Below, one piece after another: positions 1 through 64,000 of a stretch of DNA of 64,000 bases. The translations under genes were made by a program, and so were the position numbers. Origin of the DNA: Promethearchaeia archaeon (lineage in GTDB: Archaea; Asgardarchaeota; Lokiarchaeia; Sigyniarchaeales; SOKP01); contig JBATUM010000088.1 of the NCBI GenBank assembly GCA_049671145.1, positions 13,801 through 77,800 of the forward strand, in the 5' to 3' direction. Position 1 is the stretch's first letter; each line of letters opens with the position of its first letter. The notes under the pieces are model-generated. The model made no database searches and had not been told where the DNA came from. It saw only the letters and a program-made list of their open reading frames with translations.

Positions 1-267
1 TCTTCCCAAAATTTACAACTTGATCAGATTGAAACAATATTACCAGAATTATTCTTTCTAAATAAAATTAAACTCGAAACTGAAATTGAATCAGGATTGA
101 TATTTTGCCCAAAATGTAAACGCTGGTTTCCCATAAGAGATAGTATTCCACAGATGCTCCCAGATGAATATAGAAAGAAAAACGAAGAAGTTGAATTTTT
201 AAAGATTAATAAAAAATTATTAGGTGAAAGTTTTTTTAAGCATAATTTAAAACCATTCAATATTTAA
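1..267 (+). CDS. Trm112-like zinc-ribbon protein, N-terminus cut by window edge
   Basis: Frame 1 is open from base 1 to TAA at 265-267. It is absent from the ORF track because no Met lies in the window. The translation ...GLIFCPKCKRWFPIRDSIPQMLPDEY... matches the Trm112/UPF0434 C-terminal signature (CPxC ... [FY]PI.D.IP.ML). The antisense track ORF 24..260 is low-complexity. Confidence 0.55.
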   Translation, partial: SSQNLQLDQIETILPELFFLNKIKLETEIESGLIFCPKCKRWFPIRDSIPQMLPDEYRKKNEEVEFLKINKKLLGESFFKHNLKPFNI

Positions 268-299
268 ATTTTAATGAATTTATTAATTACATAAAATAA

Positions 300-372
300 A
301 GCCCGGTGGTGTAGCGGCCAAGCATATGGGGCCTTGAACCCCGTGACCACGGTTCGAATCCGTGCCGGGCTA
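300..372 (+). tRNA. tRNA-Gln (anticodon UUG at 334-336)
   Basis: 73-nt cloverleaf. Acceptor AGCCCGG/CCGGGCT with the A1-U72 pair typical of archaeal tRNA-Gln; U8. D arm GTGT/GCAT. Anticodon stem TGGGG/CCCCG with loop CCTTGAA. T arm CACGG-TTCGAAT-CCGTG. Discriminator A; no encoded CCA. Position 33 reads C rather than the near-universal U. Confidence 0.8.
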
Positions 373-571
373 TAATTACAACTTTTTTTAGTATAATTCG
401 ATAATTCTATGAATAAAAATTATTAGCAACAAATTTCCCGATCTTAATTCAAAAGGAATTAAATACAAGTATGATTAGTAAATTAAGATAAAAGTTTTAA
501 TGAAATTTAAACTAACAACGATTTTTTACCTTAATAAAGTTTAATTTAGATGTCCTTTTTAAAAAATTAAT

Positions 572-1522
572 ATGAAAAGCACTATTAAAAATACCTTAAA
601 TCTTTTGCGAATAAGGCAGTATTATAAAAATGTGTTAATTTTCGTAGGATCTTTCTTTGCTGGAAAATTATTAGACATTTTACTTTTACCACTTCTTATT
701 TTAGGCTTTATAATTTTATGTTGCGCATCTTCAATCAATTATATTATAAATGATATAATCGATATCGAAAAAGATAAGCTACACCCAGAAAAATTAGAAA
801 AAAAAGCCCTTGCTTCCGGAAAACTTTCTGTAAAGTTTGCACTGGCATTAATAGCATTCCTTTTTATAATTATAATAATTTTATTAATATTTTTAATCCC
901 AAATTTAAATTTCATCATCATGTTGGTTTTAGTATTTGGAACGGGACAATTTTATAATTATTTCTTTAAAAAATATGCATTTATTGATGTTTTAGTCTTA
1001 GCATTAATTTATCTTTGGCGTGCATTAGCAGGGTGCGTCTTGATAGATGTTATTGTATCTCCTTGGTTAATTTTAGCGGTATATGAAGGTGCATTATTTT
1101 TGGTTATTGCAAAAAGAAAAGGAGATTTAATCTTATTAGGAGAAGATAAAGCTAAAGTACATAAAAAAATCTATGAACAATATAACATGAAATTGTTAGA
1201 ACAATTCCATACGATTACTGCTGCTACTATCTTAATTACTTATATTATGTATTTGATATCTCAATTTTATCTATTCGAAGATTTGAGATTTTTTTATCAA
1301 TATTTAATAATCTTATCTATACCAACTATGTCTTATATTATTATGAGGTATATGTATTTAACCACAGCGAAACCTGAAATTGCTCGGAGTACTGAAAAAG
1401 TAATTTTCGATAAGGGAATTCTTATCGCTGGGTTATTTTTAGGTGCAATATTCTTTTTTACTTTTTATTATATGGATATAAAGCAGATTTTATATGATTT
1501 GTTTAAAATAACTTTACCCTAA
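572..1522 (+). CDS. UbiA-superfamily prenyltransferase (decaprenyl-phosphate phosphoribosyltransferase-like branch)
   Basis: 316 aa, polytopic membrane protein. N-terminal LLRIRQYYKNVLIF and the Asp-rich NDIIDIEKD motif (NDxxDxxxD) are UbiA-family hallmarks. Confidence 0.75.
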   Translation: MKSTIKNTLNLLRIRQYYKNVLIFVGSFFAGKLLDILLLPLLILGFIILCCASSINYIINDIIDIEKDKLHPEKLEKKALASGKLSVKFALALIAFLFIIIIILLIFLIPNLNFIIMLVLVFGTGQFYNYFFKKYAFIDVLVLALIYLWRALAGCVLIDVIVSPWLILAVYEGALFLVIAKRKGDLILLGEDKAKVHKKIYEQYNMKLLEQFHTITAATILITYIMYLISQFYLFEDLRFFYQYLIILSIPTMSYIIMRYMYLTTAKPEIARSTEKVIFDKGILIAGLFLGAIFFFTFYYMDIKQILYDLFKITLP

Positions 1523-1560
1523 TTTTTAATTTGACCTTATAACACTTTATATTTAGAAGT

Positions 1561-2760
1561 TTATTCAATTTGTGAATCCAAATATGATATGGTTTCATGA
1601 CAAATTCCTAGACATCCATTTAAAATCTTATTTGAACATTTATCTGGAGTGTCTCTTATAGAATGAATGTATTTTGAATCCTTATCTGAATGGAAACATG
1701 CAACCTGAAAAGAGCTTTTAGTTTTCTTACTAAAACGTCGAAATGAAATATGATCTCCTGCTGGTTTACGCACTTTTTTATAAACTTCTAAAGGTATTTT
1801 TAGTTTCCGTGCGGATTGTTGAATTTTTTTATTTAAATTCTTATTAAATGCTTTTTTTCTAATTAGTCCCTTTTTGTTGAAGAGCCCTATATAAGTACCT
1901 ACCATATCTATATTTATATTCATAGATTTGTTGAGATCATATTTATTTTTGAGATAATATTTATTTCTTTTGATAAAATTTTTTGACCCCTTCAACCCCC
2001 ATTCCTCTGCTCCACACCAAACTAATAAAACGTCATAATTTTCAAGCGGTTTATTTTTTATTAATTTCGCTAATTCAATTAAGATAGAAACCCCACTTGC
2101 ATTGTCTATGGAACCAGTTGATTTATTTGCAATAAAGAAAAATAAAAAAGTTGGAATTACTACACTTAAAGAAATTATTGAAATAATACTTACTAAATAA
2201 ATAAAAACTACATTGTATACGGTAATTGAAAACAAATTAAGTGCTATCCAAATTGAAACAAACATATTTAGACCAATATATGGTAAGATAACAATCCTAA
2301 TTATGAATAATAATGCATTTTGAACTTTATAAGAGATCCTTGAAGAAACAGAATCATAATGAGCAGAAAAAATAATCACTGGCCTGTTTTTTACCCTCCT
2401 TCTAGCTTTAACGGTTGCAATTAAGTTTTTAGATTGTTCTTTTTTTGTAAACGAGATCTTCCTGGTTTTTTGAAACATGTATTTAATAAAAAAAAAGAAT
2501 ACAATTACTAAGAATAAACGAAAAACAAGTAAATATGCTAATACCATTAAATAAATAGTTTTCATTAAAAATCTTATTGGACTACTCCATGCAAAATATT
2601 CCAATTTGAATTTAATCCCATTATCAAAAAGTTCTTCTTGCAAATAATTAACAGCTTTTGTTTCTCCTACCGTTGCTGCTGAACGATCAAATGCTAAACG
2701 ATTAACATGTTTAATAGTATCTAATTCATCGATTACTTCTTGTTCTAATACAACCACCAT
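1561..2760 (-). CDS. M28-family metallopeptidase with inserted transmembrane helices
   Basis: 399 aa. M28 motifs FSAHYDSV, GSIDNASGVSILIELAK, WCGAEEWGLKGSKNF and NIDMVG. Several hydrophobic helices interrupt the catalytic domain. Confidence 0.7.
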   Translation of the reverse strand: MVVVLEQEVIDELDTIKHVNRLAFDRSAATVGETKAVNYLQEELFDNGIKFKLEYFAWSSPIRFLMKTIYLMVLAYLLVFRLFLVIVFFFFIKYMFQKTRKISFTKKEQSKNLIATVKARRRVKNRPVIIFSAHYDSVSSRISYKVQNALLFIIRIVILPYIGLNMFVSIWIALNLFSITVYNVVFIYLVSIISIISLSVVIPTFLFFFIANKSTGSIDNASGVSILIELAKLIKNKPLENYDVLLVWCGAEEWGLKGSKNFIKRNKYYLKNKYDLNKSMNINIDMVGTYIGLFNKKGLIRKKAFNKNLNKKIQQSARKLKIPLEVYKKVRKPAGDHISFRRFSKKTKSSFQVACFHSDKDSKYIHSIRDTPDKCSNKILNGCLGICHETISYLDSQIE

Positions 2761-3065
2761 TTCATCTCAATTTATAATTTTATTGATCCTTTATAATGTT
2801 AATTATGTCAGAAGTTTAGTAAAAAGTGATTTTTTATAACACTTATAATGATTCATGTTTTTTAAAAAATATCTCAGAAAGCTTAATTTTGAAATATTTA
2901 AATTTTACAATAATAAAACTAGTTGAAAATTTTTACACTACCTAAATTCTGATTATTTTTACATAACAACAAAAAAAAGGTAAAACTTATAAGTTTACAA
3001 ATTAACTTTCAATAACTACAAATCTAATTATAATAAAAAATCAAAAAATTTTAAGTGATATAAAT

Positions 3066-4841
3066 ATGGAAATGGAAAAGAAAAATGTAGCAATCATTAT
3101 TCTCGCCATAGCATTAATCGCCTCAGGTGTTGGCAACATTATCCTTGTTGTACAACCACAATTAGAACCTGAAGTGGGAATACGGACTATAAAATTCGGT
3201 AACATGTATATAGCCGAAGATATTGACCCTCAATATTCCTGGGATTCAGCTTCTTTTGATGCGGAGATGATGGTTTGGGAGCAATTATTCAAGAATAATT
3301 TGACTGCGCCTTCACTAGGAGTTAATATGGAAGCCTTTCCCTTGCTTACAACTGACATGGGTACTTACGATGTAACAGGAACAGAATTAACTGTTTACCT
3401 TAAACCAGGGATTAAGTTCCACGATGGTACCGATTGTGATGCTGCTGCTGTTGTATGGAGTTTTCAAAGATTATTATACCTGATGAATACCACATGGATG
3501 GGAGGTGCTCATCCTTGGGGCACTCTACCAGATACCTGCTTTTATAACATCCCAACTATTGTTGATTCGTTATATTATGTTGGAGGAGTTCCAATTATTT
3601 ATAATGTTGAAGCTATTACTACAACAGAAGTAAAGTTTACTTTAAGTCAACCTTATGGTGTTTTCCGCGCTTTATTAACATTCCCAGCATCATCTATCAT
3701 GTCTCCTACTTCTACACCACAACTAGATTATATTAATCCAAGTTTAGTTGATACTGGTATCTGTGTTGGAACTGGTCCTATGGAAATACTAAAACTTGAA
3801 ACTTATGAAGTAAGATTCAAAGCGTATGAAGATTATCATCGACCTCGAATAGGTTTTGATGTCTTAGTACATGTTAAAATCCAAGATGGTGATGCCAGAA
3901 ATATGGCAGTACTTTCTGGTGCTGTAGATATCGTCACAGATCCTTTCTTCTCATACTTCCCTACAATGATAGCAGAGCCAGAAGTTACTCTTTTAAATAC
4001 AGGTACAGTAAATTCTATTACCCAATACATGGGTATTAATACCAAATGGTATAACATAACATGGAGAAATGTATTTTCATACGCATTTAACTATACTGGA
4101 GTAATCGATGGTATAATGGAAGGTTATGGAGTGAGAATGAAAACGCCAGTACCACCAGGAATTAAGTACCATAACGACACATTCAATGTCCCAACCTATA
4201 ACCTTGCAACGGCTAGATCATATATGCAGGCCATGGGTTATGGACTTGGATTTACATTAGACTCACAATGGGAGGCAGCAACTTTTCTAACTGTCAACTA
4301 TACCTATAACACTGGCAATCTTGTCAGAGAAGGGGTATATGATATATTAGAAAAAGCCTTTGATAAAGTAGGAATAGTTGTAGAGGATGCGGGTATGACA
4401 TGGGAAGATTTCAAAGACAGATTATACGACAGAAGGGTATCAAGTGCCGGCTATAATGCCATGCATCTTTGGTGGGTCGGATGGATCCCTGACTATAACG
4501 ATCCTGAGAACTTTATTAACCCATTAATGCATCCGGATTCATCCAGTAACGCTGCTCAATTAAATGATCCTTATCTAAATGGATTAATGCAAGACGGAAT
4601 CGATACAACTGATGAACAAGCAAGAAAACACATTTATTGGGAGATTCAGCGCTATGTCGTTGAGGAGACCAGACAATGGCTATTCGGCTACCATGGAGAG
4701 AACTTTGATACCTTTGACATTAACCTTAAAGGATGGGTTGGCAATCCAATCGGATATAATGATTTCTACGGAACTTACTGGGACGGAGAGCTTAGAGCAG
4801 GCGAATATGGATATATGGAAGATGGATTTATCCCTACCTAA
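3066..4841 (+). CDS. ABC transporter substrate-binding protein, family 5 (peptide/nickel, OppA/DppA-like), membrane-anchored
   Basis: 591 aa. N-terminal hydrophobic anchor VAIIILAIALIASGVGNIIL. Family-5 SBP-like pattern (LKPGIKFHDGT, size about 590 aa). Lies in the same orientation as the downstream Dpp/Opp-type permease and ATPase genes. Confidence 0.8.
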   Translation: MEMEKKNVAIIILAIALIASGVGNIILVVQPQLEPEVGIRTIKFGNMYIAEDIDPQYSWDSASFDAEMMVWEQLFKNNLTAPSLGVNMEAFPLLTTDMGTYDVTGTELTVYLKPGIKFHDGTDCDAAAVVWSFQRLLYLMNTTWMGGAHPWGTLPDTCFYNIPTIVDSLYYVGGVPIIYNVEAITTTEVKFTLSQPYGVFRALLTFPASSIMSPTSTPQLDYINPSLVDTGICVGTGPMEILKLETYEVRFKAYEDYHRPRIGFDVLVHVKIQDGDARNMAVLSGAVDIVTDPFFSYFPTMIAEPEVTLLNTGTVNSITQYMGINTKWYNITWRNVFSYAFNYTGVIDGIMEGYGVRMKTPVPPGIKYHNDTFNVPTYNLATARSYMQAMGYGLGFTLDSQWEAATFLTVNYTYNTGNLVREGVYDILEKAFDKVGIVVEDAGMTWEDFKDRLYDRRVSSAGYNAMHLWWVGWIPDYNDPENFINPLMHPDSSSNAAQLNDPYLNGLMQDGIDTTDEQARKHIYWEIQRYVVEETRQWLFGYHGENFDTFDINLKGWVGNPIGYNDFYGTYWDGELRAGEYGYMEDGFIPT

Positions 4842-4845
4842 TCTA
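4835..4845 (+). repeat. 11-bp direct repeat TACCTAATCTA, left copy (spans the SBP stop codon)
   Basis: Exact 11-mer also present at 6670-6680. Both copies contain the TAA stop of the preceding ORF. Confidence 0.6.
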
Positions 4846-4886
4846 GCCGGACCCAGATATGCGTAATAAATCAAATTAAATTATTA

Positions 4887-4906
4887 TTTTTTTTTATTTT
4901 TTTTTT
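4887..4906 (+). terminator. oligo-T tract (T9-A-T10), candidate archaeal terminator after the SBP gene
   Basis: Two long T runs lie 46 nt past the stop codon. Archaeal RNAP terminates at oligo-T. Confidence 0.35.
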
Positions 4907-5052
4907 ATTATTGTTCTTATTCCCAAAGATTACAAAAGAAGGAACCAATAAAAACCAATTAAACTATTTAGAATTGGTGTTCAGATTTTTGAACAGAATA
5001 TATTAGGGATAGTTTTAAAAAGCAAGAAATCACAAAATTATTTAGTAAATAT

Positions 5053-5355
5053 ATGAAAGAGAAATCTAAATTAAATGTAGTTTTAACGATTTTTGGAATC
5101 GATTTTGCTTTATCACCAATATGTGGCAACAATATCAGTTTTAATGCTGGAGACAGCAATAGAGGTTTGGAATATAACGATTATATTAATTTAGATAACG
5201 AAATTTTAAAAATCTCAAGAGTTTCGGGGAAAATCCATCTCAATCATAGTTGGTTTACTACTAAGGCTGCCAGAATTTGCACGGATTCAGGCGCTTATTC
5301 TGATCCTAATGTTATTGAAGATTTGGTAATAGATGGTGGAGGTGGATTCTTATAA
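5053..5355 (+). pseudogene. Possible 5' remnant of a beta-helix/adhesin-like surface protein gene
   Basis: 100-aa ORF with an N-terminal hydrophobic segment. It ends in ...AARICTDSGAYSDPNVIEDLVIDGGGGFL*. This resembles the start of archaeal right-handed beta-helix surface proteins (G.G..SDPY.IE.L.ID), but the ORF stops where the helix repeats should begin. Confidence 0.3.
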
Positions 5356-5471
5356 ACTCAAGAGGTTTATTTAAAAGTCCCCCTCCTAAATTAAAATCTT
5401 TTAAAAACGATATTGCTCCGATTGGGTTTTATTTTGATTTATTTGCCCCTGATCTCTTTAAAATTCCTGTA

Positions 5472-6209
5472 ATGCCCGTTCCGATGAGAATCGACAAATT
5501 ATCAAATGGAAAGCCCACCTTATTTATTTATCCTGACACTATTAAATTAAATAGACTATGTAAAAAATTGAATTTATCTTTAAATTTCGAATTATTTTTC
5601 ACTATAGGATTTAAAAATCTAATAAAATATACAAAAAAAAAATACAAAGAAATAACGTTTCGTACGCTAGAAGATAATAAAATCATAGATTGGTTTAATT
5701 ACTCAAAAATAATAAACGCAGATATTTCTTACCTTATATGTGATTTTACATTTTTAACTTCTGAATTTTTAAAATTATATTCAAAAATTGATTTTAGGAA
5801 GGATTTAGAAGAATATCATACTGAATTCATCCAATACTGTGACAGAATAATTAATTTTTTAAAACATAGAATAGAAAATAATATATTAGAAAATGAATGT
5901 GAAAATGTTATTAAAACTGAAAAATTATATGAGGAAAGAGAAAATAAATATTTTCCTAATATAATTTCTCTAAAAATTTATAATTCTAATATAAAGAAAT
6001 GGAAAAATATGAATTTCATTCCATATTTGATATATGATGATCTGTTTGATTCGTTTTCTTATAACAAGAAATTATTACATGAAGAAAAGTATTCACTGTT
6101 TGATTTACAATTATGGAAAGAAAATAATATAATTAATAACGGATCGAAAACTTATGAATTTGTTTTTGAAAAATTTCTTTATAATCTTAATATTAGAGAT
6201 TTAAAGTAG
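5472..6209 (+). CDS. Hypothetical protein, Asn/Lys/Ile-rich, no recognisable domain
   Basis: 245-aa ORF in a strongly AT-rich stretch inside the ABC operon. No motif recognised. Confidence 0.4.
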   Translation: MPVPMRIDKLSNGKPTLFIYPDTIKLNRLCKKLNLSLNFELFFTIGFKNLIKYTKKKYKEITFRTLEDNKIIDWFNYSKIINADISYLICDFTFLTSEFLKLYSKIDFRKDLEEYHTEFIQYCDRIINFLKHRIENNILENECENVIKTEKLYEERENKYFPNIISLKIYNSNIKKWKNMNFIPYLIYDDLFDSFSYNKKLLHEEKYSLFDLQLWKENNIINNGSKTYEFVFEKFLYNLNIRDLK

Positions 6210-6220
6210 GGAATGCTATC

Positions 6221-6676
6221 ATGAAAAAAAAAATTGAAATTGGACGACAATCTAAATTTATTTTAGCATGTTTATTAATTCATTTTTTATACTTTGGATA
6301 TATATGTAATGTATATGAAAAATCGATTGGAGAAAATATTCTCTTTTTATATAGAGTAATGTTTAATCCCCAGTCATATTTATCGCTAATTATTTTATTC
6401 GGTATTATTTTTATCACTGTATTCAGAGAAAGATTTTTTGAATATGGGATTAGAAATAGTATGTGGTTAATTCTGTTTATCATATTCGAATCATGGATAT
6501 GGTATTGGTTTATTAATGGATTTGATATTCTCATAATTTTTACATTTTTTATAAGATATGAAGCTTATATATCAATTCTTTCGTTAGTAGGGCTAAATTT
6601 ACTATCAGCATTTCTTGGCGCTACTTTAAAACAAAAATATATAAAGTATCTTGAAAAAGTTAGAAAAGTTACCTAA
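6221..6676 (+). CDS. Hypothetical membrane protein (about 4 TM)
   Basis: 151 aa with four hydrophobic helices. The start lies 12 nt after the previous ORF. The stop sits inside the right copy of the 11-bp direct repeat. Confidence 0.45.
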   Translation: MKKKIEIGRQSKFILACLLIHFLYFGYICNVYEKSIGENILFLYRVMFNPQSYLSLIILFGIIFITVFRERFFEYGIRNSMWLILFIIFESWIWYWFINGFDILIIFTFFIRYEAYISILSLVGLNLLSAFLGATLKQKYIKYLEKVRKVT

Positions 6677-6680
6677 TCTA
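6670..6680 (+). repeat. 11-bp direct repeat TACCTAATCTA, right copy
   Basis: Exact match to 4835-4845, 1835 bp away. Confidence 0.6.
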
Positions 6681-6740
6681 TCAGAAAATTAAAAAAAAAA
6701 AAAGGAAAAAAAAAATGTATATAGGGTGATCTAATAGTCT

Positions 6741-7757
6741 ATGAGTATGATCAAATATATCTTCAAAAGAGTCCTAAGTATGATACCTGTGTTGTTTGGT
6801 GCTTTATTACTGACATTTATTCTTTCTAGAGCCATGCCAGGCGATCCTGTTTCAGCATACCTCCCTGCCAGAGCCACTCCGGAACAATATTGGGATGCAT
6901 ACTATTCTTACGGATTTCATCTTCCCATCTGGCAACAATTCTTTATATACCTCGGTAACATATTCACAGGAAATTGGGGTAATTCGATTAATGTTGCTAA
7001 AGGTGTACCGGTTTGGGATTTAATTTGGGAACGACTCCCAAGAACCATAGATGTTACCCTCTTTTCAATGATTATTGCTGCATTTATAGGAGTTAAAACC
7101 GGTGTAATTTCTGCAAAGCATCGAAATAAATGGAGGGATACGGTTTTTAGAGGTACAGCGCTTATAGGCGTATCAATCCCTGTTTTCTGGTTAGGGCTAT
7201 TATTGCAATATTTTATCTCTTACCAATTGGGTTGGCTACCTAATATGCACTTTAAAGATGCTGGATATCCAGATCCTCCTATGGTTACGGGTTTTAGAAT
7301 AATTGACTCGTTAATTTCAGGGCAGTGGTACTTAGTAGGGGATTATTTAGTCCACTTGGCGTTACCTGTTTTCTCCTTATCATTTATTTTTCTCGCATCA
7401 ATTACACGGCAAACTCGTTCAAGTATGCTTGAAGTACTTCAACAAGATTATATAAGAACTGCTCGCGCAAAAGGGTGTAAAGAAAAAGATGTAATTAAGA
7501 AGCATGCTCGGAAGAACGCGTTAATCCCAACTGTAACAATTATTGGATTAAACATCGGAGGGTTATTAGGTGGTGCATTTTTAACAGAAACTACCTTTAA
7601 TTTATTTGGAGTCGGCGATCTTTTGTTAGAGGCTATAACAGGTCGTGATTATAGTACACTTAATGCGATTGTTGTTATGACAACGTTAGTTTTTATAATC
7701 GTGAATTTATTTGTGGATATAATTTACGCCTATTTAGATCCTCGAATAAAATATTAA
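6741..7757 (+). CDS. ABC transporter permease (DppB/OppB type)
   Basis: 338 aa, 6 TM. Conserved loop QDYIRTARAKGCKEKDVIKKHARKNALIP and C-terminal AYLDPRI. Confidence 0.9.
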   Translation: MSMIKYIFKRVLSMIPVLFGALLLTFILSRAMPGDPVSAYLPARATPEQYWDAYYSYGFHLPIWQQFFIYLGNIFTGNWGNSINVAKGVPVWDLIWERLPRTIDVTLFSMIIAAFIGVKTGVISAKHRNKWRDTVFRGTALIGVSIPVFWLGLLLQYFISYQLGWLPNMHFKDAGYPDPPMVTGFRIIDSLISGQWYLVGDYLVHLALPVFSLSFIFLASITRQTRSSMLEVLQQDYIRTARAKGCKEKDVIKKHARKNALIPTVTIIGLNIGGLLGGAFLTETTFNLFGVGDLLLEAITGRDYSTLNAIVVMTTLVFIIVNLFVDIIYAYLDPRIKY

Positions 7758-7777
7758 ATAATATAATTCAAAAAAAG

Positions 7778-8800
7778 GTGGAAAGAAAAATGAAACAAGA
7801 AGTAAGTCTTCAAGAATTAGAGGGAGAATTGGAAGCCGAAGAAGAAAAAAGCGCCAGTAAAGCTGTTTTTAAATGGTTCTTCAAAAATATTAAGTTCCTT
7901 CTTATTCCTGCTTCAAGATTAGAAGAACTTACGATGCGAGAACGTGAATATGAAAAGTCTGTGAGTAAAAGAAAGTTTCTTAAAAGATTAAAATCAATAT
8001 TAACCATTATTGGAGTTATTCTGGTGCTTTATGTTATAACCCTAGCTGTATTTGGTGCTTGGATTTCTCCATATACCTTTGCAGAAGCTGATGACGTGTA
8101 TGGCGTATATTGGACAGCACCTTCTCCAGTACATCCTTTAGGAACCACCTATATGGGGCGAGATGTGTATGCAAGAATGATATATGGAGCCAGAGCTTCA
8201 TTAACTATGGCTTTACCCGCAATAGGATTAAGTCTTGGTGCGGGTATTGTTTTTGGAGTAATATCTGCTTACCAAGGTGGTTGGCTCGATACAATAATTA
8301 TGAGGATTTTTGACGTTATGCTTGCATTCCCGGCGTTAATCTTTGCTATAGTTATGGTATCAATCTTTGGAAGACAATTGAATAATATTATCATGGCTTA
8401 TGGTATTCTTGGAATTCCTTATTATTCACGATTAATAAGGGGAAATGTATTACAAGCAAAAGAGTTGCCGTATGTACAAGCGGCAAAGGTATCTGGTGCA
8501 AAAAACTGGAGAATAATGTTTAAACACATACTACCAAACACTATCCAACCAATTATAATATCATTTACATTGGATATTGGAGGAGTCATTTTAAGTTTTG
8601 CTGGTCTTGCATTTCTGGGATATAGTGATCCAGATTTAATAGAATGGGGTAGAGATATCAGTTTAGCCCGGGGTCATATTTTAACAGCACCTTGGGCGTC
8701 TCTTTGGCCAGGAGTGATGATTATTATCACAGTGCTAGGATTCATGTTACTTGGAGATGGGTTACGAGATGCTCTCGATCCAAGATTGAAGAATTTATAA
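7778..8800 (+). CDS. ABC transporter permease (DppC/OppC type)
   Basis: 340 aa. Motifs LGTTYMGRDVYARMIYGARASL, YVQAAKVSGAKNWRIMFKHILPN and GDGLRDALDPR. GTG start; an ATG at 7790 is an alternative. Confidence 0.9.
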   Translation: MERKMKQEVSLQELEGELEAEEEKSASKAVFKWFFKNIKFLLIPASRLEELTMREREYEKSVSKRKFLKRLKSILTIIGVILVLYVITLAVFGAWISPYTFAEADDVYGVYWTAPSPVHPLGTTYMGRDVYARMIYGARASLTMALPAIGLSLGAGIVFGVISAYQGGWLDTIIMRIFDVMLAFPALIFAIVMVSIFGRQLNNIIMAYGILGIPYYSRLIRGNVLQAKELPYVQAAKVSGAKNWRIMFKHILPNTIQPIIISFTLDIGGVILSFAGLAFLGYSDPDLIEWGRDISLARGHILTAPWASLWPGVMIIITVLGFMLLGDGLRDALDPRLKNL

Positions 8801-8846
8801 TTTTTTTTTTTAAAAACAATTAGACTAAGATTGATGATTAAGAAAA

Positions 8847-10085
8847 ATGGAAAATGTAGAAGAAAAACAAGTATTTAAAGAAGAGGTATCATCAGTAAAA
8901 AAAGAGGCTAAGAAACTACTTGAGGTTAAGAATTTAAAAACCTACTTTTACACCGAAGAGGGTGTTGTAAAAGCTGTAGATGGTGTTTCTTTTGATCTGT
9001 ATGAGGATGAAGTCCTCGGTTTAGTAGGTGAAACTGGTTGTGGAAAATCGGTTACGGCGCTCTCCATTATAGGTCTTGTAAGGGAACCAGGAAAGATAAT
9101 AGACGGATCTATAAAACTTAAAGGTGTAGATCTACTAGAATTAGATGAAAAAAGAATGAGAGATCATAGAGGTAAAGATATAACTATGATCTTCCAAGAT
9201 CCTTTAAATTCCCTAAATCCAGTAATGACAGCGGGAGTACAAATTGGAGAAGTCTTTTTACTTCATCAAGAAGATGAACTTAGAAGATTTCTAGATGAAA
9301 AAGTTCTAGGAAGGAAACAAAAAATTGAAGAACGTAAAGAATTAAGGGAAAATTTAAAGGAAAGTGAGCTATCAGAAGATCAAAAAGAAGATATCAAAAT
9401 TAAAATTAAAGAAGCCAAAGAAAAAGTACCAAGAATACCATATCTAAAAGATATATTAAATGAGAAAGTAGAAAGAATTATTAAAGAAGTGGGTATTGCA
9501 GATGCAAAAGGAATTTTAAAAAGATATCCACATGAACTTAGTGGTGGAATGAGACAACGTGTAATGATTGCTATGGCGCTTTCTTGCGAACCACTGTTAT
9601 TAATTGCTGATGAACCAACCACTGCTTTAGATGTTACCATTCAAGCTCAAATTTTAGATTTGATGAAAGGTTTAAAAGAGAGATTTAATACATCTATACT
9701 AATGATTACTCATGATTTAGGAATCATTGCTGATTTGTGCGATAGGGTCGCAGTGATGTATAGCGGTAATATAGTTGAGTATGCTACAGCAGAACGCTTA
9801 TTTAAAAATCCTCGACACCCCTATACACAAGGATTAATTGGTGCAATTCCTAGTATTGAAAAAAAAAACCAAAAGTTAAAGGTTATTCGTGGTATGGTTC
9901 CTAATTTAATATTTCCTCCATCAGGTTGTAGATTTCATCCTAGATGTGATGAAAGAATGGAAATATGTGATAAAATAAAACCGAAACTTAATGAAATTGG
10001 AGAAAGATATTTTGTAGCATGTCATCTTTTTGATCCACAATATCGCGATTCACCCAAATATGATTGGAGTAAAGAGAATATTTAA
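8847..10085 (+). CDS. ABC transporter ATP-binding protein (DppD/OppD type) with charged insertion
   Basis: Walker A GETGCGKS, Q-loop MIFQDP, signature LSGGMRQR, Walker B LLIADEPTTALD, ITHDL, and the C-terminal HPYTQGL oligopeptide-ABC tail. An extra Lys/Glu-rich segment of about 55-60 aa lies between the Q-loop and the signature motif. Confidence 0.9.
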   Translation: MENVEEKQVFKEEVSSVKKEAKKLLEVKNLKTYFYTEEGVVKAVDGVSFDLYEDEVLGLVGETGCGKSVTALSIIGLVREPGKIIDGSIKLKGVDLLELDEKRMRDHRGKDITMIFQDPLNSLNPVMTAGVQIGEVFLLHQEDELRRFLDEKVLGRKQKIEERKELRENLKESELSEDQKEDIKIKIKEAKEKVPRIPYLKDILNEKVERIIKEVGIADAKGILKRYPHELSGGMRQRVMIAMALSCEPLLLIADEPTTALDVTIQAQILDLMKGLKERFNTSILMITHDLGIIADLCDRVAVMYSGNIVEYATAERLFKNPRHPYTQGLIGAIPSIEKKNQKLKVIRGMVPNLIFPPSGCRFHPRCDERMEICDKIKPKLNEIGERYFVACHLFDPQYRDSPKYDWSKENI

Positions 10086-10131
10086 AATTAGATTTAAAGT
10101 ATAAATCAATTATAATAGAAGAAGAATTAAT

Positions 10132-11286
10132 ATGACTGTAAGTAAGGAGAAATATGAATATTTAAAAAATGACTATTCAAAAAGTAAAAAAAAAGTTATT
10201 TTATCTGTAAGAAATCTTAAAACATATTTCCCTATATATGGTGGAATTTTTAAGAGAAGAATAGCAGATGTTAAAGCAGTTGATGGCGTTTCCTTTGATA
10301 TGTATGAGGGAGAAACTTTGGGTTTAGTTGGAGAAAGTGGATGTGGTAAAACTACTGTAGGAAATACTATTTTAAACTTAGTTAAGCCTACAGACGGAGA
10401 AGTCATTTATAGGAATAAAAAACTAGTTATTAATAAAAAATTACATAAAAAACAAATGAAAGAAAAAGAAAAACCTGAAGTAAAGCTAACTAAATTACAA
10501 AGACATGACGCTAAAGCAATTTATTATACCACAGAGATTCGGAAAAAAATTCAAATGGTATTCCAAGACCCAGATTCATCTTTAAATCCTCGTTGGAAAA
10601 TTGTAAATATTATTGGTGAACCACTTAGAATATTAGAAGGAATGAAAAAAAGAAATAAAATTCGTGCTAGAGTTCTTGAATTATTAGAAACTGTCTCAAT
10701 GAAAGCGGAGCATTTAGATCGATATCCTCACGAATTTTCAGGAGGCCAAAAACAAAGAATAGTCATTGCTAGAGCTCTTGCCTGTAATCCTGACATAATG
10801 ATTCTGGATGAACCTACCTCTGCCTTAGACGTATCAGTTCAAGCACAAATATTAAACCTTTTAAGGGACCTTCAATCTCAATTTAATTTATCTTATATGT
10901 TTATTACCCATGATTTAAGTGTAGTGCATCATATAGCTGATAGAATTGCTGTTATGTATTTAGGTAAATTTGTTGAGAGAGGTCCTATAGAAAAGGTTTT
11001 CTATCATCCTACTCATCCATATACTAAAGCTTTATTATCAGCACGCCCAACTTTTGATCCTACTTCAAGAATAACTAGGATAATCTTAGAAGGTGATGTA
11101 CCAAGTCCTATTAACCCTCCCGAGGGATGTGCCTTTAATCCTAGATGTTATGAAAAAGGTGAGCATATAGGGTGCGGGAAGGAGGATCCTCTTGAGTTCG
11201 AGATAAGTGAAGATCATTATATCATGTGCAGACCATTTGTAAAAGAAGAAAAATCTTATGAAGGAATGGAATATATTTCTGATTAA
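10132..11286 (+). CDS. ABC transporter ATP-binding protein (DppF/OppF type) with charged insertion
   Basis: Walker A GESGCGKT, MVFQDP, FSGGQKQR, IMILDEPTSALD, ITHDL, HPYTKALL. An extra Lys-rich segment lies between the Walker A region and the Q-loop. Confidence 0.9.
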   Translation: MTVSKEKYEYLKNDYSKSKKKVILSVRNLKTYFPIYGGIFKRRIADVKAVDGVSFDMYEGETLGLVGESGCGKTTVGNTILNLVKPTDGEVIYRNKKLVINKKLHKKQMKEKEKPEVKLTKLQRHDAKAIYYTTEIRKKIQMVFQDPDSSLNPRWKIVNIIGEPLRILEGMKKRNKIRARVLELLETVSMKAEHLDRYPHEFSGGQKQRIVIARALACNPDIMILDEPTSALDVSVQAQILNLLRDLQSQFNLSYMFITHDLSVVHHIADRIAVMYLGKFVERGPIEKVFYHPTHPYTKALLSARPTFDPTSRITRIILEGDVPSPINPPEGCAFNPRCYEKGEHIGCGKEDPLEFEISEDHYIMCRPFVKEEKSYEGMEYISD

Positions 11287-11291
11287 ATTTC

Positions 11292-11300
11292 TTTTTTTTT
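11292..11300 (+). terminator. T9 tract after the last ABC gene
   Basis: Run of 9 T starting 6 nt after the stop codon. Confidence 0.35.
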
Positions 11301-11409
11301 AAAAAACTAATTCATTTAATTAATTTTTAAGCATTTTATTAATGAAATTCTATTTTTAAATAGATTATTTTCAATAAAAAAATTAAATAATTAAATATTA
11401 AAATTCAAA

Positions 11410-12591
11410 ATGTCAACAAATAGAGCCCAAATTTTTATAATAAATACTTCTCCAAAAACTGTTTTGGAAGATTATAAAAGATTAATGGATTTAACAGAGT
11501 ATCAGAAATACTATTTAAAAAGGAAACAAATTATCATTAAGCTTAATTTAAGTTGGTCAAAATTTTTTCCTGCATGTTCAAGTCCTCCTTGGCAAGTAGA
11601 GGGTGTTTTGAAAACTATGATAGATGGTGGTTATGATCCTAAAAAATTATTTACAGCAGAAAATAGAACTGTGGTTACAAATATTGAAAAAGGCTTAAAA
11701 GGGAATCATTGGTGGCCAATCATAAGGAAGTATAATGCATGGTTTGTACCCCTAACGCGTATTCCTTTTATCCCTTATGAATCACTGAGACCTAAATTTT
11801 TGAGTTTAAAGAACCAGAAATTACTTGCATTAGATTCCAAAATATTTCCTGAAGGATTTAAAATACCAGAATTTTATGTCGGGAAATCTATTATTCATCT
11901 TCCAACGATGAAAACTCATGGACATACTGGTGCTGTGGGGGGATCATTAGAACATACTAAAAGTGAAATGAAACATGGGGGAATTACCTGTGCTATGAAG
12001 AATGCTTTTGGTGGATTACTAACAAAAAGAAGGCATTTTTCCCATCAATATATGAGTGAAGTCCTTGTTGATTTACTAATAATCCAAAAGCAAATACACC
12101 CAAATATTATGTCTATAGTTGATGGTACTGTTTGCGGAGATGGAGCAGGACCAAGGACTATGATACCAAAAATTAAGAACACTATACTCGCTGGATATGA
12201 TCAAGTCGCTGTAGATACAATTGTTTCTAAAATGATGGGTTTTGATCCATTGAAATTACCTGCTATAAAATTAGCTCATGATATGGGATTAGGATGTGGC
12301 GATTTCGATCAAATTGAATTAATAGGTGAAGATGTTTCAAATGTCAATTGGAACTTCAATGTAAAGAGAAGCTTAGTGATTTGGGGTGATCAGATGGTTA
12401 GAAAAGGCCCATTGCAATTCATGTATCCATTGTTTAAGAATGATCTTTTTTTTATGGGACCTATCATGGCATCTATGATATTCCATGATATGTTCTGGTA
12501 TCCAACAATAGGAAAAAGTAGGATTAAAAAATTTATGCAAACAGATTGGGGAAAATTATTTAGGAGTTATCAATCTATTAAAACTCTCTGA
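11410..12591 (+). CDS. DUF362 domain protein
   Basis: 393 aa. The pattern IIKLNLSW...PWQVEGVL...HLPTMKTHGHTG...AMKNAFGGLL...VDGTVCGDGAGPR...LAGYDQVAVD...MGFDP matches my recollection of DUF362. Its 3' end overlaps the convergent tlyA by 14 nt. Confidence 0.6.
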   Translation: MSTNRAQIFIINTSPKTVLEDYKRLMDLTEYQKYYLKRKQIIIKLNLSWSKFFPACSSPPWQVEGVLKTMIDGGYDPKKLFTAENRTVVTNIEKGLKGNHWWPIIRKYNAWFVPLTRIPFIPYESLRPKFLSLKNQKLLALDSKIFPEGFKIPEFYVGKSIIHLPTMKTHGHTGAVGGSLEHTKSEMKHGGITCAMKNAFGGLLTKRRHFSHQYMSEVLVDLLIIQKQIHPNIMSIVDGTVCGDGAGPRTMIPKIKNTILAGYDQVAVDTIVSKMMGFDPLKLPAIKLAHDMGLGCGDFDQIELIGEDVSNVNWNFNVKRSLVIWGDQMVRKGPLQFMYPLFKNDLFFMGPIMASMIFHDMFWYPTIGKSRIKKFMQTDWGKLFRSYQSIKTL

Positions 12592-13375
12592 TATTAATAT
12601 TATCGATAACTTTTTCAATTTCCTCAAAAATTTTGAATTGTTTCCGTTCTTTATCTATTCTCAAATGAATTAAAAATTCAACTGACCCCCCCTTACCCAA
12701 AATTGGAGATTGTGTTATCCCATAAGGAAAAAAACCATTTTCAGAACTCCAGTATAAAAAATCATGTAAAATTTTTTTAAGTCTCTGAAAATTTGTGATT
12801 TTTTTTAAAAATTTTTTATCATAAAAATTTGTCTCAAAAAGTGGTTTAACTAAAACAATAATGTCTCCATCTCTTTTTAAATAATTCTTAACATTTGGTA
12901 GAATTTTTTTTAATGGAGCAAACGTAATATCTATGGTTACAATATCAATCATTTCATCCAATTCGATTAATGATCGCGCATCAACTCCTAATAACTTGAT
13001 AACTTTATTATGTTTACTCGTTAATGATGGATGAAGAATATGTTTTGCTGTATCTATAGTATAGACTTTTAATGCTTTATTTTTTATGAGACAATCGGTA
13101 AATCCCCCAATAGAAGCTCCAATATCAGTGCATACCTTATTTTTCACCATTACTGCAAATTTATTTAGCGCTGCTTCTAATTTTAACCCACCACGCCCTA
13201 CATAGGGAAATTCCTTTTTCAATGTAATATTAGCCTTATTATCTACCTTTTTTCCCGGTTTTTTTAGTACAACTCCATTTATTAATACAAAACCGTTTTT
13301 TATTAACCACTGGGCTTTTACTCTACTCTCTACTAATCGTTTTTTAACTAAAATAATATCAATACGTTCTTTCAT
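12578..13375 (-). CDS. tlyA: TlyA-family rRNA (cytidine-2'-O)-methyltransferase
   Basis: 265 aa. N-terminal S4 domain (RIDIILVKKRLVESRVKAQWLIKNGFVLING) plus an FtsJ-like methyltransferase domain (VGRGGLKLEAAL, CTDIGASIGGFTDCL). Confidence 0.8.
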   Translation of the reverse strand: MKERIDIILVKKRLVESRVKAQWLIKNGFVLINGVVLKKPGKKVDNKANITLKKEFPYVGRGGLKLEAALNKFAVMVKNKVCTDIGASIGGFTDCLIKNKALKVYTIDTAKHILHPSLTSKHNKVIKLLGVDARSLIELDEMIDIVTIDITFAPLKKILPNVKNYLKRDGDIIVLVKPLFETNFYDKKFLKKITNFQRLKKILHDFLYWSSENGFFPYGITQSPILGKGGSVEFLIHLRIDKERKQFKIFEEIEKVIDNINIREF

Positions 13376-13450
13376 AAATCAATTTCATTGATATCTAAAT
13401 CCTAAATTTTAAGATTATTCCTTGTTTTTTAAGGTTTTTATTTAAAATCT

Positions 13451-14527
13451 TTATAATCTCTTTGCTAGCGCTCTACTTAATCTTCCAATCTGCATCTTTA
13501 TCGAAAAATGAGGGCCGATCTTAATATGAATAATTCTCAGTAAAATGCCAATTAAAAAGAGAGTGATTGAAATATACATCAAGAGATATATATATTTTAA
13601 GCTGTTTTGAAAAATAAAAAACAATACATTATGAAGTAGATAAATGGAAAGAGAATAGTATGAGAAATAATAAAGGAATTTATAGTTTTTCTTAAAACGA
13701 AAAACCTCAATTTCCTCAATAAAAATCAGAGAAGATATTAATATTAATTCAATGCCTAATGAATAAACTAACCAAGAAAATGTTCGATGTTGTAAGAAAT
13801 TAGGAAATTGAAAAAATATCCCAAAAATTATCAAAATTATACCAAATATTAATCCTGGAATCAGTAATTTTTTCCTTAAAATAAAGCTTCTCTCGTTTCG
13901 ATCCTCAATTAAATAAATTTCAAAAATTATATCTCCAACAACTGTGCCAATTATAAAAAATGTGAAGAATGATAAAATAGGATCTAATCCTAATCTATTA
14001 TATAGGAGATGATTAAGGATGCCAAGAAAATTCATTTGTCCACTAAAGTTTGATAGATAATTCATTAAAAATAGATTAATGACCCATAAAATTAAACCTA
14101 AATATATTCTGAAGCGTTTACTGGTTTTTAATAAGGGCCAACCTAAAAATAATGACACAGAAACTGTTAATAAAATAAACCAAGTCCAAATATCTGCAGG
14201 ATTATTCAATTTTATAGAAATAAGAGCATTATATATCAAAGCAATTATAAATATAATGGATGTACGAAGCAAAAACTCTCTCCTATATAATTTCATGCTA
14301 CTTGTTTTATTTATTTCTATATCCTGAATCTTTTTTTTATAGGATAACGCAGTGCTTACTCCAGCAATAAATAAAAATGCTCCTGAGCCTAATGGGTCTC
14401 CTATTGAACGAAGTATATTGAAAAACCAAAGTTCTTCATTTAATATCCACCACTCGGTCAAATGACCAATAATCATCCAAATTATGCTTATTCCCCGAAG
14501 TGCATCAATCGTTTTAAATCTCTTCAT
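13451..14527 (-). CDS. DUF1624/acyltransferase-3-like polytopic membrane protein
   Basis: 358 aa, about 10 TM. The opening KRFKTIDALRGISIIWMIIGH matches the R...[LI]DALRG...M...H start of HGSNAT/DUF1624-type acyltransferases. Confidence 0.5.
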   Translation of the reverse strand: MKRFKTIDALRGISIIWMIIGHLTEWWILNEELWFFNILRSIGDPLGSGAFLFIAGVSTALSYKKKIQDIEINKTSSMKLYRREFLLRTSIIFIIALIYNALISIKLNNPADIWTWFILLTVSVSLFLGWPLLKTSKRFRIYLGLILWVINLFLMNYLSNFSGQMNFLGILNHLLYNRLGLDPILSFFTFFIIGTVVGDIIFEIYLIEDRNERSFILRKKLLIPGLIFGIILIIFGIFFQFPNFLQHRTFSWLVYSLGIELILISSLIFIEEIEVFRFKKNYKFLYYFSYYSLSIYLLHNVLFFIFQNSLKYIYLLMYISITLFLIGILLRIIHIKIGPHFSIKMQIGRLSRALAKRL

Positions 14528-14618
14528 TCTAAAACTAACTAATTAGTTTAAATTCTAACAAATAAATGGTAACTAAGTTTTATTCTTATGTTTAAAAAGA
14601 CAAATAAAAACTTATTAA

Positions 14619-15503
14619 TTAATATTTCTTTTTCGAAAGATAAGCAGAATATTCATGAATAATCTTTGTTGATTCCATTAAGGATAATTCTCCATTTAGT
14701 ACCCTTTTTGCTAAAGCTTCTAATGAAAGATTATATTCATTATTTTTTTCGAATTTAAAATCCTTCCATCTATCAACCTTTAATCTTTTTGTCTTAATTT
14801 GATTAAAGAAACTTTCATAATTAACGAGGTTTACTTCTATCCCTTCTCGCAAAGATATAATCAATGCGGCTATCTCATCTTTAGAGAATTTTGTCTCTCT
14901 TTTACTATAAATTTTTATTTTTGATGATTTATATTCATCAATTAAAAAAATTCTTATAAATCTGTCTTTATATTTGCTAAATATAAGTTTCACTAAATTA
15001 TGAGTTACTGAAATAACACCTATCCCAAATTTGAAGTTTAACCATAAATTTTCATTTTTACTCCTAAAATATGCTACATATTCTTCTAAAATATGTATAA
15101 GGTCTAACTCTTTGAAACAACAATAAGAATCTAAAAAAAAATCATCTAGAAAAATCATTAAACCTATTTTTTTACCAGGATCAATTGAAAATGTAAGAGA
15201 GGAATAAATCTCTTTATATCCAACTCTATAAGAAGATAGCACTTCTAAAAAATAATTTTCAAACTTTTCAGTATCTGAATAAGCCAAAATTATAGCTTTA
15301 TTGTTTATTCTTTCTAATTTATTAAGCTCTTTACTTGTAGTAAGGATTAATGAGGGAGTGTATGGTAACTTCTTTTCTATATTCAAAACTTTAAATTGGA
15401 TTTTTTTTTCTTTTAATGCCTTATTTAATCTAAAAAAAAAATTCAAATTTTCTGTGAATATATATAAAGGTAATTTTCTCAAATTAATTATATAAATTAA
15501 CAA
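14619..15503 (-). CDS. Hypothetical protein with a possible RNase H-fold (RuvC/YqgF-like) nuclease core
   Basis: 294 aa. Three acidic motifs occur in RuvC-like order: FSIDPGKKIGLMIF (D108), IFLIDEYKSS (D189/E190) and SKDEIAALIISL (D209/E210; compare RuvC DAADALAIA). The N-terminal ~100 aa are unassigned. The function call is inference only. Confidence 0.4.
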   Translation of the reverse strand: MLIYIINLRKLPLYIFTENLNFFFRLNKALKEKKIQFKVLNIEKKLPYTPSLILTTSKELNKLERINNKAIILAYSDTEKFENYFLEVLSSYRVGYKEIYSSLTFSIDPGKKIGLMIFLDDFFLDSYCCFKELDLIHILEEYVAYFRSKNENLWLNFKFGIGVISVTHNLVKLIFSKYKDRFIRIFLIDEYKSSKIKIYSKRETKFSKDEIAALIISLREGIEVNLVNYESFFNQIKTKRLKVDRWKDFKFEKNNEYNLSLEALAKRVLNGELSLMESTKIIHEYSAYLSKKKY

Positions 15504-15524
15504 TTGATTTAAAAATTTACAATA

Positions 15525-16217
15525 ATGGATTATTTAATAAAACCCTTCAACGAGTTATTCGACTATATTTTTCCGATTAAGGGAATTCTTTCTGTATGGG
15601 GTGATTTTGGAGTTGGAAAAACCACATTTTCACTACAAAAAGCTATAAGTTATGTATCAGGTAAAAATAAAATAATTTATATTTATACAAAACCTAATTT
15701 TCCTCTTGAAAAAATAAATAACTCTATCCAAAAATCAGTAAGAAATCCCTTAGATAAAATAATTTTTATAAAATCTTTAAATTTTGAAGATCTATATTAC
15801 TTAGTCTTCAATTTGGAATTTATATTACTAGATACTTATAAAAAACTTAATACCGTTATAGAATTAATAATTATTGATTCTATAACTGATTTATACCGAT
15901 TGGAGCTCAATAGAGAAAGCAAAGAGAAAAATTTTTTATTGAATTATAAGTTAAATCAGATTTTAGCAAATTTATTTTTTTTAAATAAGAAATATAGCAT
16001 TAATATTATAGTTGTAAATACTCAAACTAATATTAATCAAAATGGGCAGTTAATTGAAGTTCAAAGCGGTGGTAAGGTTATGGATTATTGGATTGACAGC
16101 TCGCTCAAAATTTTACGAACAAACGAATTAAACTGTCGGAGATTTGTTTTTAAAAAGAAGAATAATAAAAAAGCAATTGCATCTTTATCGACTCTCACAC
16201 AAGATGGATTTATTTAA
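15525..16217 (+). CDS. RadB-like RecA-superfamily ATPase
   Basis: 230 aa. Walker A GDFGVGKT, Walker B LIIIDSITDLYR, and a later NTQ...SGGKVMDYW segment. No N-terminal HhH domain. The start is 21 bp from the divergent 14619..15503 gene. Confidence 0.6.
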   Translation: MDYLIKPFNELFDYIFPIKGILSVWGDFGVGKTTFSLQKAISYVSGKNKIIYIYTKPNFPLEKINNSIQKSVRNPLDKIIFIKSLNFEDLYYLVFNLEFILLDTYKKLNTVIELIIIDSITDLYRLELNRESKEKNFLLNYKLNQILANLFFLNKKYSINIIVVNTQTNINQNGQLIEVQSGGKVMDYWIDSSLKILRTNELNCRRFVFKKKNNKKAIASLSTLTQDGFI

Positions 16218-16375
16218 ACCATAAAATAATTTACAATAGAATAGAAGTTTTTATTAAAAGCTTTTTAGTTGGATTAATTCTTATTATAATGTTGAGCATG
16301 TATAAAGAATTATCTATAATTTTTCATTAATATAATTGAAGAATTTAAAATATAATTAAGGAAATAAATTTACAT

Positions 16376-17368
16376 ATGAATGCTAAAAGTGAGAAAATAA
16401 AGCTATCTAGATGGTTAGAGACATATATTCCTCACGCTTTCCCAAATAAAGGAGAAATAATTGAAATTATTGAAACTATTGCTGAAGCCACGATTCCTAT
16501 TCGAGGGTTATTAGAAAGAGGAATAACCTCTCGTGAGATAGAACACAGAATGAATATTAAAAAACCAACTTATGATTCCAAAAACATTTTTGAAGAAACA
16601 CAAATTCATGAAGATATTTTAACTCATAGTATAATCTTACAAGCTTTAAATGAAGGAAAAGTAGGTTTTTCTTTTATCGCATCTGAGGAGTCAGAACCTG
16701 TGTTAGGTGATGGAATTTTTGGAATTACAATTGATCCTGTTGATGGCTCTTCTAATGTTGCTGTCAATAGAACAGTTGGCACTATAATAGGAATTTATAA
16801 TGAATCGGGGAAAATAATATGTGGATTTTATGTACTCTATGGAATCTTTACAAATCTTGTTTTAGCTATTAATGGTAAAGTTGCTGAATTCATTTTAGAT
16901 ACTTCACCTTATAGTATGACTTTCTATCATTATGTGTTTCAAGAATTAAAAATTATGCCCAACAAAGAAGAGGGAAATATTAGGTGTATTGGAGGAGATA
17001 ATACACAGTGGATTGATAAATACAAAAATTATGAGAAGTTATTGATGAATAAGCGATTCAAAGATCGTTATAGTGGTAGTTTTGTGGGAGACTTTCATGC
17101 AATCATTAATTATGGTGGTGTATATGCATATTTTCCGTCTCCAAATCCAAAATTAAGGATTTATTATGAATGGCTACCATTGGCTTTCATTACAAAATCT
17201 CTTGAAGGAGAATTTATAGCTTTAGAATATTTAGATAAAAAAGAAAAAATAAAACATATAGAAGACTTTGAACCTTTAATGAGAAATAATGTTCAAAAAA
17301 TTCATTCTCTTACGTATGGTGGAATTTTAGGAAGTAAAAAAGCAGTAGATCTATATTTTACGCTTTAA
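16376..17368 (+). CDS. fbp: Fructose-1,6-bisphosphatase, class I
   Basis: 330 aa. ASEESEPV, IDPVDGSSNV, VGTIIGIY, RYSGSFVGDFHAIINYGGVYAYFP and KLRIYYEWLPLAFI align with class I FBPase motifs (DPLDGSSN, RY.GS.V.D.H, KLR.LYE..P.AF). Confidence 0.8.
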   Translation: MNAKSEKIKLSRWLETYIPHAFPNKGEIIEIIETIAEATIPIRGLLERGITSREIEHRMNIKKPTYDSKNIFEETQIHEDILTHSIILQALNEGKVGFSFIASEESEPVLGDGIFGITIDPVDGSSNVAVNRTVGTIIGIYNESGKIICGFYVLYGIFTNLVLAINGKVAEFILDTSPYSMTFYHYVFQELKIMPNKEEGNIRCIGGDNTQWIDKYKNYEKLLMNKRFKDRYSGSFVGDFHAIINYGGVYAYFPSPNPKLRIYYEWLPLAFITKSLEGEFIALEYLDKKEKIKHIEDFEPLMRNNVQKIHSLTYGGILGSKKAVDLYFTL

Positions 17369-17427
17369 AATTTTTATATATTTAAACAAATATATTTTGC
17401 TCTGTAAATTAAATAAAAATTATAATT

Positions 17428-18672
17428 ATGAGAAGAAACAAGAACATTCAAGAAAATAAAAAATATTTACTACAAAAAGAAAGTTCTGTTGATTTTTATA
17501 TATATGATTCAGATAAAGATAAAATTCCATCAAAATCTATGGATGTTTTTTATAATAAAAAGATGGAAATAAATCGTGATATAACTAATTCTTCTATTAT
17601 TGCATATAATGAATTATTTAATCCAGAATCTTTAATAATAGTGGATTCTATGGCAGCATCAGGAATAGGGGCCATAAGATTGCTCCAAGAATGTAAAAAT
17701 ATCGAAAAAATTTATATAAATGATATAAATCCTTTAGCAATAAGCCTTATAAAAAAAAATTTAGAATTAAATAAGATTAAACCCACTCATGTAGAATTAA
17801 CTAATAAAGATTCAAATTTTTTATGTTTAAAACTAGCCCAACAAATTAAATTAAATTTAAAAATACGATTTAAGCGTCCGAATGTAATTATAATCGATCC
17901 ATTCGGTACCCCTTCTCATTTTGTTGATGCAGCGTTGAAATTAATTCAAAAAGAAAATGGATTATTAAGTATAACTGCAACTGATACAGCCGTTCTATTT
18001 GGTGTCAGAAAGAAAGCATGTTTTAAAAAATATATGTCCAAACCTCTTCATAATGAATATTGTAAAGAAACTGGTGCAAGAATTTTACTTCATTTCATAT
18101 CAAAAATAGCTAATATAAATAATCTTGGCATAAGTCCATTAATAACGTTTTATTCTGGTCATTTCATAAAAATTTTTGCCCATACTTATAAGAATAAAGA
18201 TAAGATTTATACAAACTTCTCTAATTATGGATATATCATACATTGTAATAATTGTGGGCACCGTTCTGTATATAAAAACAATGTTGTAAAAATTCCTCAT
18301 CAATGCCCCTCTTGTAAGGAAGGTAAAATAACCGAATATGCTGGACCTCTTTGGATTGAAAAAATCCATGATAAAGCATTTATTAAGCGAGTTCTTTTTC
18401 AAAATTCAAACTCGAATCATTATACTAAGAAAAAAATTAATAAAATTCTAAGCTTGATATCAAATGAAATTGATATGCCTATTACTTACTATGATATACA
18501 TCTCTTATGTGAAAGGTTGAAACTATCCCAAATACCTAAAATTGAATTAATAATTGAACAAATAAAAAGAAGAGGTGGTCAAGCTTCAAGAACTCATTTT
18601 GATTTTTTATCAATAAAAACAAATATTGGAATAGATGAGTTACAAAAAATAATAATTGAATTACAGAAATAA
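17428..18672 (+). CDS. trm1: tRNA (guanine26-N2)-dimethyltransferase Trm1
   Basis: 414 aa. Motifs MEINRDIT, DSMAASGIGAIRL, INDINP, IIIDPFGTPSHFVDAAL and ITATDTAVLFG, plus a CNNCGH...CPSC zinc module. Confidence 0.85.
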   Translation: MRRNKNIQENKKYLLQKESSVDFYIYDSDKDKIPSKSMDVFYNKKMEINRDITNSSIIAYNELFNPESLIIVDSMAASGIGAIRLLQECKNIEKIYINDINPLAISLIKKNLELNKIKPTHVELTNKDSNFLCLKLAQQIKLNLKIRFKRPNVIIIDPFGTPSHFVDAALKLIQKENGLLSITATDTAVLFGVRKKACFKKYMSKPLHNEYCKETGARILLHFISKIANINNLGISPLITFYSGHFIKIFAHTYKNKDKIYTNFSNYGYIIHCNNCGHRSVYKNNVVKIPHQCPSCKEGKITEYAGPLWIEKIHDKAFIKRVLFQNSNSNHYTKKKINKILSLISNEIDMPITYYDIHLLCERLKLSQIPKIELIIEQIKRRGGQASRTHFDFLSIKTNIGIDELQKIIIELQK

Positions 18673-18675
18673 GAG

Positions 18676-19320
18676 TTGTCGAATGTGACTAAATATCCAG
18701 TAAATCATAGAAAAGAATCTCATTATAGAAAAGCTAAACAAAAGGGATATAGAGCACGTTCCGCGTTTAAGCTTATTGAAATACAAAAAAGATTTAATAT
18801 CTTCAAAAGAGCATTTTATATTCTTGATTTAGGTAGTGCCCCTGGTTCTTGGTTACAGGTTGCTAAAGAATATGCCATTGAAAATTTAGAAAAATATCAT
18901 GATGATCATTACTCTAGAACCCATTATAAAATTATGGGAGTTGATTTTAAGAAGCTAACTCCAATTGAGGAGGTAGAAATTATTAGAATGGATCTCACAA
19001 ATAAAGAATTAAGAAATAAAATAAATGAATATTTTAATGGAGAGAAGTTAGATTTAATAATCTCTGATGCAAGTATAAATAAGTCTGGGATTAAGTTTAG
19101 TGATCAAGCAAGACAAATAAAATTATGCTATGAGATATTAAAATTAACAAAATTTTTGAAATATAAAGGAAATTTTGTTATTAAACTCTTTCAAGGAAAA
19201 GATTATGAAGAATTTTATAAGTTTTTAAAAAAAAAATTCATTAATATTAAAAGTTTTAAACCAAAATCTTCATATAAAAAAAGCAATGAAATTTATTTTA
19301 TCGCATTAAAAAAGAGGTAA
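18676..19320 (+). CDS. rlmE: 23S rRNA 2'-O-ribose methyltransferase RlmE/FtsJ
   Basis: 214 aa. Motifs YRARSAFKLIEIQKRFNIF, LDLGSAPGSWLQV and LIISDAS. TTG start 4 nt after the trm1 stop. Confidence 0.85.
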   Translation: MSNVTKYPVNHRKESHYRKAKQKGYRARSAFKLIEIQKRFNIFKRAFYILDLGSAPGSWLQVAKEYAIENLEKYHDDHYSRTHYKIMGVDFKKLTPIEEVEIIRMDLTNKELRNKINEYFNGEKLDLIISDASINKSGIKFSDQARQIKLCYEILKLTKFLKYKGNFVIKLFQGKDYEEFYKFLKKKFINIKSFKPKSSYKKSNEIYFIALKKR

Positions 19321-19932
19321 TTATTCTAAAGTCTCTGATTGAATCTCCTCAAAATTCACTTTATAAACCTTTCCTTTTAATAAGGAGTAAATCCAATCAG
19401 TGAGCCAGGGACAAACTTTGGGATTGAATCGATCATTATTAGTTTCACTACACCTAGTGATGAATGGACAAATTAAACACGGTTGATATGAAAAAATATC
19501 TAAAATAAAATCTTTTTTACTTTCATCAATTTTTACATCTTTTACCTTTAACTCAATTTCTTCAATAGCAGATATGAATTTTGTCCAAGATGCATCAACT
19601 AATTCTCTTCTTACCTTAATTTTTGATTGTAAAGATAAAATATCTAAAATATCGTCCAATTCATTGCGATTTTTATTCGTATATTTCAGTAGATCATCAA
19701 AATATAAATTTCCTCTTTTATTTATAATGTCAAGAACAATTCTTTCTTCTTTTTTAAGATTCCTAGTAAAATGTTTTTTCCTTTCTTCTATTCTTTCTAT
19801 TCTTCTTTCAACCTCGGACTTATCAGAGTCTTCAGGGCTCACTAATCTCTCCTTTACTTTACATTTATGGCGAGATAAATATGCAAAGCTATTACCACAA
19901 TAAGGACAAACTTCTTTTTTTTTCTTTGCCAT
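19321..19932 (-). CDS. TFE-beta / RPC34-like winged-helix protein with C-terminal Cys cluster
   Basis: 203 aa. N-terminal CPYC...H.C knuckle, then a central winged-helix-like segment (IVLDIINKRGNLYFDDLLKYTNKNRNELDDILDILSLQSKI). The C-terminal CLICPFITRCSETNNDRFNPKVCPWLTDWI fits the C-x2-CP-x4-C...P-x2-C-x-[YW]-x2-W pattern of RPC34/TFE-beta Fe-S domains, as I recall it. Confidence 0.5.
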   Translation of the reverse strand: MAKKKKEVCPYCGNSFAYLSRHKCKVKERLVSPEDSDKSEVERRIERIEERKKHFTRNLKKEERIVLDIINKRGNLYFDDLLKYTNKNRNELDDILDILSLQSKIKVRRELVDASWTKFISAIEEIELKVKDVKIDESKKDFILDIFSYQPCLICPFITRCSETNNDRFNPKVCPWLTDWIYSLLKGKVYKVNFEEIQSETLE

Positions 19933-20085
19933 GTTTAATATTGATTATTTAGTTTAGCAATATATTTTATGTTTATTTTAAAATTAATTTTTTGATTTTT
20001 TTTTTTAAGTATTACTTATTAAGGTTTTATTGATTAAATTCTTCATAATAATTAAATTTTTAAAAATTAAATTTATAGACAAAAG

Positions 20086-20880
20086 ATGAGTATTGACATT
20101 TCCAAATTTCTTAATAAAACAAATCAACACGTCGATGCTAATGCTATAATTAATGAACAAGGTAAAGATTTAAAGCAATCCAACATATCCTGTTCAGGGT
20201 CAAAACATTTAACTGAAATCTTGAATGGTGGATTTTATTCAGGAAAAAAATATTTAATATTTGGTGAAAATAGTACCGGGAAAACTCAATTATGTCACCA
20301 ATTATGCGTTGAAGCATATAAAAAATTTTCTAATTCTATTTTTATAGATACTGAAAATACCTTTCGACCTGAGAGAATTAAGGAACTGGCAGATACTCAA
20401 AAACTTAATTCAACTAAGGTATTAAAAAGTATTTTAGTATCAAAGATCATGAGTAATTCCATGTTACTCTTAAATTTGAAAAATATTAAAAACTTAATAA
20501 AACATAAAAATTTTAAAGTGATTTTGATAGATTCAATTAATAATTATTATCGACTTGAACAAGCTGATTCAAATATCAGCTATTTAAAAGCTAAAACAAC
20601 TTTTATAAAAATCTTAGAATACTTTAATAATCTTACTAATAAATACAAGTTAATAACTATAGCAACAGCTCAAATTACTCCCAATTTTGTTAATAACTCT
20701 ATAATTAATCACACTCCCGTAGGAATTCAATATCTTAGCCATTTCTTTTCAGAGTTCTTATATTTAAGCATTAAAGAAGATTCAACTGGACATGCCCATT
20801 TAGTTAATTCTTTTATCCTTCCCGAAAAAAAAGCATTATATAAAATAACTTCTGAAGGAATTCAAGATTATAAACTCTAA
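20086..20880 (+). CDS. RadA/Rad51-paralog ATPase (RadB-like, core domain only)
   Basis: 264 aa. Walker A GENSTGKTQLCHQL; IFIDTENTFRPERI (Rad51/RadA hallmark IDTE.TFRPER); Walker B VILIDSINNYYR. No N-terminal HhH domain. Confidence 0.7.
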   Translation: MSIDISKFLNKTNQHVDANAIINEQGKDLKQSNISCSGSKHLTEILNGGFYSGKKYLIFGENSTGKTQLCHQLCVEAYKKFSNSIFIDTENTFRPERIKELADTQKLNSTKVLKSILVSKIMSNSMLLLNLKNIKNLIKHKNFKVILIDSINNYYRLEQADSNISYLKAKTTFIKILEYFNNLTNKYKLITIATAQITPNFVNNSIINHTPVGIQYLSHFFSEFLYLSIKEDSTGHAHLVNSFILPEKKALYKITSEGIQDYKL

Positions 20881-21723
20881 TTAATATTCATCTAAAACTG
20901 ATTTCTTAAAACCATTTAATGAAATATTTAGAAGGTTTTTAGATTTAGTTGTGGAATTTACATAATAAATTGGACATTTAATCCTATTTTGAATCCATTC
21001 TATTAGCTTCTTTGCGTAGTTTAATTTCATTTTTTTAATTTTTGAAGCTTTAAAATTCCTAAATTTACCAACTTTGCTATATTTTCCAATTATTTCGTCA
21101 AAATCCATTCCTATTAAAAATATTTTATGATCTGGAGATACTAGAGATTTTAAAAAAAATAGAATTCGATCTCCATCAGTAAAACCACCATGATTTAAAA
21201 TATTTTCAAGAGGTTCTACTTGAGTAGTACATATTAGGTTATCAAATTTAATAATATGTTTTTCAAAATCCTGTAATTTATCTAAATTATCTCCATGAGC
21301 ATGAACGACTACAAATTTTGAGTAATAAAATTCCGTATCTGTTATTCCATCTAAATCCGTAAAAACAGCATCAACCGTTATTTCATTTTCTCTTAATAAT
21401 CTAGATGCTCCATCTGCAGGAAAATTAAGAAAATTATTAAAAACTTGCTTTCCTTTAGTATTAAGAATATAATCTATTGTTTCTTCTAAAGAAGGACCAC
21501 AACCATAAACTAAAATTATTTTTTTGCTGTTAATAAGATTATTAAGAGAATAAAGAACTTTTTCAAGATTCCATTCTTTAGATTTTTTTAATATAATTTC
21601 GTGTAAAAAATTTCTTGCTTCATTATCACTATGGCGATTGAACTTGAATTCTTTTATTATTTCAGAATAAAATTGTTTGAATTCTTCATAAAAGTTAATC
21701 CTATCTTTAAAGGAAGCTGTCAT
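20881..21723 (-). CDS. MptE-like (DUF115) putative 6-hydroxymethylpterin diphosphokinase
   Basis: 280 aa. ILVYGCGPSLEE, ADGASRLL, FTDLDG and VVHAHGDN are as in DUF115/MptE. Confidence 0.6.
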   Translation of the reverse strand: MTASFKDRINFYEEFKQFYSEIIKEFKFNRHSDNEARNFLHEIILKKSKEWNLEKVLYSLNNLINSKKIILVYGCGPSLEETIDYILNTKGKQVFNNFLNFPADGASRLLRENEITVDAVFTDLDGITDTEFYYSKFVVVHAHGDNLDKLQDFEKHIIKFDNLICTTQVEPLENILNHGGFTDGDRILFFLKSLVSPDHKIFLIGMDFDEIIGKYSKVGKFRNFKASKIKKMKLNYAKKLIEWIQNRIKCPIYYVNSTTKSKNLLNISLNGFKKSVLDEY

Positions 21724-21854
21724 TTTAATGAATTCAATTTTAAGATTATACCTAATAAAAAAATTTTATATTTTTGATATAATTAATTTTATCATATAAT
21801 TTAATTCAATATAATTATAATTCATAAAATTATTAATAAGGAGTTTGATATAGT

Positions 21855-22256
21855 ATGACAATTTGGTTTACTAAAACCCACCAATGGTTTAATGATGAAA
21901 CTGGAGAGGTTGGAATTACTCCCTTTGCTGCTGAACAATTAGGTGAAATTTCTTTTGTAGATGTTGAAGCTCTTGAAGGGGCTACCATAGATCAAGTTAA
22001 GATGGATGGGGATGAGCCAAGTACCGATCCATTGGATTGTACTGTTGAATCAAGTAAAGCTGTTGGAGATATTTATAGCCCAGTTTCAGGTAATGTTACT
22101 GAAGTTAATGCTGATTTAATGGATGAGCCTGAAAAAATCAATGAAGATGCTCTCTCTGCTTGGTTATTTAAGGTTAAGCCTTCAAATTGGGATGCAGAGA
22201 AAGGAAATTTATTAGATGAAGCCGCTTATAAGGCTTTCATTGAAACACTGAAATAA
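21855..22256 (+). CDS. gcvH: Glycine cleavage system H protein
   Basis: 133 aa. FTKTHQW..ETGEVGITPFAAEQLGEISFVD; lipoyl-lysine context VESSKAVGDIYSPVSGNVTEVN; PEKINEDA..WLFKV. Confidence 0.85.
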   Translation: MTIWFTKTHQWFNDETGEVGITPFAAEQLGEISFVDVEALEGATIDQVKMDGDEPSTDPLDCTVESSKAVGDIYSPVSGNVTEVNADLMDEPEKINEDALSAWLFKVKPSNWDAEKGNLLDEAAYKAFIETLK

Positions 22257-22408
22257 ATCATTTTTAAATTTTAGATTAAACACACATAATTTATTCTTTT
22301 TTTTTATTATTTTATATTTATCGCTCAAGGTTTAACTCAAATTGACTGAAATTAATATACTGAATTTCTGTGTATCACAAATATAAGTAAGTTTTTTCTA
22401 ATAAAAAA

Positions 22409-22921
22409 TTAAACATTAAATAATTTTTCGCCAAGTTTTATTGTTATTATTGCTTGCAATGCAACAAAAGCTGAAATAACTAAAATTATTCCTATTACTA
22501 AAATTTTTACGGCGGTTTTTTTATTATATACATATTTGGATGCTTGATAGACTAATAAAAACCCTATAGAACAAAGAAAAATGAAAATTGAAGCTACTAT
22601 ACTCTCAATTATAAAAGCTTCGTTAAGATCAGGATATAAAAGAATAGCATTACCTTGTTGATCCGCTCCTATTGCTACAGGGTCTCTATAAATAATATAT
22701 ACTATTCCCATCTGAAGTAGGAATAGGATAATATAAATTCCTATAACCACTAAAGACTTACCTGGTAAAGGCATATCCATTTTAGGAAGTTTTATTTGCG
22801 GATAGGCTATTTTCGGTTTCCTCAATGAATTTCCAAAGACCCAAGGGGTCTTACCTTTTATTTTTTCAAAAATTGTTTCTGAACCACTGATATCTTCTTT
22901 AGCAGTTTTTCGTTTTTGCAT
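22409..22921 (-). CDS. Membrane protein, possibly OST3/OST6 (TUSC3/MagT1)-like membrane domain
   Basis: 170 aa, 3-4 TM. The segment YIIYRDPVAIGADQQGNAILLYPDLNEAFIIESIVASIFIFL resembles, from memory, the TM1-loop-TM2 region of TUSC3/OST3 (..[34 protein letters not shown]..). No thioredoxin domain. Confidence 0.3.
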   Translation of the reverse strand: MQKRKTAKEDISGSETIFEKIKGKTPWVFGNSLRKPKIAYPQIKLPKMDMPLPGKSLVVIGIYIILFLLQMGIVYIIYRDPVAIGADQQGNAILLYPDLNEAFIIESIVASIFIFLCSIGFLLVYQASKYVYNKKTAVKILVIGIILVISAFVALQAIITIKLGEKLFNV

Positions 22922-23005
22922 GGTTTGTATTTGTGTTTTTTCTAAAATTAATTAATCTTCTTTAAATTAAAAACTTTTTAATTATTCTTCTTCTTTTCAG
23001 AATAT

Positions 23006-24517
23006 CTATACTAATTTCTTTAATAATGCTATCAAGAAATTCCAAATTTTTTCTACACTGTTTATTTTTAAACGTTCATCTGGTGAATGAACATCAATAA
23101 TATCTGGTCCGATCGAAATTATCTCCATATTTGAATAATGATAATTAAAATAGGCACATTCTAAACCTGCATGAATTGCTTGAATTATAACTTCATTATC
23201 GAATAGTTCTTTATATATCTTATTAGAAAGCTTTGAAATTTTTGAATTGAAATTTGGAGGCCAACTTGGATATTCATATTTGATATTTACATTTAAATCC
23301 AAACCAGATATTTCGAACAATGTTAAAAATTTTTCATATATTAAGTCTAAATCATATTGAGTTAAACTCCTTTGGCTTATTACAAAATTTATAGAATTTT
23401 TTTCAGTTTTTATTGAAGCAAAGTTAGTAGAAGTATGTACCAATTCTTTAGTTATAGGGTGTATCGAAATTGGGCCGTTTGGCATTGAAAATAATAAGTC
23501 TATTAATTTATTCTGTAAATCTCTAGAAATTATTGAAGATTCATTAAAATTTTCCAATTTCTGAATTGAAATTTCCATATTCGATTCAATTCCATTATAT
23601 AACATCTTAATATGCGGAGAATTGTCATTAATAAAATTAATTATCTCAGAAAGATCATTCTCTTCAATAAAAAATATAGCTTCGACTTCTCTTGGAATAG
23701 CATTATCCAAATTACCCCCATTTAAGGAATTTATATAAATATCATATTTTCTTTTTAATTTCCATAAAATTTGAGAAATTATTTTTAGTGCATTCGCTCT
23801 ACCTTTATTAATATCCCCCCCAGAATGCCCACCAACCAGTCCTATAACTGAAAGTTTCATTGGAAATACTTTTTTTTCATTATCTACAGATTGTCTTCCG
23901 TTTTTTACAATAACTTCAAAAACTCTTCCTCCTGCAGCACCAATAGTAAATCTATTTTCTTCCTCTGAATCAAGATTTATCATATAGGAGCCACTTATCA
24001 TATTTTTATCAATTTGACTTGCACCAGTTAGACCTCTCTCTTCATCTACAGTAAATAAAAGGTCTAATGAAATAGGGCCTAGATCTAACTCTCCTTTATA
24101 GATTTTTTTCATAATCGCTAGTTGGTAAGCCATTCCAACAGCATTATCCGCTCCTAAAGTAGTACCATTTGCGGTTATCCACTTTTCATTATTAATTTCA
24201 ATTAAATTCAAATCTAGCGGATCTTTCGAAAAGTCGTGCTTAACATCATCATTCTTTTCGCAAACCATATCCATGTGGCTTTGCAAAATAACTCCTGACT
24301 CCTTACTTTTTACTTTTGAAGGAATTTTAATTACTATGTTGTTAACTCGATCTGTCCTAGTTATAAAACCCATTTTTTCTGCTTCTTTTTGAATAAAAAC
24401 TCTCATTTGATCCTCATTTCCAGAGCATCGAGGAATTTTTGATATTTCGAAAAAATATTCCCAAAATTCTAAAGGTTTACCCAATTCTTTTAAATCTTCC
24501 ATCATAATCGCTTTCAA
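23006..24517 (-). CDS. pepD: Aminoacyl-histidine (Xaa-His) dipeptidase PepD, M20 family
   Basis: 503 aa. FFEISKIPRCSGNE, QSHMDMVCEKN, ANGTTLGADNAVG, FTVDEERGLTGA, GLVGGHSG and HAGLECA match PepD. Confidence 0.85.
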   Translation of the reverse strand: MKAIMMEDLKELGKPLEFWEYFFEISKIPRCSGNEDQMRVFIQKEAEKMGFITRTDRVNNIVIKIPSKVKSKESGVILQSHMDMVCEKNDDVKHDFSKDPLDLNLIEINNEKWITANGTTLGADNAVGMAYQLAIMKKIYKGELDLGPISLDLLFTVDEERGLTGASQIDKNMISGSYMINLDSEEENRFTIGAAGGRVFEVIVKNGRQSVDNEKKVFPMKLSVIGLVGGHSGGDINKGRANALKIISQILWKLKRKYDIYINSLNGGNLDNAIPREVEAIFFIEENDLSEIINFINDNSPHIKMLYNGIESNMEISIQKLENFNESSIISRDLQNKLIDLLFSMPNGPISIHPITKELVHTSTNFASIKTEKNSINFVISQRSLTQYDLDLIYEKFLTLFEISGLDLNVNIKYEYPSWPPNFNSKISKLSNKIYKELFDNEVIIQAIHAGLECAYFNYHYSNMEIISIGPDIIDVHSPDERLKINSVEKIWNFLIALLKKLV

Positions 24518-24600
24518 TGAAAATATAAATATGTATTATTTTTTATTACTTATAAGAATAATATTAATTTTCTTATAATCTTAACGTGAGAGATTTTTAA

Positions 24601-25707
24601 ATGAGTAGCTGGAAAGATTTATATTCTGAAGTTAAGCAACGTAAAATGGAAGCTCTAAACAAAAAGGATGTTGTAAAAGCAGTTGAAGAACATGGTAAAA
24701 TTTTGGCTGTTGAAGGACGATATGAAAAACCTAAAAAAATTATTGAACATATGTATGCCGCAGCTCATGAGACAATAAAACCAAAACAAATCATGAAATA
24801 TAACCTTAAAGATTATGATGTTGTGTTGATTGGATGCCCAGCTGATGGAGTACCACATGCAGCTTATCCAAAAATTAAAGAGTATGTATCATCACATGGA
24901 GGCTGGTTAATTACCACAGATTGGGCAATAAAAACTATGGTTGAAGTAATTTTTCCAGGATATATTCGCTGGAATGGAAAAAAGACTGCTGATGCCGTTG
25001 TTGCTTGCCAAATTATGGAGCCAAACCATCCATTTTTGGATGGCGTCTTAACTGAAATCCAACAGAATAAATGGCAAAAAGGAGCCTCAAAAAATACTAA
25101 AAAAACAGAATTTCGATGGTGGTTGGAGACTAAGAGTTTTCCCATTAGTATATTGAATCCAGCGGTTCATATTTTAATATCATCGCAAGAAATCCTACGA
25201 AAGTGGGGAGAATCTCCTGTTTTTGTGTATTTTGATTATGGGAAAGCTGGTGGTAGAGTAATTCATATGATCTCCCATACTCATTTACAAAAAGGAGGTG
25301 TTAAAGGAAAATATGCTTCAGCACTAATACTTACTAATATTTTAGACGAAAAAGTTTCTCAAAAGACAGGTATTTCAAAGACCCCTACGCCTGGATATGT
25401 ATCTAATTGGGAACAAGCCCAACAACCTCAGCAGCAATATGTAACACCAAGTCAACAAAATAATTTTTTAAATCCTTCGGACGCAGTAAGTGGATTAACA
25501 GGAACTGCACAAATCGTAGATGTAAATGCAAATAGCAACGAATTTTCATTTGCTAGTACATGTGGTTATTGTGGATATGACTTTGGGGAATATACTGGCA
25601 AAATTTATATGTGTAATGCCTGTAAAATACCATATCATGAAACGTGTTTAAATATGCAGATAAATGAAGGTACGTGCAAAAATTGTAATAAAATTTTATT
25701 ATGGTAA
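24601..25707 (+). CDS. Two-domain protein: GATase1/ThuA-like N-domain, Gln-rich linker, C-terminal C4HC3 (PHD/RING-like) zinc finger
   Basis: 368 aa. The N-domain motif YDVVLIGCPADG...GGWLITTDWA is a flavodoxin-like/GATase1-like pattern. The linker is WEQAQQPQQQYVTPSQQNN. The C-terminus has C321-x2-C-x13-C-x2-C-x4-H-x2-C-x9-C-x2-C362 (nt 25561-25686). Confidence 0.5.
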   Translation: MSSWKDLYSEVKQRKMEALNKKDVVKAVEEHGKILAVEGRYEKPKKIIEHMYAAAHETIKPKQIMKYNLKDYDVVLIGCPADGVPHAAYPKIKEYVSSHGGWLITTDWAIKTMVEVIFPGYIRWNGKKTADAVVACQIMEPNHPFLDGVLTEIQQNKWQKGASKNTKKTEFRWWLETKSFPISILNPAVHILISSQEILRKWGESPVFVYFDYGKAGGRVIHMISHTHLQKGGVKGKYASALILTNILDEKVSQKTGISKTPTPGYVSNWEQAQQPQQQYVTPSQQNNFLNPSDAVSGLTGTAQIVDVNANSNEFSFASTCGYCGYDFGEYTGKIYMCNACKIPYHETCLNMQINEGTCKNCNKILLW

Positions 25708-25914
25708 TTCCACATTTTATTTCTTATCCTTTTTTTCCTTTAAACTATTATGTTCCTTTAACCTTTTAATTTACTTTTATGATATTACATACACATATAT
25801 CAGAATAATGTTTAAGTATGTATGAATAATCGTGAAAGGGGGGTTTCACGAACTTATTTTTAAAATACTCTTTTTACTACCTTTTATTTTATACTGAATA
25901 TTATTATATAGATC

Positions 25915-26265
25915 ATGAAAAAAAAAGCCTGTAAAGTTGTAGAAGATTATAAATCCGCTTATCCAGATCCTTTTATAGTGAATAAGGGTGAAATATTGAG
26001 AATTGAAAATAAAGAATTTGAATGGTCTGGCTGGATTTGGTGCGTTAAGAATGATGGCGAAGGAAGGTGGGTTCCAATGGATCATATAGAACTTAAAGAA
26101 ACTCGAGCTAAATTTATCCAAGATTATAATTCCATAGAATTAACAGTATCTGCTGGGCAAATCCTAACTATTGAAAAAGAATCATATGGTTGGATTTGGG
26201 TAATTGATGAAAATAATAAAACTGGATGGATACCACTAAAAAATGTCAAAATTTTGAATGAATAA
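25915..26265 (+). CDS. Tandem SH3-like domain protein
   Basis: 116 aa made of two ~50-aa repeats. Each has an SH3-like pattern: EDY..(x)..NKGEILRI...GWIWCV..DGEGRWVPMDHI and QDY....SAGQILTI...GWIWVI...KTGWIPLKNV. Confidence 0.5.
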   Translation: MKKKACKVVEDYKSAYPDPFIVNKGEILRIENKEFEWSGWIWCVKNDGEGRWVPMDHIELKETRAKFIQDYNSIELTVSAGQILTIEKESYGWIWVIDENNKTGWIPLKNVKILNE

Positions 26266-26334
26266 TTAAAAGATAAAAAATAAAAAAAAGTATTATTAAA
26301 ATCCTTAGTTTCTAGTTTTTCATTTCAACTTAAT

Positions 26335-26532
26335 TTAATCTTCCGTAATTGTAATAGCTTCTTCAGGGCATTGTGTTTCACAAGCTCTACATCCTACACA
26401 ATCTTCTCTATTTTCCTCAATTATATTAACTTTACCGCCTTCAGGTTCTCCAAAACATTCACTTGGACAAACTTCATAGCATGTTCCACATCCGGTACAA
26501 GCGTCATTATCAATTTCAATCCCGAAACTCAT
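26335..26532 (-). CDS. 2x[4Fe-4S] ferredoxin
   Basis: 65 aa. Two CxxCxxCxxxCP motifs (CTGCGTCYEVCP, CVGCRACETQCP). Confidence 0.85.
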   Translation of the reverse strand: MSFGIEIDNDACTGCGTCYEVCPSECFGEPEGGKVNIIEENREDCVGCRACETQCPEEAITITED

Positions 26533-26693
26533 ATTTAAAACCTTTTTGTTAGTGATTTTTTATTTTTGTTTCATAAAAGTATATATCAGTAATTATGAGA
26601 ATAATATAAAAAATTTAAATTTCGTTTTTATTTTAGAAATATTCTTCTGAAGATTTAGTTTGAAACTTAATTTGCAGGATTAAAAAAAAGAAA

Positions 26694-27128
26694 TTATATA
26701 TTTTTTTGTTTTAAGAAAAACAAAATTGTATTGAGAAAGCCACCAACCACACTTCCATAAAAACCTAATTCGGGCCACCATTCATCTCCTATGTGTACAA
26801 CTCCAAAAGATATAAGGCCAATAATTGCCAAAGCAAATGTTGTTATTGCTATATATAAACTATATTTAGTTAAATCGATTGATATAAATTTCTTTGGAAG
26901 TAAATCATTCAATGCAATCACCACCTGAATTATAAATAGGATCAGAATGAAAATTTGTGCGATTAAATCACCTGTCGTCCAATATTCACACCCTAAACAG
27001 GAATATCTATCTCCATATCCTCCATAATAGAATCCAGCGAAAGGACCAATTGCTACCAAAACAATGGCAATGATACTAAGTATTAGTATTAATACTGAGA
27101 AAATATCAATATTTCTATCTTCTGACAT
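26694..27128 (-). CDS. Hypothetical membrane protein (4 TM)
   Basis: 144 aa with four hydrophobic helices. No recognised motif. Confidence 0.5.
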   Translation of the reverse strand: MSEDRNIDIFSVLILILSIIAIVLVAIGPFAGFYYGGYGDRYSCLGCEYWTTGDLIAQIFILILFIIQVVIALNDLLPKKFISIDLTKYSLYIAITTFALAIIGLISFGVVHIGDEWWPELGFYGSVVGGFLNTILFFLKQKNI

Positions 27129-27273
27129 TTTTATATCGTAAATTTTATTTTTAGAATATAGTTAGGTTTTGGAAGTAAATAAATGCTATTATTTTATAAT
27201 GTTGCTGCTTATAGAATTTATTATAAAAAATTGAAATTTTATGTAAAATATTATTCAGATTAATTGAAGCATT

Positions 27274-28392
27274 TTGAAAATTGAAAAAGGTTGGGATTTT
27301 AACACGAATGAACAATTACTAGGAGTAGTTCTAGGAACTCTAACCGAAAGTAGCAAAAAACAAATTATTACATATACTAAATCTGGAAAAATCCTAATAT
27401 TCTCATTAAATGGGAAACTATTGTTTAAAGATGAGATAACACAAAATACGCCAATTTGGAAAGCACTATTATATGATATAGATAATGATGGTAAAGAAGA
27501 ATTACTTCTAGGTGGAATGGATGGACTTTTAAGAGCATTTAAATATAATAATGAATTTGAGTTAGAACCTTATTGGACCCATAGATTTGGATCCTCAATT
27601 GGGGGAATTTTAGTAGATGATCTTAATAATAACGGAAGTAATGAAATTATCTCCTATTCTCTTGATAAGAGCCTAAGAATCCTAAACCCATTAGATGGTT
27701 CTTTAATATGGGGACAAATTTTTGAAGAAGGCATTGGTGATGCGCTAATATGGAAAAACTCAGTAGATTCCGATAAGATTGAAATCATTGCTTGTAGTAA
27801 TGATGGCACAATAAGAAGTTTTGATAATAAATGTGGAGAACTACTCTGGTTTAAACGATTTTCTGATAAAGTTAGGTGTTTATCATATATGCATTCATAT
27901 CAACATGATTATATTGTATGTGGAGGAGATGATAAAAAAGTACATATTATTGATAAAGAAGAAAAAGAAGAAATTAAAACAATCGAAACAGATGATATTA
28001 TTTGGAAATGCCTATCATTTCCTCCACAACGACTTAATAGTTTATTAGTAAGTTCCTATTCTTTTGAATTTTTAGATAAATCAACCCCAATTAAAGATAT
28101 AAAATTCACTTCAAAAGTAATGTGCTTCAATGAGAATTTTGGTGTAAAGTGGGAGTATAAAAATGTAAATACTGAAATTCTCAGCTATATTAAAACGTTT
28201 GAAAACAAGTGCATCGTGATTGGAACAACACGTGGTTATTTAATGCTATTAGATGAAGTCAATGGTAAATTATTAGCTCAAATTAATAATCCTTCTTGTT
28301 TAAATGGTTTTGGCTTTGATACTGATTCAAAGATATTAATAACTTGCCATGATGATGGATATATTTATGCTTTTATTCTTGATAAAAAGTAA
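27274..28392 (+). CDS. Beta-propeller repeat protein (FG-GAP/PQQ-like blades)
   Basis: 372 aa, TTG start. Recurring blade motifs: YDIDNDGKEELLLGGMDGLLRAF, DDLNNNGSNEIISYSLDKSLRILNPLDGSLIW, IIACSNDGTIRSFDNKCGELLW, IVCGGDDKKVHII, ITCHDDGYIYAF. Confidence 0.55.
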   Translation: MKIEKGWDFNTNEQLLGVVLGTLTESSKKQIITYTKSGKILIFSLNGKLLFKDEITQNTPIWKALLYDIDNDGKEELLLGGMDGLLRAFKYNNEFELEPYWTHRFGSSIGGILVDDLNNNGSNEIISYSLDKSLRILNPLDGSLIWGQIFEEGIGDALIWKNSVDSDKIEIIACSNDGTIRSFDNKCGELLWFKRFSDKVRCLSYMHSYQHDYIVCGGDDKKVHIIDKEEKEEIKTIETDDIIWKCLSFPPQRLNSLLVSSYSFEFLDKSTPIKDIKFTSKVMCFNENFGVKWEYKNVNTEILSYIKTFENKCIVIGTTRGYLMLLDEVNGKLLAQINNPSCLNGFGFDTDSKILITCHDDGYIYAFILDKK

Positions 28393-28491
28393 TTATCTTT
28401 TTGATTCACTATTGAAAAATTTAAATATGGATATGGCAAAATTACAAATAAAAGTAATATAAAAAAAATAAAGAATTTTTAGTTGTTCTCT

Positions 28492-28815
28492 CTAACCTTC
28501 TGAAGATTCTTCTTCCTCGGCAGCTAGTTCTTCTTCCAACTCTTCGAGTGGAACAGGTGCAGGAGTGGTGAGCATACTATACCCTATCCATATAGCGATA
28601 ATACAAATTAATATTACAATCAACCACATTGGTAAAACAACGAATGCTTCATAATCTAGCCAATCAACACCAAAGAATCGAAAAGCTAGATCCCAGTTTG
28701 GATTGTTAAGCAATTTATCAAATATGAGATCAACGAGGGACCCCATTGTATAGATAATAGCAATTAAAATTCCTAAAATTGCTACAATAGCACCAATAAT
28801 TTTATCTTTTGCCAT
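28492..28815 (-). CDS. Small membrane protein with acidic C-terminal tail
   Basis: 107 aa, two TM helices, C-terminus LEELEEELAAEEEESSEG. Confidence 0.5.
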   Translation of the reverse strand: MAKDKIIGAIVAILGILIAIIYTMGSLVDLIFDKLLNNPNWDLAFRFFGVDWLDYEAFVVLPMWLIVILICIIAIWIGYSMLTTPAPVPLEELEEELAAEEEESSEG

Positions 28816-28989
28816 TATTTTTCACTTTTTAGTATACAATTAGTTTCTTATTATAATAAGCAACTTAGTTATTGTTAATATTATTTTTTAAAATAATATT
28901 AAATTAAAACCATTCGATAGGATACAAATGATTTTAATGGTGATGATCCACAATTAGTAAATAACATCTAAAAAAATAGATGTAGGATT

Positions 28990-29958
28990 ATGATCAACGT
29001 AAAAAATTATGTCATTATTATCGGTTCGAGTAATATGGACTTAAATATTTATTCAGAAAGGCTACCAAAACCAGGTGAAACTGTTACAGGCGGAATATTT
29101 AAGCAATTTTTAGGAGGAAAGGGAGCTAATCAATCAGTTGCATCCGTACGTTCCGGTTCAGACACATTTTTTATCGCGAAAATTGGGAGAGATGCTTTTG
29201 GTGATCAAATGATCTCACAATTAAGAAATGAGGGTATTAATATAGACTATATAATTAGGGATCCAAATGAACCAAGTGGAATTGCTTTTATAATGATTGA
29301 TAAAAATGGTGAAAACATTATAAATGTCGCTCCTGGAGCAAATGTTAAATTGAAGCCTAAGGATATTGAAAAGCATGCAGATTTAATTAAAAATGCAAAT
29401 TCATTACTAGTACAGATGGAAATTTCAATTGAGACTATCAATAAAATTTTCTCTATTGCTTCCAAAGGAAATGTAATCAAAATTCTTAATCCTGCTCCTT
29501 TAAAACTAATTCCAGTTGATATTTTAAAAAATGTTGATATTATCATCCCAAATGAGGGAGAATTAATTCGATTGTATTCATTATTGGGATTTAAGGAATT
29601 AAAAATTAGAGGATATAAGGAGATGATTAAAATTTCAAAGGATCTTACTCGTTTAGGAGTCAAAGACGTGATTACTACTTTAGGAAATAAAGGATCATTA
29701 ATATACCAATCTGAATTAGATAAAACTATTAAAATTCCTGCAATAAAAGTTCATGCTATTGATACAGTTGGAGCAGGTGATTGTTTTAATGGAGTTTTAG
29801 CTAGCAAATTAAATCAAGGAGAAGATTTAATAACAAGTGTTAAATATGCTACTTCGGCAGCTTCTATAGCTGTAACTCGCAGAGGAGCGCAAGCATCAAT
29901 ACCTTATCTCCATGAAATTGAAGAAAAATATAAAGAATATAATAAATTATTTAATTAG
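28990..29958 (+). CDS. rbsK: Ribokinase
   Basis: 322 aa. IIIGSSNMDL..., PKPGETVTG..F....GGKGANQSVA, NEGE and DTVGAGDCFNG (PfkB signature). Confidence 0.85.
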   Translation: MINVKNYVIIIGSSNMDLNIYSERLPKPGETVTGGIFKQFLGGKGANQSVASVRSGSDTFFIAKIGRDAFGDQMISQLRNEGINIDYIIRDPNEPSGIAFIMIDKNGENIINVAPGANVKLKPKDIEKHADLIKNANSLLVQMEISIETINKIFSIASKGNVIKILNPAPLKLIPVDILKNVDIIIPNEGELIRLYSLLGFKELKIRGYKEMIKISKDLTRLGVKDVITTLGNKGSLIYQSELDKTIKIPAIKVHAIDTVGAGDCFNGVLASKLNQGEDLITSVKYATSAASIAVTRRGAQASIPYLHEIEEKYKEYNKLFN

Positions 29959-29970
29959 AGGTATTTTTCT

Positions 29971-30645
29971 ATGATGCATGAATATTTGCCTCCTAAAAGA
30001 GGGACTTTTCTAAGGAAAAATGGTTCAAACGAATTAATAATTTCCATTAATAATAATGAGCTTGATGATATATTCCTCATAAATGGAACTTCTTTTATTA
30101 CCAATAAATTATCTACTAAAGATTTGATTATTGCTCCCAATAAATATTATATGATAATAAATGATGGTAAGAAGAAAATTCAAATTAAATATAGCCAGGA
30201 TAGTTCTATTCATGATATAATTTACAATCCATATAAATATGAATATTCTAAAAAAGTAGATTTTGACCCAGAAATATTTAAAACAGTATATAATATTCCT
30301 GATGGTTTTATTGATGTGCTGCCAAAGTGGTACAGTATAAAATTCACATATCCCGATTATAACTTAATATATATTAAACCAGAGATGGGAATTTCTATTC
30401 AAGTTCATCACCTCAGGAGTGAGACTTGGGAAATTATAGAAGGAAAACCTGTTATTATTAATGGTAATAAAGTTTTTTATTTTGTTGAGAATGGCACTTA
30501 TTTCGAAAATTCAATTAATACGTTTCATTCAGTGATAAACCCAAATATTGATCCCGAAAACTTCGTGTTAATTAAAGAAAAATGGAAAGGAAAATTTGAC
30601 GAAGAGGACATAGAAAGGGTATATAATCCTAACAGGTATTATTAA
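29971..30645 (+). CDS. Cupin-domain protein (type II phosphomannose-isomerase-like C-terminal barrel)
   Basis: 224 aa. The C-terminal ISIQVHHLRSETWEIIEGKPVIINGNKVFYF.ENGTYFENSINTFHSVINP fits the cupin_2 pattern (Q.H..R.E.W....G ... H...N). Confidence 0.45.
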   Translation: MMHEYLPPKRGTFLRKNGSNELIISINNNELDDIFLINGTSFITNKLSTKDLIIAPNKYYMIINDGKKKIQIKYSQDSSIHDIIYNPYKYEYSKKVDFDPEIFKTVYNIPDGFIDVLPKWYSIKFTYPDYNLIYIKPEMGISIQVHHLRSETWEIIEGKPVIINGNKVFYFVENGTYFENSINTFHSVINPNIDPENFVLIKEKWKGKFDEEDIERVYNPNRYY

Positions 30646-30877
30646 TTATTATCAAAAGTTGAAAAATAACTACCAAATCCCTCGATAAAATTAGTGTATT
30701 AAAGATCTTATAGACTTTCATCAAATTTGTATTATAACCTTTTAAATTTTATGTTTTTCAGTTCTCTTGTTTTAATAAAATTAAAATTTAATAGATAACT
30801 AATAACCTTACATGTCAAAATAATTAAGTAAATAATAAACAATAAACATTAAACGGAACAAATAGATTGGTGGAAAA

Positions 30878-31414
30878 ATGGCTCCGAATGAGGAACTTGA
30901 CAAAGAAGATCAAGAAGATATAGAAGAAGAAGAATCTCTTGAGGAAATAGAAGAAGAAGTTGAAGAAGAAATAGAAGAGGAAGAAGGTTTAGATATCGAA
31001 AAAGAGCGTGATAGATTACGTTTTCATTATCGTGGTCATACTTTAGATGATTTAAAAAAGATGAATATGGATCAGTTATTACAATTATTACCTGCAAGAG
31101 CTAGAAGAAGCTTAAGAAGAGGACTGCCTCCGAGACAAAAAAAAGTTATTGAAAGGCTAAGAAGAGCGTATAGAGCAAAAAAAAGAGGTAAAGATTTAAT
31201 TGTGAGAACACATATACGAGATTTGGTAATTTTCCCAGAATTTGTGGGGCTTAAGGTTGGAATTTACAACGGAAGAAATTTTGATATTGTAGAAATACGA
31301 CCTGAGATGATTGGCCATTATTTAGGCGAATTTGCCCTTACAAGAAAGAGGGTACAACATGGTTCTCCTGGCATCGGAGCAACACGCTCAAGTAAATATG
31401 TTCCCCTAAAGTAA
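30878..31414 (+). CDS. rps19: Ribosomal protein uS19 (S15e-type) with ~45-aa acidic N-terminal extension
   Basis: The C-terminal ~130 aa carry uS19 motifs FHYRGHTLDDL, LPARARRSLRRG, THIRDLVIFPEFVG and GHYLGEFALTRKRVQHGSPGIGATRSS. No alternative start codon lies between the ATG at 30878 and the conserved FHYRG, so the Glu/Asp-rich leader appears to be translated. GGTGG lies 6 nt upstream. Confidence 0.9.
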   Translation: MAPNEELDKEDQEDIEEEESLEEIEEEVEEEIEEEEGLDIEKERDRLRFHYRGHTLDDLKKMNMDQLLQLLPARARRSLRRGLPPRQKKVIERLRRAYRAKKRGKDLIVRTHIRDLVIFPEFVGLKVGIYNGRNFDIVEIRPEMIGHYLGEFALTRKRVQHGSPGIGATRSSKYVPLK

Positions 31415-31438
31415 TGTTAAATATTAATATAAAATGAG

Positions 31439-31927
31439 ATGATTATAATGCCTACCTGGGGTTATTCATTTATTGAACAGAAATATGATGCAGAAAGATT
31501 AGCAAAAGCATCTGGAAGAGATTTAAGAATTAAGCCAAAACACGCAAGAGAAATTTGCGCTGTAATAAAGGGTATGAATCTTGAAAAAGCTAAATCATAT
31601 TTAGAAAAGGTTATTCAGTTAAAACAATCAATACCATTCAGAAGACATAAAAAAAAGCAAGCACATCGAAAAGATTTAAAACAATTTAAATGGTATGCGG
31701 GTAGATATCCCCAAAAAGCAACTGCTAGAATTTATGAATTGTTATCTGCTGCTGAGTCGAACGCAGAGTATAAAGGATTAGATACTGAATCATGTAGAAT
31801 AATCCATGCAGCAGCTCATCGAGGAAGAGTCATCAAACGATTTATCCATCGTGCCCATGGAAGATCTACACCAAAGTATAGGCACTTAAGTCATGTTGAA
31901 ATTGTAGTATATGAATTTCCAAGTTAG
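31439..31927 (+). CDS. rpl22: Ribosomal protein uL22
   Basis: 162 aa. ASGRDLRIKPKHAREICAVIKGMNLEKAKSYLEKV and the C-terminal HVEIVV. Conserved operon position after uS19. Confidence 0.9.
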   Translation: MIIMPTWGYSFIEQKYDAERLAKASGRDLRIKPKHAREICAVIKGMNLEKAKSYLEKVIQLKQSIPFRRHKKKQAHRKDLKQFKWYAGRYPQKATARIYELLSAAESNAEYKGLDTESCRIIHAAAHRGRVIKRFIHRAHGRSTPKYRHLSHVEIVVYEFPS

Positions 31928-31959
31928 GTAAAAAACAAGAAAAGAAAGGAGAATAAAAA

Positions 31960-32736
31960 ATGCCACTAGCTAAACATTTTATTGAACAAGGAATAAAATT
32001 AATGCAAATAAATGAATATCTCAGATCTGAGTTAGTACGTGCCGGATTTGCAGGTATTGAAATTCAGAAGACCCCTTTAGGCGTTAGAATAACACTAAAA
32101 ACCTCGCGCCCTGGTTTGGTAATTGGTAAAGGAGGAAAAAGGATTCAAGAGATTACTGACACTTTACAGGAGCGTTACGGACTTGAAATGCCTCAGATTG
32201 AGGTAGAGGAGGTCGCAAATCCAGACCTAGATTCCCAAATAATGGCTGAGAGATTAGCATATAGTCTTGATAGAGGTAGACATTATCGCAGGGCAGGTTA
32301 TTATATACTGAGGAAAGTAATGGATGCGGGTGCTCGAGGAGTAGAAATTCGTATATCTGGAAAAGTAACTTCGCAAAGAGCTAGGTGTCAAATATTTAGA
32401 GCAGGCACAATGACAAAATCTGGCCAACCAGCAGAAGAAGGAGTAGATAAAGGTGTTGCCCAATGTATTCAGAAGAGCGGTGTTCTTGGGATTATTGTTA
32501 AAGTAATGAGAGCTGACACAAAGATGGGAGATGATATAAAAATTAATGAAGATGAGTTAGCAAAAGCACAGATAAAAGCAAAAGCAAAAGCAAAGAAAAC
32601 CAGAGCAGAGAAAATTGCAGAAGAATATGGAATTGTCGAGGAAGAAGCAGCTTTATCTGAAGAAGATAAAGATTTGCTTGATGATGTTGACGAAGAAGAT
32701 ATTTCAGAAGTATCGATTGAATCTGGTAAAGAATAA
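31960..32736 (+). CDS. rps3: Ribosomal protein uS3 with Lys/Ala then acidic C-terminal tail
   Basis: 258 aa. KH-domain motif RPGLVIGKGGKRIQEIT, RRAGYYILRKVMDAGARGVEIRISGK. The tail is AKAKAKKTRAEK...EEDKDLLDDVDEEDISE. Confidence 0.9.
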   Translation: MPLAKHFIEQGIKLMQINEYLRSELVRAGFAGIEIQKTPLGVRITLKTSRPGLVIGKGGKRIQEITDTLQERYGLEMPQIEVEEVANPDLDSQIMAERLAYSLDRGRHYRRAGYYILRKVMDAGARGVEIRISGKVTSQRARCQIFRAGTMTKSGQPAEEGVDKGVAQCIQKSGVLGIIVKVMRADTKMGDDIKINEDELAKAQIKAKAKAKKTRAEKIAEEYGIVEEEAALSEEDKDLLDDVDEEDISEVSIESGKE

Positions 32737-32770
32737 AACATTAAAAATTTAAAGAATAAGTGAAAAAGTA

Positions 32771-32986
32771 ATGCCAGAAATAATAACAGCAGAAAAAGTT
32801 CGAGAAATGGATGAGAGAGAAAGAGAAAGAACATTGATTACGTTAAGAGAGGAATTGATGATGTTATATAGTCAACAGACTGGTGGTGGTATTGCTGATA
32901 ATCCTGCAAAGGCTAAACTTCTGAGAAAACAAATTGCTAGAATTCTCACAGTTAAAAACGAAGAAAAGTTAAAGGAGAACGAATGA
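32771..32986 (+). CDS. rpl29: Ribosomal protein uL29
   Basis: 71 aa. LREELMMLYSQQTGG...NPAKAKLLRKQIARILTV. Operon position after uS3. Confidence 0.85.
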   Translation: MPEIITAEKVREMDERERERTLITLREELMMLYSQQTGGGIADNPAKAKLLRKQIARILTVKNEEKLKENE

Positions 32987-33276
32987 TTAGTCCAAAGTAC
33001 TTAATATATCATGATTTAATAGGATTTCAAATATATGCAAAACTGAAATCAGAATTAGGTAGTAGAGGTTTCTCTTATATTGGTGTTGTTATAGATGAAA
33101 CGTATAATTTGTTAATAACCGAAAAAGAAAATAAAGTTAAAAAGTATATTAAAAAAGATCATATTTTCAGGTTAAAGCTAAATGAAGATTTATTGGAAGT
33201 TGATGGATCAAAAATTATTGGAATTCCTGAAAATAGGTTGAGAAGGTTAAAAAAGAAAAAGTGGATGAAAACATAA
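32983..33276 (+). CDS. rnp1: RNase P protein component 1 (Rpp29/Pop4)
   Basis: 97 aa. LIGFQIYAK......YIGVVIDETYNLLITEKENKVKKYIKKDHIF and VDGSKIIGIPENRL. ATGA overlap with uL29, which is the canonical archaeal position. Confidence 0.8.
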   Translation: MISPKYLIYHDLIGFQIYAKLKSELGSRGFSYIGVVIDETYNLLITEKENKVKKYIKKDHIFRLKLNEDLLEVDGSKIIGIPENRLRRLKKKKWMKT

Positions 33277-33277
33277 A

Positions 33278-33628
33278 ATGAGTATTCGAAATATTGGTAT
33301 TCCAGGAGTGTCCCCTCCAAAGGCAAAGGAATGTGATGATAAGGATTGTCCATTTCATGGAACAACAAGAATAAGAGGTAAAATCACTAGTGGTGTAGTA
33401 GTGAGCAAAAAATCCCGGAATACAGTTATAATTAGACGAAATTATGTTCAATTTATTAAAAAATATCAAAGGTATGAAAGGCGTAACACACGCCTTGCAT
33501 GCCATTTACCAGATTGCTTAAGAAATGAGATAAATTTAGGAGATTTAATAAGAGTAGGCGAAAGCAGAAAACTTTCCAAGACGAAAGCATTTATAGTATT
33601 AGAAAAAATATCAAGTGAGGAGATTTAG
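33278..33628 (+). CDS. rps17: Ribosomal protein uS17
   Basis: 116 aa. CDDKDCPFHGTTRIRGKITSGVVVSKKSRNTVII and GDLIRVGESRKLSKTKAF. Confidence 0.9.
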   Translation: MSIRNIGIPGVSPPKAKECDDKDCPFHGTTRIRGKITSGVVVSKKSRNTVIIRRNYVQFIKKYQRYERRNTRLACHLPDCLRNEINLGDLIRVGESRKLSKTKAFIVLEKISSEEI

Positions 33629-34054
33629 ATGGGAACAAGAAGAAAGTTGGGACGTAAAATGCTGGCTAAACCTCGGACAAGCTATGGTTTGCAAAACGGT
33701 TCTAGATTATTCATTGCAGATAATTCTGGAGCAAAAATTGCCCAGATTATTAATGTAGATCACATGAAAACAAGGATGAGCCGATTGCCTAAAGCAACTG
33801 TAGGTTCGGTTTGTTCAGTAACCATCAAAAAAGGTCGTCCTGAAATGCGTGGAAATATAATGAAAGCAGTTATAGTAAGACAAAAGATGATCTTTAAAAG
33901 AATAGATGGAACACGCTTATGTTTTGAGGATAATGCTGGAGTAATAATAAGTAAAGAAGGAGATCCTAAAGGAACAGAAATTAGAGGTCCAATTGCGAGA
34001 GAGGCTGCTGAATTATTTCCTAGGTTAGCATCAATATCCTCTCTAATAATATAA
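33629..34054 (+). CDS. rpl14: Ribosomal protein uL14
   Basis: 141 aa. LFIADNSGAK, GSVCSVTIKKGRPEMRG, AVIVRQK, FEDNAGVII, GTEIRGPIARE. Confidence 0.9.
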   Translation: MGTRRKLGRKMLAKPRTSYGLQNGSRLFIADNSGAKIAQIINVDHMKTRMSRLPKATVGSVCSVTIKKGRPEMRGNIMKAVIVRQKMIFKRIDGTRLCFEDNAGVIISKEGDPKGTEIRGPIAREAAELFPRLASISSLII

Positions 34055-34078
34055 AAGTTAATAGGAAGTGTTGAAATT

Positions 34079-34513
34079 ATGAGAGTTGCATCAAAAAAGC
34101 CCGGAAAACAAAGGAAAGCATTATTTAATTATAAAAATCACCAAAGATCAAATTTAATATCAACCAGAATTGCAGATTTTCTTAGAGAGGAGTATGGAAT
34201 TAAAAAACTTCCGCTAAGAGTCGGTGATCAAGTTCGTGTTTGTAAAGGGGAATTTAAGGACTTCGAAGGGGAAGTTCTTGAAATAACTAAAAATCAAAGA
34301 GCAAAAATTAAAGAGTGCAAATTCGAAAAAGCAGATGGTACTGACTTTAATCCATCTATTCATATTTCAAATTTAGTGATTACAAAATTTGGTAAAGAAA
34401 AGAAACTAGATCCTTGGAGAGCTAACATGATTGAAAGAAAAGCTTTATATGTATTTGGTGAAGAAGAATTAACTGCCCCAAAAAAATTCAAAGAGGAGGA
34501 TGAGATAAAATGA
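34079..34513 (+). CDS. rpl24: Ribosomal protein uL24 (L26e-type)
   Basis: 144 aa. KQRKALFN, KOW motif LRVGDQVRVCKGEFKDFEGEVLEI. Confidence 0.9.
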   Translation: MRVASKKPGKQRKALFNYKNHQRSNLISTRIADFLREEYGIKKLPLRVGDQVRVCKGEFKDFEGEVLEITKNQRAKIKECKFEKADGTDFNPSIHISNLVITKFGKEKKLDPWRANMIERKALYVFGEEELTAPKKFKEEDEIK

Positions 34514-35265
34514 CTCGCCACGGTGGTATGAAAGTATTAAAAAGATTAAATACTCCAAGATTCTTGCAAATTAAAAGAAAACATGGTAAATTCTTCGTAA
34601 AATCATCACCTGGTCCTCATCCAAATCGATTTTGTTTACCCTTACTACATATTGTAAGAGACCTTCTTAAAATTGTTGATTTTCATAGAGAAGCAAAAAA
34701 ATTGATTGTTTTAGGGCATTTTAAAGTAGATGGAAAAATCATAACGGATAAATCTTTTCCTGTAGGGTTAATGGATGTATTAACTATTGAAAAGATGAAT
34801 CAACATTATCGAATTCTTCCAGATTCTCATTATGGTTTAATATTACATGAAATCTCAGAGGAAGAGAGTCAATACAAATTGTGTAGGATTAATCAAAAAA
34901 CAACACTTAAGGGAGGCAATATTCAATTGAACTTACATGATGGAAGAAATATAGTTATTCAGGTGAAAGATCCCCAAAATCCTAAAGAAGATATATATAA
35001 AAGAATGGATGTTCTAAAAATTACAGTCCCAGAACAAGAAATTGAGAAAGTCTTAAGATTTAAAGAAGGAAATCTAGCTGTTATTATGTCTGGGAAAAAT
35101 ATTGGGCAGGTTGGAAAAATTATTAATATTTTAAAAAGATTTGGTCCTAAAGCAAGTACAGTATCAATTCAGCATAACTCTCAACATACTGAAACTTTAT
35201 ATGATTATACCTTTATTATAGGAGAAGATAATTCTGAAATTAGTTTACCTCAATTTGAAAGTTAA
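34510..35265 (+). CDS. rps4e: Ribosomal protein eS4
   Basis: 251 aa. GMKVLKRLNTPRF, GPHPNRFCLPL, VDGKIITDKSFPVGLMDVLTI, GKNIGQVGKI. Confidence 0.9.
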   Translation: MTRHGGMKVLKRLNTPRFLQIKRKHGKFFVKSSPGPHPNRFCLPLLHIVRDLLKIVDFHREAKKLIVLGHFKVDGKIITDKSFPVGLMDVLTIEKMNQHYRILPDSHYGLILHEISEEESQYKLCRINQKTTLKGGNIQLNLHDGRNIVIQVKDPQNPKEDIYKRMDVLKITVPEQEIEKVLRFKEGNLAVIMSGKNIGQVGKIINILKRFGPKASTVSIQHNSQHTETLYDYTFIIGEDNSEISLPQFES

Positions 35266-35277
35266 TAATAATAAGAA

Positions 35278-35883
35278 GTGATATTTAAGTTGTCAGTTAA
35301 AACTAAAAAAAAAACTACAAAAACACAAACAGAAGAATTTGAGAATTTATGGAAAAATGCTATGAAAAGACCCTTTCTTGAGAAAATAGTGTTAAATATT
35401 GGTGTTGGTGCTGGTGGTGAAGAATTAGAAAGAGCAGTAACCGTCTTAGAAACAATTTCCGGCAGAAAACCTATAAAAACCCTCTCAAAAAGAAATATAA
35501 AAGAATTTAATTTAAGAAAAGGACGCCCTATAGGGACTATGGTTACTATAAGAGGCATTGAGGCAGAGAAATTATTAAAAAGACTATTAATTGTAAACAA
35601 TAACAAAATTCTTCGTAGGAGTTTTGATAATTATGGTAATTTTGGTTTTGGAATAACTGAGCATATCTCTATACCAGGTATTGAATATGATAATTTAATA
35701 GGTATATGGGGTTTAGACGTTGTTGGAAGAATTATAAGACCTGGTATGAGAGTCAAATATCGAAGGAAGGCTCGAGCCAAAGTTCCAAAACATCATTATG
35801 TTTCTAGATTAGAAGCTCAATATTTTTTCGAAAAAAATTTTGGAGTGGATATTGTAGAACAATTGGATTTAGAATATATGTGA
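35278..35883 (+). CDS. rpl5: Ribosomal protein uL5
   Basis: 201 aa, GTG start. NAMKRPFLEKIVLNIGVG, GRKPIKTLSKRNIKEFNLRKGRPIG, FGFGITEHI. Confidence 0.9.
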   Translation: MIFKLSVKTKKKTTKTQTEEFENLWKNAMKRPFLEKIVLNIGVGAGGEELERAVTVLETISGRKPIKTLSKRNIKEFNLRKGRPIGTMVTIRGIEAEKLLKRLLIVNNNKILRRSFDNYGNFGFGITEHISIPGIEYDNLIGIWGLDVVGRIIRPGMRVKYRRKARAKVPKHHYVSRLEAQYFFEKNFGVDIVEQLDLEYM

Positions 35884-35910
35884 GTTAATAAAAGAAATTA
35901 ATAAAAAAAG

Positions 35911-36066
35911 ATGATTCAAGTGCCACAAGGTAAAATTGGCAAGGGACAAAGAAATTGCAGAAGATGTGGAACTCATAGAGGATTAATAAGAAGGTATGGT
36001 TTATATATTTGTAGACGATGTTTCTATGAAATAGGTAAAGATATTGGATTTCGACGGTATGATTAA
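35911..36066 (+). CDS. rps14: Ribosomal protein uS14 (zinc-ribbon, S29e-type), 51 aa
   Basis: Not in the ORF track because it is under 60 aa. ATG at 35911, TAA at 36064-36066. The translation MIQVPQGKIGKGQRNCRRCGTHRGLIRRYGLYICRRCFYEIGKDIGFRRYD has the CxxC...CxxC uS14 pattern. Canonical position between uL5 and uS8. The antisense track ORF 35885..36202 is rejected. Confidence 0.85.
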   Translation: MIQVPQGKIGKGQRNCRRCGTHRGLIRRYGLYICRRCFYEIGKDIGFRRYD

Positions 36067-36103
36067 CATGAACTTGATATAAATTTAAAAAATTTAAAAA
36101 AAG

Positions 36104-36496
36104 GTGGAAAAATTGGTAAATACACTCGCAGATGCGATGAATATGATGCGTAATGCAGAAAGAGCAAGAAAGAAAGAAGTAGTTATAAACCCAGCATCTC
36201 AATTAATACAAAAAATTCTTTTGCTTCTGCAAAAAAATGCTTATATTGGGGAATTCGAAAGATTTGATGATGGACGCCAAGGAAAATTTAGAGTTGCTTT
36301 ATTAGGGAGAATAAATGAAGCAAAGGGACTATTAAGACTGAATTATAAGGTTTCCCAATTTGAAATGATCGAAAGAAGACTATTACCAGCACCAGGTTTA
36401 GGATTAATAATTATGACTACTAATCAAGGCATAATGACAATGAAAGAAGCAGAAGAAAAAAATATAGGTGGCATGTCATTGTGTTATGTTTATTGA
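36104..36496 (+). CDS. rps8: Ribosomal protein uS8
   Basis: 130 aa, GTG start. LADAMNMMRNAERARKKEV, GLGLIIMTTNQGIMTMKEA. Confidence 0.9.
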   Translation: MEKLVNTLADAMNMMRNAERARKKEVVINPASQLIQKILLLLQKNAYIGEFERFDDGRQGKFRVALLGRINEAKGLLRLNYKVSQFEMIERRLLPAPGLGLIIMTTNQGIMTMKEAEEKNIGGMSLCYVY

Positions 36497-36518
36497 AAAT
36501 GTATAAAGGTAATTAATA

Positions 36519-37097
36519 ATGGTAAAAACAGCATTTTTTAAGCAAGAATTGGAAATTCCCAAAGGTGTAAAGGTCACTTTAGGTGGAGGTCACCATATAA
36601 CTGTGAATGGACCAAATGGAGAAATAACAAAAGATTTTTCTCATATAAGAGGAGTTAATGTTTCAATTGAAGAAAATACTATTAAATTTTCATGTTTTTT
36701 CCCTAAAAGCGGTACACTCGCATTAACCAACACAATATTTAACTTAATTAAAAATTTAATTATTGGTGTTCAGACAAATTATAAATATTATTGTAAAATT
36801 GCTTATTCTCACTTTCCTTTTACTGCAGAGGTTAAGTCAAATAAAAAAGAAGTACATGTCATCAACTTTTTAGGAGAGAGAGCTCCAAGAATATCAAAAT
36901 TTTTAGATAATGTAGAAGTAAAGGTTGAGGGAGAAGATATTATCCTAATTGGACCTGATAAAGAAAAGTTAGGACAAACTGCTGCTAATCTTAAAAGATG
37001 CTGCAGAATTAAAAAGAAAGATCCTCGGGTATTTCAAGATGGTATCTACCTTTTTAAAAAACAAGTTGGAGATGAAATTCTCTGGCAAATTAAATAA
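36519..37097 (+). CDS. rpl6: Ribosomal protein uL6
   Basis: 192 aa. IPKGVKVTLGGGHHITVNGPNG, YSHFPFTAEV, and the C-terminal KKDPRVFQDGIYL. Confidence 0.9.
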   Translation: MVKTAFFKQELEIPKGVKVTLGGGHHITVNGPNGEITKDFSHIRGVNVSIEENTIKFSCFFPKSGTLALTNTIFNLIKNLIIGVQTNYKYYCKIAYSHFPFTAEVKSNKKEVHVINFLGERAPRISKFLDNVEVKVEGEDIILIGPDKEKLGQTAANLKRCCRIKKKDPRVFQDGIYLFKKQVGDEILWQIK

Positions 37098-37112
37098 TAT
37101 GGAGAAATAATA

Positions 37113-37592
37113 ATGCAACAAAAAAAATTAGTACAACTCAGACAAAAAATAAAGAAAAAGAGACCCTCATTCAGACGAGTAGAGTCATGGAGATATAAAA
37201 GAGTAAAAGATTCATGGAGAAAAGCTAGAGGTATTGATTCAAAAACAAGGAAAAAGAAAAAAAGTGGAGTTAAATCTCCAACAATAGGTTATAGAAGCCC
37301 TAAAAAAATTAGGGGAATACATCCATCAGGATTTGAAGAAGTAAGAATTTTTACATTAAATGGTTTTGAAGGATTAAGTAATAAAAAACATGCTATTAAA
37401 ATTTCAAGAAGAGTAGGTGCCAAAAAAAGAATTGCGCTAGTTGATTATGCCCAAAAAAGGGGATTTAAAGTACTTAATTTAGGGATATCTCAAAAAGAAT
37501 TAGAAAGTTTAGAATCAATGTTAGAAACATCTCTTGAAGATGAGGAATACCTTGATTTAGAAGATCTAGAAGAATCATTAGATGAGGAATAA
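37113..37592 (+). CDS. rpl32e: Ribosomal protein eL32 with acidic C-terminal tail
   Basis: 159 aa. RPSFRRVESWRYKRVKDSWRKARGIDSK, GYRSPKKIRGIHPSGF. The last ~35 aa are acidic (LESLESMLETSLEDEEYLDLEDLEESLDEE). Confidence 0.9.
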   Translation: MQQKKLVQLRQKIKKKRPSFRRVESWRYKRVKDSWRKARGIDSKTRKKKKSGVKSPTIGYRSPKKIRGIHPSGFEEVRIFTLNGFEGLSNKKHAIKISRRVGAKKRIALVDYAQKRGFKVLNLGISQKELESLESMLETSLEDEEYLDLEDLEESLDEE

Positions 37593-37613
37593 ATAAAATT
37601 TTGGTGAGAATTT

Positions 37614-38069
37614 ATGAGTCTAAAAGCCCAAAAAAGAATGGCAGCAGAAATCTTAAAATGTGGCGAAAATCGGGTCTATTTTGATCCTTATTTAATTGAT
37701 GAGATTCAATTAGCTATAACAAGAGAAGATATTAGGAGTTTAATTAAAGAAGGTATAATAAGAAAAAAATATAAAAAAGGAATCTCAAAATTTAGGAAAA
37801 AGTTACATCATCAGAAGAAGAAAAAAGGAAGGGCTAGGGGTTTAGGAAAGAGAAAGGGGTCTAAATATGCTAGAAGTCCAAAGAAAAAAGCCTGGATGAA
37901 GAGGATCCGCCCTCAAAGAAGAGAATTAAAAAAATTGAGAGATCGAAAATTAATTACAGCTGCTATTTATCGAAAATTATATAAAAATGCTAAAGGTGGA
38001 ATGTTTAACAGCGTTGCTCAGATGAATCGGTACATTAGAGAGAAAGAATTATTAAGAAGAGGAAGGTAA
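37614..38069 (+). CDS. rpl19e: Ribosomal protein eL19
   Basis: 151 aa. LKAQKRMAAEILKCGENRVYFDP, KGRARGLGKRKGSKYAR. Confidence 0.9.
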   Translation: MSLKAQKRMAAEILKCGENRVYFDPYLIDEIQLAITREDIRSLIKEGIIRKKYKKGISKFRKKLHHQKKKKGRARGLGKRKGSKYARSPKKKAWMKRIRPQRRELKKLRDRKLITAAIYRKLYKNAKGGMFNSVAQMNRYIREKELLRRGR

Positions 38070-38071
38070 TA

Positions 38072-38665
38072 ATGGCTAAAGGACCAATATATAGAAGAGC
38101 GTTTAGAAGAAGAGTAGTTGGCAAAACAGATTATCATAGGAGATTAAAGTTACTTAAATCAAAAAAATTAAGAATTGTAATAAGAGCATCAAATAACCAT
38201 ATAATTGTTCAACTTATTCAATCTAAAATTGGAGGAGATAAAGTCTTATCTTCTGCATTTTCTAAAGAATTAAAAGATAAATTTGGCTGGAAAGCAAGTA
38301 CAGGTAATATTCCTGCTGCGTATTTAACGGGATATCTTGCAGGCTTAAGAACTAAGAAAAAAGATATTTCAGAAGCAATTCTTGATTTAGGAATATTCTA
38401 TCATCGTAATAGATTACTTGCGGCATCTAAAGGGATAATAGATGCTGGTTTAGAAGTTCCATATAATGAAAAATTCTTTCCAGAAAACTTGGAAGAAAGA
38501 ATCAAGGGTGAACATATCGAAAAGTATGCTAATATTTTAAAAAATGAAAATCCTGAAAAATATGAGAAAATATTTTCAGGTTATTTAAATAAAGTAAAAA
38601 TAAATCCATTAAAAGTTAGTCAAATGTTTTCCTCGACATTGAAAGCAATGGAAAATAGTGTTTAA
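38072..38665 (+). CDS. rpl18: Ribosomal protein uL18
   Basis: 197 aa. RRRVVGKTDYHRRLKLLKS.KLRIVIRASNNHIIVQL, GNIPAAYLTGYLAG. Confidence 0.9.
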   Translation: MAKGPIYRRAFRRRVVGKTDYHRRLKLLKSKKLRIVIRASNNHIIVQLIQSKIGGDKVLSSAFSKELKDKFGWKASTGNIPAAYLTGYLAGLRTKKKDISEAILDLGIFYHRNRLLAASKGIIDAGLEVPYNEKFFPENLEERIKGEHIEKYANILKNENPEKYEKIFSGYLNKVKINPLKVSQMFSSTLKAMENSV

Positions 38666-38679
38666 ATTAGTGAGCTAAT

Positions 38680-39294
38680 ATGAGTCGATTAAGAAATATT
38701 GAAGAATCATGGGTTCCAAGGACGCGCCTTGGTGAGCTTGTTAAGCAGGGATTGATTACCCTAGATAAAATATTTGCAAATAATCTTGTTGTTAAGGAGA
38801 AAGAAATAATAGATGTTCTTCTCCCACAATTACGTGAAGATGTTGTAAAAATAGCTATGGTTCAGCAAATGACTGCTAGTGGTCAGCGATCTAAATTCAA
38901 GGCAGTGGTGCTTGTGGGTGCCGAAGGATTTATAGGTGTAGGGGCCGCTAAGAGTCGTGAAGTGGGTCCTGCGATAAGGAAAGCAATTGGTAAAGCTAAA
39001 TTAACTGTTATTCCTATTCTTCGAGGATGTGGTAGTAAGGAATGTGGATGTGGAGGTACCCATAGCATTCCATTTAAATTAAATGGCAAATGTGGTTCAG
39101 TCAGAATTCAGCTCATTCCTGCTCCAGCAGGAGTAGGATTAGCATGTGCAGATAAGGTAAAACAATTATTACGATTAGCTGGTATTGAAGATATATGGAG
39201 TAAAACATTTGGTGATACTAGGACAAGTGAAAATTTAGTTAAAGCTACATTTAATGCCCTAAAAAATGCTCATAAATTTAGTTTCAATTTATAA
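38680..39294 (+). CDS. rps5: Ribosomal protein uS5
   Basis: 204 aa. WVPRTRLG..V, GQRSKFKAVVLVGAEGFIGVGAAKSREVGPAIRKA, GVGLACADKVKQLLRLAGIEDIW. Confidence 0.9.
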   Translation: MSRLRNIEESWVPRTRLGELVKQGLITLDKIFANNLVVKEKEIIDVLLPQLREDVVKIAMVQQMTASGQRSKFKAVVLVGAEGFIGVGAAKSREVGPAIRKAIGKAKLTVIPILRGCGSKECGCGGTHSIPFKLNGKCGSVRIQLIPAPAGVGLACADKVKQLLRLAGIEDIWSKTFGDTRTSENLVKATFNALKNAHKFSFNL

Positions 39295-39301
39295 ATAATA
39301 A

Positions 39302-39847
39302 GTGGTTAATATGATGGCTAAAAACGAGTCAATTACAAAAAAGAAACCGAAAATTAAAGAATCGCGACCTCCAGTATTATATTTTGCTATTAGAATAAGA
39401 GGCGCTCCCGGAATGAGAAGAACTATTCTTAATACTCTACAAATGCTAAGACTGCATAAGGTAAATCATGGTGTTCTTATTTGGGGAGAAAAAAGTTATA
39501 TGGGAATGCTCAATAAATGTAAAGATTATATCTCTTATGGGGAAATTGATGAGAAAACACTAATCAGACTTTTGAGAGTAAGAGGGAGAGTAGAAGGAAA
39601 TAAACCACTTAAAGATGAAAATATTGAGAATTTGACAAAATACAAAAGTATCAAAGATATTGCTAAAGCTTTATTGAAGGGTGAAATACAATATAAAACC
39701 AAAGACATGAATAAAATTAAACCTGTATTTCGATTGCATCCTCCCCGAAAAGGTTATCGAGGTTCTATCAAAAAGCATTATGGAGAAGGCGGTAGTTTAG
39801 GATATGTTCGAAGTTTTATAAATGAATTAATCCATAAGATGATTTAA
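39302..39847 (+). CDS. rpl30: Ribosomal protein uL30 (L7e-type)
   Basis: 181 aa. YFAIRIRGAPGMRRTILNTLQMLRLHKVNHGVLI. GTG start; ATG at 39311/39314 is possible. Confidence 0.85.
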   Translation: MVNMMAKNESITKKKPKIKESRPPVLYFAIRIRGAPGMRRTILNTLQMLRLHKVNHGVLIWGEKSYMGMLNKCKDYISYGEIDEKTLIRLLRVRGRVEGNKPLKDENIENLTKYKSIKDIAKALLKGEIQYKTKDMNKIKPVFRLHPPRKGYRGSIKKHYGEGGSLGYVRSFINELIHKMI

Positions 39848-39867
39848 AGATTAAAGGTGTAATAAAT

Positions 39868-40347
39868 ATGAGAAAATTTTCAAAAAAAATAAGAAAAAAG
39901 AGAGGAACTCGAACATGTGGCTATGGTAGAGTAGGACAACACCGTAAAACTGGACAAAGAGCAGGTCGCGGAAAAACTACTCAGTGGAAAAAAAGCAAAA
40001 AATCTTATTATCTTAAACAAAAAGAACTAGGTTTTCCTGATCCTGATTGGAAAATGGGCAAAAAAGGTTTTAAAAGACCCCAAGATATAACACGCATTTA
40101 TAAAACCAATACTCTAAATATCAAAGATTTAGATCAAAAAATTGATAAATTAGTACTAGAAAATATTGCATCTAAAACTGGAAATACCTATATTATTAAT
40201 TTAAATGACGTTAATATTCAAAAAATTTTAGGTCGCGGAGAAATTAATAAAAAGATTAATGTCTCTGTCAAGAGAGCCTCAAAACAGGCCATGGAAAAAA
40301 TAGAGGCTGCTGGGGGTAAAATAACACTTTTACTTGAAACAGAGTAA
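39868..40347 (+). CDS. rpl15: Ribosomal protein uL15
   Basis: 159 aa. KKRGTRTCGYGRVGQHRKTGQRAGRGK and the C-terminal KQAMEKIEAAGGKI. Confidence 0.9.
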   Translation: MRKFSKKIRKKRGTRTCGYGRVGQHRKTGQRAGRGKTTQWKKSKKSYYLKQKELGFPDPDWKMGKKGFKRPQDITRIYKTNTLNIKDLDQKIDKLVLENIASKTGNTYIINLNDVNIQKILGRGEINKKINVSVKRASKQAMEKIEAAGGKITLLLETE

Positions 40348-40349
40348 TA

Positions 40350-40355
40350 TTTTTT
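40350..40355 (+). terminator. T6 tract immediately after uL15 (end of the r-protein operon)
   Basis: TAATATTTTTTCC; an oligo-T lies 3 nt after the stop, and the next gene is convergent. Confidence 0.3.
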
Positions 40356-40387
40356 CCTTTATTATTAATTATTTAGTTTAATTTACT

Positions 40388-41050
40388 CTAATCTAATAAC
40401 TTATAAATTAAACTAGTTAATCCTGGCAAAATAAAGATAAATTCTAGGGTATTCCCAATTAAATGTACTGTAGTAAAAGGAATTCCATAAATATATGAAA
40501 CTATAAAAAATTCTAAGCTAAAAGAAACTATAAATGCCCCTGCTAAGGTGCTAATGATATCATAAATAAATGTGATTAAGGCTCCAATCAACCCTAGAAA
40601 AGCCATTAATCGAAATGAATATAAATCTTCTTTTGGCTTAAAATCTTCTTTTTTGAGCAGATAACCTCTTGTAATGCCACCAATCAAACCGGTTAAAGAA
40701 TAATGAATAATTTGATAAATAAAAAGAGGTACTGGTGAAGTTCCATAAGGATTAAAAAATACAAAAATAAAAGAACTTAAAAGACCAATAATTAAACCAT
40801 CTCTTTTACCTAATATAAAACCTCCTAAAAAAATCATAAAAGTGAATAATTCTACATTTGGAATAGCAGCTAATGCATATCCTAGAACTACTGCTAATGC
40901 TGAAAAAGTACTAACTAAAACTATTCGAAATGATTTCTTTTTAAGCCATATTGAGCCATTGTAATTTTCTGTTTTATCTTTTTTAACCATTTCTTCATAA
41001 TTTAAAGACTTCTCAGAACCTATGCCATTATACTTAGTTTTAAGTTCCAT
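40388..41050 (-). CDS. ECF-transporter S-component-like membrane protein
   Basis: 220 aa, about 6 TM. The pattern IVLVSTFSALAVVLGYALAAIPNVELFTFMIFLGGFILGKRDG resembles ECF substrate-capture subunits (by eye). Confidence 0.4.
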   Translation of the reverse strand: MELKTKYNGIGSEKSLNYEEMVKKDKTENYNGSIWLKKKSFRIVLVSTFSALAVVLGYALAAIPNVELFTFMIFLGGFILGKRDGLIIGLLSSFIFVFFNPYGTSPVPLFIYQIIHYSLTGLIGGITRGYLLKKEDFKPKEDLYSFRLMAFLGLIGALITFIYDIISTLAGAFIVSFSLEFFIVSYIYGIPFTTVHLIGNTLEFIFILPGLTSLIYKLLD

Positions 41051-41223
41051 AATATGAGATTAATGTAGTATAAAATTCCTATATTTAAAATTATTTTAAA
41101 TTATATAAAGTTAATGTAAAAAGTTAAATACTATTGAAAATTCTTAAAAAATAATAAAAATATGTAGGACAAGTTTCCTACTATTCCTTTTTTTACAAAA
41201 GTGTAAATAATCATTTAAAAAAT

Positions 41224-42615
41224 ATGAAAAATACAAAATTTTCAATGGGTTTAATAACATTTTTTATGATTTTTCAAGGATTACTATCCTTTTCTATTCA
41301 GAACGTAAAAGGAAATGGAATAGTACCACCGCAATATTCTGAAGAATTGGACTTGAATGGCGAATATATATATAATGTTTTAGATTTTGGCGAAGATTCG
41401 AATTGGATTAATTTTTCAGATAATTCTGAAGGGGAATGGTCGACTAATATTAGCGATAAGATAAGGATTAATATTACTGGTTTTTATAATCGAGATCCAA
41501 ATGATGTAGTAGGAGACACATTTTCTGATACAGATATGCCCTGGTTTGATATTGAAATATTTAAAGAGACAAATCTAAATTTTACTCTTTTTAATGTTTC
41601 TAATAGTGAACTAGCGAGAAATTTAAAATTAGGATTTTCTGGATTTCAATCTGGATTTTTAATCCCAAATAATCAAACTGACTGGATAAAAGCTAATGCA
41701 ACTTTAGAAGCCAACGGAGCATCAGATTTAACAGCAGATCTTACAATGGAAGAAACTTATAATTTCTTATATTTTAGATTTGATCAATATGGTGAAATTC
41801 AAAATCAAAAAACTGAATTAATTTATGACAAGAAAACGGGATTATTAGTAAAAGCTAATACTACTTTAGGAGACTTTAAACTTGCTTTATCCTTAACGAA
41901 TTATACTTTAGACATTGAAACTGAATATAAGTATAATGTCAATACTTTTGAGCCTTTAGGTTGGGCAATTTGGACAGACTTATGGGGAAATTATAAAGAT
42001 ATATATGCTACCGGTTCAGAGCGTGGATGGGTATTAGTTAACTTTACAGGATTTTATCATCGAGATCCGTTACTATGGGATCCAGATCCTTTTAAATACG
42101 CAGGTGGAAGACCATGGTTAGATATTAAAGTCGTCTATCAAGGTGATGTTAGGACAGATATCACGATGCAAATGGATAATATTTCAGATTCAGAATGTGC
42201 TAATAATTTATTAATTTCCTTTCCTGGATTTTTATCTGGATTTTTATTACCCACAGTAAATAATGAGACCTATGATATTGAGGCAGAAGTTATAGCAGCT
42301 TCCTGGTTTACAGTCGATCGAGAATTTACATATGAGGAGACTGATTTAACAATTAGTATGTATTTTATATGCGGAGGGTCTTTTCCGCAAGAGACAAGGC
42401 TAATTTATGAAAAAATAACCGGTATATTATTATATGTAGATACGTTGGGACAAAATTACCATCTTGAAATGAATATAGAAAATTATGAACTAGATCAAAA
42501 CGGTGTTGATACATCTTCAGAAATACCTTCATTCTCTTTGATTGTTATAGTGAGTATAGTTTTAGCAACAACGTTAATAATTATTAAAATCAATAAAAAA
42601 AAGATGAAACAATAA
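41224..42615 (+). CDS. Secreted, C-terminally anchored surface protein built from an internal tandem duplication
   Basis: 463 aa. N-terminal signal-like helix; C-terminal TM plus basic tail (IIIKINKKKMKQ). Two ~200-aa repeats (about 41329-41898 and 41899-42546) share INITGFYNRDP/VNFTGFYHRDP, PWFDIEI/PWLDIKV, GFSGFQSGFLIPNN/SFPGFLSGFLLPTVNN and ELIYDKKTGLL/RLIYEKITGIL. Many N-x-S/T sequons. Confidence 0.6.
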   Translation: MKNTKFSMGLITFFMIFQGLLSFSIQNVKGNGIVPPQYSEELDLNGEYIYNVLDFGEDSNWINFSDNSEGEWSTNISDKIRINITGFYNRDPNDVVGDTFSDTDMPWFDIEIFKETNLNFTLFNVSNSELARNLKLGFSGFQSGFLIPNNQTDWIKANATLEANGASDLTADLTMEETYNFLYFRFDQYGEIQNQKTELIYDKKTGLLVKANTTLGDFKLALSLTNYTLDIETEYKYNVNTFEPLGWAIWTDLWGNYKDIYATGSERGWVLVNFTGFYHRDPLLWDPDPFKYAGGRPWLDIKVVYQGDVRTDITMQMDNISDSECANNLLISFPGFLSGFLLPTVNNETYDIEAEVIAASWFTVDREFTYEETDLTISMYFICGGSFPQETRLIYEKITGILLYVDTLGQNYHLEMNIENYELDQNGVDTSSEIPSFSLIVIVSIVLATTLIIIKINKKKMKQ

Positions 42616-42644
42616 AATTATATTTTTATTTTATGGTAATATAG

Positions 42645-43070
42645 ATGAAAAAAAAACTTAAATTTGCGATTATCACGCTAATTGGAATTTCAAGTTTCAC
42701 AGTTTTAATCTTATATAGTTTTGGGTTCTTCCCATTTTTAAATCCAAATCAAGGTGGATACAATACAGGGAGGGATACAGCCTTACCGGAAGTTTTCAAT
42801 ATTAGTTTAACTGTAGAATATGTTACTCAACCAACTCAGACATGGGAGAATATTTCTTTATATGATTATGATACAACTGTTTTAGATGCACTGCGAGAAA
42901 AATGTACTGTAGAATTCTCCTACTTTAGTAATGGAGCTTTAGTTATAGGGATAGATGGCGTTAATGGGGATTGGATTTATTATGTTAATGATATGTTTGC
43001 CGGAGTTGGAGCAGCAGATTTTCATTTGAATCATGGGGATAAAATCTACTGGAAACATGTAAATACATAA
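42645..43070 (+). CDS. DUF4430-like secreted/anchored protein
   Basis: 141 aa, N-terminal TM. TVLDALREK..VEF...NGALVIGIDGVNGDWIYYVNDMFAGVGAADFHLNHGDKIYW matches the DUF4430 (transcobalamin-like) pattern. Confidence 0.55.
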   Translation: MKKKLKFAIITLIGISSFTVLILYSFGFFPFLNPNQGGYNTGRDTALPEVFNISLTVEYVTQPTQTWENISLYDYDTTVLDALREKCTVEFSYFSNGALVIGIDGVNGDWIYYVNDMFAGVGAADFHLNHGDKIYWKHVNT

Positions 43071-43108
43071 TAAGATTTAAAAATTCTTTTACAAAATTAG
43101 GTTTTTCA

Positions 43109-43531
43109 TTATTTAGTTTCAATTTTCTTTAAAACAGGTTCCATTTCTTTGAAAGATTTGCGAATTTTATGAAAGTAATAGCCTAACTTATAGCCTTTTT
43201 TACAATTAGTAAAAAGCATGAAATTATTTTCAGCATCACCAACAATAATAATTGTATATCCCTTTACGCCTCTAATCACGATTTCTCTTAATTCACCTTG
43301 ACCAAGTCCAGTACTTATCTTTTCTCCTAAGGAAATTAAAGTTGCGGGACTTGCGCTATATACATCAGCAACGATATCAGCAGTTTCAGAACTAGCAATT
43401 CGCAATCCTGTTTTTGATACTAAAGCAGTTCCTTCAAGATCTGTGGAACTCTCTAATTGTTCTAAATTACGCATTAACTCATCTAGAATTTCTTGATCGA
43501 TATCAATTTCAGAAGTATGTATTCCTTCCAT
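43109..43531 (-). CDS. Roadblock/LC7 (MglB-like) domain protein
   Basis: 140 aa. LEGTALVSKTGLRIASS...YSASPATLISLGEKIS...LREIVIRGVKGYTIIIVG is the typical Roadblock alpha-beta-alpha pattern. The start is 27 nt downstream of the selB stop on the same strand. Confidence 0.65.
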   Translation of the reverse strand: MEGIHTSEIDIDQEILDELMRNLEQLESSTDLEGTALVSKTGLRIASSETADIVADVYSASPATLISLGEKISTGLGQGELREIVIRGVKGYTIIIVGDAENNFMLFTNCKKGYKLGYYFHKIRKSFKEMEPVLKKIETK

Positions 43532-43558
43532 TATTACTACCTCAGTTAATAATATAAA

Positions 43559-45010
43559 TTAATTTTGAACATTTAAATCTTTTTTAGATTTCAATTTAAA
43601 ACTTCTTAATTCTTTCAAAATGACGTTATCCCCTTTTTTTATAATATTTTTAACACTTAAAATCCCCACAATTACAGATCCTTTTGTTCCAAATGGACTA
43701 GTAATTTTTGTAAAAGGAGGCTCTAATTTTCGCCCTACAATTTTTTTAGCGCCTATTAGACTTTGTGCTAAACCACTAGAAATTATACCTTGAGCATGTG
43801 TTGGATTTTGGATAATCCCCTTTTTTATTTTATATTTATAAAGTAATGGCGGTTCTTGATGTATTTTTGTTAACTCTGCCGATCCCAATATCCTTAAAGT
43901 TGTTGGAGGCAAATCTAATCGACTTAATAACATGATAGTTTTTTCTTTACCAATTAAGATTCTCTCATTTAACCATAAAAAAGCTCGAAAATTATTTAAA
44001 TCATTTTTTATGCTCATTTGAATTTTCTTTCCGTTGAATTCATAATAAGGGTATATAAATCCTGCTGTAGTAAACATTCCTATTGTTACATGGAGTTGAG
44101 TACCAAAATGGGTTTCTGCTTTAAATAATTTGTTTTTATTTACTTTCACTTCAATTAAATCACAGTAATCAAAAGCACCTTTATTGTCTGTTGCATAACA
44201 CCCCCTGTATATCTTCTTTGCGTCCAATCCTTTAATATTAATCCCAATTCTATCACCCGCTTTTGCGATTTTTACTTCTTGATGAAAGATTTGAATTGAT
44301 TTAACTCTCCCTGAAATTCCTAAAGGCATTATATATATTTTTTGATTTAATTCTAATTTCCCCCTTAATAATGTGCCCGTTATTATTGTCCCTCTCCCTT
44401 TTATCGAAAAATGGTGATCTATGGGTATTTTGATACTCCCTCTGAGTTCTCTTTTTATTTCAAGACCTTTAATTTTTTCTAGTATTCCACCTTTTAATTT
44501 TTCAAATCCTATTTTTTCTTTGGCAGATACTGCAAATATAGGTATTTGTGCACCATAAGATGTTGATTGAAAGAAATTTCTTGTTTTTTCCATTTCCTGC
44601 TTCATATCACCTTTAAATAGGTCTATTTTATTAAGTACAACTATGATATCTTTAATATTTAACGCCTCTACCATTATTAAATGCTCACCGGTTTGAACTT
44701 GAGGTCCTTTATTAATGTCTATCACGATTATAGCGCAATCAATTATTTCTACCGAAGAAGCACTTATTTTTATTAAATCTGCATGACCAGGACCATCAAC
44801 CAATGATACTAAATAATCATCCAATACAAAACTTGAAAACCCTAAATCGATAGTTATACCTCTTTGTTTACTTTGTGGATGAGCATCAATCCCAGCAGTC
44901 GATATTATTTCACTTAACACAGAAGCTATCGCAGTTTTACCACAATCAATGTGTCCAAACAATCCAATATGGATCGGAATTAATTTCTCAACGTCAATCA
45001 TAAGAATCAC
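43559..45010 (-). CDS. selB: Selenocysteine-specific elongation factor SelB (archaeal type)
   Basis: 483 aa. G1 GHIDCGKT, QSKQRGITIDLGFSSF, G3 DGPGHADLI, GPQVQTGEHL, G4 NKIDL. These closely parallel methanogen SelB as I recall it (ESQKRGITIDIGFSAF..DAPGHADLI..GPKTQTGEH). The size fits aSelB. tRNA-Sec and SepSecS lie 4 kb away. Confidence 0.8.
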   Translation of the reverse strand: MILMIDVEKLIPIHIGLFGHIDCGKTAIASVLSEIISTAGIDAHPQSKQRGITIDLGFSSFVLDDYLVSLVDGPGHADLIKISASSVEIIDCAIIVIDINKGPQVQTGEHLIMVEALNIKDIIVVLNKIDLFKGDMKQEMEKTRNFFQSTSYGAQIPIFAVSAKEKIGFEKLKGGILEKIKGLEIKRELRGSIKIPIDHHFSIKGRGTIITGTLLRGKLELNQKIYIMPLGISGRVKSIQIFHQEVKIAKAGDRIGINIKGLDAKKIYRGCYATDNKGAFDYCDLIEVKVNKNKLFKAETHFGTQLHVTIGMFTTAGFIYPYYEFNGKKIQMSIKNDLNNFRAFLWLNERILIGKEKTIMLLSRLDLPPTTLRILGSAELTKIHQEPPLLYKYKIKKGIIQNPTHAQGIISSGLAQSLIGAKKIVGRKLEPPFTKITSPFGTKGSVIVGILSVKNIIKKGDNVILKELRSFKLKSKKDLNVQN

Positions 45011-45193
45011 TATAGGGATAAAAAGCGACTATATGTTTCTTTTAAGATTAGAAAAGTAAAACATTTTCCTATATTTTTAATTAATCTTTTAAATATTGGA
45101 CTCCAATAAAATTTAATTAAATAGAATTTACTTTTAAACATAATATCAACTTTTTAAAATTTATAATAAAATAATATTGATTGTGAGATAAGA

Positions 45194-46075
45194 ATGCCAA
45201 AGTATTGCGTTTATTGCGGAAATCCCTTAAAATCGACAGATAAGTATTGTATAATATGCGGAAAACCAGTATTAAGAGATGTACAAAAACCAAAAGCTGT
45301 TCAAAAACCAAAAGCTGTTCAAAAACCAAAAGATGTTATAAAAGAAAAAGTAAGAGAGATAAAAGGTGAAGATTCTTCATCCGAGATTGAAGAATACCCC
45401 GTAGAAGAAGTCGAAATTGAAGAGAAAGTAGAAAAGAAGAAAAAAGCTAGAAAAGAAGTAAAGGTAGAAAAACCACTACCATTTGAAGTAAAAGAACAAA
45501 TGATCCTTTATATTGAATACAATGATATGCAATTGAATAAAAAATTGTTAGTTGAGAAGTTAAAAGAAATTCAAAAATCTTTAAAAGATCCTCGTTATGA
45601 TGTAGATCAGGAATTTAAAAAATCAATTAATGTAAAAATTGAAGCGATAAGGACACTAATCAATGAACTTAAGCAAAATGAAATTGAAGTTAAACAAAAA
45701 ATGGTGGAACCATTTATTGTCCAGAGAATAAAGGATGACATTGATAAGAGAATTTTTCAACTCAAGAATTTAACTAAAGAATTTAAATTACATAAGATTA
45801 ATAAGGAGACTTTCGAATCTCTTAGAGAAAAATACAAACAAGAGAAAACAGATTTTGAGAATGAAAGAAAAGACTTAATATCCGGTATGAAGCTATGGAT
45901 AAAAGAATTGAACATGGAAAAGTCAGATATTAAAGCAGAGAAAAACCTCAATAAGGGTAGATTTTCAGCTAAGGAAATTGAAGAAGAAGATTATAAAGAA
46001 AAAGATAAAGAATTTGAAGTAAAACTTAAAAAGATTGATGTGAAAATTACTACTTTAGAAGATCTTATTAAATAA
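45194..46075 (+). CDS. Zinc-ribbon plus (QKPKAV)x3 repeat plus long coiled-coil protein
   Basis: 293 aa. N-terminal YCVYCGNPL....KYCIICGKP zinc ribbon, then a tandem hexapeptide repeat, an acidic stretch, and ~200 aa of heptad-like Lys/Glu-rich helix. Confidence 0.55.
   Translation: MPKYCVYCGNPLKSTDKYCIICGKPVLRDVQKPKAVQKPKAVQKPKDVIKEKVREIKGEDSSSEIEEYPVEEVEIEEKVEKKKKARKEVKVEKPLPFEVKEQMILYIEYNDMQLNKKLLVEKLKEIQKSLKDPRYDVDQEFKKSINVKIEAIRTLINELKQNEIEVKQKMVEPFIVQRIKDDIDKRIFQLKNLTKEFKLHKINKETFESLREKYKQEKTDFENERKDLISGMKLWIKELNMEKSDIKAEKNLNKGRFSAKEIEEEDYKEKDKEFEVKLKKIDVKITTLEDLIK
45284..45337 (+). repeat. 3 x 18-bp tandem repeat CAAAAACCAAAAGCTGTT (third copy has GAT for GCT)
   Basis: Read directly; units at 45284-45301, 45302-45319 and 45320-45337. 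Coding: QKPKAV QKPKAV QKPKDV. Confidence 0.9.
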
Positions 46076-46120
46076 AATTATTCCAAAATTTTATTTTATT
46101 TCCAACATTATTTAATATCG

Positions 46121-46246
46121 ATGAGGAAAAAATTAATTGGATTTATAATAGTATTACTTGCTTTATCTCTCCTAACAATTGGAATTATTGAAGCTCAATA
46201 TTCAATAATCGGTAAAATTTATGAAGAGATGGCAGGGATTCCTTGA
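46121..46246 (+). CDS. Possible 41-aa single-TM micro-protein
   Basis: ATG at 46121 to TGA at 46244-46246. MRKKLIGFIIVLLALSLLTIGIIEAQYSIIGKIYEEMAGIP. Below the ORF-track cutoff, and nothing supports it beyond hydrophobicity. Confidence 0.2.
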   Translation: MRKKLIGFIIVLLALSLLTIGIIEAQYSIIGKIYEEMAGIP

Positions 46247-46269
46247 ACCTTTTTTAATAAAAAATGGAA

Positions 46270-46572
46270 TTAATCGTATCTCTTCATTTTTCCTATAGAA
46301 AGAGAATCCTCTAAAAAGCCTTTTTTCTGGTATATTTTTTCCTGAGATTTTCGGAATTTATTAGCTTCCTTGTAATGATTTTTACAAAGATAAATTTTAT
46401 TTTGTTTATTCTCGTTATATCTTAAAGTTGCTTTTTCTACATATGATTTCCATTTACTCTCGGAAAGAGATCTTACTGCTACTTCATTACACCCTTTCAC
46501 AGAACATTTTTTTCCTTTACTTATTGTTCCGCTCAAATCCCTTTTTTCTTTTAGTTCCTTTGGGAGTTTCAA
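46270..46572 (-). CDS. Small basic Cys/His protein (putative zinc-binding), unknown function
   Basis: 100 aa. C-x3-GC ... C-x2-H arrangement (KKCSVKGCNEVA...IYLCKNHYKE). Confidence 0.45.
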   Translation of the reverse strand: MKLPKELKEKRDLSGTISKGKKCSVKGCNEVAVRSLSESKWKSYVEKATLRYNENKQNKIYLCKNHYKEANKFRKSQEKIYQKKGFLEDSLSIGKMKRYD

Positions 46573-46656
46573 TTTTAAACACTTCCTAAAAATTTTATTA
46601 GGATTAAATATTAAGTTTTTTAATTAATCAACATCTTAAAATTTTTCCAATATTTT

Positions 46657-47364
46657 ATGGATTCTTTAAACTTAGTATTTGATGAAAACTTTATTCGTAC
46701 AAAATTATTTCCTTGTGATTCACCCTCTAGAATAAAACTAAGAGATGATTTCTTTACAAATTCAGCTGTTCTATTCTGCATTATTCCCTATAAAGAGAAA
46801 CCCTATGATTTAGTGTTAATTCATCGCTCAAATCGTGGAAAGAGACACAGGGGGGAAATATCATTTCCGGGTGGTAAAATCGAACCTGATGATATCTCAT
46901 TGAAAGCCACTGCCTTAAGAGAAGCTGAAGAAGAAATTGGATTACCAAGAGAAAATGTAAAAATATTAGGTTGTTTAGACGATTTTCCGACTATGACTAA
47001 ATTTGTAATTACTCCTTATGTTGCCATCATCAATAAGGATCAAAAATTAATAAAGGATGACAGAGAAGTTCAGAAGATATTAAAAATCCCAATAGATTTT
47101 TTTATAGGAAAGAAGAATTTTAGAGAACAAGCAGTGGATATCGATGGCAATAAATTCCCTGTTTTTTACTTTAACTATAAAGATGATGAAAGTAAACAGA
47201 CTTATACAGTTTGGGGAGCAACAGCCTATATGATATCTACTTTTATCGAAATTATTTATGGATTAACTATGTCAAACCTAGGTTTGAGACGATTTAAATT
47301 AGAAAAAATAAAAGATCTTAAAGAATATATTAAATATAGGGACCAAATTACAAAAAAATTTTGA
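46657..47364 (+). CDS. Nudix hydrolase, CoA pyrophosphatase-like (NUDT7/8/NudL type)
   Basis: 235 aa. Nudix box GGKIEPDDISLKATALREAEEEIGL preceded by LIHRSN......GEISFPGG, as in CoA diphosphatases. Confidence 0.7.
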   Translation: MDSLNLVFDENFIRTKLFPCDSPSRIKLRDDFFTNSAVLFCIIPYKEKPYDLVLIHRSNRGKRHRGEISFPGGKIEPDDISLKATALREAEEEIGLPRENVKILGCLDDFPTMTKFVITPYVAIINKDQKLIKDDREVQKILKIPIDFFIGKKNFREQAVDIDGNKFPVFYFNYKDDESKQTYTVWGATAYMISTFIEIIYGLTMSNLGLRRFKLEKIKDLKEYIKYRDQITKKF

Positions 47365-47392
47365 GATGGTATTGTAATCAAATAAATATGTA

Positions 47393-48070
47393 ATGGATAA
47401 AATGGATTTTATCTTTAATGAGAAAAAAATTGCAGGTAGGTTAAAACAATTAGATTCTCCTGAACGAATTTCAATGCATCATGAATACTTTGTAAATTCT
47501 GCTGTTATATTCTTAATAATTCCATATCAAGAAAGACCATATGATCTAGTCCTAATTCGAAGAACCAAACAAATAAATGATAAGCATTCTGGAGAGATGT
47601 CTTTTCCAGGGGGAAAATTTGATCTCAATCAAGATAAATCGTATTTAGATACAGCTTTGAGGGAATTGAGAGAAGAATTAGGAATTCCAGGGAATAATGT
47701 GACCATATTGGGATGTATTGATGATCATCTCACCCCTAAAGGATTCATTATAACTGCTTTCGTAGCCTATATCAATAAAGACCAGAAAATGATTAAACAA
47801 GTAGGAGAAGTCGAAGAGATCGTGAAAATTCCAATTACTTTTTTTGCTAATAAGAAGAATTTTAAAGAAAAAACTTATAAACTCAAGGAAGATTTAATTG
47901 GAGTTGGCAAATTCAACTATAGGTCTCCAAATAATAAAAGATATGTAATATTTGGAGCCACATCCCACATTATTGTAAACTTTTTAGATACTATATACAA
48001 TTTAGGTCTAATGATTCTGGGTTGCAGACGAATCACATGCGAAGATATTAAGGATAAAATCATTAATTAA
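47393..48070 (+). CDS. Nudix hydrolase, CoA pyrophosphatase-like (tandem paralog)
   Basis: 225 aa, colinear with the upstream paralog. LIRRTK...GEMSFPGGKFDLNQDKSYLDTALRELREELGI. Confidence 0.7.
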   Translation: MDKMDFIFNEKKIAGRLKQLDSPERISMHHEYFVNSAVIFLIIPYQERPYDLVLIRRTKQINDKHSGEMSFPGGKFDLNQDKSYLDTALRELREELGIPGNNVTILGCIDDHLTPKGFIITAFVAYINKDQKMIKQVGEVEEIVKIPITFFANKKNFKEKTYKLKEDLIGVGKFNYRSPNNKRYVIFGATSHIIVNFLDTIYNLGLMILGCRRITCEDIKDKIIN

Positions 48071-48112
48071 TGAATTAAAGGATAAATTAATTAAAGAATC
48101 AAAGGATGAAAG

Positions 48113-49135
48113 ATGGATGATAAAAATTCAATAGCAGGAAAAAATATTGTTGAAATTTGTTCACGATTAATGCCTTCTGAAAGAGCAACTATAGTGACTG
48201 ATAAAGAAACTATAAATATTGGGGAACTTATAAAAAAATTTGCTAAAAACATTACAAAAGAAATTAATTTTCATGTTTTAGAAGATTATGCTGAAAGGCC
48301 ATTAATATCTATACCAAAAAAAATAAAAATTGATGTTGGAAAAAGTGATATTTTATATCTCGCAGTCAAATCAAAACCAGGAGAATTACACCGATTTAGG
48401 GGGCCTATAGTTAGACTTGCTATATCTAAGGGGAGAGAAATTCATATGCCAAATATTAATGATAAAATAATTCAAACTGGTATGCAAGCAGATTATTTTA
48501 AGATTGCTTCTTTAACATTCTCAATTATGAGTTTTGCCACAATCTCTAAGTCTGCTAGAGTAGAAACTCCTGAAGGAACAAGTCTCAAAGTATCATTTTC
48601 AGATAAGTTGAGGTGGGTTCCAGATACAGGGTTATTATGGTATAAAGGTATGTGGGGTAATTTACCTGCGGGAGAAGCTTTTACTTGCCCTGAAAATATC
48701 GAAGGCGTCATGGTTGTAGATGGCACTTTAGGAGATTTTTTCAATGAGAAATATGGAGCCCTTAATAAAACTCCTGTTTCAATACCTATTACAAATTCTA
48801 GGGCTAACATTGAAAATATTACATGTGAGAATCAAGAATTGTTATCCGAATTTAAACAATATCTAAAACAAGATGAAAATGCAAATAGAGTAGGAGAATT
48901 TGCATGTGGGACAAATATTTATTTGAAAAATTTTGTAGGAAACCTTTTACAGGATGAGAAATTTCCAGGCGTTCATATTGCTTTTGGAAATCCTTTTCCA
49001 CAGCACACAGGAGCTAATTGGACTTCAATCGGACACGTAGATGGGATAATGAAAAAATGTTCTCTATGGTTTGATAACAAAAAAATATTAGAAGATGGTA
49101 GATTTATTGAGGAAGAGCTTTTAAATTTGGATTAG
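48113..49135 (+). CDS. M29-family (AmpS/PepS-like) aminopeptidase
   Basis: 340 aa. GNLPAGEAFTCPE..EGVMVVDGTLGDFF, VGEFACGTN, LLQDEKFPGVHIAFG. Confidence 0.65.
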   Translation: MDDKNSIAGKNIVEICSRLMPSERATIVTDKETINIGELIKKFAKNITKEINFHVLEDYAERPLISIPKKIKIDVGKSDILYLAVKSKPGELHRFRGPIVRLAISKGREIHMPNINDKIIQTGMQADYFKIASLTFSIMSFATISKSARVETPEGTSLKVSFSDKLRWVPDTGLLWYKGMWGNLPAGEAFTCPENIEGVMVVDGTLGDFFNEKYGALNKTPVSIPITNSRANIENITCENQELLSEFKQYLKQDENANRVGEFACGTNIYLKNFVGNLLQDEKFPGVHIAFGNPFPQHTGANWTSIGHVDGIMKKCSLWFDNKKILEDGRFIEEELLNLD

Positions 49136-49216
49136 ATTCTTTTTATTAAAATTTAAATGGTTATTAATTTAATAAAAATCATAAAGAAAATTTATCAAAA
49201 AATTCATTTTATTTCA

Positions 49217-49228
49217 ATTATATTTTAA
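49217..49228 (+). promoter_or_regulatory. Candidate TATA box for tRNA-Sec
   Basis: AATTATATTTTA centred about 27-28 nt upstream of the tRNA 5' end. AT-rich background makes this weak. Confidence 0.3.
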
Positions 49229-49249
49229 TCTAATAATGTTATTCAATAT

Positions 49250-49342
49250 GGCCCTTGACGGTTAGAGTGGTCTCTGACGCTGGGCTTCAAACCCAGTTAT
49301 CCTGCGGAGGGATAGGGGTTCGATTCCCCTCGAGGGCCGCCA
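49250..49342 (+). tRNA. tRNA-Sec (anticodon UCA at 49287-49289), 9/4 fold, CCA encoded
   Basis: 9-bp acceptor stem GGCCCTTGA/TCGAGGGCC (one G-U). 7-bp D stem GTTAGAG/CTCTGAC with 4-nt loop TGGT. 6-bp anticodon stem GCTGGG/CCCAGT, loop CTTCAAA. Long variable arm TATCC-TGCGGAG-GGATA. 4-bp T stem GGGG-TTCGATT-CCCC. Discriminator G followed by CCA. Confidence 0.9.
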
Positions 49343-49359
49343 ATTTTTATAATACTAGC

Positions 49360-50736
49360 GTGATAAATTTGATTGATTTTAATAAAATTATTGATTATTT
49401 TAAAAGCACACCTATCCCTCAAAATATGTTGAATAGAGGGCAAGTTGTTTTAAATGAGTTTTTAAATCCTATTAAAATTTTATTTGAGCAGAAAAATGTT
49501 CCTATGGAACCTTGGAGTGATGAGCAAATTAAATTTTTCTTACTCGCCCTCTCGAATATGGATACAGATAAAGATTTTAAAGCAGCAAGGGTAGGTGAAA
49601 GAGAAGCAAGAATTGCATCTAAAATACATTTAAAAACCTCAGCAGGATTCTGTCATGGTGTAGGCAGAAGTGGTTTTCTGACGGCTCCTCAACCAAAGGC
49701 TCCCGGTGGCTCAATTATGTATGAAATAACTAATTACTTAGCGAGAGACTTTCTTAAAAAATTTGGTTTACCTAATATAAAAAGTGCTATAACTGTGCCG
49801 TTATGTACAGGAATGTCTTTAGCTTTATGCATCGGAGCGCTTAGACCAGATTGGAATATTAAAGACTTAAATAATAAAAGAACTGTTCTTGTTCCTCAAA
49901 TTGATCATAAATCTCTTATTAAGGGACTGGAACTAATGGGTATAAAAAGAAAAACTATCGAAGGTAAGGTATTTGGTGATGCAGTAAGGATTCCAGTTGA
50001 AGATATTAAATTAAGTATGGATAAAGATTGTTTTGCGGTTATTTCAGTGACAAGTTTCTTCCCTCCTCGCGAGCATGATAACATCAAAGAGATTAGTAAA
50101 TTTGCTAAAGAAAATAATTTGGTTCATATCGTAATTAATGCATATGGGGTTCAAAGTTCAGAATGGATGGATTTAATTCGTTCAGGAATCGATGCAGGAA
50201 GAGTAGATGCAATCATACAATCAACTGATAAAAATGTACTTTCTCCAGTAGGTAGTGCTATTATTGCTTCCCCAAATAAGGAAATAATAACTAAAATTAG
50301 TCAAGCGTATGCAGGACGCGCTTCTGCTACGCCTGTAGTAAATTTTTTAATCTCTATGCTCTCTTTAGGTACTAAAGGATATCAAAGATTAATGATTAAT
50401 CAACAGAAAAACAGAAAATTATTAGAAGAAAAGATGAATGAAGTTGCTAGCAAATTAAAAGAAAGAATTTTAGATGTAATTAACCCAGTAGCCGTAGCAA
50501 TGTCTTTAAAGAATTTGAAAAAAGAACAATTATCTAATTTAGGAGGAGCTTTATATAATTTAAGAGTCACGGGACCTAGGGTCTATAATCCAGAAGAAAA
50601 TGTTTTTGGAACGTGTTGTTCAAATTATTTAACACCTTATATAGTAATGAATGCCGCAATAGGCGCAACCTCTGAAGATATAGTCTTAGCAGTTGAAAGA
50701 TTTGAAAAGGCATACGCTCAAATTATTCAGAAATAA
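49360..50736 (+). CDS. O-phosphoseryl-tRNA(Sec) selenium transferase (SepSecS)
   Basis: Colinear with methanogen SepSecS as I recall it: LNEF, MDTDKD, RVGEREARI.SKIH, SAGFCHGVGRSG, PQPKAPGGSIMY, PLP-lysine context QSTDKNVLSP, YAGRASATPVVN, LYNLRVTGPR, YIVMNAAIG. The track ORF start (49255) lies inside tRNA-Sec. I place the start at the in-frame GTG at 49360 (VINLIDFN, compare MLDFN); TTG 49369 or ATG 49426 are alternatives. Confidence 0.85.
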   Translation: MINLIDFNKIIDYFKSTPIPQNMLNRGQVVLNEFLNPIKILFEQKNVPMEPWSDEQIKFFLLALSNMDTDKDFKAARVGEREARIASKIHLKTSAGFCHGVGRSGFLTAPQPKAPGGSIMYEITNYLARDFLKKFGLPNIKSAITVPLCTGMSLALCIGALRPDWNIKDLNNKRTVLVPQIDHKSLIKGLELMGIKRKTIEGKVFGDAVRIPVEDIKLSMDKDCFAVISVTSFFPPREHDNIKEISKFAKENNLVHIVINAYGVQSSEWMDLIRSGIDAGRVDAIIQSTDKNVLSPVGSAIIASPNKEIITKISQAYAGRASATPVVNFLISMLSLGTKGYQRLMINQQKNRKLLEEKMNEVASKLKERILDVINPVAVAMSLKNLKKEQLSNLGGALYNLRVTGPRVYNPEENVFGTCCSNYLTPYIVMNAAIGATSEDIVLAVERFEKAYAQIIQK

Positions 50737-50833
50737 AATCAATCAAAATATTTCATTCCTATTTCTAATTAAATAAAAATAAATAAAAATGAGTAGAACT
50801 ATATAATATTAAAAATTATTAGGTTATCTAACT

Positions 50834-51514
50834 ATGGAGAATCGACTTTTAAATCAATTTAATAATGTAATTTCTAATCAATGGGCCTTCAAAGAAGTAG
50901 AAGAACCATATAAACCATTGACACCAAGGGCGTTATTTGAATTAGCGTACCATACTTGTAATTCTGTAACAATGAGAAATATTTTTATTAAATTATCACC
51001 AAGCGAGGAAAAAGGTGGATTCCAAGCAGTTTTTTATTCAAACAGTAAAAAATTCATCAATATAGAAGGATTAGACGATGTTATAAGATTAAGGAAATTT
51101 TACCCAGAAGACTCTACTGGAGATAAACTGATAACGGAAATTCAACCAATATTAAATAAAAGAAAAACCGAATTTATTAAAAAAGATAAGCAGATTCAAA
51201 CTCAAATTCTAAAAATTATATTGGTAGAGCGTAAATTAGATGAATGTGCGAATCTGGTAATGTTAAAAGAAATTAATAGAAAAATTTATTTTGCTATTGG
51301 TGATGCTCGGGAAAGTGCCGCTGTAGTACCTATATTTATGGAAGCGGATGGTTCAAGTCTAGTACAACTCGCTTTGAACAAATGGATGACCACAGTCCAA
51401 AATTTGGACCAAGAAAAAGTTTTTCCTGATAATCTTGTCTCTGGATTACTAAAAAACCTAATGCAGATAAAAAAATGGATCTTAAACTTAATTTCATTAA
51501 ACCTAAATAAATAA
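50834..51514 (+). CDS. Hypothetical protein, no recognised domain
   Basis: 226-aa ORF, mixed alpha/beta by composition. No P-loop, Cys cluster or TM segment. Confidence 0.5.
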   Translation: MENRLLNQFNNVISNQWAFKEVEEPYKPLTPRALFELAYHTCNSVTMRNIFIKLSPSEEKGGFQAVFYSNSKKFINIEGLDDVIRLRKFYPEDSTGDKLITEIQPILNKRKTEFIKKDKQIQTQILKIILVERKLDECANLVMLKEINRKIYFAIGDARESAAVVPIFMEADGSSLVQLALNKWMTTVQNLDQEKVFPDNLVSGLLKNLMQIKKWILNLISLNLNK

Positions 51515-51589
51515 ATTTAGATTAAAGATTAATTTCTGTTAATTCAATAGTATTGTTTAAACTCATTCTATTTTAATAACAAAAAAAGT

Positions 51590-51741
51590 GGTCCAGGGGG
51601 GATTTATTCTTTAGAGAAGATTTTTCTCTTCTATTGAACCCCCGATCTCGGGTTTTTACGTATACAGACAAGTTTTTTATTATTGTGTGTCTGTAGGGCC
51701 TTATAAGACCCGCGCTTTAACCAAGCTGAGCTACTGGACCT
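51590..51741 (-). tRNA. tRNA-Ile (anticodon UAU, + strand 51704-51706) with two introns
   Basis: Minus strand. Acceptor GGTCCAG/CTGGACC; U8 A9. D arm GCTC-AGCTTGGTTA-AAGC (one C-A mismatch). Anticodon stem CGGGT/ACCCG with loop CTTATAA. Variable AGATC. T arm GGGGG-TTCAAAT-CCCCC. Discriminator A. The gene is interrupted by a 47-nt intron at 37/38 (51656-51702) and a 30-nt intron in the T-loop (51605-51634). Mature length is 75 nt. Confidence 0.75.
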
Positions 51742-51940
51742 TTTGAAAGAAAATTTAAAATTCTGAGACTTTTATAAATCTTAATCTCTGTGCTAATGGA
51801 CCTAATAATAATCATATAAAAACACAAAAACATAAAAATTTTTTTATTGTTGTACTCTGTTATATTTATAATTGAAGCATCAAAAAGAAAAAATATATTA
51901 TATTAAATAAATTTGAAAAGGTGATAAAACTATAGCTGAA

Positions 51941-52336
51941 ATGCTTACAGATTTATTAAACTCCATTTATAAAAGAATTGCTCAATTAGGCCAAGCAATC
52001 CAAGGGCTAAAAACTTCTTTGGATGGATTAAATCAGAACATTGAAGAAAAAATAACAAATTTGAATGAAAAATTAAAATCATTTTCAGAAGAAATTGACA
52101 TAACTCAGACGAAACATATTGATGTTTTGAAAGAAATTGGAGAAAGTACTAAAGATGAATTAAAAACAATTCAGGAAGGATTAGGATTAGATGCTTTAAA
52201 CACTTTAGTTAAAAAACTTAATGAGTTTGAAAAATTATCTGGAGAGATATTAAATCAAGATACCGTTAATTTATTGCTCTCTGAAGCTATAAGTTCGGTA
52301 AAGAATTTAAAGCAGAAGCCTTCCAATAAATTATAA
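51941..52336 (+). CDS. Small all-helical coiled-coil protein (paralog A)
   Basis: 131 aa with heptad-like Leu/Ile/Gln spacing throughout. No TM and no Cys motif. The N-terminal LLNSIYKRIAQL...SFSEE parallels the downstream paralog. Confidence 0.5.
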   Translation: MLTDLLNSIYKRIAQLGQAIQGLKTSLDGLNQNIEEKITNLNEKLKSFSEEIDITQTKHIDVLKEIGESTKDELKTIQEGLGLDALNTLVKKLNEFEKLSGEILNQDTVNLLLSEAISSVKNLKQKPSNKL

Positions 52337-52347
52337 AAGGTGAAAAT

Positions 52348-52767
52348 ATGACAGAAAATTTATTGAATGAGATGATTAATAAAATTAATCAAATAACTTC
52401 TTCATTAGATGGTACTATTGCTCAGATTAATCAAATGAGTACAGCAATTCAAACAATGTCTCAGAAATTCTCTGAAGAAACAATATCTGTTAATGAAAAC
52501 ATTCGACTAATTGTCGAAGTACTAAAGCAATTTAGAATGAAATCTAGTGAAAGTATTCAAGAAATAGCTGATACTTTTAATGCAAAATTAAAAGAATTAT
52601 ATGATAAAAAATCTCTAGAAGCTATATCAGAAGAAGAAAAGAAAGCTATAGATACAATTAGGAAAGCAGCTAAAACAGTTTCTAATAACCTCTATTACGC
52701 TCAACTTTTAAATATTATTCAATCAATTAGAGAAGAAACAAATAGAATAATGAGCTGTAAAGAATAA
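52348..52767 (+). CDS. Small all-helical coiled-coil protein (paralog B)
   Basis: 139 aa, starting 12 nt after paralog A (AGGTG 7 nt upstream). LLNEMINKINQI...KFSEE aligns with paralog A. Confidence 0.5.
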   Translation: MTENLLNEMINKINQITSSLDGTIAQINQMSTAIQTMSQKFSEETISVNENIRLIVEVLKQFRMKSSESIQEIADTFNAKLKELYDKKSLEAISEEEKKAIDTIRKAAKTVSNNLYYAQLLNIIQSIREETNRIMSCKE

Positions 52768-52841
52768 TAAATTCTTTAAATCATTATAATTACCCATTAT
52801 TATATTTTAGTAATATTCAATTTTAAGGAGTTTAAACATCT

Positions 52842-53744
52842 ATGCCAATTGGCAGTTTTGTGATATTATTACCATTAGATGCAGATTATAAAATTTCTGG
52901 ATATTATTTTAAAGAAGGTAAATCAAATTTTGAGGTAACAAGCGATCTCTTTCTTAGATTAAATCTAGATCATACAAAAAACGAATATAATCTGTTAAAA
53001 CTGAAAGATTTCCAAGTTTTTTCATATATTTATAGATTTAAAGGAAAATTAGCTCGAAAGGCTTCAGGGGCAATAATTGGATTATTATTGAATGAAAATG
53101 ATAAGCCAGAGAAGTTTCGTTCATCCCTTAAATTGGGCGCTGAAGCAATAGAAATTATTGGTTTTAATTTAGTAAGCATGCCTCAGGATGATTTTAAATT
53201 AATATTAAGGGATATTTACTTTGAGCATTTCGAGCCATTAATTGACATTTTAAAACCTGACGCGCTAAAGGCAAGTATTATGTCAATCACAAAATTTATG
53301 TTAAGTGGAGAAAAAAACGAAAGAAGAATTGCAACAGAACTTTTAAAAAAAGTAGAAAATGGTGAACATGAAAAAATATCCGAATATTATACTTCAGCTG
53401 AAAATGCCTTAAAATCATTAGATTATGATAAAGCTACAAAATTTTATAACAAGGCAGCAGAACTTGCAGAACAACTTTATATTATTGATATTGCCGAATC
53501 TTTAAATGAAAAAGCAAGTTTTTCAGGGCAAGTACCTGATTTATCAAAACAACGAGATAAAGCTGTACAAGATGCAAGAAATTATCTTCGTAATGAGAAT
53601 TTTCATTCAGCATATATTTCATACAAGAAAGCAAGTGAATTATCTAAAAAATTAGTAGAGTTTGATAAAGAAGAAGAATATCGATTAAAAGCTAAAGCTT
53701 TAGAAGAATTTTACAAAGTAGATGAAGAATACAAAAAAAGTTAA
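52842..53744 (+). CDS. Hypothetical protein: longin/roadblock-like N-domain plus two MIT/TPR-like helical hairpin repeats
   Basis: 300 aa. The N-terminal ~140 aa show a beta-beta-alpha-beta-beta-beta-alpha-alpha-like pattern (GSFVILLPLD..YKISGYYF...FQVFSYIYRF...GAIIGLLLNEN..). The C-terminal half has two A-x3-A-x7-Y-x2-A-x-E-L-type repeats (YYTSAENALKSLDYDKATKFYNKAAELAEQL; AVQDARNYLRNENFHSAYISYKKASELSKKL). The fold assignment is by-eye inference. Confidence 0.4.
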   Translation: MPIGSFVILLPLDADYKISGYYFKEGKSNFEVTSDLFLRLNLDHTKNEYNLLKLKDFQVFSYIYRFKGKLARKASGAIIGLLLNENDKPEKFRSSLKLGAEAIEIIGFNLVSMPQDDFKLILRDIYFEHFEPLIDILKPDALKASIMSITKFMLSGEKNERRIATELLKKVENGEHEKISEYYTSAENALKSLDYDKATKFYNKAAELAEQLYIIDIAESLNEKASFSGQVPDLSKQRDKAVQDARNYLRNENFHSAYISYKKASELSKKLVEFDKEEEYRLKAKALEEFYKVDEEYKKS

Positions 53745-53811
53745 ATAAATTATAGATCTGATTTTATTGAATTTTTCTATCTTGCTAAAGATTTGATAGA
53801 TTTTCAAGATC

Positions 53812-54651
53812 ATGAAAGATTTAAAGAAAAGAGTAATAGGATTAATTACAGATTTTGGTTCTAAAGGCTTACATTATGTAGCAACCATGAAGGCAGTCAT
53901 ATTAAAAATTAATCCTAACGTTCAAATTATTGATATCTACCATAATATCACTCCATTTAATATTTATGAGGCTATTTTTCTAATAAGTACAACATATAAA
54001 TATTTCCCTCAAGGTAGTGTATTTATTATAGTAGTTGATCCAGGAGTTGGAAGTTCTAGAGACATTTTAGCAATAAAATTAGCATCTGATTATTATTTTA
54101 TTGGACCGAATAATGGAATCTTTACTAATGCATTTAAATCAAATGATATTAGTGAGTGTATAAAAATACAGAATGATAAGTATTTTATTAAACCTGTTTC
54201 TAATACCTTTCATGGAAGAGATATAATGGCGCCTGTAGGAGCCTATATCACAAAAAATGTTGAATTAAAGAATTTTGGTCCTAATTTTGATTCAAAAGAT
54301 TTTGCTCCTTACCCTATTGAATTTAAAGTCTCATTAAAAGAAAAACGAATTAAAGGAATTATTCAATATATTGACCAATTTGGAAATGGAATAACAAATA
54401 TCCCAATAGAGGGTAATAAAGTTAAGGGAAGTTCACTAAATTTGGATGATGGAGATTTAATTCAATTTCGATTTAATGATAAAGAGTATAAAGGAACATT
54501 TAATTCATTCTTTAGCTCTCAACCACTAAAGACCCTATTATTTATTAAAGGATCAACAAATTATCTCGAAATCTCAATTAATCAAGGTAATGCAGCAAAA
54601 CAAATTGGTTTTAAGGTGGGAGATACTCTTATATTTAATGTAAAGGAATAG
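53812..54651 (+). CDS. SAM hydroxide adenosyltransferase (DUF62, fluorinase/chlorinase-like SAM hydrolase)
   Basis: 279 aa. IGLITDFGSKGLHYVATMKAVILKINPNVQIIDIYHNITPFNI and FIIVVDPGVGSSR match DUF62 hallmarks (TDFG..D.YVG.MKGVI, VVDPGVG..R). Confidence 0.8.
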   Translation: MKDLKKRVIGLITDFGSKGLHYVATMKAVILKINPNVQIIDIYHNITPFNIYEAIFLISTTYKYFPQGSVFIIVVDPGVGSSRDILAIKLASDYYFIGPNNGIFTNAFKSNDISECIKIQNDKYFIKPVSNTFHGRDIMAPVGAYITKNVELKNFGPNFDSKDFAPYPIEFKVSLKEKRIKGIIQYIDQFGNGITNIPIEGNKVKGSSLNLDDGDLIQFRFNDKEYKGTFNSFFSSQPLKTLLFIKGSTNYLEISINQGNAAKQIGFKVGDTLIFNVKE

Positions 54652-54661
54652 GATCAAATTT

Positions 54662-55807
54662 ATGGAAAAAGAAATTTTAGCTTGCATTGAGAATAAAAAC
54701 ATAAAGTTTCTTCATTCGGGTCAAATTTCAAAATATACCTTTCCTATGGAAAGACATGAAGCACATCAGAAAAAAATTAGTCATATTATTATTAGGTTTT
54801 TTATTGTTAGTATTTCACCGGATAATAAGATTCTATATCTTGTTCAAAAAAGAAATAAAAAAAAGAAAGAATTTCCAGATTATTTTACTGATTCAGCATC
54901 TGGACATGTAATCTACAAAAAAAATTTAAGCCTAAATAATATCAAAGAAAATGCGAAAAGAGAATTAGAAGAAGAATTTGGAATTCCCCCAAAATCAATA
55001 AAAAAAATGAAATTTTATGATTTAAGCGTTGAATCTAATAATAGAACTACAGAGATAGCTTATACATTTATAGGTTTAGTCCAATACAACATAGAATTAA
55101 AACCTAACTCAGAAGAGTTAGAAATTAAAGAAAGTAGATTTTATACAGAAAAAGAATTAAATGATATATTAGAAAATGAAAAATTAATAGATTATTCAAA
55201 AAGAATATGGGAAAAAATTGCTGAATTAGATATTATCAAATATTTTGAATTAAATAATGATTTAAAAAGAAATAAAAAAACAAAAAATGAAATTGCATTA
55301 TTTATTGGAAGATTTCAGCCATTACATCATGGTCATATATATGTCTTTAATTATTTGTTAAAAAATTTTAACTTAATAAAAGTAGGAGTTGGAAGCTCTC
55401 AGCTTTCTCAAACAAAAACAGATCCCTTTACAAGCAAGGAAAGAGTTCGATTTATTCAAGCCGCTTTAGAAAAAAGAGGAATTTCATCTGAACAATATAA
55501 AATTTACGAAATTCCTGATATTTTTAACGCTAAAAAATGGGTTAATCATGTAGTATCAATAGTAGGAAAATTTGATTTAATTTTTTCTAATAGTGAATGG
55601 GTAAGACAACTATTTCAAAACCAAGGATATAAACTTGGAAGAAAGCTAATTATATTTAAGAAGAAATATAATGGCTCTAACATTAGATCTCTAATTAATA
55701 AACAAAGTTATAACTGGAAAAGTTTAGTTCCAAAAGAAGTATTTAATTTAATGACTGAATTTAACGGAATTCAAAGAATCAAACAGTTATACATTAATTA
55801 TGAATAA
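54662..55807 (+). CDS. Bifunctional Nudix hydrolase (N-terminal) / nicotinamide-nucleotide adenylyltransferase (C-terminal)
   Basis: 381 aa. Nudix box SGHVIYKKNLSLNNIKENAKRELEEEFGI in the first half. Archaeal NMNAT motif ALFIGRFQPLHHGHIYVF and a later SNSEWV in the second half. Confidence 0.75.
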   Translation: MEKEILACIENKNIKFLHSGQISKYTFPMERHEAHQKKISHIIIRFFIVSISPDNKILYLVQKRNKKKKEFPDYFTDSASGHVIYKKNLSLNNIKENAKRELEEEFGIPPKSIKKMKFYDLSVESNNRTTEIAYTFIGLVQYNIELKPNSEELEIKESRFYTEKELNDILENEKLIDYSKRIWEKIAELDIIKYFELNNDLKRNKKTKNEIALFIGRFQPLHHGHIYVFNYLLKNFNLIKVGVGSSQLSQTKTDPFTSKERVRFIQAALEKRGISSEQYKIYEIPDIFNAKKWVNHVVSIVGKFDLIFSNSEWVRQLFQNQGYKLGRKLIIFKKKYNGSNIRSLINKQSYNWKSLVPKEVFNLMTEFNGIQRIKQLYINYE

Positions 55808-56879
55808 ATCAAAATATTTAGAAATTGACGGAGCTTTTGGGGAAGGTGGGGGTTCAATTTTACGTTTAAGTGCTGGATTTTCAGTATTGTTCAACCAACC
55901 AGTAAGAATTAAAAATATTAGAGCTAATCGCCCAAAACCTGGTTTAAGGTTGCAACATCTTATCGGTCTACAAACTTTAGCTAATTTGACAGGGAGTGAA
56001 TTGAAAGCTTTGGGTGGTGAATGTAATATTGGTACTCGAGAACTAATATTTAAGCCAGATTTAAATATTCAAGACAAAATAAAAATTAATGTTAACACCG
56101 CAGCTAGCATTGGTCTATTACTTCAGCCAATTCAAATTGCAAGCTTAAATTTTATGAAAACACCACAAATCGAAATTTTTATTAACGGAGGCGGCACATT
56201 TGGTAAGTGGGCACCAAGCTTAAATTATCTAATGAGTGTAACATACCAGATTTTCAAAAAAAGTGGATTAAATATATCAATTGATATAAACAAGTATGGT
56301 TTTTATCCAAAAGGTGGTGCTTTAACTAAATGTACAATTTTTCCACCAAAAGCTACTTTAAAACCACTAAACCTAAAGGAATTAGGGACAATTGATTTAA
56401 TTGAAGGTGATATAATATTGTCAAATCAATTAAGGCGAAGTGGTAGAAATATTGGAGAGAGGATTAAAAAATCAATAAATTTAGAATTAAAAAATCATCT
56501 AAAAATTGAAACAGATATAAAGTATAAATATGTTGATGCCACTAGTCCTGGTGTGGGTCTTTGTCTCTGGGCTCGTTCAGATACAGGAGCTATTATATCC
56601 TCGGGAACTATTTTAGGTGAGAGAAATATCACTTCAGAAAAATTAGGAAAGAATGCTTCAAAAGAAATTTTAAAATATATCAAGAATGATATAACTGTTG
56701 ATAATCATTTAAGTGACCAATTAATACCTCTAATAGCTTATAATAAAGAGCCATCATCTCTTAGGGTGCTTGAAATTACTAACCATACTAAAACTAATTT
56801 AGAATTAATGAACCTCTTTACCCAGAGAAGTTATGAAATTATTAAGGAAAAAAATTCTTACATAATTGAATTAAATTGA
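55800..56879 (+). CDS. rtcA: RNA 3'-terminal phosphate cyclase
   Basis: 359 aa. LEIDGAFGEGGGSILRLSAGFSVLFNQPVRIKNIRANRPKPGLRLQHL; catalytic-His context DNHLSDQLIPL. 8-nt overlap with the upstream gene. Confidence 0.85.
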   Translation: MNKSKYLEIDGAFGEGGGSILRLSAGFSVLFNQPVRIKNIRANRPKPGLRLQHLIGLQTLANLTGSELKALGGECNIGTRELIFKPDLNIQDKIKINVNTAASIGLLLQPIQIASLNFMKTPQIEIFINGGGTFGKWAPSLNYLMSVTYQIFKKSGLNISIDINKYGFYPKGGALTKCTIFPPKATLKPLNLKELGTIDLIEGDIILSNQLRRSGRNIGERIKKSINLELKNHLKIETDIKYKYVDATSPGVGLCLWARSDTGAIISSGTILGERNITSEKLGKNASKEILKYIKNDITVDNHLSDQLIPLIAYNKEPSSLRVLEITNHTKTNLELMNLFTQRSYEIIKEKNSYIIELN

Positions 56880-56918
56880 TGATTAAGGATTTAAAAAAAA
56901 AAAAAAGGTTTTTTGAAG

Positions 56919-58145
56919 TTAAATCGGAATTTTTTCTTGGGCAATAGCAGGTGTTCCAATTCCGAAATAACCTTTTGTTCTAAATGAGGTTGCAAACGAA
57001 GCAAGAGTCCACATACCCAGAAGATTCTCAGGATTATCGAATCTAAGAATGCTTGCATCAGTATAATCATTATAGCTTTCAATAGCTATGCCATTCTTAA
57101 TAGTAAATTTCTTTCGTTGTTCTAATGCATTAATAATTAGTTCCTCAGCTTTTATTTGTCGAGCGATACTATATATAGGATCTAGTAAAAAAACCTTTAA
57201 ATCTTCTGAGACATAAGTATTAGTTCTAACAGCAAATTCCCTCTTTTCAATATAACTAACAGTAACTATATTGGGAGCGGTCTCTAAAGCAATGGCACTT
57301 CCTTTCTTATCACAAACGATATAGTTGAAATAACAAGTAAGACTAGAGGTTATTACTGAAATAAAATCTTTAGCAGTCCGACAAGTTTCAAATGCAATCC
57401 TAGATTTCAATGACGTGGGAACTCCAAATTCAGCGAACTCCCACGATTGAATTAAATTCTGAGTACATGAAACTCTCCTATTTTTACCTATTACTAAAGA
57501 TGATGCACCCATTCTTAATGAGAATACTTCATTTTTTCCAGAGACTTTATGATGTACCCATGCAAAGGTAGGGAAAAACGCAAGGCCAAAATCCATTGTT
57601 TGACCATGTACGATATTCCGCCTTGAATTCTTAACTACAAAACCCGTACATGCCCCAATGTTTTGTTGAGAAATCTGTAAAGGAATTAAAATTCCATAAT
57701 ATACGTCTAAAAAGACATATTGAAGCAATATTTCATAATAAGTCAATCCTGTAGCATCAGCAATTCCCAACATTTCTGTATAGTATGGCTCGGGTATTTC
57801 ATATTGAGAAGCAAAATAAAGAATAATTTGAAAATCAAGATTATATGCATCAATAAAATAATCGATTAAATTATCAAATGCAATAATTTGGTAAGCTAAA
57901 TATTGTCCAGTTAAATATCCTAGCGTATAATAGTCTAAGGCTTGAATATATAAGTACTTTTGATTATCTCCTCGCCATTCAGCAAAAGAATAATCTGAAT
58001 CTCGACATGAGGTATCTAAAGATATATCATTATGATCATAATTCCGTATGCTAGTATCTGCTACAGATACGCCTCCAAAAGCAACCCCCATAAGAAAAAT
58101 GATTGTAATGAATAAACCTATAACTTTTTTAGCAGAACTTTTCAT
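56919..58145 (-). CDS. Secreted Ntn-hydrolase, C45 (acyl-CoA:6-APA acyltransferase-like) family
   Basis: 408 aa with an N-terminal signal/anchor. Internal G-C-T site (NIGACTGFVVKNSRRNIVHGQTMDF) typical of autoprocessing Cys-Ntn hydrolases. Confidence 0.5.
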   Translation of the reverse strand: MKSSAKKVIGLFITIIFLMGVAFGGVSVADTSIRNYDHNDISLDTSCRDSDYSFAEWRGDNQKYLYIQALDYYTLGYLTGQYLAYQIIAFDNLIDYFIDAYNLDFQIILYFASQYEIPEPYYTEMLGIADATGLTYYEILLQYVFLDVYYGILIPLQISQQNIGACTGFVVKNSRRNIVHGQTMDFGLAFFPTFAWVHHKVSGKNEVFSLRMGASSLVIGKNRRVSCTQNLIQSWEFAEFGVPTSLKSRIAFETCRTAKDFISVITSSLTCYFNYIVCDKKGSAIALETAPNIVTVSYIEKREFAVRTNTYVSEDLKVFLLDPIYSIARQIKAEELIINALEQRKKFTIKNGIAIESYNDYTDASILRFDNPENLLGMWTLASFATSFRTKGYFGIGTPAIAQEKIPI

Positions 58146-58470
58146 ATAAACCCAACCTAATCTGTTATTAGATTCAAATTATCTCTAAACCTTATTGTAA
58201 AGGTTAAAAGATTTAAAAATAGTATATCTTAAACTATAAAAAATACGCAATTTTTTTCCCTTAAAATATTTAACAGCAAAAATAGTGAAATACTAATATT
58301 ACATTTATTGGAGATTTGAATGCTAAAGAAATGGCAAAAAGAAAAAAACAAAGATTAATAAAACCTTAAACTATTGTATATTTAATACGGGTTCCCTTGG
58401 TCGATTTGCTAAATTCAATAAGAATTGACGAATCGTATACAACCCAGAAATCGTAAAAATATCGTAAAAT

Positions 58471-59364
58471 ATGTCATCGACTACTAGATGTCCGAGATGT
58501 GGGAATGAAGTTCGCGCAGATTTTTTTGTGTGTGCTTTTTGTGGTAAACGTTTAAGAATTGAAAGGATTGAAAATTTTTCATTTTTTAAACGAATTGAAA
58601 CTGAGTGGACTACTCCTGATCGATGGTATACTATCCTTTTATGGTTATTTATAAAACCTAACAAAGCATTTTGGAGTATTAATCATCGCAGAAAATCAGC
58701 TCCAGGCTATTTTATATTACTATTTAATGCATTACTTTTTGGAGTCATGGGGATAGCATATTTCTCTCATTTCAATATACAGGATATCCCTCCACTAGGA
58801 GTTTTTATTTATAATTTAGTAATCTTTTTAGCTTTCTTCATCTTTGGGTTTGCCTACTTTTTCATTTTTGGATTTATTTTAATATGGTTATTCACAAAGG
58901 GAGCAAACTATGCAGTTGGTTTTTCAGAAAAATTAGAATCCTTTTTTGGGGGGTCAGAAAGAGAAGAATATAGTGAAGCAGAAATGAGTGTATTCAGTAT
59001 TTATAAAGGAGGTACTTTACATCAGCAACAGGCATTTAAATATAAAATGATGTTTTGCTCATTTGCTCCTTTCTTACTAATTAATCTTATTGAAGTTATC
59101 ATTATTTTAGCAGGTTTTCCGACCGTATCCATAAATGTACTAGGTTTATTTAATCCAACTATATTTAGTCAAATTTTTAATTCTTCGACATGGACAGTTT
59201 TACATTTCATTGATGCTATAACAATTGCGGTATGGATTCCAATATTAGTTGCACTTTCTATCAGAGAATTATCAAACTCATCAACAACTCGAGTCTTATT
59301 ATCCTCTCTAATAATAGGGATATTGGTGGCCGTAATTTTCTTTTTTCTGCGCCCAACATTTTGA
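58471..59364 (+). CDS. N-terminal zinc ribbon fused to a 5-6 TM Yip1-like membrane domain
   Basis: 297 aa. RCPRCGNEV....FVCAFCGKRL, then IKPNKAFWSI... followed by multiple TM helices. The Yip1/DUF1282-like assignment is by eye. Confidence 0.45.
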   Translation: MSSTTRCPRCGNEVRADFFVCAFCGKRLRIERIENFSFFKRIETEWTTPDRWYTILLWLFIKPNKAFWSINHRRKSAPGYFILLFNALLFGVMGIAYFSHFNIQDIPPLGVFIYNLVIFLAFFIFGFAYFFIFGFILIWLFTKGANYAVGFSEKLESFFGGSEREEYSEAEMSVFSIYKGGTLHQQQAFKYKMMFCSFAPFLLINLIEVIIILAGFPTVSINVLGLFNPTIFSQIFNSSTWTVLHFIDAITIAVWIPILVALSIRELSNSSTTRVLLSSLIIGILVAVIFFFLRPTF

Positions 59365-59432
59365 GGATAAATTTATTAACTCTAAATCTTCTTCTTATAT
59401 AATTACTAGCAATTAAATCATTAAATAGTTAA

Positions 59433-60083
59433 ATGTCTGAAGAAAAGGATAAAAAATCTATTCTCTATTCCAACATTGAATCAGATCTATATTCAATCAT
59501 TAATACAATACTAAATCTTTATAAAAAATATCAGAATGGAATTTTGAAAGAAAATTTCTTTCAAAAGGCTATTAAGAATAGTATGAATGAGCTTTTAAAA
59601 ATTAATTTCCTATTAAATGAACATAATATAATACTCTCTGAGTTATTGGATAACATGAATTTTACTAAAAGATACTATGAAGCAATTGATATAATAAATA
59701 GCTTGTCGGCTCTAAATTTTCCAGATAGCATTTTAAGTAGTAAGGAATTACCCCAATATAATAAAGTTATAAGCTCTTCCATGCTTGAGCTTCCGGGAGT
59801 CACAGCACAAATTACATCTTCTTTTATAACACTATTGGATGCCTTAAAATTAGATGCCCTAAATAATAAAGAAGTAATCATGAAGTTATTTGAAGATTTA
59901 AAAAAAAATCTAAATAAATTCCCTGGTTTAGAGTTAATTCAAATTAAATTTGAAAATCTTTATAAATATGTTTTAGGTAATTATCAAAAGTTTTCTAAAA
60001 ATAAGAAATTTAGGGATTTAATAGGGGATGATCTATACAAAATATATCAAGAGTTTCAAGATAAATTGAATTTGAAAGGGTAA
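59433..60083 (+). CDS. Vps28-like protein (ESCRT-I subunit homolog)
   Basis: 216 aa versus ~220 aa for eukaryotic Vps28. N-domain LYSIINTILNLYKKY (compare human ELFAVVKTMQALEKAY). C-domain SSFITLLDALKLDALNNKEV...LFEDL (compare SLFITVMDKLRLEIRAMDEIQPDLREL). C-terminal LYKIYQEFQDKL (compare FDLESAYNAFNRFL). The comparison is from memory. Confidence 0.55.
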   Translation: MSEEKDKKSILYSNIESDLYSIINTILNLYKKYQNGILKENFFQKAIKNSMNELLKINFLLNEHNIILSELLDNMNFTKRYYEAIDIINSLSALNFPDSILSSKELPQYNKVISSSMLELPGVTAQITSSFITLLDALKLDALNNKEVIMKLFEDLKKNLNKFPGLELIQIKFENLYKYVLGNYQKFSKNKKFRDLIGDDLYKIYQEFQDKLNLKG

Positions 60084-60175
60084 ATAAAATAATAAAATTA
60101 ATTAACTTGTTATAATTTTATATTATATTAATTTAAAAGTCAATTCTCAATAATAAGAAACGAAAGGGAGCTTAA

Positions 60176-60445
60176 TTGCCACGGCCAGGATTAAGATCGA
60201 AAGCACAAGCAAGAAAGAAATTAAAAACTCCAGGTAATCGGAATGCAACCCATTATTGGAGAAAAAAACCCAGTAAAGCTCACTGTGCGGTTTGTAAAAA
60301 ACCTCTTCAATCAATTCCAAGATTAAGACCATCTGAAATGAAGAAAACAAATCTAACTTCAAGAAGAGCTAATAGAATAGAGAGTGGACGCTATTGTGCT
60401 AAATGTTTACAAATTTTAATTAAAGATGCAATTTGGCATTCATAG
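60176..60445 (+). CDS. rpl34e: Ribosomal protein eL34
   Basis: 89 aa, TTG start. RSKAQARKKLKTPGNR..HYWRKKPSKAHCAVCKKPLQ and GRYCAKCL form the zinc ribbon. Confidence 0.85.
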   Translation: MPRPGLRSKAQARKKLKTPGNRNATHYWRKKPSKAHCAVCKKPLQSIPRLRPSEMKKTNLTSRRANRIESGRYCAKCLQILIKDAIWHS

Positions 60446-60516
60446 GCTTCCTTTTTAAAAATATTGTTTCTTTTCAATTTTAATTCTTAGTTCACATTTT
60501 AAAAAGGTTAATTGAT

Positions 60517-61053
60517 GTGATTCTTTCAATTTCAGGATTTCATGGAACGGGAAAATCTACAATTGGAAAGTTAATTGCTGAATCTCTTGGTATTACCTAT
60601 TATTCTACTGGTGAAGCATTTCGAGAACTCGCAAAAGAGAAAGAGATGACACTAGCAGAATTTACTGAATTCGTTGAGAACCACCCTAACGTAGATCTTG
60701 AATTGGATGAAAAAATCATAGAAATAGCAAAAAAGGATAATATTGTAATAGATAGCCAGCTTAGTGGATTCCTTCTTAAAGATATAGCCGATTTTAAAAT
60801 ACACTTAGTTTGCCCAATTGATATAAGAGTTAAAAGAATGGCAGCAAGAGACCAAACATCGTATAAAACAAAACTAAAAGAAACTGCTTTAAGGGAAAAG
60901 TCAGAGTTGGAACGTTTCAAGAAGCTTTATAATATTGATTTAAATAATATTAAAGAAGTAAATGAAACATTTGATTTGATCATAGATACAGAAAATCTGA
61001 CTATAGAAGAAGTTTTAAAATTAATACTTTTAAAATTGAAAGAATACGATTAA
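60517..61053 (+). CDS. cmk: Cytidylate kinase, archaeal type
   Basis: 178 aa, GTG start. ILSISGFHGTGKSTIGKLIAESLGITYYSTGEAFRELAKEKEMTLAEF. Confidence 0.8.
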   Translation: MILSISGFHGTGKSTIGKLIAESLGITYYSTGEAFRELAKEKEMTLAEFTEFVENHPNVDLELDEKIIEIAKKDNIVIDSQLSGFLLKDIADFKIHLVCPIDIRVKRMAARDQTSYKTKLKETALREKSELERFKKLYNIDLNNIKEVNETFDLIIDTENLTIEEVLKLILLKLKEYD

Positions 61054-61185
61054 GCCTCAAATTACACAAATCATAAAAGATTTATTTTTAGCATAATTTC
61101 TTAATTTACAAAAGAATGTTTATCTTTACTGAGGTCTAAATTCAGTATCGAAAATTGAATTAAAAATAATTTGGTGACGAATTAT

Positions 61186-61455
61186 ATGAGTGTTTACGAT
61201 ATTGGAAGAGTTTGTGTAAAAACTATGGGAAGAGAAGCGGGAAACTACTGTGTTGTAGTAGATATCATTGATAAAAACTATGTCATAATTGATGGTTTGA
61301 ACATCCGAAGAAGAAGGGTTAATTACAAGCATATTGAACCTTTAACGGAGCTTGTTGAAATTAAAAAAGGTGCTAAACATGAAGACGTCGAAGCTGCTAT
61401 TAAAAAAGCTAAATTAGATAAAAAAATGAAAGAGAATGTTCAAATTCCTAAATAA
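61186..61455 (+). CDS. rpl14e: Ribosomal protein eL14
   Basis: KOW-type MSVYDIGRVCVKTMGREAGNYCVVVDIIDKNYVIIDG..IRRRRVNYKHIEP. I prefer the ATG at 61186 over the track TTG at 61171. Confidence 0.8.
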   Translation: MSVYDIGRVCVKTMGREAGNYCVVVDIIDKNYVIIDGLNIRRRRVNYKHIEPLTELVEIKKGAKHEDVEAAIKKAKLDKKMKENVQIPK

Positions 61456-61494
61456 CAAATTATTCTGAAATTTACTAAATAAATTAAATTTTAT

Positions 61495-61608
61495 GCAAGC
61501 GTAGCGTAGCCTGGTAACGCGCTGGCTTGGAGAGGAATAAAAACCAATTTCTACCCCCATTTAGCCAGTGTGGGCAACCACTCGGGGGTTCGAATCCCTC
61601 CGCTTGCG
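61495..61608 (+). tRNA. tRNA-Ser (anticodon GGA at 61529-61531) with a 30-nt intron at 37/38
   Basis: Acceptor GCAAGCG/CGCTTGC. D arm GCGT-AGCCTGGTA-ACGC. Anticodon stem CTGGC/GCCAG. The loop TTGGAG|A is interrupted by 61533-61562. Long variable arm TGTGGGCAACCACTC (class II). T arm GGGGG-TTCGAAT-CCCTC. Discriminator G. Mature length 84 nt. Confidence 0.7.
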
Positions 61609-61609
61609 C

Positions 61610-61616
61610 TTTTTTT
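61610..61616 (+). terminator. T7 tract 2 nt after tRNA-Ser
   Basis: GCGCTTTTTTTATAT; an oligo-T directly follows the tRNA 3' end. Confidence 0.4.
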
Positions 61617-61643
61617 ATATTATTTTTCTCCTTTAATCATAAT

Positions 61644-62312
61644 CTAAACATCAGGAAATTCCAGAGACTTTCCTTTACCGCCTCCCATCATCTGTCCCAT
61701 TCCACCAGAAGCTTGAGTCTGTAACTTGAAAATTCTTTGTATTAAAGTATTTATCCCAAGACTACAAAGAAAATACCAAGCAGTAAAACCGATCCATCCA
61801 TGAGCGGGCAAAATTTCAATTGCTACACCATAAAAAGCTTCTGACCAGGCTGCTACCTCTCCTAAACTACTAGCTGCTAATATGCCACCTATTAATGGAA
61901 CATCATTTGCATTCATGGCAGTTAACGCGATAGGTACTCCACCAAAAAATGTGTTTACAATCCCAAAAATTATAATCATGGGTAAGAATGTAATACATGT
62001 TGGTTTCAGCCTTTGTAGTGCCATTTTTTGTTGACTCTGTTTAAACATTTCATCTTTACGCTCCCATTTCTTCCGGGATTTTCTATATCGTTCAGGATCT
62101 ACTTCTGCGAGCTCTATTATCTTTTCTTTTTCTTCATTATGTGCTTTCATTTGAACTTGTTTTCTATTTATTTCATCTGTATCGACTAGCCATTTGGTTA
62201 ATCCCATACTTATTAAAGCTGTGGTTGTTGCAAGTAACAATACAGCTATCATTGAACCAGGTGGTGTTCCTATCCACTCTAAAAATGGATTTTGAAAAAC
62301 AGTTAGCAACAT
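61644..62312 (-). CDS. DUF106 membrane protein (archaeal Oxa1/EMC3/TMCO1-superfamily insertase-like)
   Basis: 222 aa. TM1, then a long Lys/Glu-rich coiled-coil hairpin (INRKQVQMKAHNEEKEKIIELAE...RKSRKKWERKDEMFKQSQQKMALQRLKP), then 2 TM and a Gly/Met-rich tail. This is the architecture of Mj0480-type DUF106. It is the canonical neighbour of secY. Confidence 0.7.
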   Translation of the reverse strand: MLLTVFQNPFLEWIGTPPGSMIAVLLLATTTALISMGLTKWLVDTDEINRKQVQMKAHNEEKEKIIELAEVDPERYRKSRKKWERKDEMFKQSQQKMALQRLKPTCITFLPMIIIFGIVNTFFGGVPIALTAMNANDVPLIGGILAASSLGEVAAWSEAFYGVAIEILPAHGWIGFTAWYFLCSLGINTLIQRIFKLQTQASGGMGQMMGGGKGKSLEFPDV

Positions 62313-62395
62313 AATTAATTTAAAATATATACATTACTATTTTAAATTTTTTAAAACGAATAAGGCTTAATTTATTAATATTTGGTTATTTTAAC

Positions 62396-63850
62396 TTAAT
62401 CCAATCCAAGGAAGCTCCGCATCCCGGGATATTGCATCGCAGCAGCCTCTTTAGCAATAGTTTCGGAATACTGGTGCACAATTCCTATTGCTATTAGAAG
62501 TCCGGTACCAGACGTTAATGCTCCCAACGAATCTGCAAAAAAGCTCATACCAGCTATTATAATTCCATTTAAAATCACTAACGTAGGAATATATCGCTTT
62601 AAAATCCTTTCAATTATTCTTTCTGAACTCCTAAAACCAGGTACTTGCATACCTGAATCAATAATTTGTCCTGCTATATCACGTGGCGCCAATCCTGAGA
62701 CTTCTACCCATAGACGGCCGAGCATTACACATAGGAAAATAAATATGACTAAATATATAACTGCTCTTAGAGGGTCAGCTAAAACCGCCGCAATTCCCTG
62801 AGGAGGAGAAAGATAATATAACAATCCACCAGTTGGAATTAGATAGTTACCTTGGGTACCTCCATTAGATGACTCAAAAGTACCCAATAAATTTAACCAA
62901 AAATCAGTACCTGGATTACGCAATGCAGACTCTGGACCAGCAATTAATTGCCCAAAAAATAAAAAATTTGCGTACAAAGCATTTACTAATATCACCGGAA
63001 TATTCGATACATATAACAACTTCATTGGATATTTTCCTTTAAAACCTCGATAGCCTCTATAAGTTAGCGGTATCTCCACCCTAGTTGATTCAAGCCAAAT
63101 AACAATTACAAATATAATTAATGTTGTAATACCCCCTAACATTGAAGGTAATCGACCCCCCCTATAAATTAAAGAGCCCGTATCTAAATCTGGATTAGTA
63201 AAAGACTCAAATAATGCAACAACTATCCCTCTTGCGCCTTCTGCTGTGTTTAATCCAACAAAACTGAAACAATTCCAAAATATTTGTCCAGCGACTCCTG
63301 CAGCTATGAATAAAGAAACTCCACTTCCTAAACCCCATCCTTTTTGTAATAATTCGTCTAATAATATAATTACAACACCAGCGAATAATAACTGCAGAAA
63401 TAAAAACGCTTGAGTCGCAATCCCTAAACCTTCTCCAAAAGCTCCACCTAATATATAAGCTAATGCATTGAATACTGTTAAAATCATAGCCATTACTTTT
63501 TGTGAACCACTGAACATTGCCCTATCATAAGGATCACTCATATCTACATTAATTATCTTTGAACCTAAAAGTAATTGCATCACAAGTCCCGCGGTTACTA
63601 TTGGACCGATTCCTAATTCTGTTAAAGTTCCTCTTTGACTAGCAAGAATAACTCTTAACCAATAATAATAATCAGTAGTTTCCTCAAGTTTCACACCATA
63701 TAAAGGAATATTGGAGAGTATAATATAAATAATAAGAACAACAGCTGTCCAAATTATCTTTTCTTTGAAACTTACCTCTCTCTGGGGCTGTTTTAGCTCT
63801 GGCATTACCCGTACAAATGGAGAGAAAAATTTAAGAAACTTACCCGTCAT
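62396..63850 (-). CDS. secY: Preprotein translocase subunit SecY (Sec61-alpha type)
   Basis: 484 aa, 10 TM. FKEKIIWTAVVLIIYIILSNIPLYG, ILASQRGTLTELGIGPIVTAGLVMQLL and MKLLYVSNIPVIL are typical of archaeal SecY. Confidence 0.95.
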   Translation of the reverse strand: MTGKFLKFFSPFVRVMPELKQPQREVSFKEKIIWTAVVLIIYIILSNIPLYGVKLEETTDYYYWLRVILASQRGTLTELGIGPIVTAGLVMQLLLGSKIINVDMSDPYDRAMFSGSQKVMAMILTVFNALAYILGGAFGEGLGIATQAFLFLQLLFAGVVIILLDELLQKGWGLGSGVSLFIAAGVAGQIFWNCFSFVGLNTAEGARGIVVALFESFTNPDLDTGSLIYRGGRLPSMLGGITTLIIFVIVIWLESTRVEIPLTYRGYRGFKGKYPMKLLYVSNIPVILVNALYANFLFFGQLIAGPESALRNPGTDFWLNLLGTFESSNGGTQGNYLIPTGGLLYYLSPPQGIAAVLADPLRAVIYLVIFIFLCVMLGRLWVEVSGLAPRDIAGQIIDSGMQVPGFRSSERIIERILKRYIPTLVILNGIIIAGMSFFADSLGALTSGTGLLIAIGIVHQYSETIAKEAAAMQYPGMRSFLGLD

Positions 63851-64000
63851 GATTTATCAGCATTAACTGATTTTTAAGGAATCCAATTTATGTATAAATT
63901 TAACTTTCATATTTTATGAATGTAAATAATAAAAATTTAAGTTTTAAAAAAAGTTTTTGATTCAAAAGCGAATTTTATACGCCTTTTTCTATTCACAGTA

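What the first reader, a model, noticed from the sequence alone, without database searches (positions are those of the whole stretch)
51590..51741. tRNA-Ile with a genomically encoded UAU anticodon, split by two introns (canonical 37/38 plus T-loop)
Seen directly on the minus strand: removing 47 nt (51656-51702) and 30 nt (51605-51634) leaves a clean 75-nt cloverleaf with anticodon loop CTTATAA.

The first insert sits at the canonical 37/38 site and contains an 8-bp hairpin (TACAGACA/TGTCTGTA). The second interrupts the T-loop (TTCAA|...|AT) and also folds into a hairpin (TAGAAGAGA/TCTTCTCTA with one mismatch).

Two points matter:
1. Non-canonical intron positions and multi-intron tRNAs are documented mainly in Thermoproteales-type archaea.
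2. Most archaea decode AUA with a CAU anticodon modified to agmatidine by TiaS. A genomic UAU anticodon is the eukaryotic solution, and eukaryotic tRNA-Ile(UAU) genes characteristically carry an intron needed for anticodon pseudouridylation. Among archaea I recall it only for a few lineages (Nanoarchaeum, Korarchaeum).
Basis: partly seen in the sequence, partly recalled or inferred. Interest (0 to 1): 0.65.

Follow-up and report, generated by a model that had tools for sequence, protein, structure and literature searches.

The report
Two-intron tRNA-Ile(UAU) gene, Asgard archaeon
This is a real isoleucine tRNA gene (anticodon UAU, reads AUA) from an Asgard archaeon, interrupted by two short introns; it is a good example of a known kind of split tRNA gene, not a new kind of element.

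Summary
On the minus strand, 51589-51740 is a 152-nt gene. Removing a 47-nt and a 30-nt insert leaves a 75-nt cloverleaf that ARAGORN calls tRNA-Ile(UAU).

The window is Asgard (Promethearchaeota, Loki-like): the gene lies 1 kb from an aSelB / tRNA-Sec / SepSecS cluster whose best homologues carry those labels.

Syntenic orthologues settle the gene call:
- Two relatives lack the 30-nt T-loop insert exactly, and Rfam's tRNA model scores them 55.5 bits with the remaining insert placed after CUUAUA, so the anticodon is UAU.
- Five intron layouts occur at this one locus. All keep the anticodon-loop intron.
- Four compensatory pairs preserve the spliced cloverleaf.

Both introns place their splice sites two bases 3' of a 4-bp helix, as bulge-helix-bulge geometry requires. 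The motifs are relaxed, though, and are not the predicted minimum-energy folds.

Multi-intron tRNAs in Asgard archaea and intron-bearing archaeal tRNA-Ile(UAU) genes are already documented. This is therefore a new member of a known kind.

I could not determine whether the lineage lacks TiaS, so the eukaryote-like decoding idea is untested.

The parts
51589..51740 (-). Whole tRNA-Ile(UAU) gene: G1 = 51740, discriminator A73 = 51589; 152 nt unspliced, 75 nt spliced; CCA not encoded.
   Evidence: Sequence. ARAGORN calls tRNA-Ile(tat) on the spliced sequence. Orthologues score 55.5 bits with Rfam RF00005.
51701..51740 (-). Exon 1 (positions 1-38): acceptor 5' strand, D arm, anticodon stem 5' strand, loop CTTATAA with anticodon TAT at 51703-51705.
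   Evidence: Invariant in 5 carriers of both inserts. Compensatory pairs 3:70, 7:66 and 28:42 against the L127 clade.
51654..51700 (-). Intron 1, 47 nt, in the anticodon loop (38/39 by helix geometry; 36/37 and 37/38 give the same product). It holds an 8-bp inner hairpin (51688-51695 with 51663-51670). Its 3' segment GTAA (51656-51659) pairs with U33-U36 (51703-51706).
   Evidence: Present in all 12 orthologous loci and diverged in sequence. The structure is 100% paired in 8 distinct sequences, with 3 compensatory pairs in the hairpin and U36:G changing to U36:A. Infernal places the insert after CUUAUA.
51634..51653 (-). Exon 2 (positions 39-58): anticodon stem 3' strand ACCCG, variable loop AGATC, T stem 5' strand GGGGG, T loop TTCAA.
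   Evidence: Only one variable column among carriers (A57G in L126, purine for purine).
51604..51633 (-). Intron 2, 30 nt, in the T loop at 58/59. Its segment GAAT (51606-51609) pairs with G53-U54-U55-C56 (51636-51639), followed by the bulge AA|A. It has an imperfect inner hairpin (51625-51633 with 51612-51620).
   Evidence: Exactly absent from L003, L004 and L127-L132. Found in only 5 contigs: window, L001, L002, L125, L126. BHB scan gives H 4/4 and h = 4 bp, with h' = 0 in the window and 3 bp (strict motif) in L126.
51589..51603 (-). Exon 3 (positions 59-73): AT of the T loop, T stem 3' strand CCCCC, acceptor 3' strand CTGGACC, discriminator A73.
   Evidence: Compensatory pair 49:65.
51581..51587 (-). 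Run of 7 T starting two bases after the discriminator; likely transcription stop.
   Evidence: Sequence only. The role is inferred from the known use of oligo-T as an archaeal terminator.
51753..51778 (-). Two A/T-rich boxes (TTTATAAA 51771-51778, TTTTAAAT 51753-51760) upstream of G1; candidate TATA box region.
   Evidence: Sequence only. Weak evidence in 29% G+C DNA. The bacterial promoter scan was uninformative.

Best explanation
This is a functional tRNA-Ile(UAU) gene of an Asgard (Loki-like Promethearchaeota) archaeon.

Proposed pathway:
1. The gene is transcribed as a precursor of about 152 nt plus leader and trailer. Transcription probably stops at the T7 run. CCA is added after transcription.
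2. Two protein-spliced (bulge-helix-bulge type) introns are removed by the archaeal splicing endonuclease, and the exons are joined by an RtcB-type ligase.
3. Each intron supplies a 4-nt segment that pairs with exon bases just upstream of the 5' cut: U33-U36 with GUAA in the anticodon loop, and G53-C56 with GAAU in the T loop. Both cuts then fall two bases 3' of that 4-bp helix.
4. The mature 75-nt tRNA, probably with a modified U34, reads AUA. AUA accounts for 37 of every 1000 codons in this window.

The anticodon-loop intron is old and always retained. The T-loop intron is a recent gain in a narrow lineage.

Shown here: the gene structure, the exon/intron partition, conservation and covariation.
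Inferred: the enzymes, the exact cut sites, aminoacylation with Ile and any modification.
For: - The spliced sequence is called tRNA-Ile(tat).
- Taxon: SepSecS homologues at 79-97% identity are labelled Promethearchaeota, Lokiarchaeota and similar. An aSelB / tRNA-Sec / SepSecS cluster lies next to the gene.
- The syntenic orthologues L003 and L004 lack the 30-nt insert exactly. They score 55.5 bits with RF00005, with the insert placed after CUUAUA.
- Five intron layouts occur at one locus, all with the anticodon-loop intron.
- Spliced cloverleaf: 100% of cells paired and 4 compensatory pairs.
- Intron 1 structure: 100% paired, 3 compensatory pairs, and U36:G changing to U36:A.
- BHB geometry: for intron 2, H 4/4 plus a 3-nt 3' bulge plus h of 4 bp, and a strict hBHBh' motif in L126. 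For intron 1, H 4/4 with h' of 1-3 bp.
- Among carriers of both inserts, 1 of 75 exon columns varies against 8 of 77 intron columns.
- AUA makes up 34.5% of Ile codons.
- Asgard archaea have the broad-specificity (alpha-beta)2 endonuclease with the L1 loop (PMC5829648).
Against: - Neither junction is a strict BHB in the window. For intron 1, the 3' site sits in a 1x2 internal loop (C32 opposite AA) and h' is a single pair. For intron 2, the 5' site sits in a 2x2 to 3x3 internal loop.
- Predicted minimum-energy folds prefer other pairings. An alternative hairpin (28-33 with the first bases of the intron) is 0.5-5 kcal/mol better in the isolated arm. The strict T-arm register is 2.6-6.5 kcal/mol worse than the MFE.
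- There are no RNA data. Promoter assignment is weak. IleRS charging and the U34 modification are untested.
Confidence: 0.85

Rival explanations
1. Pseudogene: the 30-nt insertion in the T loop inactivated the gene in this lineage and is not removed.
For: - ARAGORN and Rfam do not recognise the unspliced gene.
- The insert occurs in only 5 closely related contigs.
- The 5' splice site is not in a clean bulge in the window, and the BHB register is not the MFE.
- tRNAscan flagged the Atabeyarchaeia Ile-TAT gene 'possible pseudo'.
Against: - Exons are invariant in all carriers except A57G, which keeps a purine at a purine position. Introns carry 8 variable columns and the flanks also vary.
- The insert keeps GAAU plus AA exactly where a BHB needs them in all variants, and L126 forms a strict hBHBh' motif.
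- No other AUA decoder is known for the lineage, and AUA is a major codon.
Confidence: 0.05
2. The anticodon is not UAU. A different splice register (intron after position 34, as ARAGORN proposes for the orthologues) would give the loop CUUAAAA with anticodon UAA.
For: ARAGORN -i calls L003 and L004 'tRNA-Leu(taa) i(37,48)'. Splice registers that keep 4 or fewer loop bases from the 5' exon all give UAA, because the 3' junction reads GTAAAAACCCG.
Against: - No 4-bp helix or bulge supports that register (manual check of this register against the sequence; the BHB scan lists no motif giving that junction).
- Infernal places the insert after CUUAUA.
- The conserved helix U33-U36:RUAA places the cuts so as to give CUUAUAA in all 8 distinct orthologues.
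- Archaeal tRNA-Leu is a class II tRNA with a long variable arm. This tRNA has a 5-nt variable loop and A73.
- ARAGORN also mis-registers the neighbouring tRNA-Ser(GGA) as Pro(tgg).
Confidence: 0.03
3. The gene is functional but is not the lineage's sole or main AUA decoder. TiaS plus tRNA-Ile2(CAU) are also present, so UAU is a supplementary isoacceptor with no eukaryote-like significance.
For: TiaS is widespread in archaea: 413 representatives at E <= 1e-30. Nothing in hand excludes it from this genome. Only 64 kb of the genome and 223 kb of related DNA were seen.
Against: None of the roughly 240 listed TiaS hits from two searches carries an Asgard label, but those lists are biased towards relatives of the queries.
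Confidence: 0.35

Closest known systems
Multi-intron / non-canonical-intron tRNA genes of Asgard archaea (PMC5829648, Fig. 7; PMC11291895: 92-95% of tRNA genes with introns in Atabeyarchaeia and Freyarchaeia; 'Ile TAT, 2 introns' in its supplementary table)
   Same: Same phylum-level group. [quoted passage not shown] Missed or mis-scored by standard tRNA finders. Same anticodon in one listed case.
   Different: Here the lineage is Loki-like. The second intron is in the T loop (58/59). The gene is shown to be conserved and syntenic, with five intron layouts. The published table entry was flagged 'possible pseudo' and not discussed.
[quoted passage not shown]
   Same: Genomic UAU anticodon with an anticodon-loop intron. 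Several scan loci share the intron 3' end CGUARAA|N39, and most intron-bearing ones share an intron start G-R-C-Y complementary to positions 29-32.
   Different: Those genes have one intron, and some Micrarchaeota copies have none. ARMAN-2 has a strict BHB, whereas the Loki junctions are relaxed. The endonuclease type also differs (epsilon2 against alpha-beta).
Thermoproteales multi-intron tRNAs (Sugahara 2008 and Fujishima 2010, as summarised in PMC4090602)
   Same: Introns at D-loop, variable-loop and T-loop positions (20/21, 45/46, 56/57, 59/60 and others). Relaxed hBH / HBh' motifs. Rapid lineage-specific gain and loss.
   Different: Different phylum. No evidence here that the T-loop intron is a transposed copy: there is no second copy in the window or in the 134 fetched loci.
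Eukaryotic tRNA-Ile(UAU), including Cyanidioschyzon merolae with D-, anticodon- and T-arm introns (PMC9602550) and yeast, where Pus1 makes pseudouridine 34/36 only on the anticodon-intron duplex (PMC11408192, PMC4090602)
   Same: UAU anticodon with an always-retained anticodon-loop intron that base-pairs with the anticodon. Extra D- and T-arm introns in C. merolae mirror the Loki layouts.
   Different: No evidence here for pseudouridylation, a Pus1 homologue, or common descent of the introns. This is a resemblance in how it may work, not tested membership.

Membership tests
tRNA (Rfam RF00005) | Cloverleaf with 7-bp acceptor, D arm, 5-bp anticodon stem with 7-nt loop, 5-bp T stem with 7-nt loop, and universal bases (U8, A14, G18G19, U33, GUUCRA, C61) | tested here: met
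   ARAGORN on the spliced sequence. Orthologues with one intron score 55.5 bits against a gathering score of 29. 100% pairing and 4 compensatory pairs. The unspliced window copy itself is not detected.
tRNA-Ile(UAU) isoacceptor | Anticodon UAU at positions 34-36 after splicing | tested here: met
   The Infernal alignment places the insert after CUUAUA. The conserved helix U33-U36:RUAA fixes cuts that give CUUAUAA. ARAGORN's alternative UAA register lacks any supporting helix.
tRNA-Ile(UAU) isoacceptor | Class I body with Ile-type identity elements; charged by IleRS | not testable with these tools
   The 5-nt variable loop, A73, C4:G69 and U12:A23 are present in the sequence. These match E. coli Ile identity rules from my own knowledge. 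Aminoacylation cannot be tested here.
Archaeal BHB (protein-spliced) intron | Central 4-bp helix, with each splice site two bases 3' of it on its own strand | tested here: met
   Intron 1: TTAT (51703-51706) with GTAA (51656-51659). Intron 2: GTTC (51636-51639) with GAAT (51606-51609). Both give the correct mature loops.
Archaeal BHB (protein-spliced) intron | Two 3-nt bulges flanked by outer (h) and inner (h') helices (strict hBHBh') | tested here: inconclusive
   Intron 2 has h of 4 bp and a 3-nt 3' bulge, but h' = 0 in the window; it is strict only in L126. Intron 1 has a 3-nt 5' bulge in L003-type sequences, a 3' site in a 1x2 loop, and h' of 1-3 bp. These are relaxed hBH / HBh'-like motifs and not the MFE folds.
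Archaeal BHB (protein-spliced) intron | Insert precisely absent from orthologous genes, or faster-evolving than exons | tested here: met
   Intron 2 is absent exactly in 7 orthologous loci. Introns have 8 of 77 variable columns against 1 of 75 for exons. Intron 1 has diverged while the exons are nearly identical.
Archaeal BHB (protein-spliced) intron | Cleaved by EndA and ligated by RtcB in vivo or in vitro | not testable with these tools
   No RNA data and no enzyme gene in the window. Broad-specificity EndA in Asgard archaea is known only from the literature (PMC5829648).
Eukaryote-type AUA decoding (UAU with intron-dependent pseudouridine 34/36, no C34 modification system) | Anticodon paired with the intron in the precursor | tested here: met
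   U33-U36:RUAA is paired in all 8 distinct orthologues.
Eukaryote-type AUA decoding (UAU with intron-dependent pseudouridine 34/36, no C34 modification system) | Absence of TiaS and of tRNA-Ile2(CAU) in the genome; pseudouridine at 34/36 | not testable with these tools
   I attempted this. A TiaS query (validated at 676.8 bits against NF040849) returned only hits labelled Archaeoglobi, Methanococcales and other non-Asgard groups in the listed rows. There is no TiaS in the 223 kb in hand.

The most novel reading that the evidence does not exclude
The anticodon-loop intron is an obligatory, ancient partner of the UAU anticodon in archaea (Asgard and at least some DPANN). Its pairing with the anticodon serves the same purpose as in eukaryotes. 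Both the U33-U36:RUAA duplex and the recurrent alternative hairpin (positions 28-32 with the first bases of the intron) would contribute. That purpose is to direct or restrict U34/U36 modification on the precursor so that AUA is read without reading AUG. On this reading, the eukaryotic intron-dependent tRNA-Ile(UAU) system was inherited from the Asgard ancestor and did not arise in eukaryotes, and this lineage lacks TiaS.
Probability: 0.15. Interest if true: 0.7.

Novelty: new member of a known kind. Interest (0 to 1): 0.4.

Why it matters
The gene shows that a Loki-like Asgard lineage decodes the abundant AUA codon, at least in part, with a genomically encoded UAU anticodon. Standard tRNA finders miss the gene, which helps explain the 'incomplete' tRNA sets reported for Asgard MAGs.

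The syntenic series gives a clean natural experiment on tRNA intron gain and loss. It has five intron layouts, a universally retained anticodon-loop intron and a very recent T-loop intron.

If the lineage proves to lack TiaS and the intron proves necessary for anticodon modification, the origin of the eukaryotic AUA-decoding system would become directly testable. As it stands, this is an informative but expected member of known classes.

Tried and rejected
1. Genome-collection scan with GTAGCTCAGN{5,12}AGCGNNNNNCTTATAA.

2. TiaS presence.
- I recalled the A. fulgidus TiaS sequence from memory and validated it against NF040849.
- Searching with it listed only Archaeoglobi.
- The representative search gave 413 family members without names.
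- I picked representatives with AT-rich composition, but the most AT-rich one turned out to be Methanococcales.
- Result: unresolved.

3. Exact-sequence look-ups of two window proteins found nothing on record.

4. I considered the tRNA at 61495-61609 as a second two-intron gene because of a 13-nt extra segment. I rejected this: it is tRNA-Ser(GGA) with its native long variable arm and one intron.

5. I looked for a box C/D guide in intron 1 by eye. No C/D boxes are present.

6. I searched for other copies of the T-loop intron as a test of intron transposition. There is none in the window or in the fetched loci apart from the four orthologous carriers L001, L002, L125 and L126.

7. The bacterial promoter/terminator scan is uninformative for an archaeon.

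8. A strict-BHB reading of both junctions is rejected in favour of relaxed motifs.

9. Covariation support for the alternative hairpin is only modest: 75% of cells paired against 71% in shuffles.

Full report
**1. What is in the sequence**

Read on the minus strand, window 51589-51740 is:

GGTCCAGTAGCTCAGCTTGGTTAAAGCGCGGGTCTTATAA / GGCCC...CGTAAAA / ACCCGAGATCGGGGGTTCAA / TAGAAG...GAATAA / ATCCCCCCTGGACCA

A CTTTTTTT run follows. Removing the 47-nt and 30-nt stretches gives a 75-nt sequence. ARAGORN folds it as tRNA-Ile(tat) with a 7-bp acceptor stem, 5-bp anticodon and T stems, the loop CTTATAA and the T loop TTCAAAT.

The unspliced gene is invisible to ARAGORN, with or without intron search, and to Rfam at both gathering and permissive thresholds.

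Because of A-runs, each intron can be slid by one or two bases without changing the product.

**2. Where the window comes from**

- G+C is about 29% and coding density is prokaryotic.
- The gene lies about 1 kb from an archaeal SelB, a tRNA-Sec and SepSecS. An RNA 3'-phosphate cyclase lies 4 kb away.
- SepSecS homologues at 79-97% identity come from metagenomes and from MAGs labelled Promethearchaeota, Lokiarchaeota and other Asgard names.
- Syntenic contigs also carry Roadblock/LC7 and VPS28 genes.

The organism is an Asgard archaeon of the Loki-like group. I did not determine the exact class.

**3. Orthologues settle the gene call**

The order SepSecS, 226-aa ORF, tRNA (opposite strand), 131-137-aa ORF is conserved in every contig fetched.

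- L001 and L002 carry both inserts. Their exons are identical to the window's, and the only differences inside the gene fall in intron 1.
- A metagenome scan for any 7-37-nt insertion in this T loop found just two more carriers, L125 and L126, with changes confined to the introns plus A57G.
- L003 and L004 (SepSecS 79% identical) lack the 30-nt insert exactly (GGGGGTTC|AAATCCCCC) and keep a diverged 48-nt anticodon-loop intron.
- Rfam's tRNA model scores L003 and L004 at 55.5 bits. It aligns the loop as CUUAUA followed by the insertion, which gives the anticodon UAU with an insert at the canonical place.

More distant orthologues show other layouts:

| Layout | Loci |
|---|---|
| Anticodon loop + T loop | window, L001, L002, L125, L126 |
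| Anticodon loop only | L003, L004 |
| D loop + anticodon loop + variable loop | L127, L129, L130 |
| Two D-region inserts + anticodon loop | L128 |
| D loop + anticodon loop | L131 = L132 |

Every orthologue keeps the anticodon-loop intron. After splicing, the two clades differ by four compensatory pairs (3:70, 7:66, 28:42, 49:65), with 100% of cells paired. Among the four distinct carriers of both inserts, 1 of 75 exon columns varies against 8 of 77 intron columns. This pattern is expected for a functional gene whose inserts are removed.

**4. Splice motifs**

For a bulge-helix-bulge substrate, each cut lies two bases 3' of a 4-bp helix on its own strand.

*Intron 2.* G53-U54-U55-C56 pairs with GAAU of the intron. 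AA|A follows as a 3-nt bulge, and there is a 4-bp outer helix.
- In the window the 5' site lies in a small internal loop. In L126 a 3-bp inner helix completes a strict hBHBh' motif.
- This fixes the intron at 58/59 (51604-51633).

*Intron 1.* The canonical register, C32-A35 with intron positions -3 to -6, fails. U33-U36 pairs 4/4 with GUAA (AUAA in L003 and L004), which places the cuts after A38 and before A39 (51654-51700).
- The 5' bulge is 3 nt in several orthologues.
- The 3' site sits in a 1x2 loop (C32 opposite AA).
- The inner helix is 1-3 bp, followed by an 8-bp hairpin.
- On 8 distinct orthologues this structure is 100% paired. It has three compensatory pairs in the hairpin and U36:G changing to U36:A.

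Both motifs are therefore relaxed (hBH / HBh'-like). That fits the broad-specificity (alpha-beta)2 endonuclease with the L1 loop reported for Asgard archaea (PMC5829648).

They are not the predicted minimum-energy folds. Exact cut sites remain inferred.

**5. The anticodon question**

With introns allowed, ARAGORN calls L003 and L004 'Leu(taa)' by cutting after position 34. I reject that register for four reasons:
- No helix or bulge supports it.
- Infernal disagrees with it.
- The tRNA has a class I body with A73.
- ARAGORN makes the same kind of error on the neighbouring tRNA-Ser(GGA), which it calls Pro(tgg).

**6. Function**

In 55 window ORFs, AUA is 37.2 per 1000 codons and 34.5% of Ile codons, more frequent than AUG. 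A dedicated AUA reader is therefore needed.

I could not determine whether this tRNA is the only one. TiaS searches returned only Archaeoglobi, Methanococcales and other non-Asgard labels in the rows shown, and those rows are biased towards the queries. The 223 kb of related DNA in hand holds no TiaS.

**7. Comparison with what is known**

- Multi-intron and non-canonical tRNA introns are documented in Asgard archaea (PMC5829648; PMC11291895, whose supplementary table even lists an 'Ile TAT' gene with two introns, flagged 'possible pseudo').
- Archaeal tRNA-Ile(UAU) with an intron is known from Korarchaeum and Nanoarchaeum (PMC6000648) and from ARMAN-2, where the precursor is cleaved in vitro (PMC12397907).
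- My capped genome scan returned 21 archaeal loci with this anticodon arm, mostly labelled DPANN. In 13 of them the anticodon stem is not closed directly after the loop, which suggests an intron.
- T-arm and D-arm introns are classic in Thermoproteales (PMC4090602).
- Eukaryotic tRNA-Ile(UAU) always carries an intron that pairs with the anticodon and is needed by Pus1 (PMC11408192). The C. merolae gene has D-, anticodon- and T-arm introns (PMC9602550).

The window gene is therefore a new member of known kinds. What is new is the lineage, the 58/59 T-loop intron of very recent origin, and the syntenic series of intron layouts.

**8. Unexplained**

- In all Loki orthologues the first bases of intron 1 (GGCCC, or GACC) are complementary to positions 28-32. 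The predicted MFE sequesters the anticodon in that alternative hairpin.
- The same G-R-C-Y intron start occurs in most intron-bearing tRNA(UAU) genes among the archaeal scan loci. Several of them also share the intron end CGUARAA.
- Pair counts give only modest support for the alternative hairpin: 75% paired against 71% in shuffles, and covariation score reached or exceeded in 7 of 500 shuffles.
- UUAUAA (positions 33-38) is a palindrome, so a copy of the loop can pair with the loop. Origin of the intron by duplication of the anticodon arm is an idea I did not test.

**9. Verdict**

Novelty is modest. The eukaryote-like decoding reading remains open and can be tested with whole genomes and RNA data.

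Noticed in passing
window 61495-61609 (+): A tRNA with a roughly 33-nt anticodon-loop intron and a 13-nt extra arm. ARAGORN calls it Pro(tgg). The loop TTGGAGA, the long variable arm and G73 make it tRNA-Ser(GGA), and the L003 orthologue is called Ser(gga). This is another case where ARAGORN places the intron in the wrong register.
   Followed up: partly
window 43559-45010 (-), 49250-49342 (+), about 49360-50736 (+): Selenocysteine gene cluster: archaeal SelB, tRNA-Sec (62 bits) and SepSecS. The order is conserved in all related contigs. The longest SepSecS ORF overlaps the tRNA-Sec gene, so the true start is downstream.
   Followed up: partly
window 51654-51710 (-); also L003, L127-L132, and scan loci L018, L023, L040, L060, L081, L100, L105, L119: The first bases of the anticodon-loop intron (G-R-C-Y) are complementary to positions 28/29-32 of the anticodon stem. 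The predicted MFE of the precursor forms this alternative hairpin, not the splice-competent fold. The feature recurs in Asgard tRNA(UAU) introns and in those of the archaeal scan loci. Covariation support is modest.
   Followed up: partly
window 51788-51802 (-): A 15-nt near-copy (13/15) of the tRNA's own 5' end, GGTCCATTAGCACAG, starts 62 nt upstream of G1. It reads ...CCATTAGC..., as do the 5' ends of the L127-clade genes. No shuffle out of 2000 reached its score. It may be a relic of a partial duplication.
   Followed up: partly
window 51816-51881: A 66-nt A/T-rich block between the tRNA and the divergent 131-aa ORF (51941+) is almost invariant across all Loki-like orthologous loci, although the flanks diverge. 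It may be a shared divergent promoter or leader, or a small RNA. Rfam has no match.
   Followed up: no
L127 8146-8515 (-), L128 8171-8846 (-), L131 7194-7630 (-): The D-loop inserts of the distant orthologues contain a second D-loop-like segment (AGCTTGGTCAA / AGCTTGGCCAA) next to the first (AGACTGGTTAA). This suggests that these introns arose by local duplication of the D loop.
   Followed up: no
window 55800-56879 (+): An RNA 3'-terminal phosphate cyclase (RtcA) gene lies 4 kb from the split tRNA gene in conserved synteny. It has no known direct role in tRNA splicing, but it is RNA-end chemistry in the neighbourhood.
   Followed up: no
L005-L124 (genome scan): Genes with an Ile-like D arm and a CTTATAA anticodon loop are common well outside the lineages usually cited. 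They occur in many CPR/Patescibacteria, Planctomycetota and Streptomyces, and in Micrarchaeota, Woesearchaeota, Aenigmatarchaeota and Iainarchaeota.
   Followed up: partly
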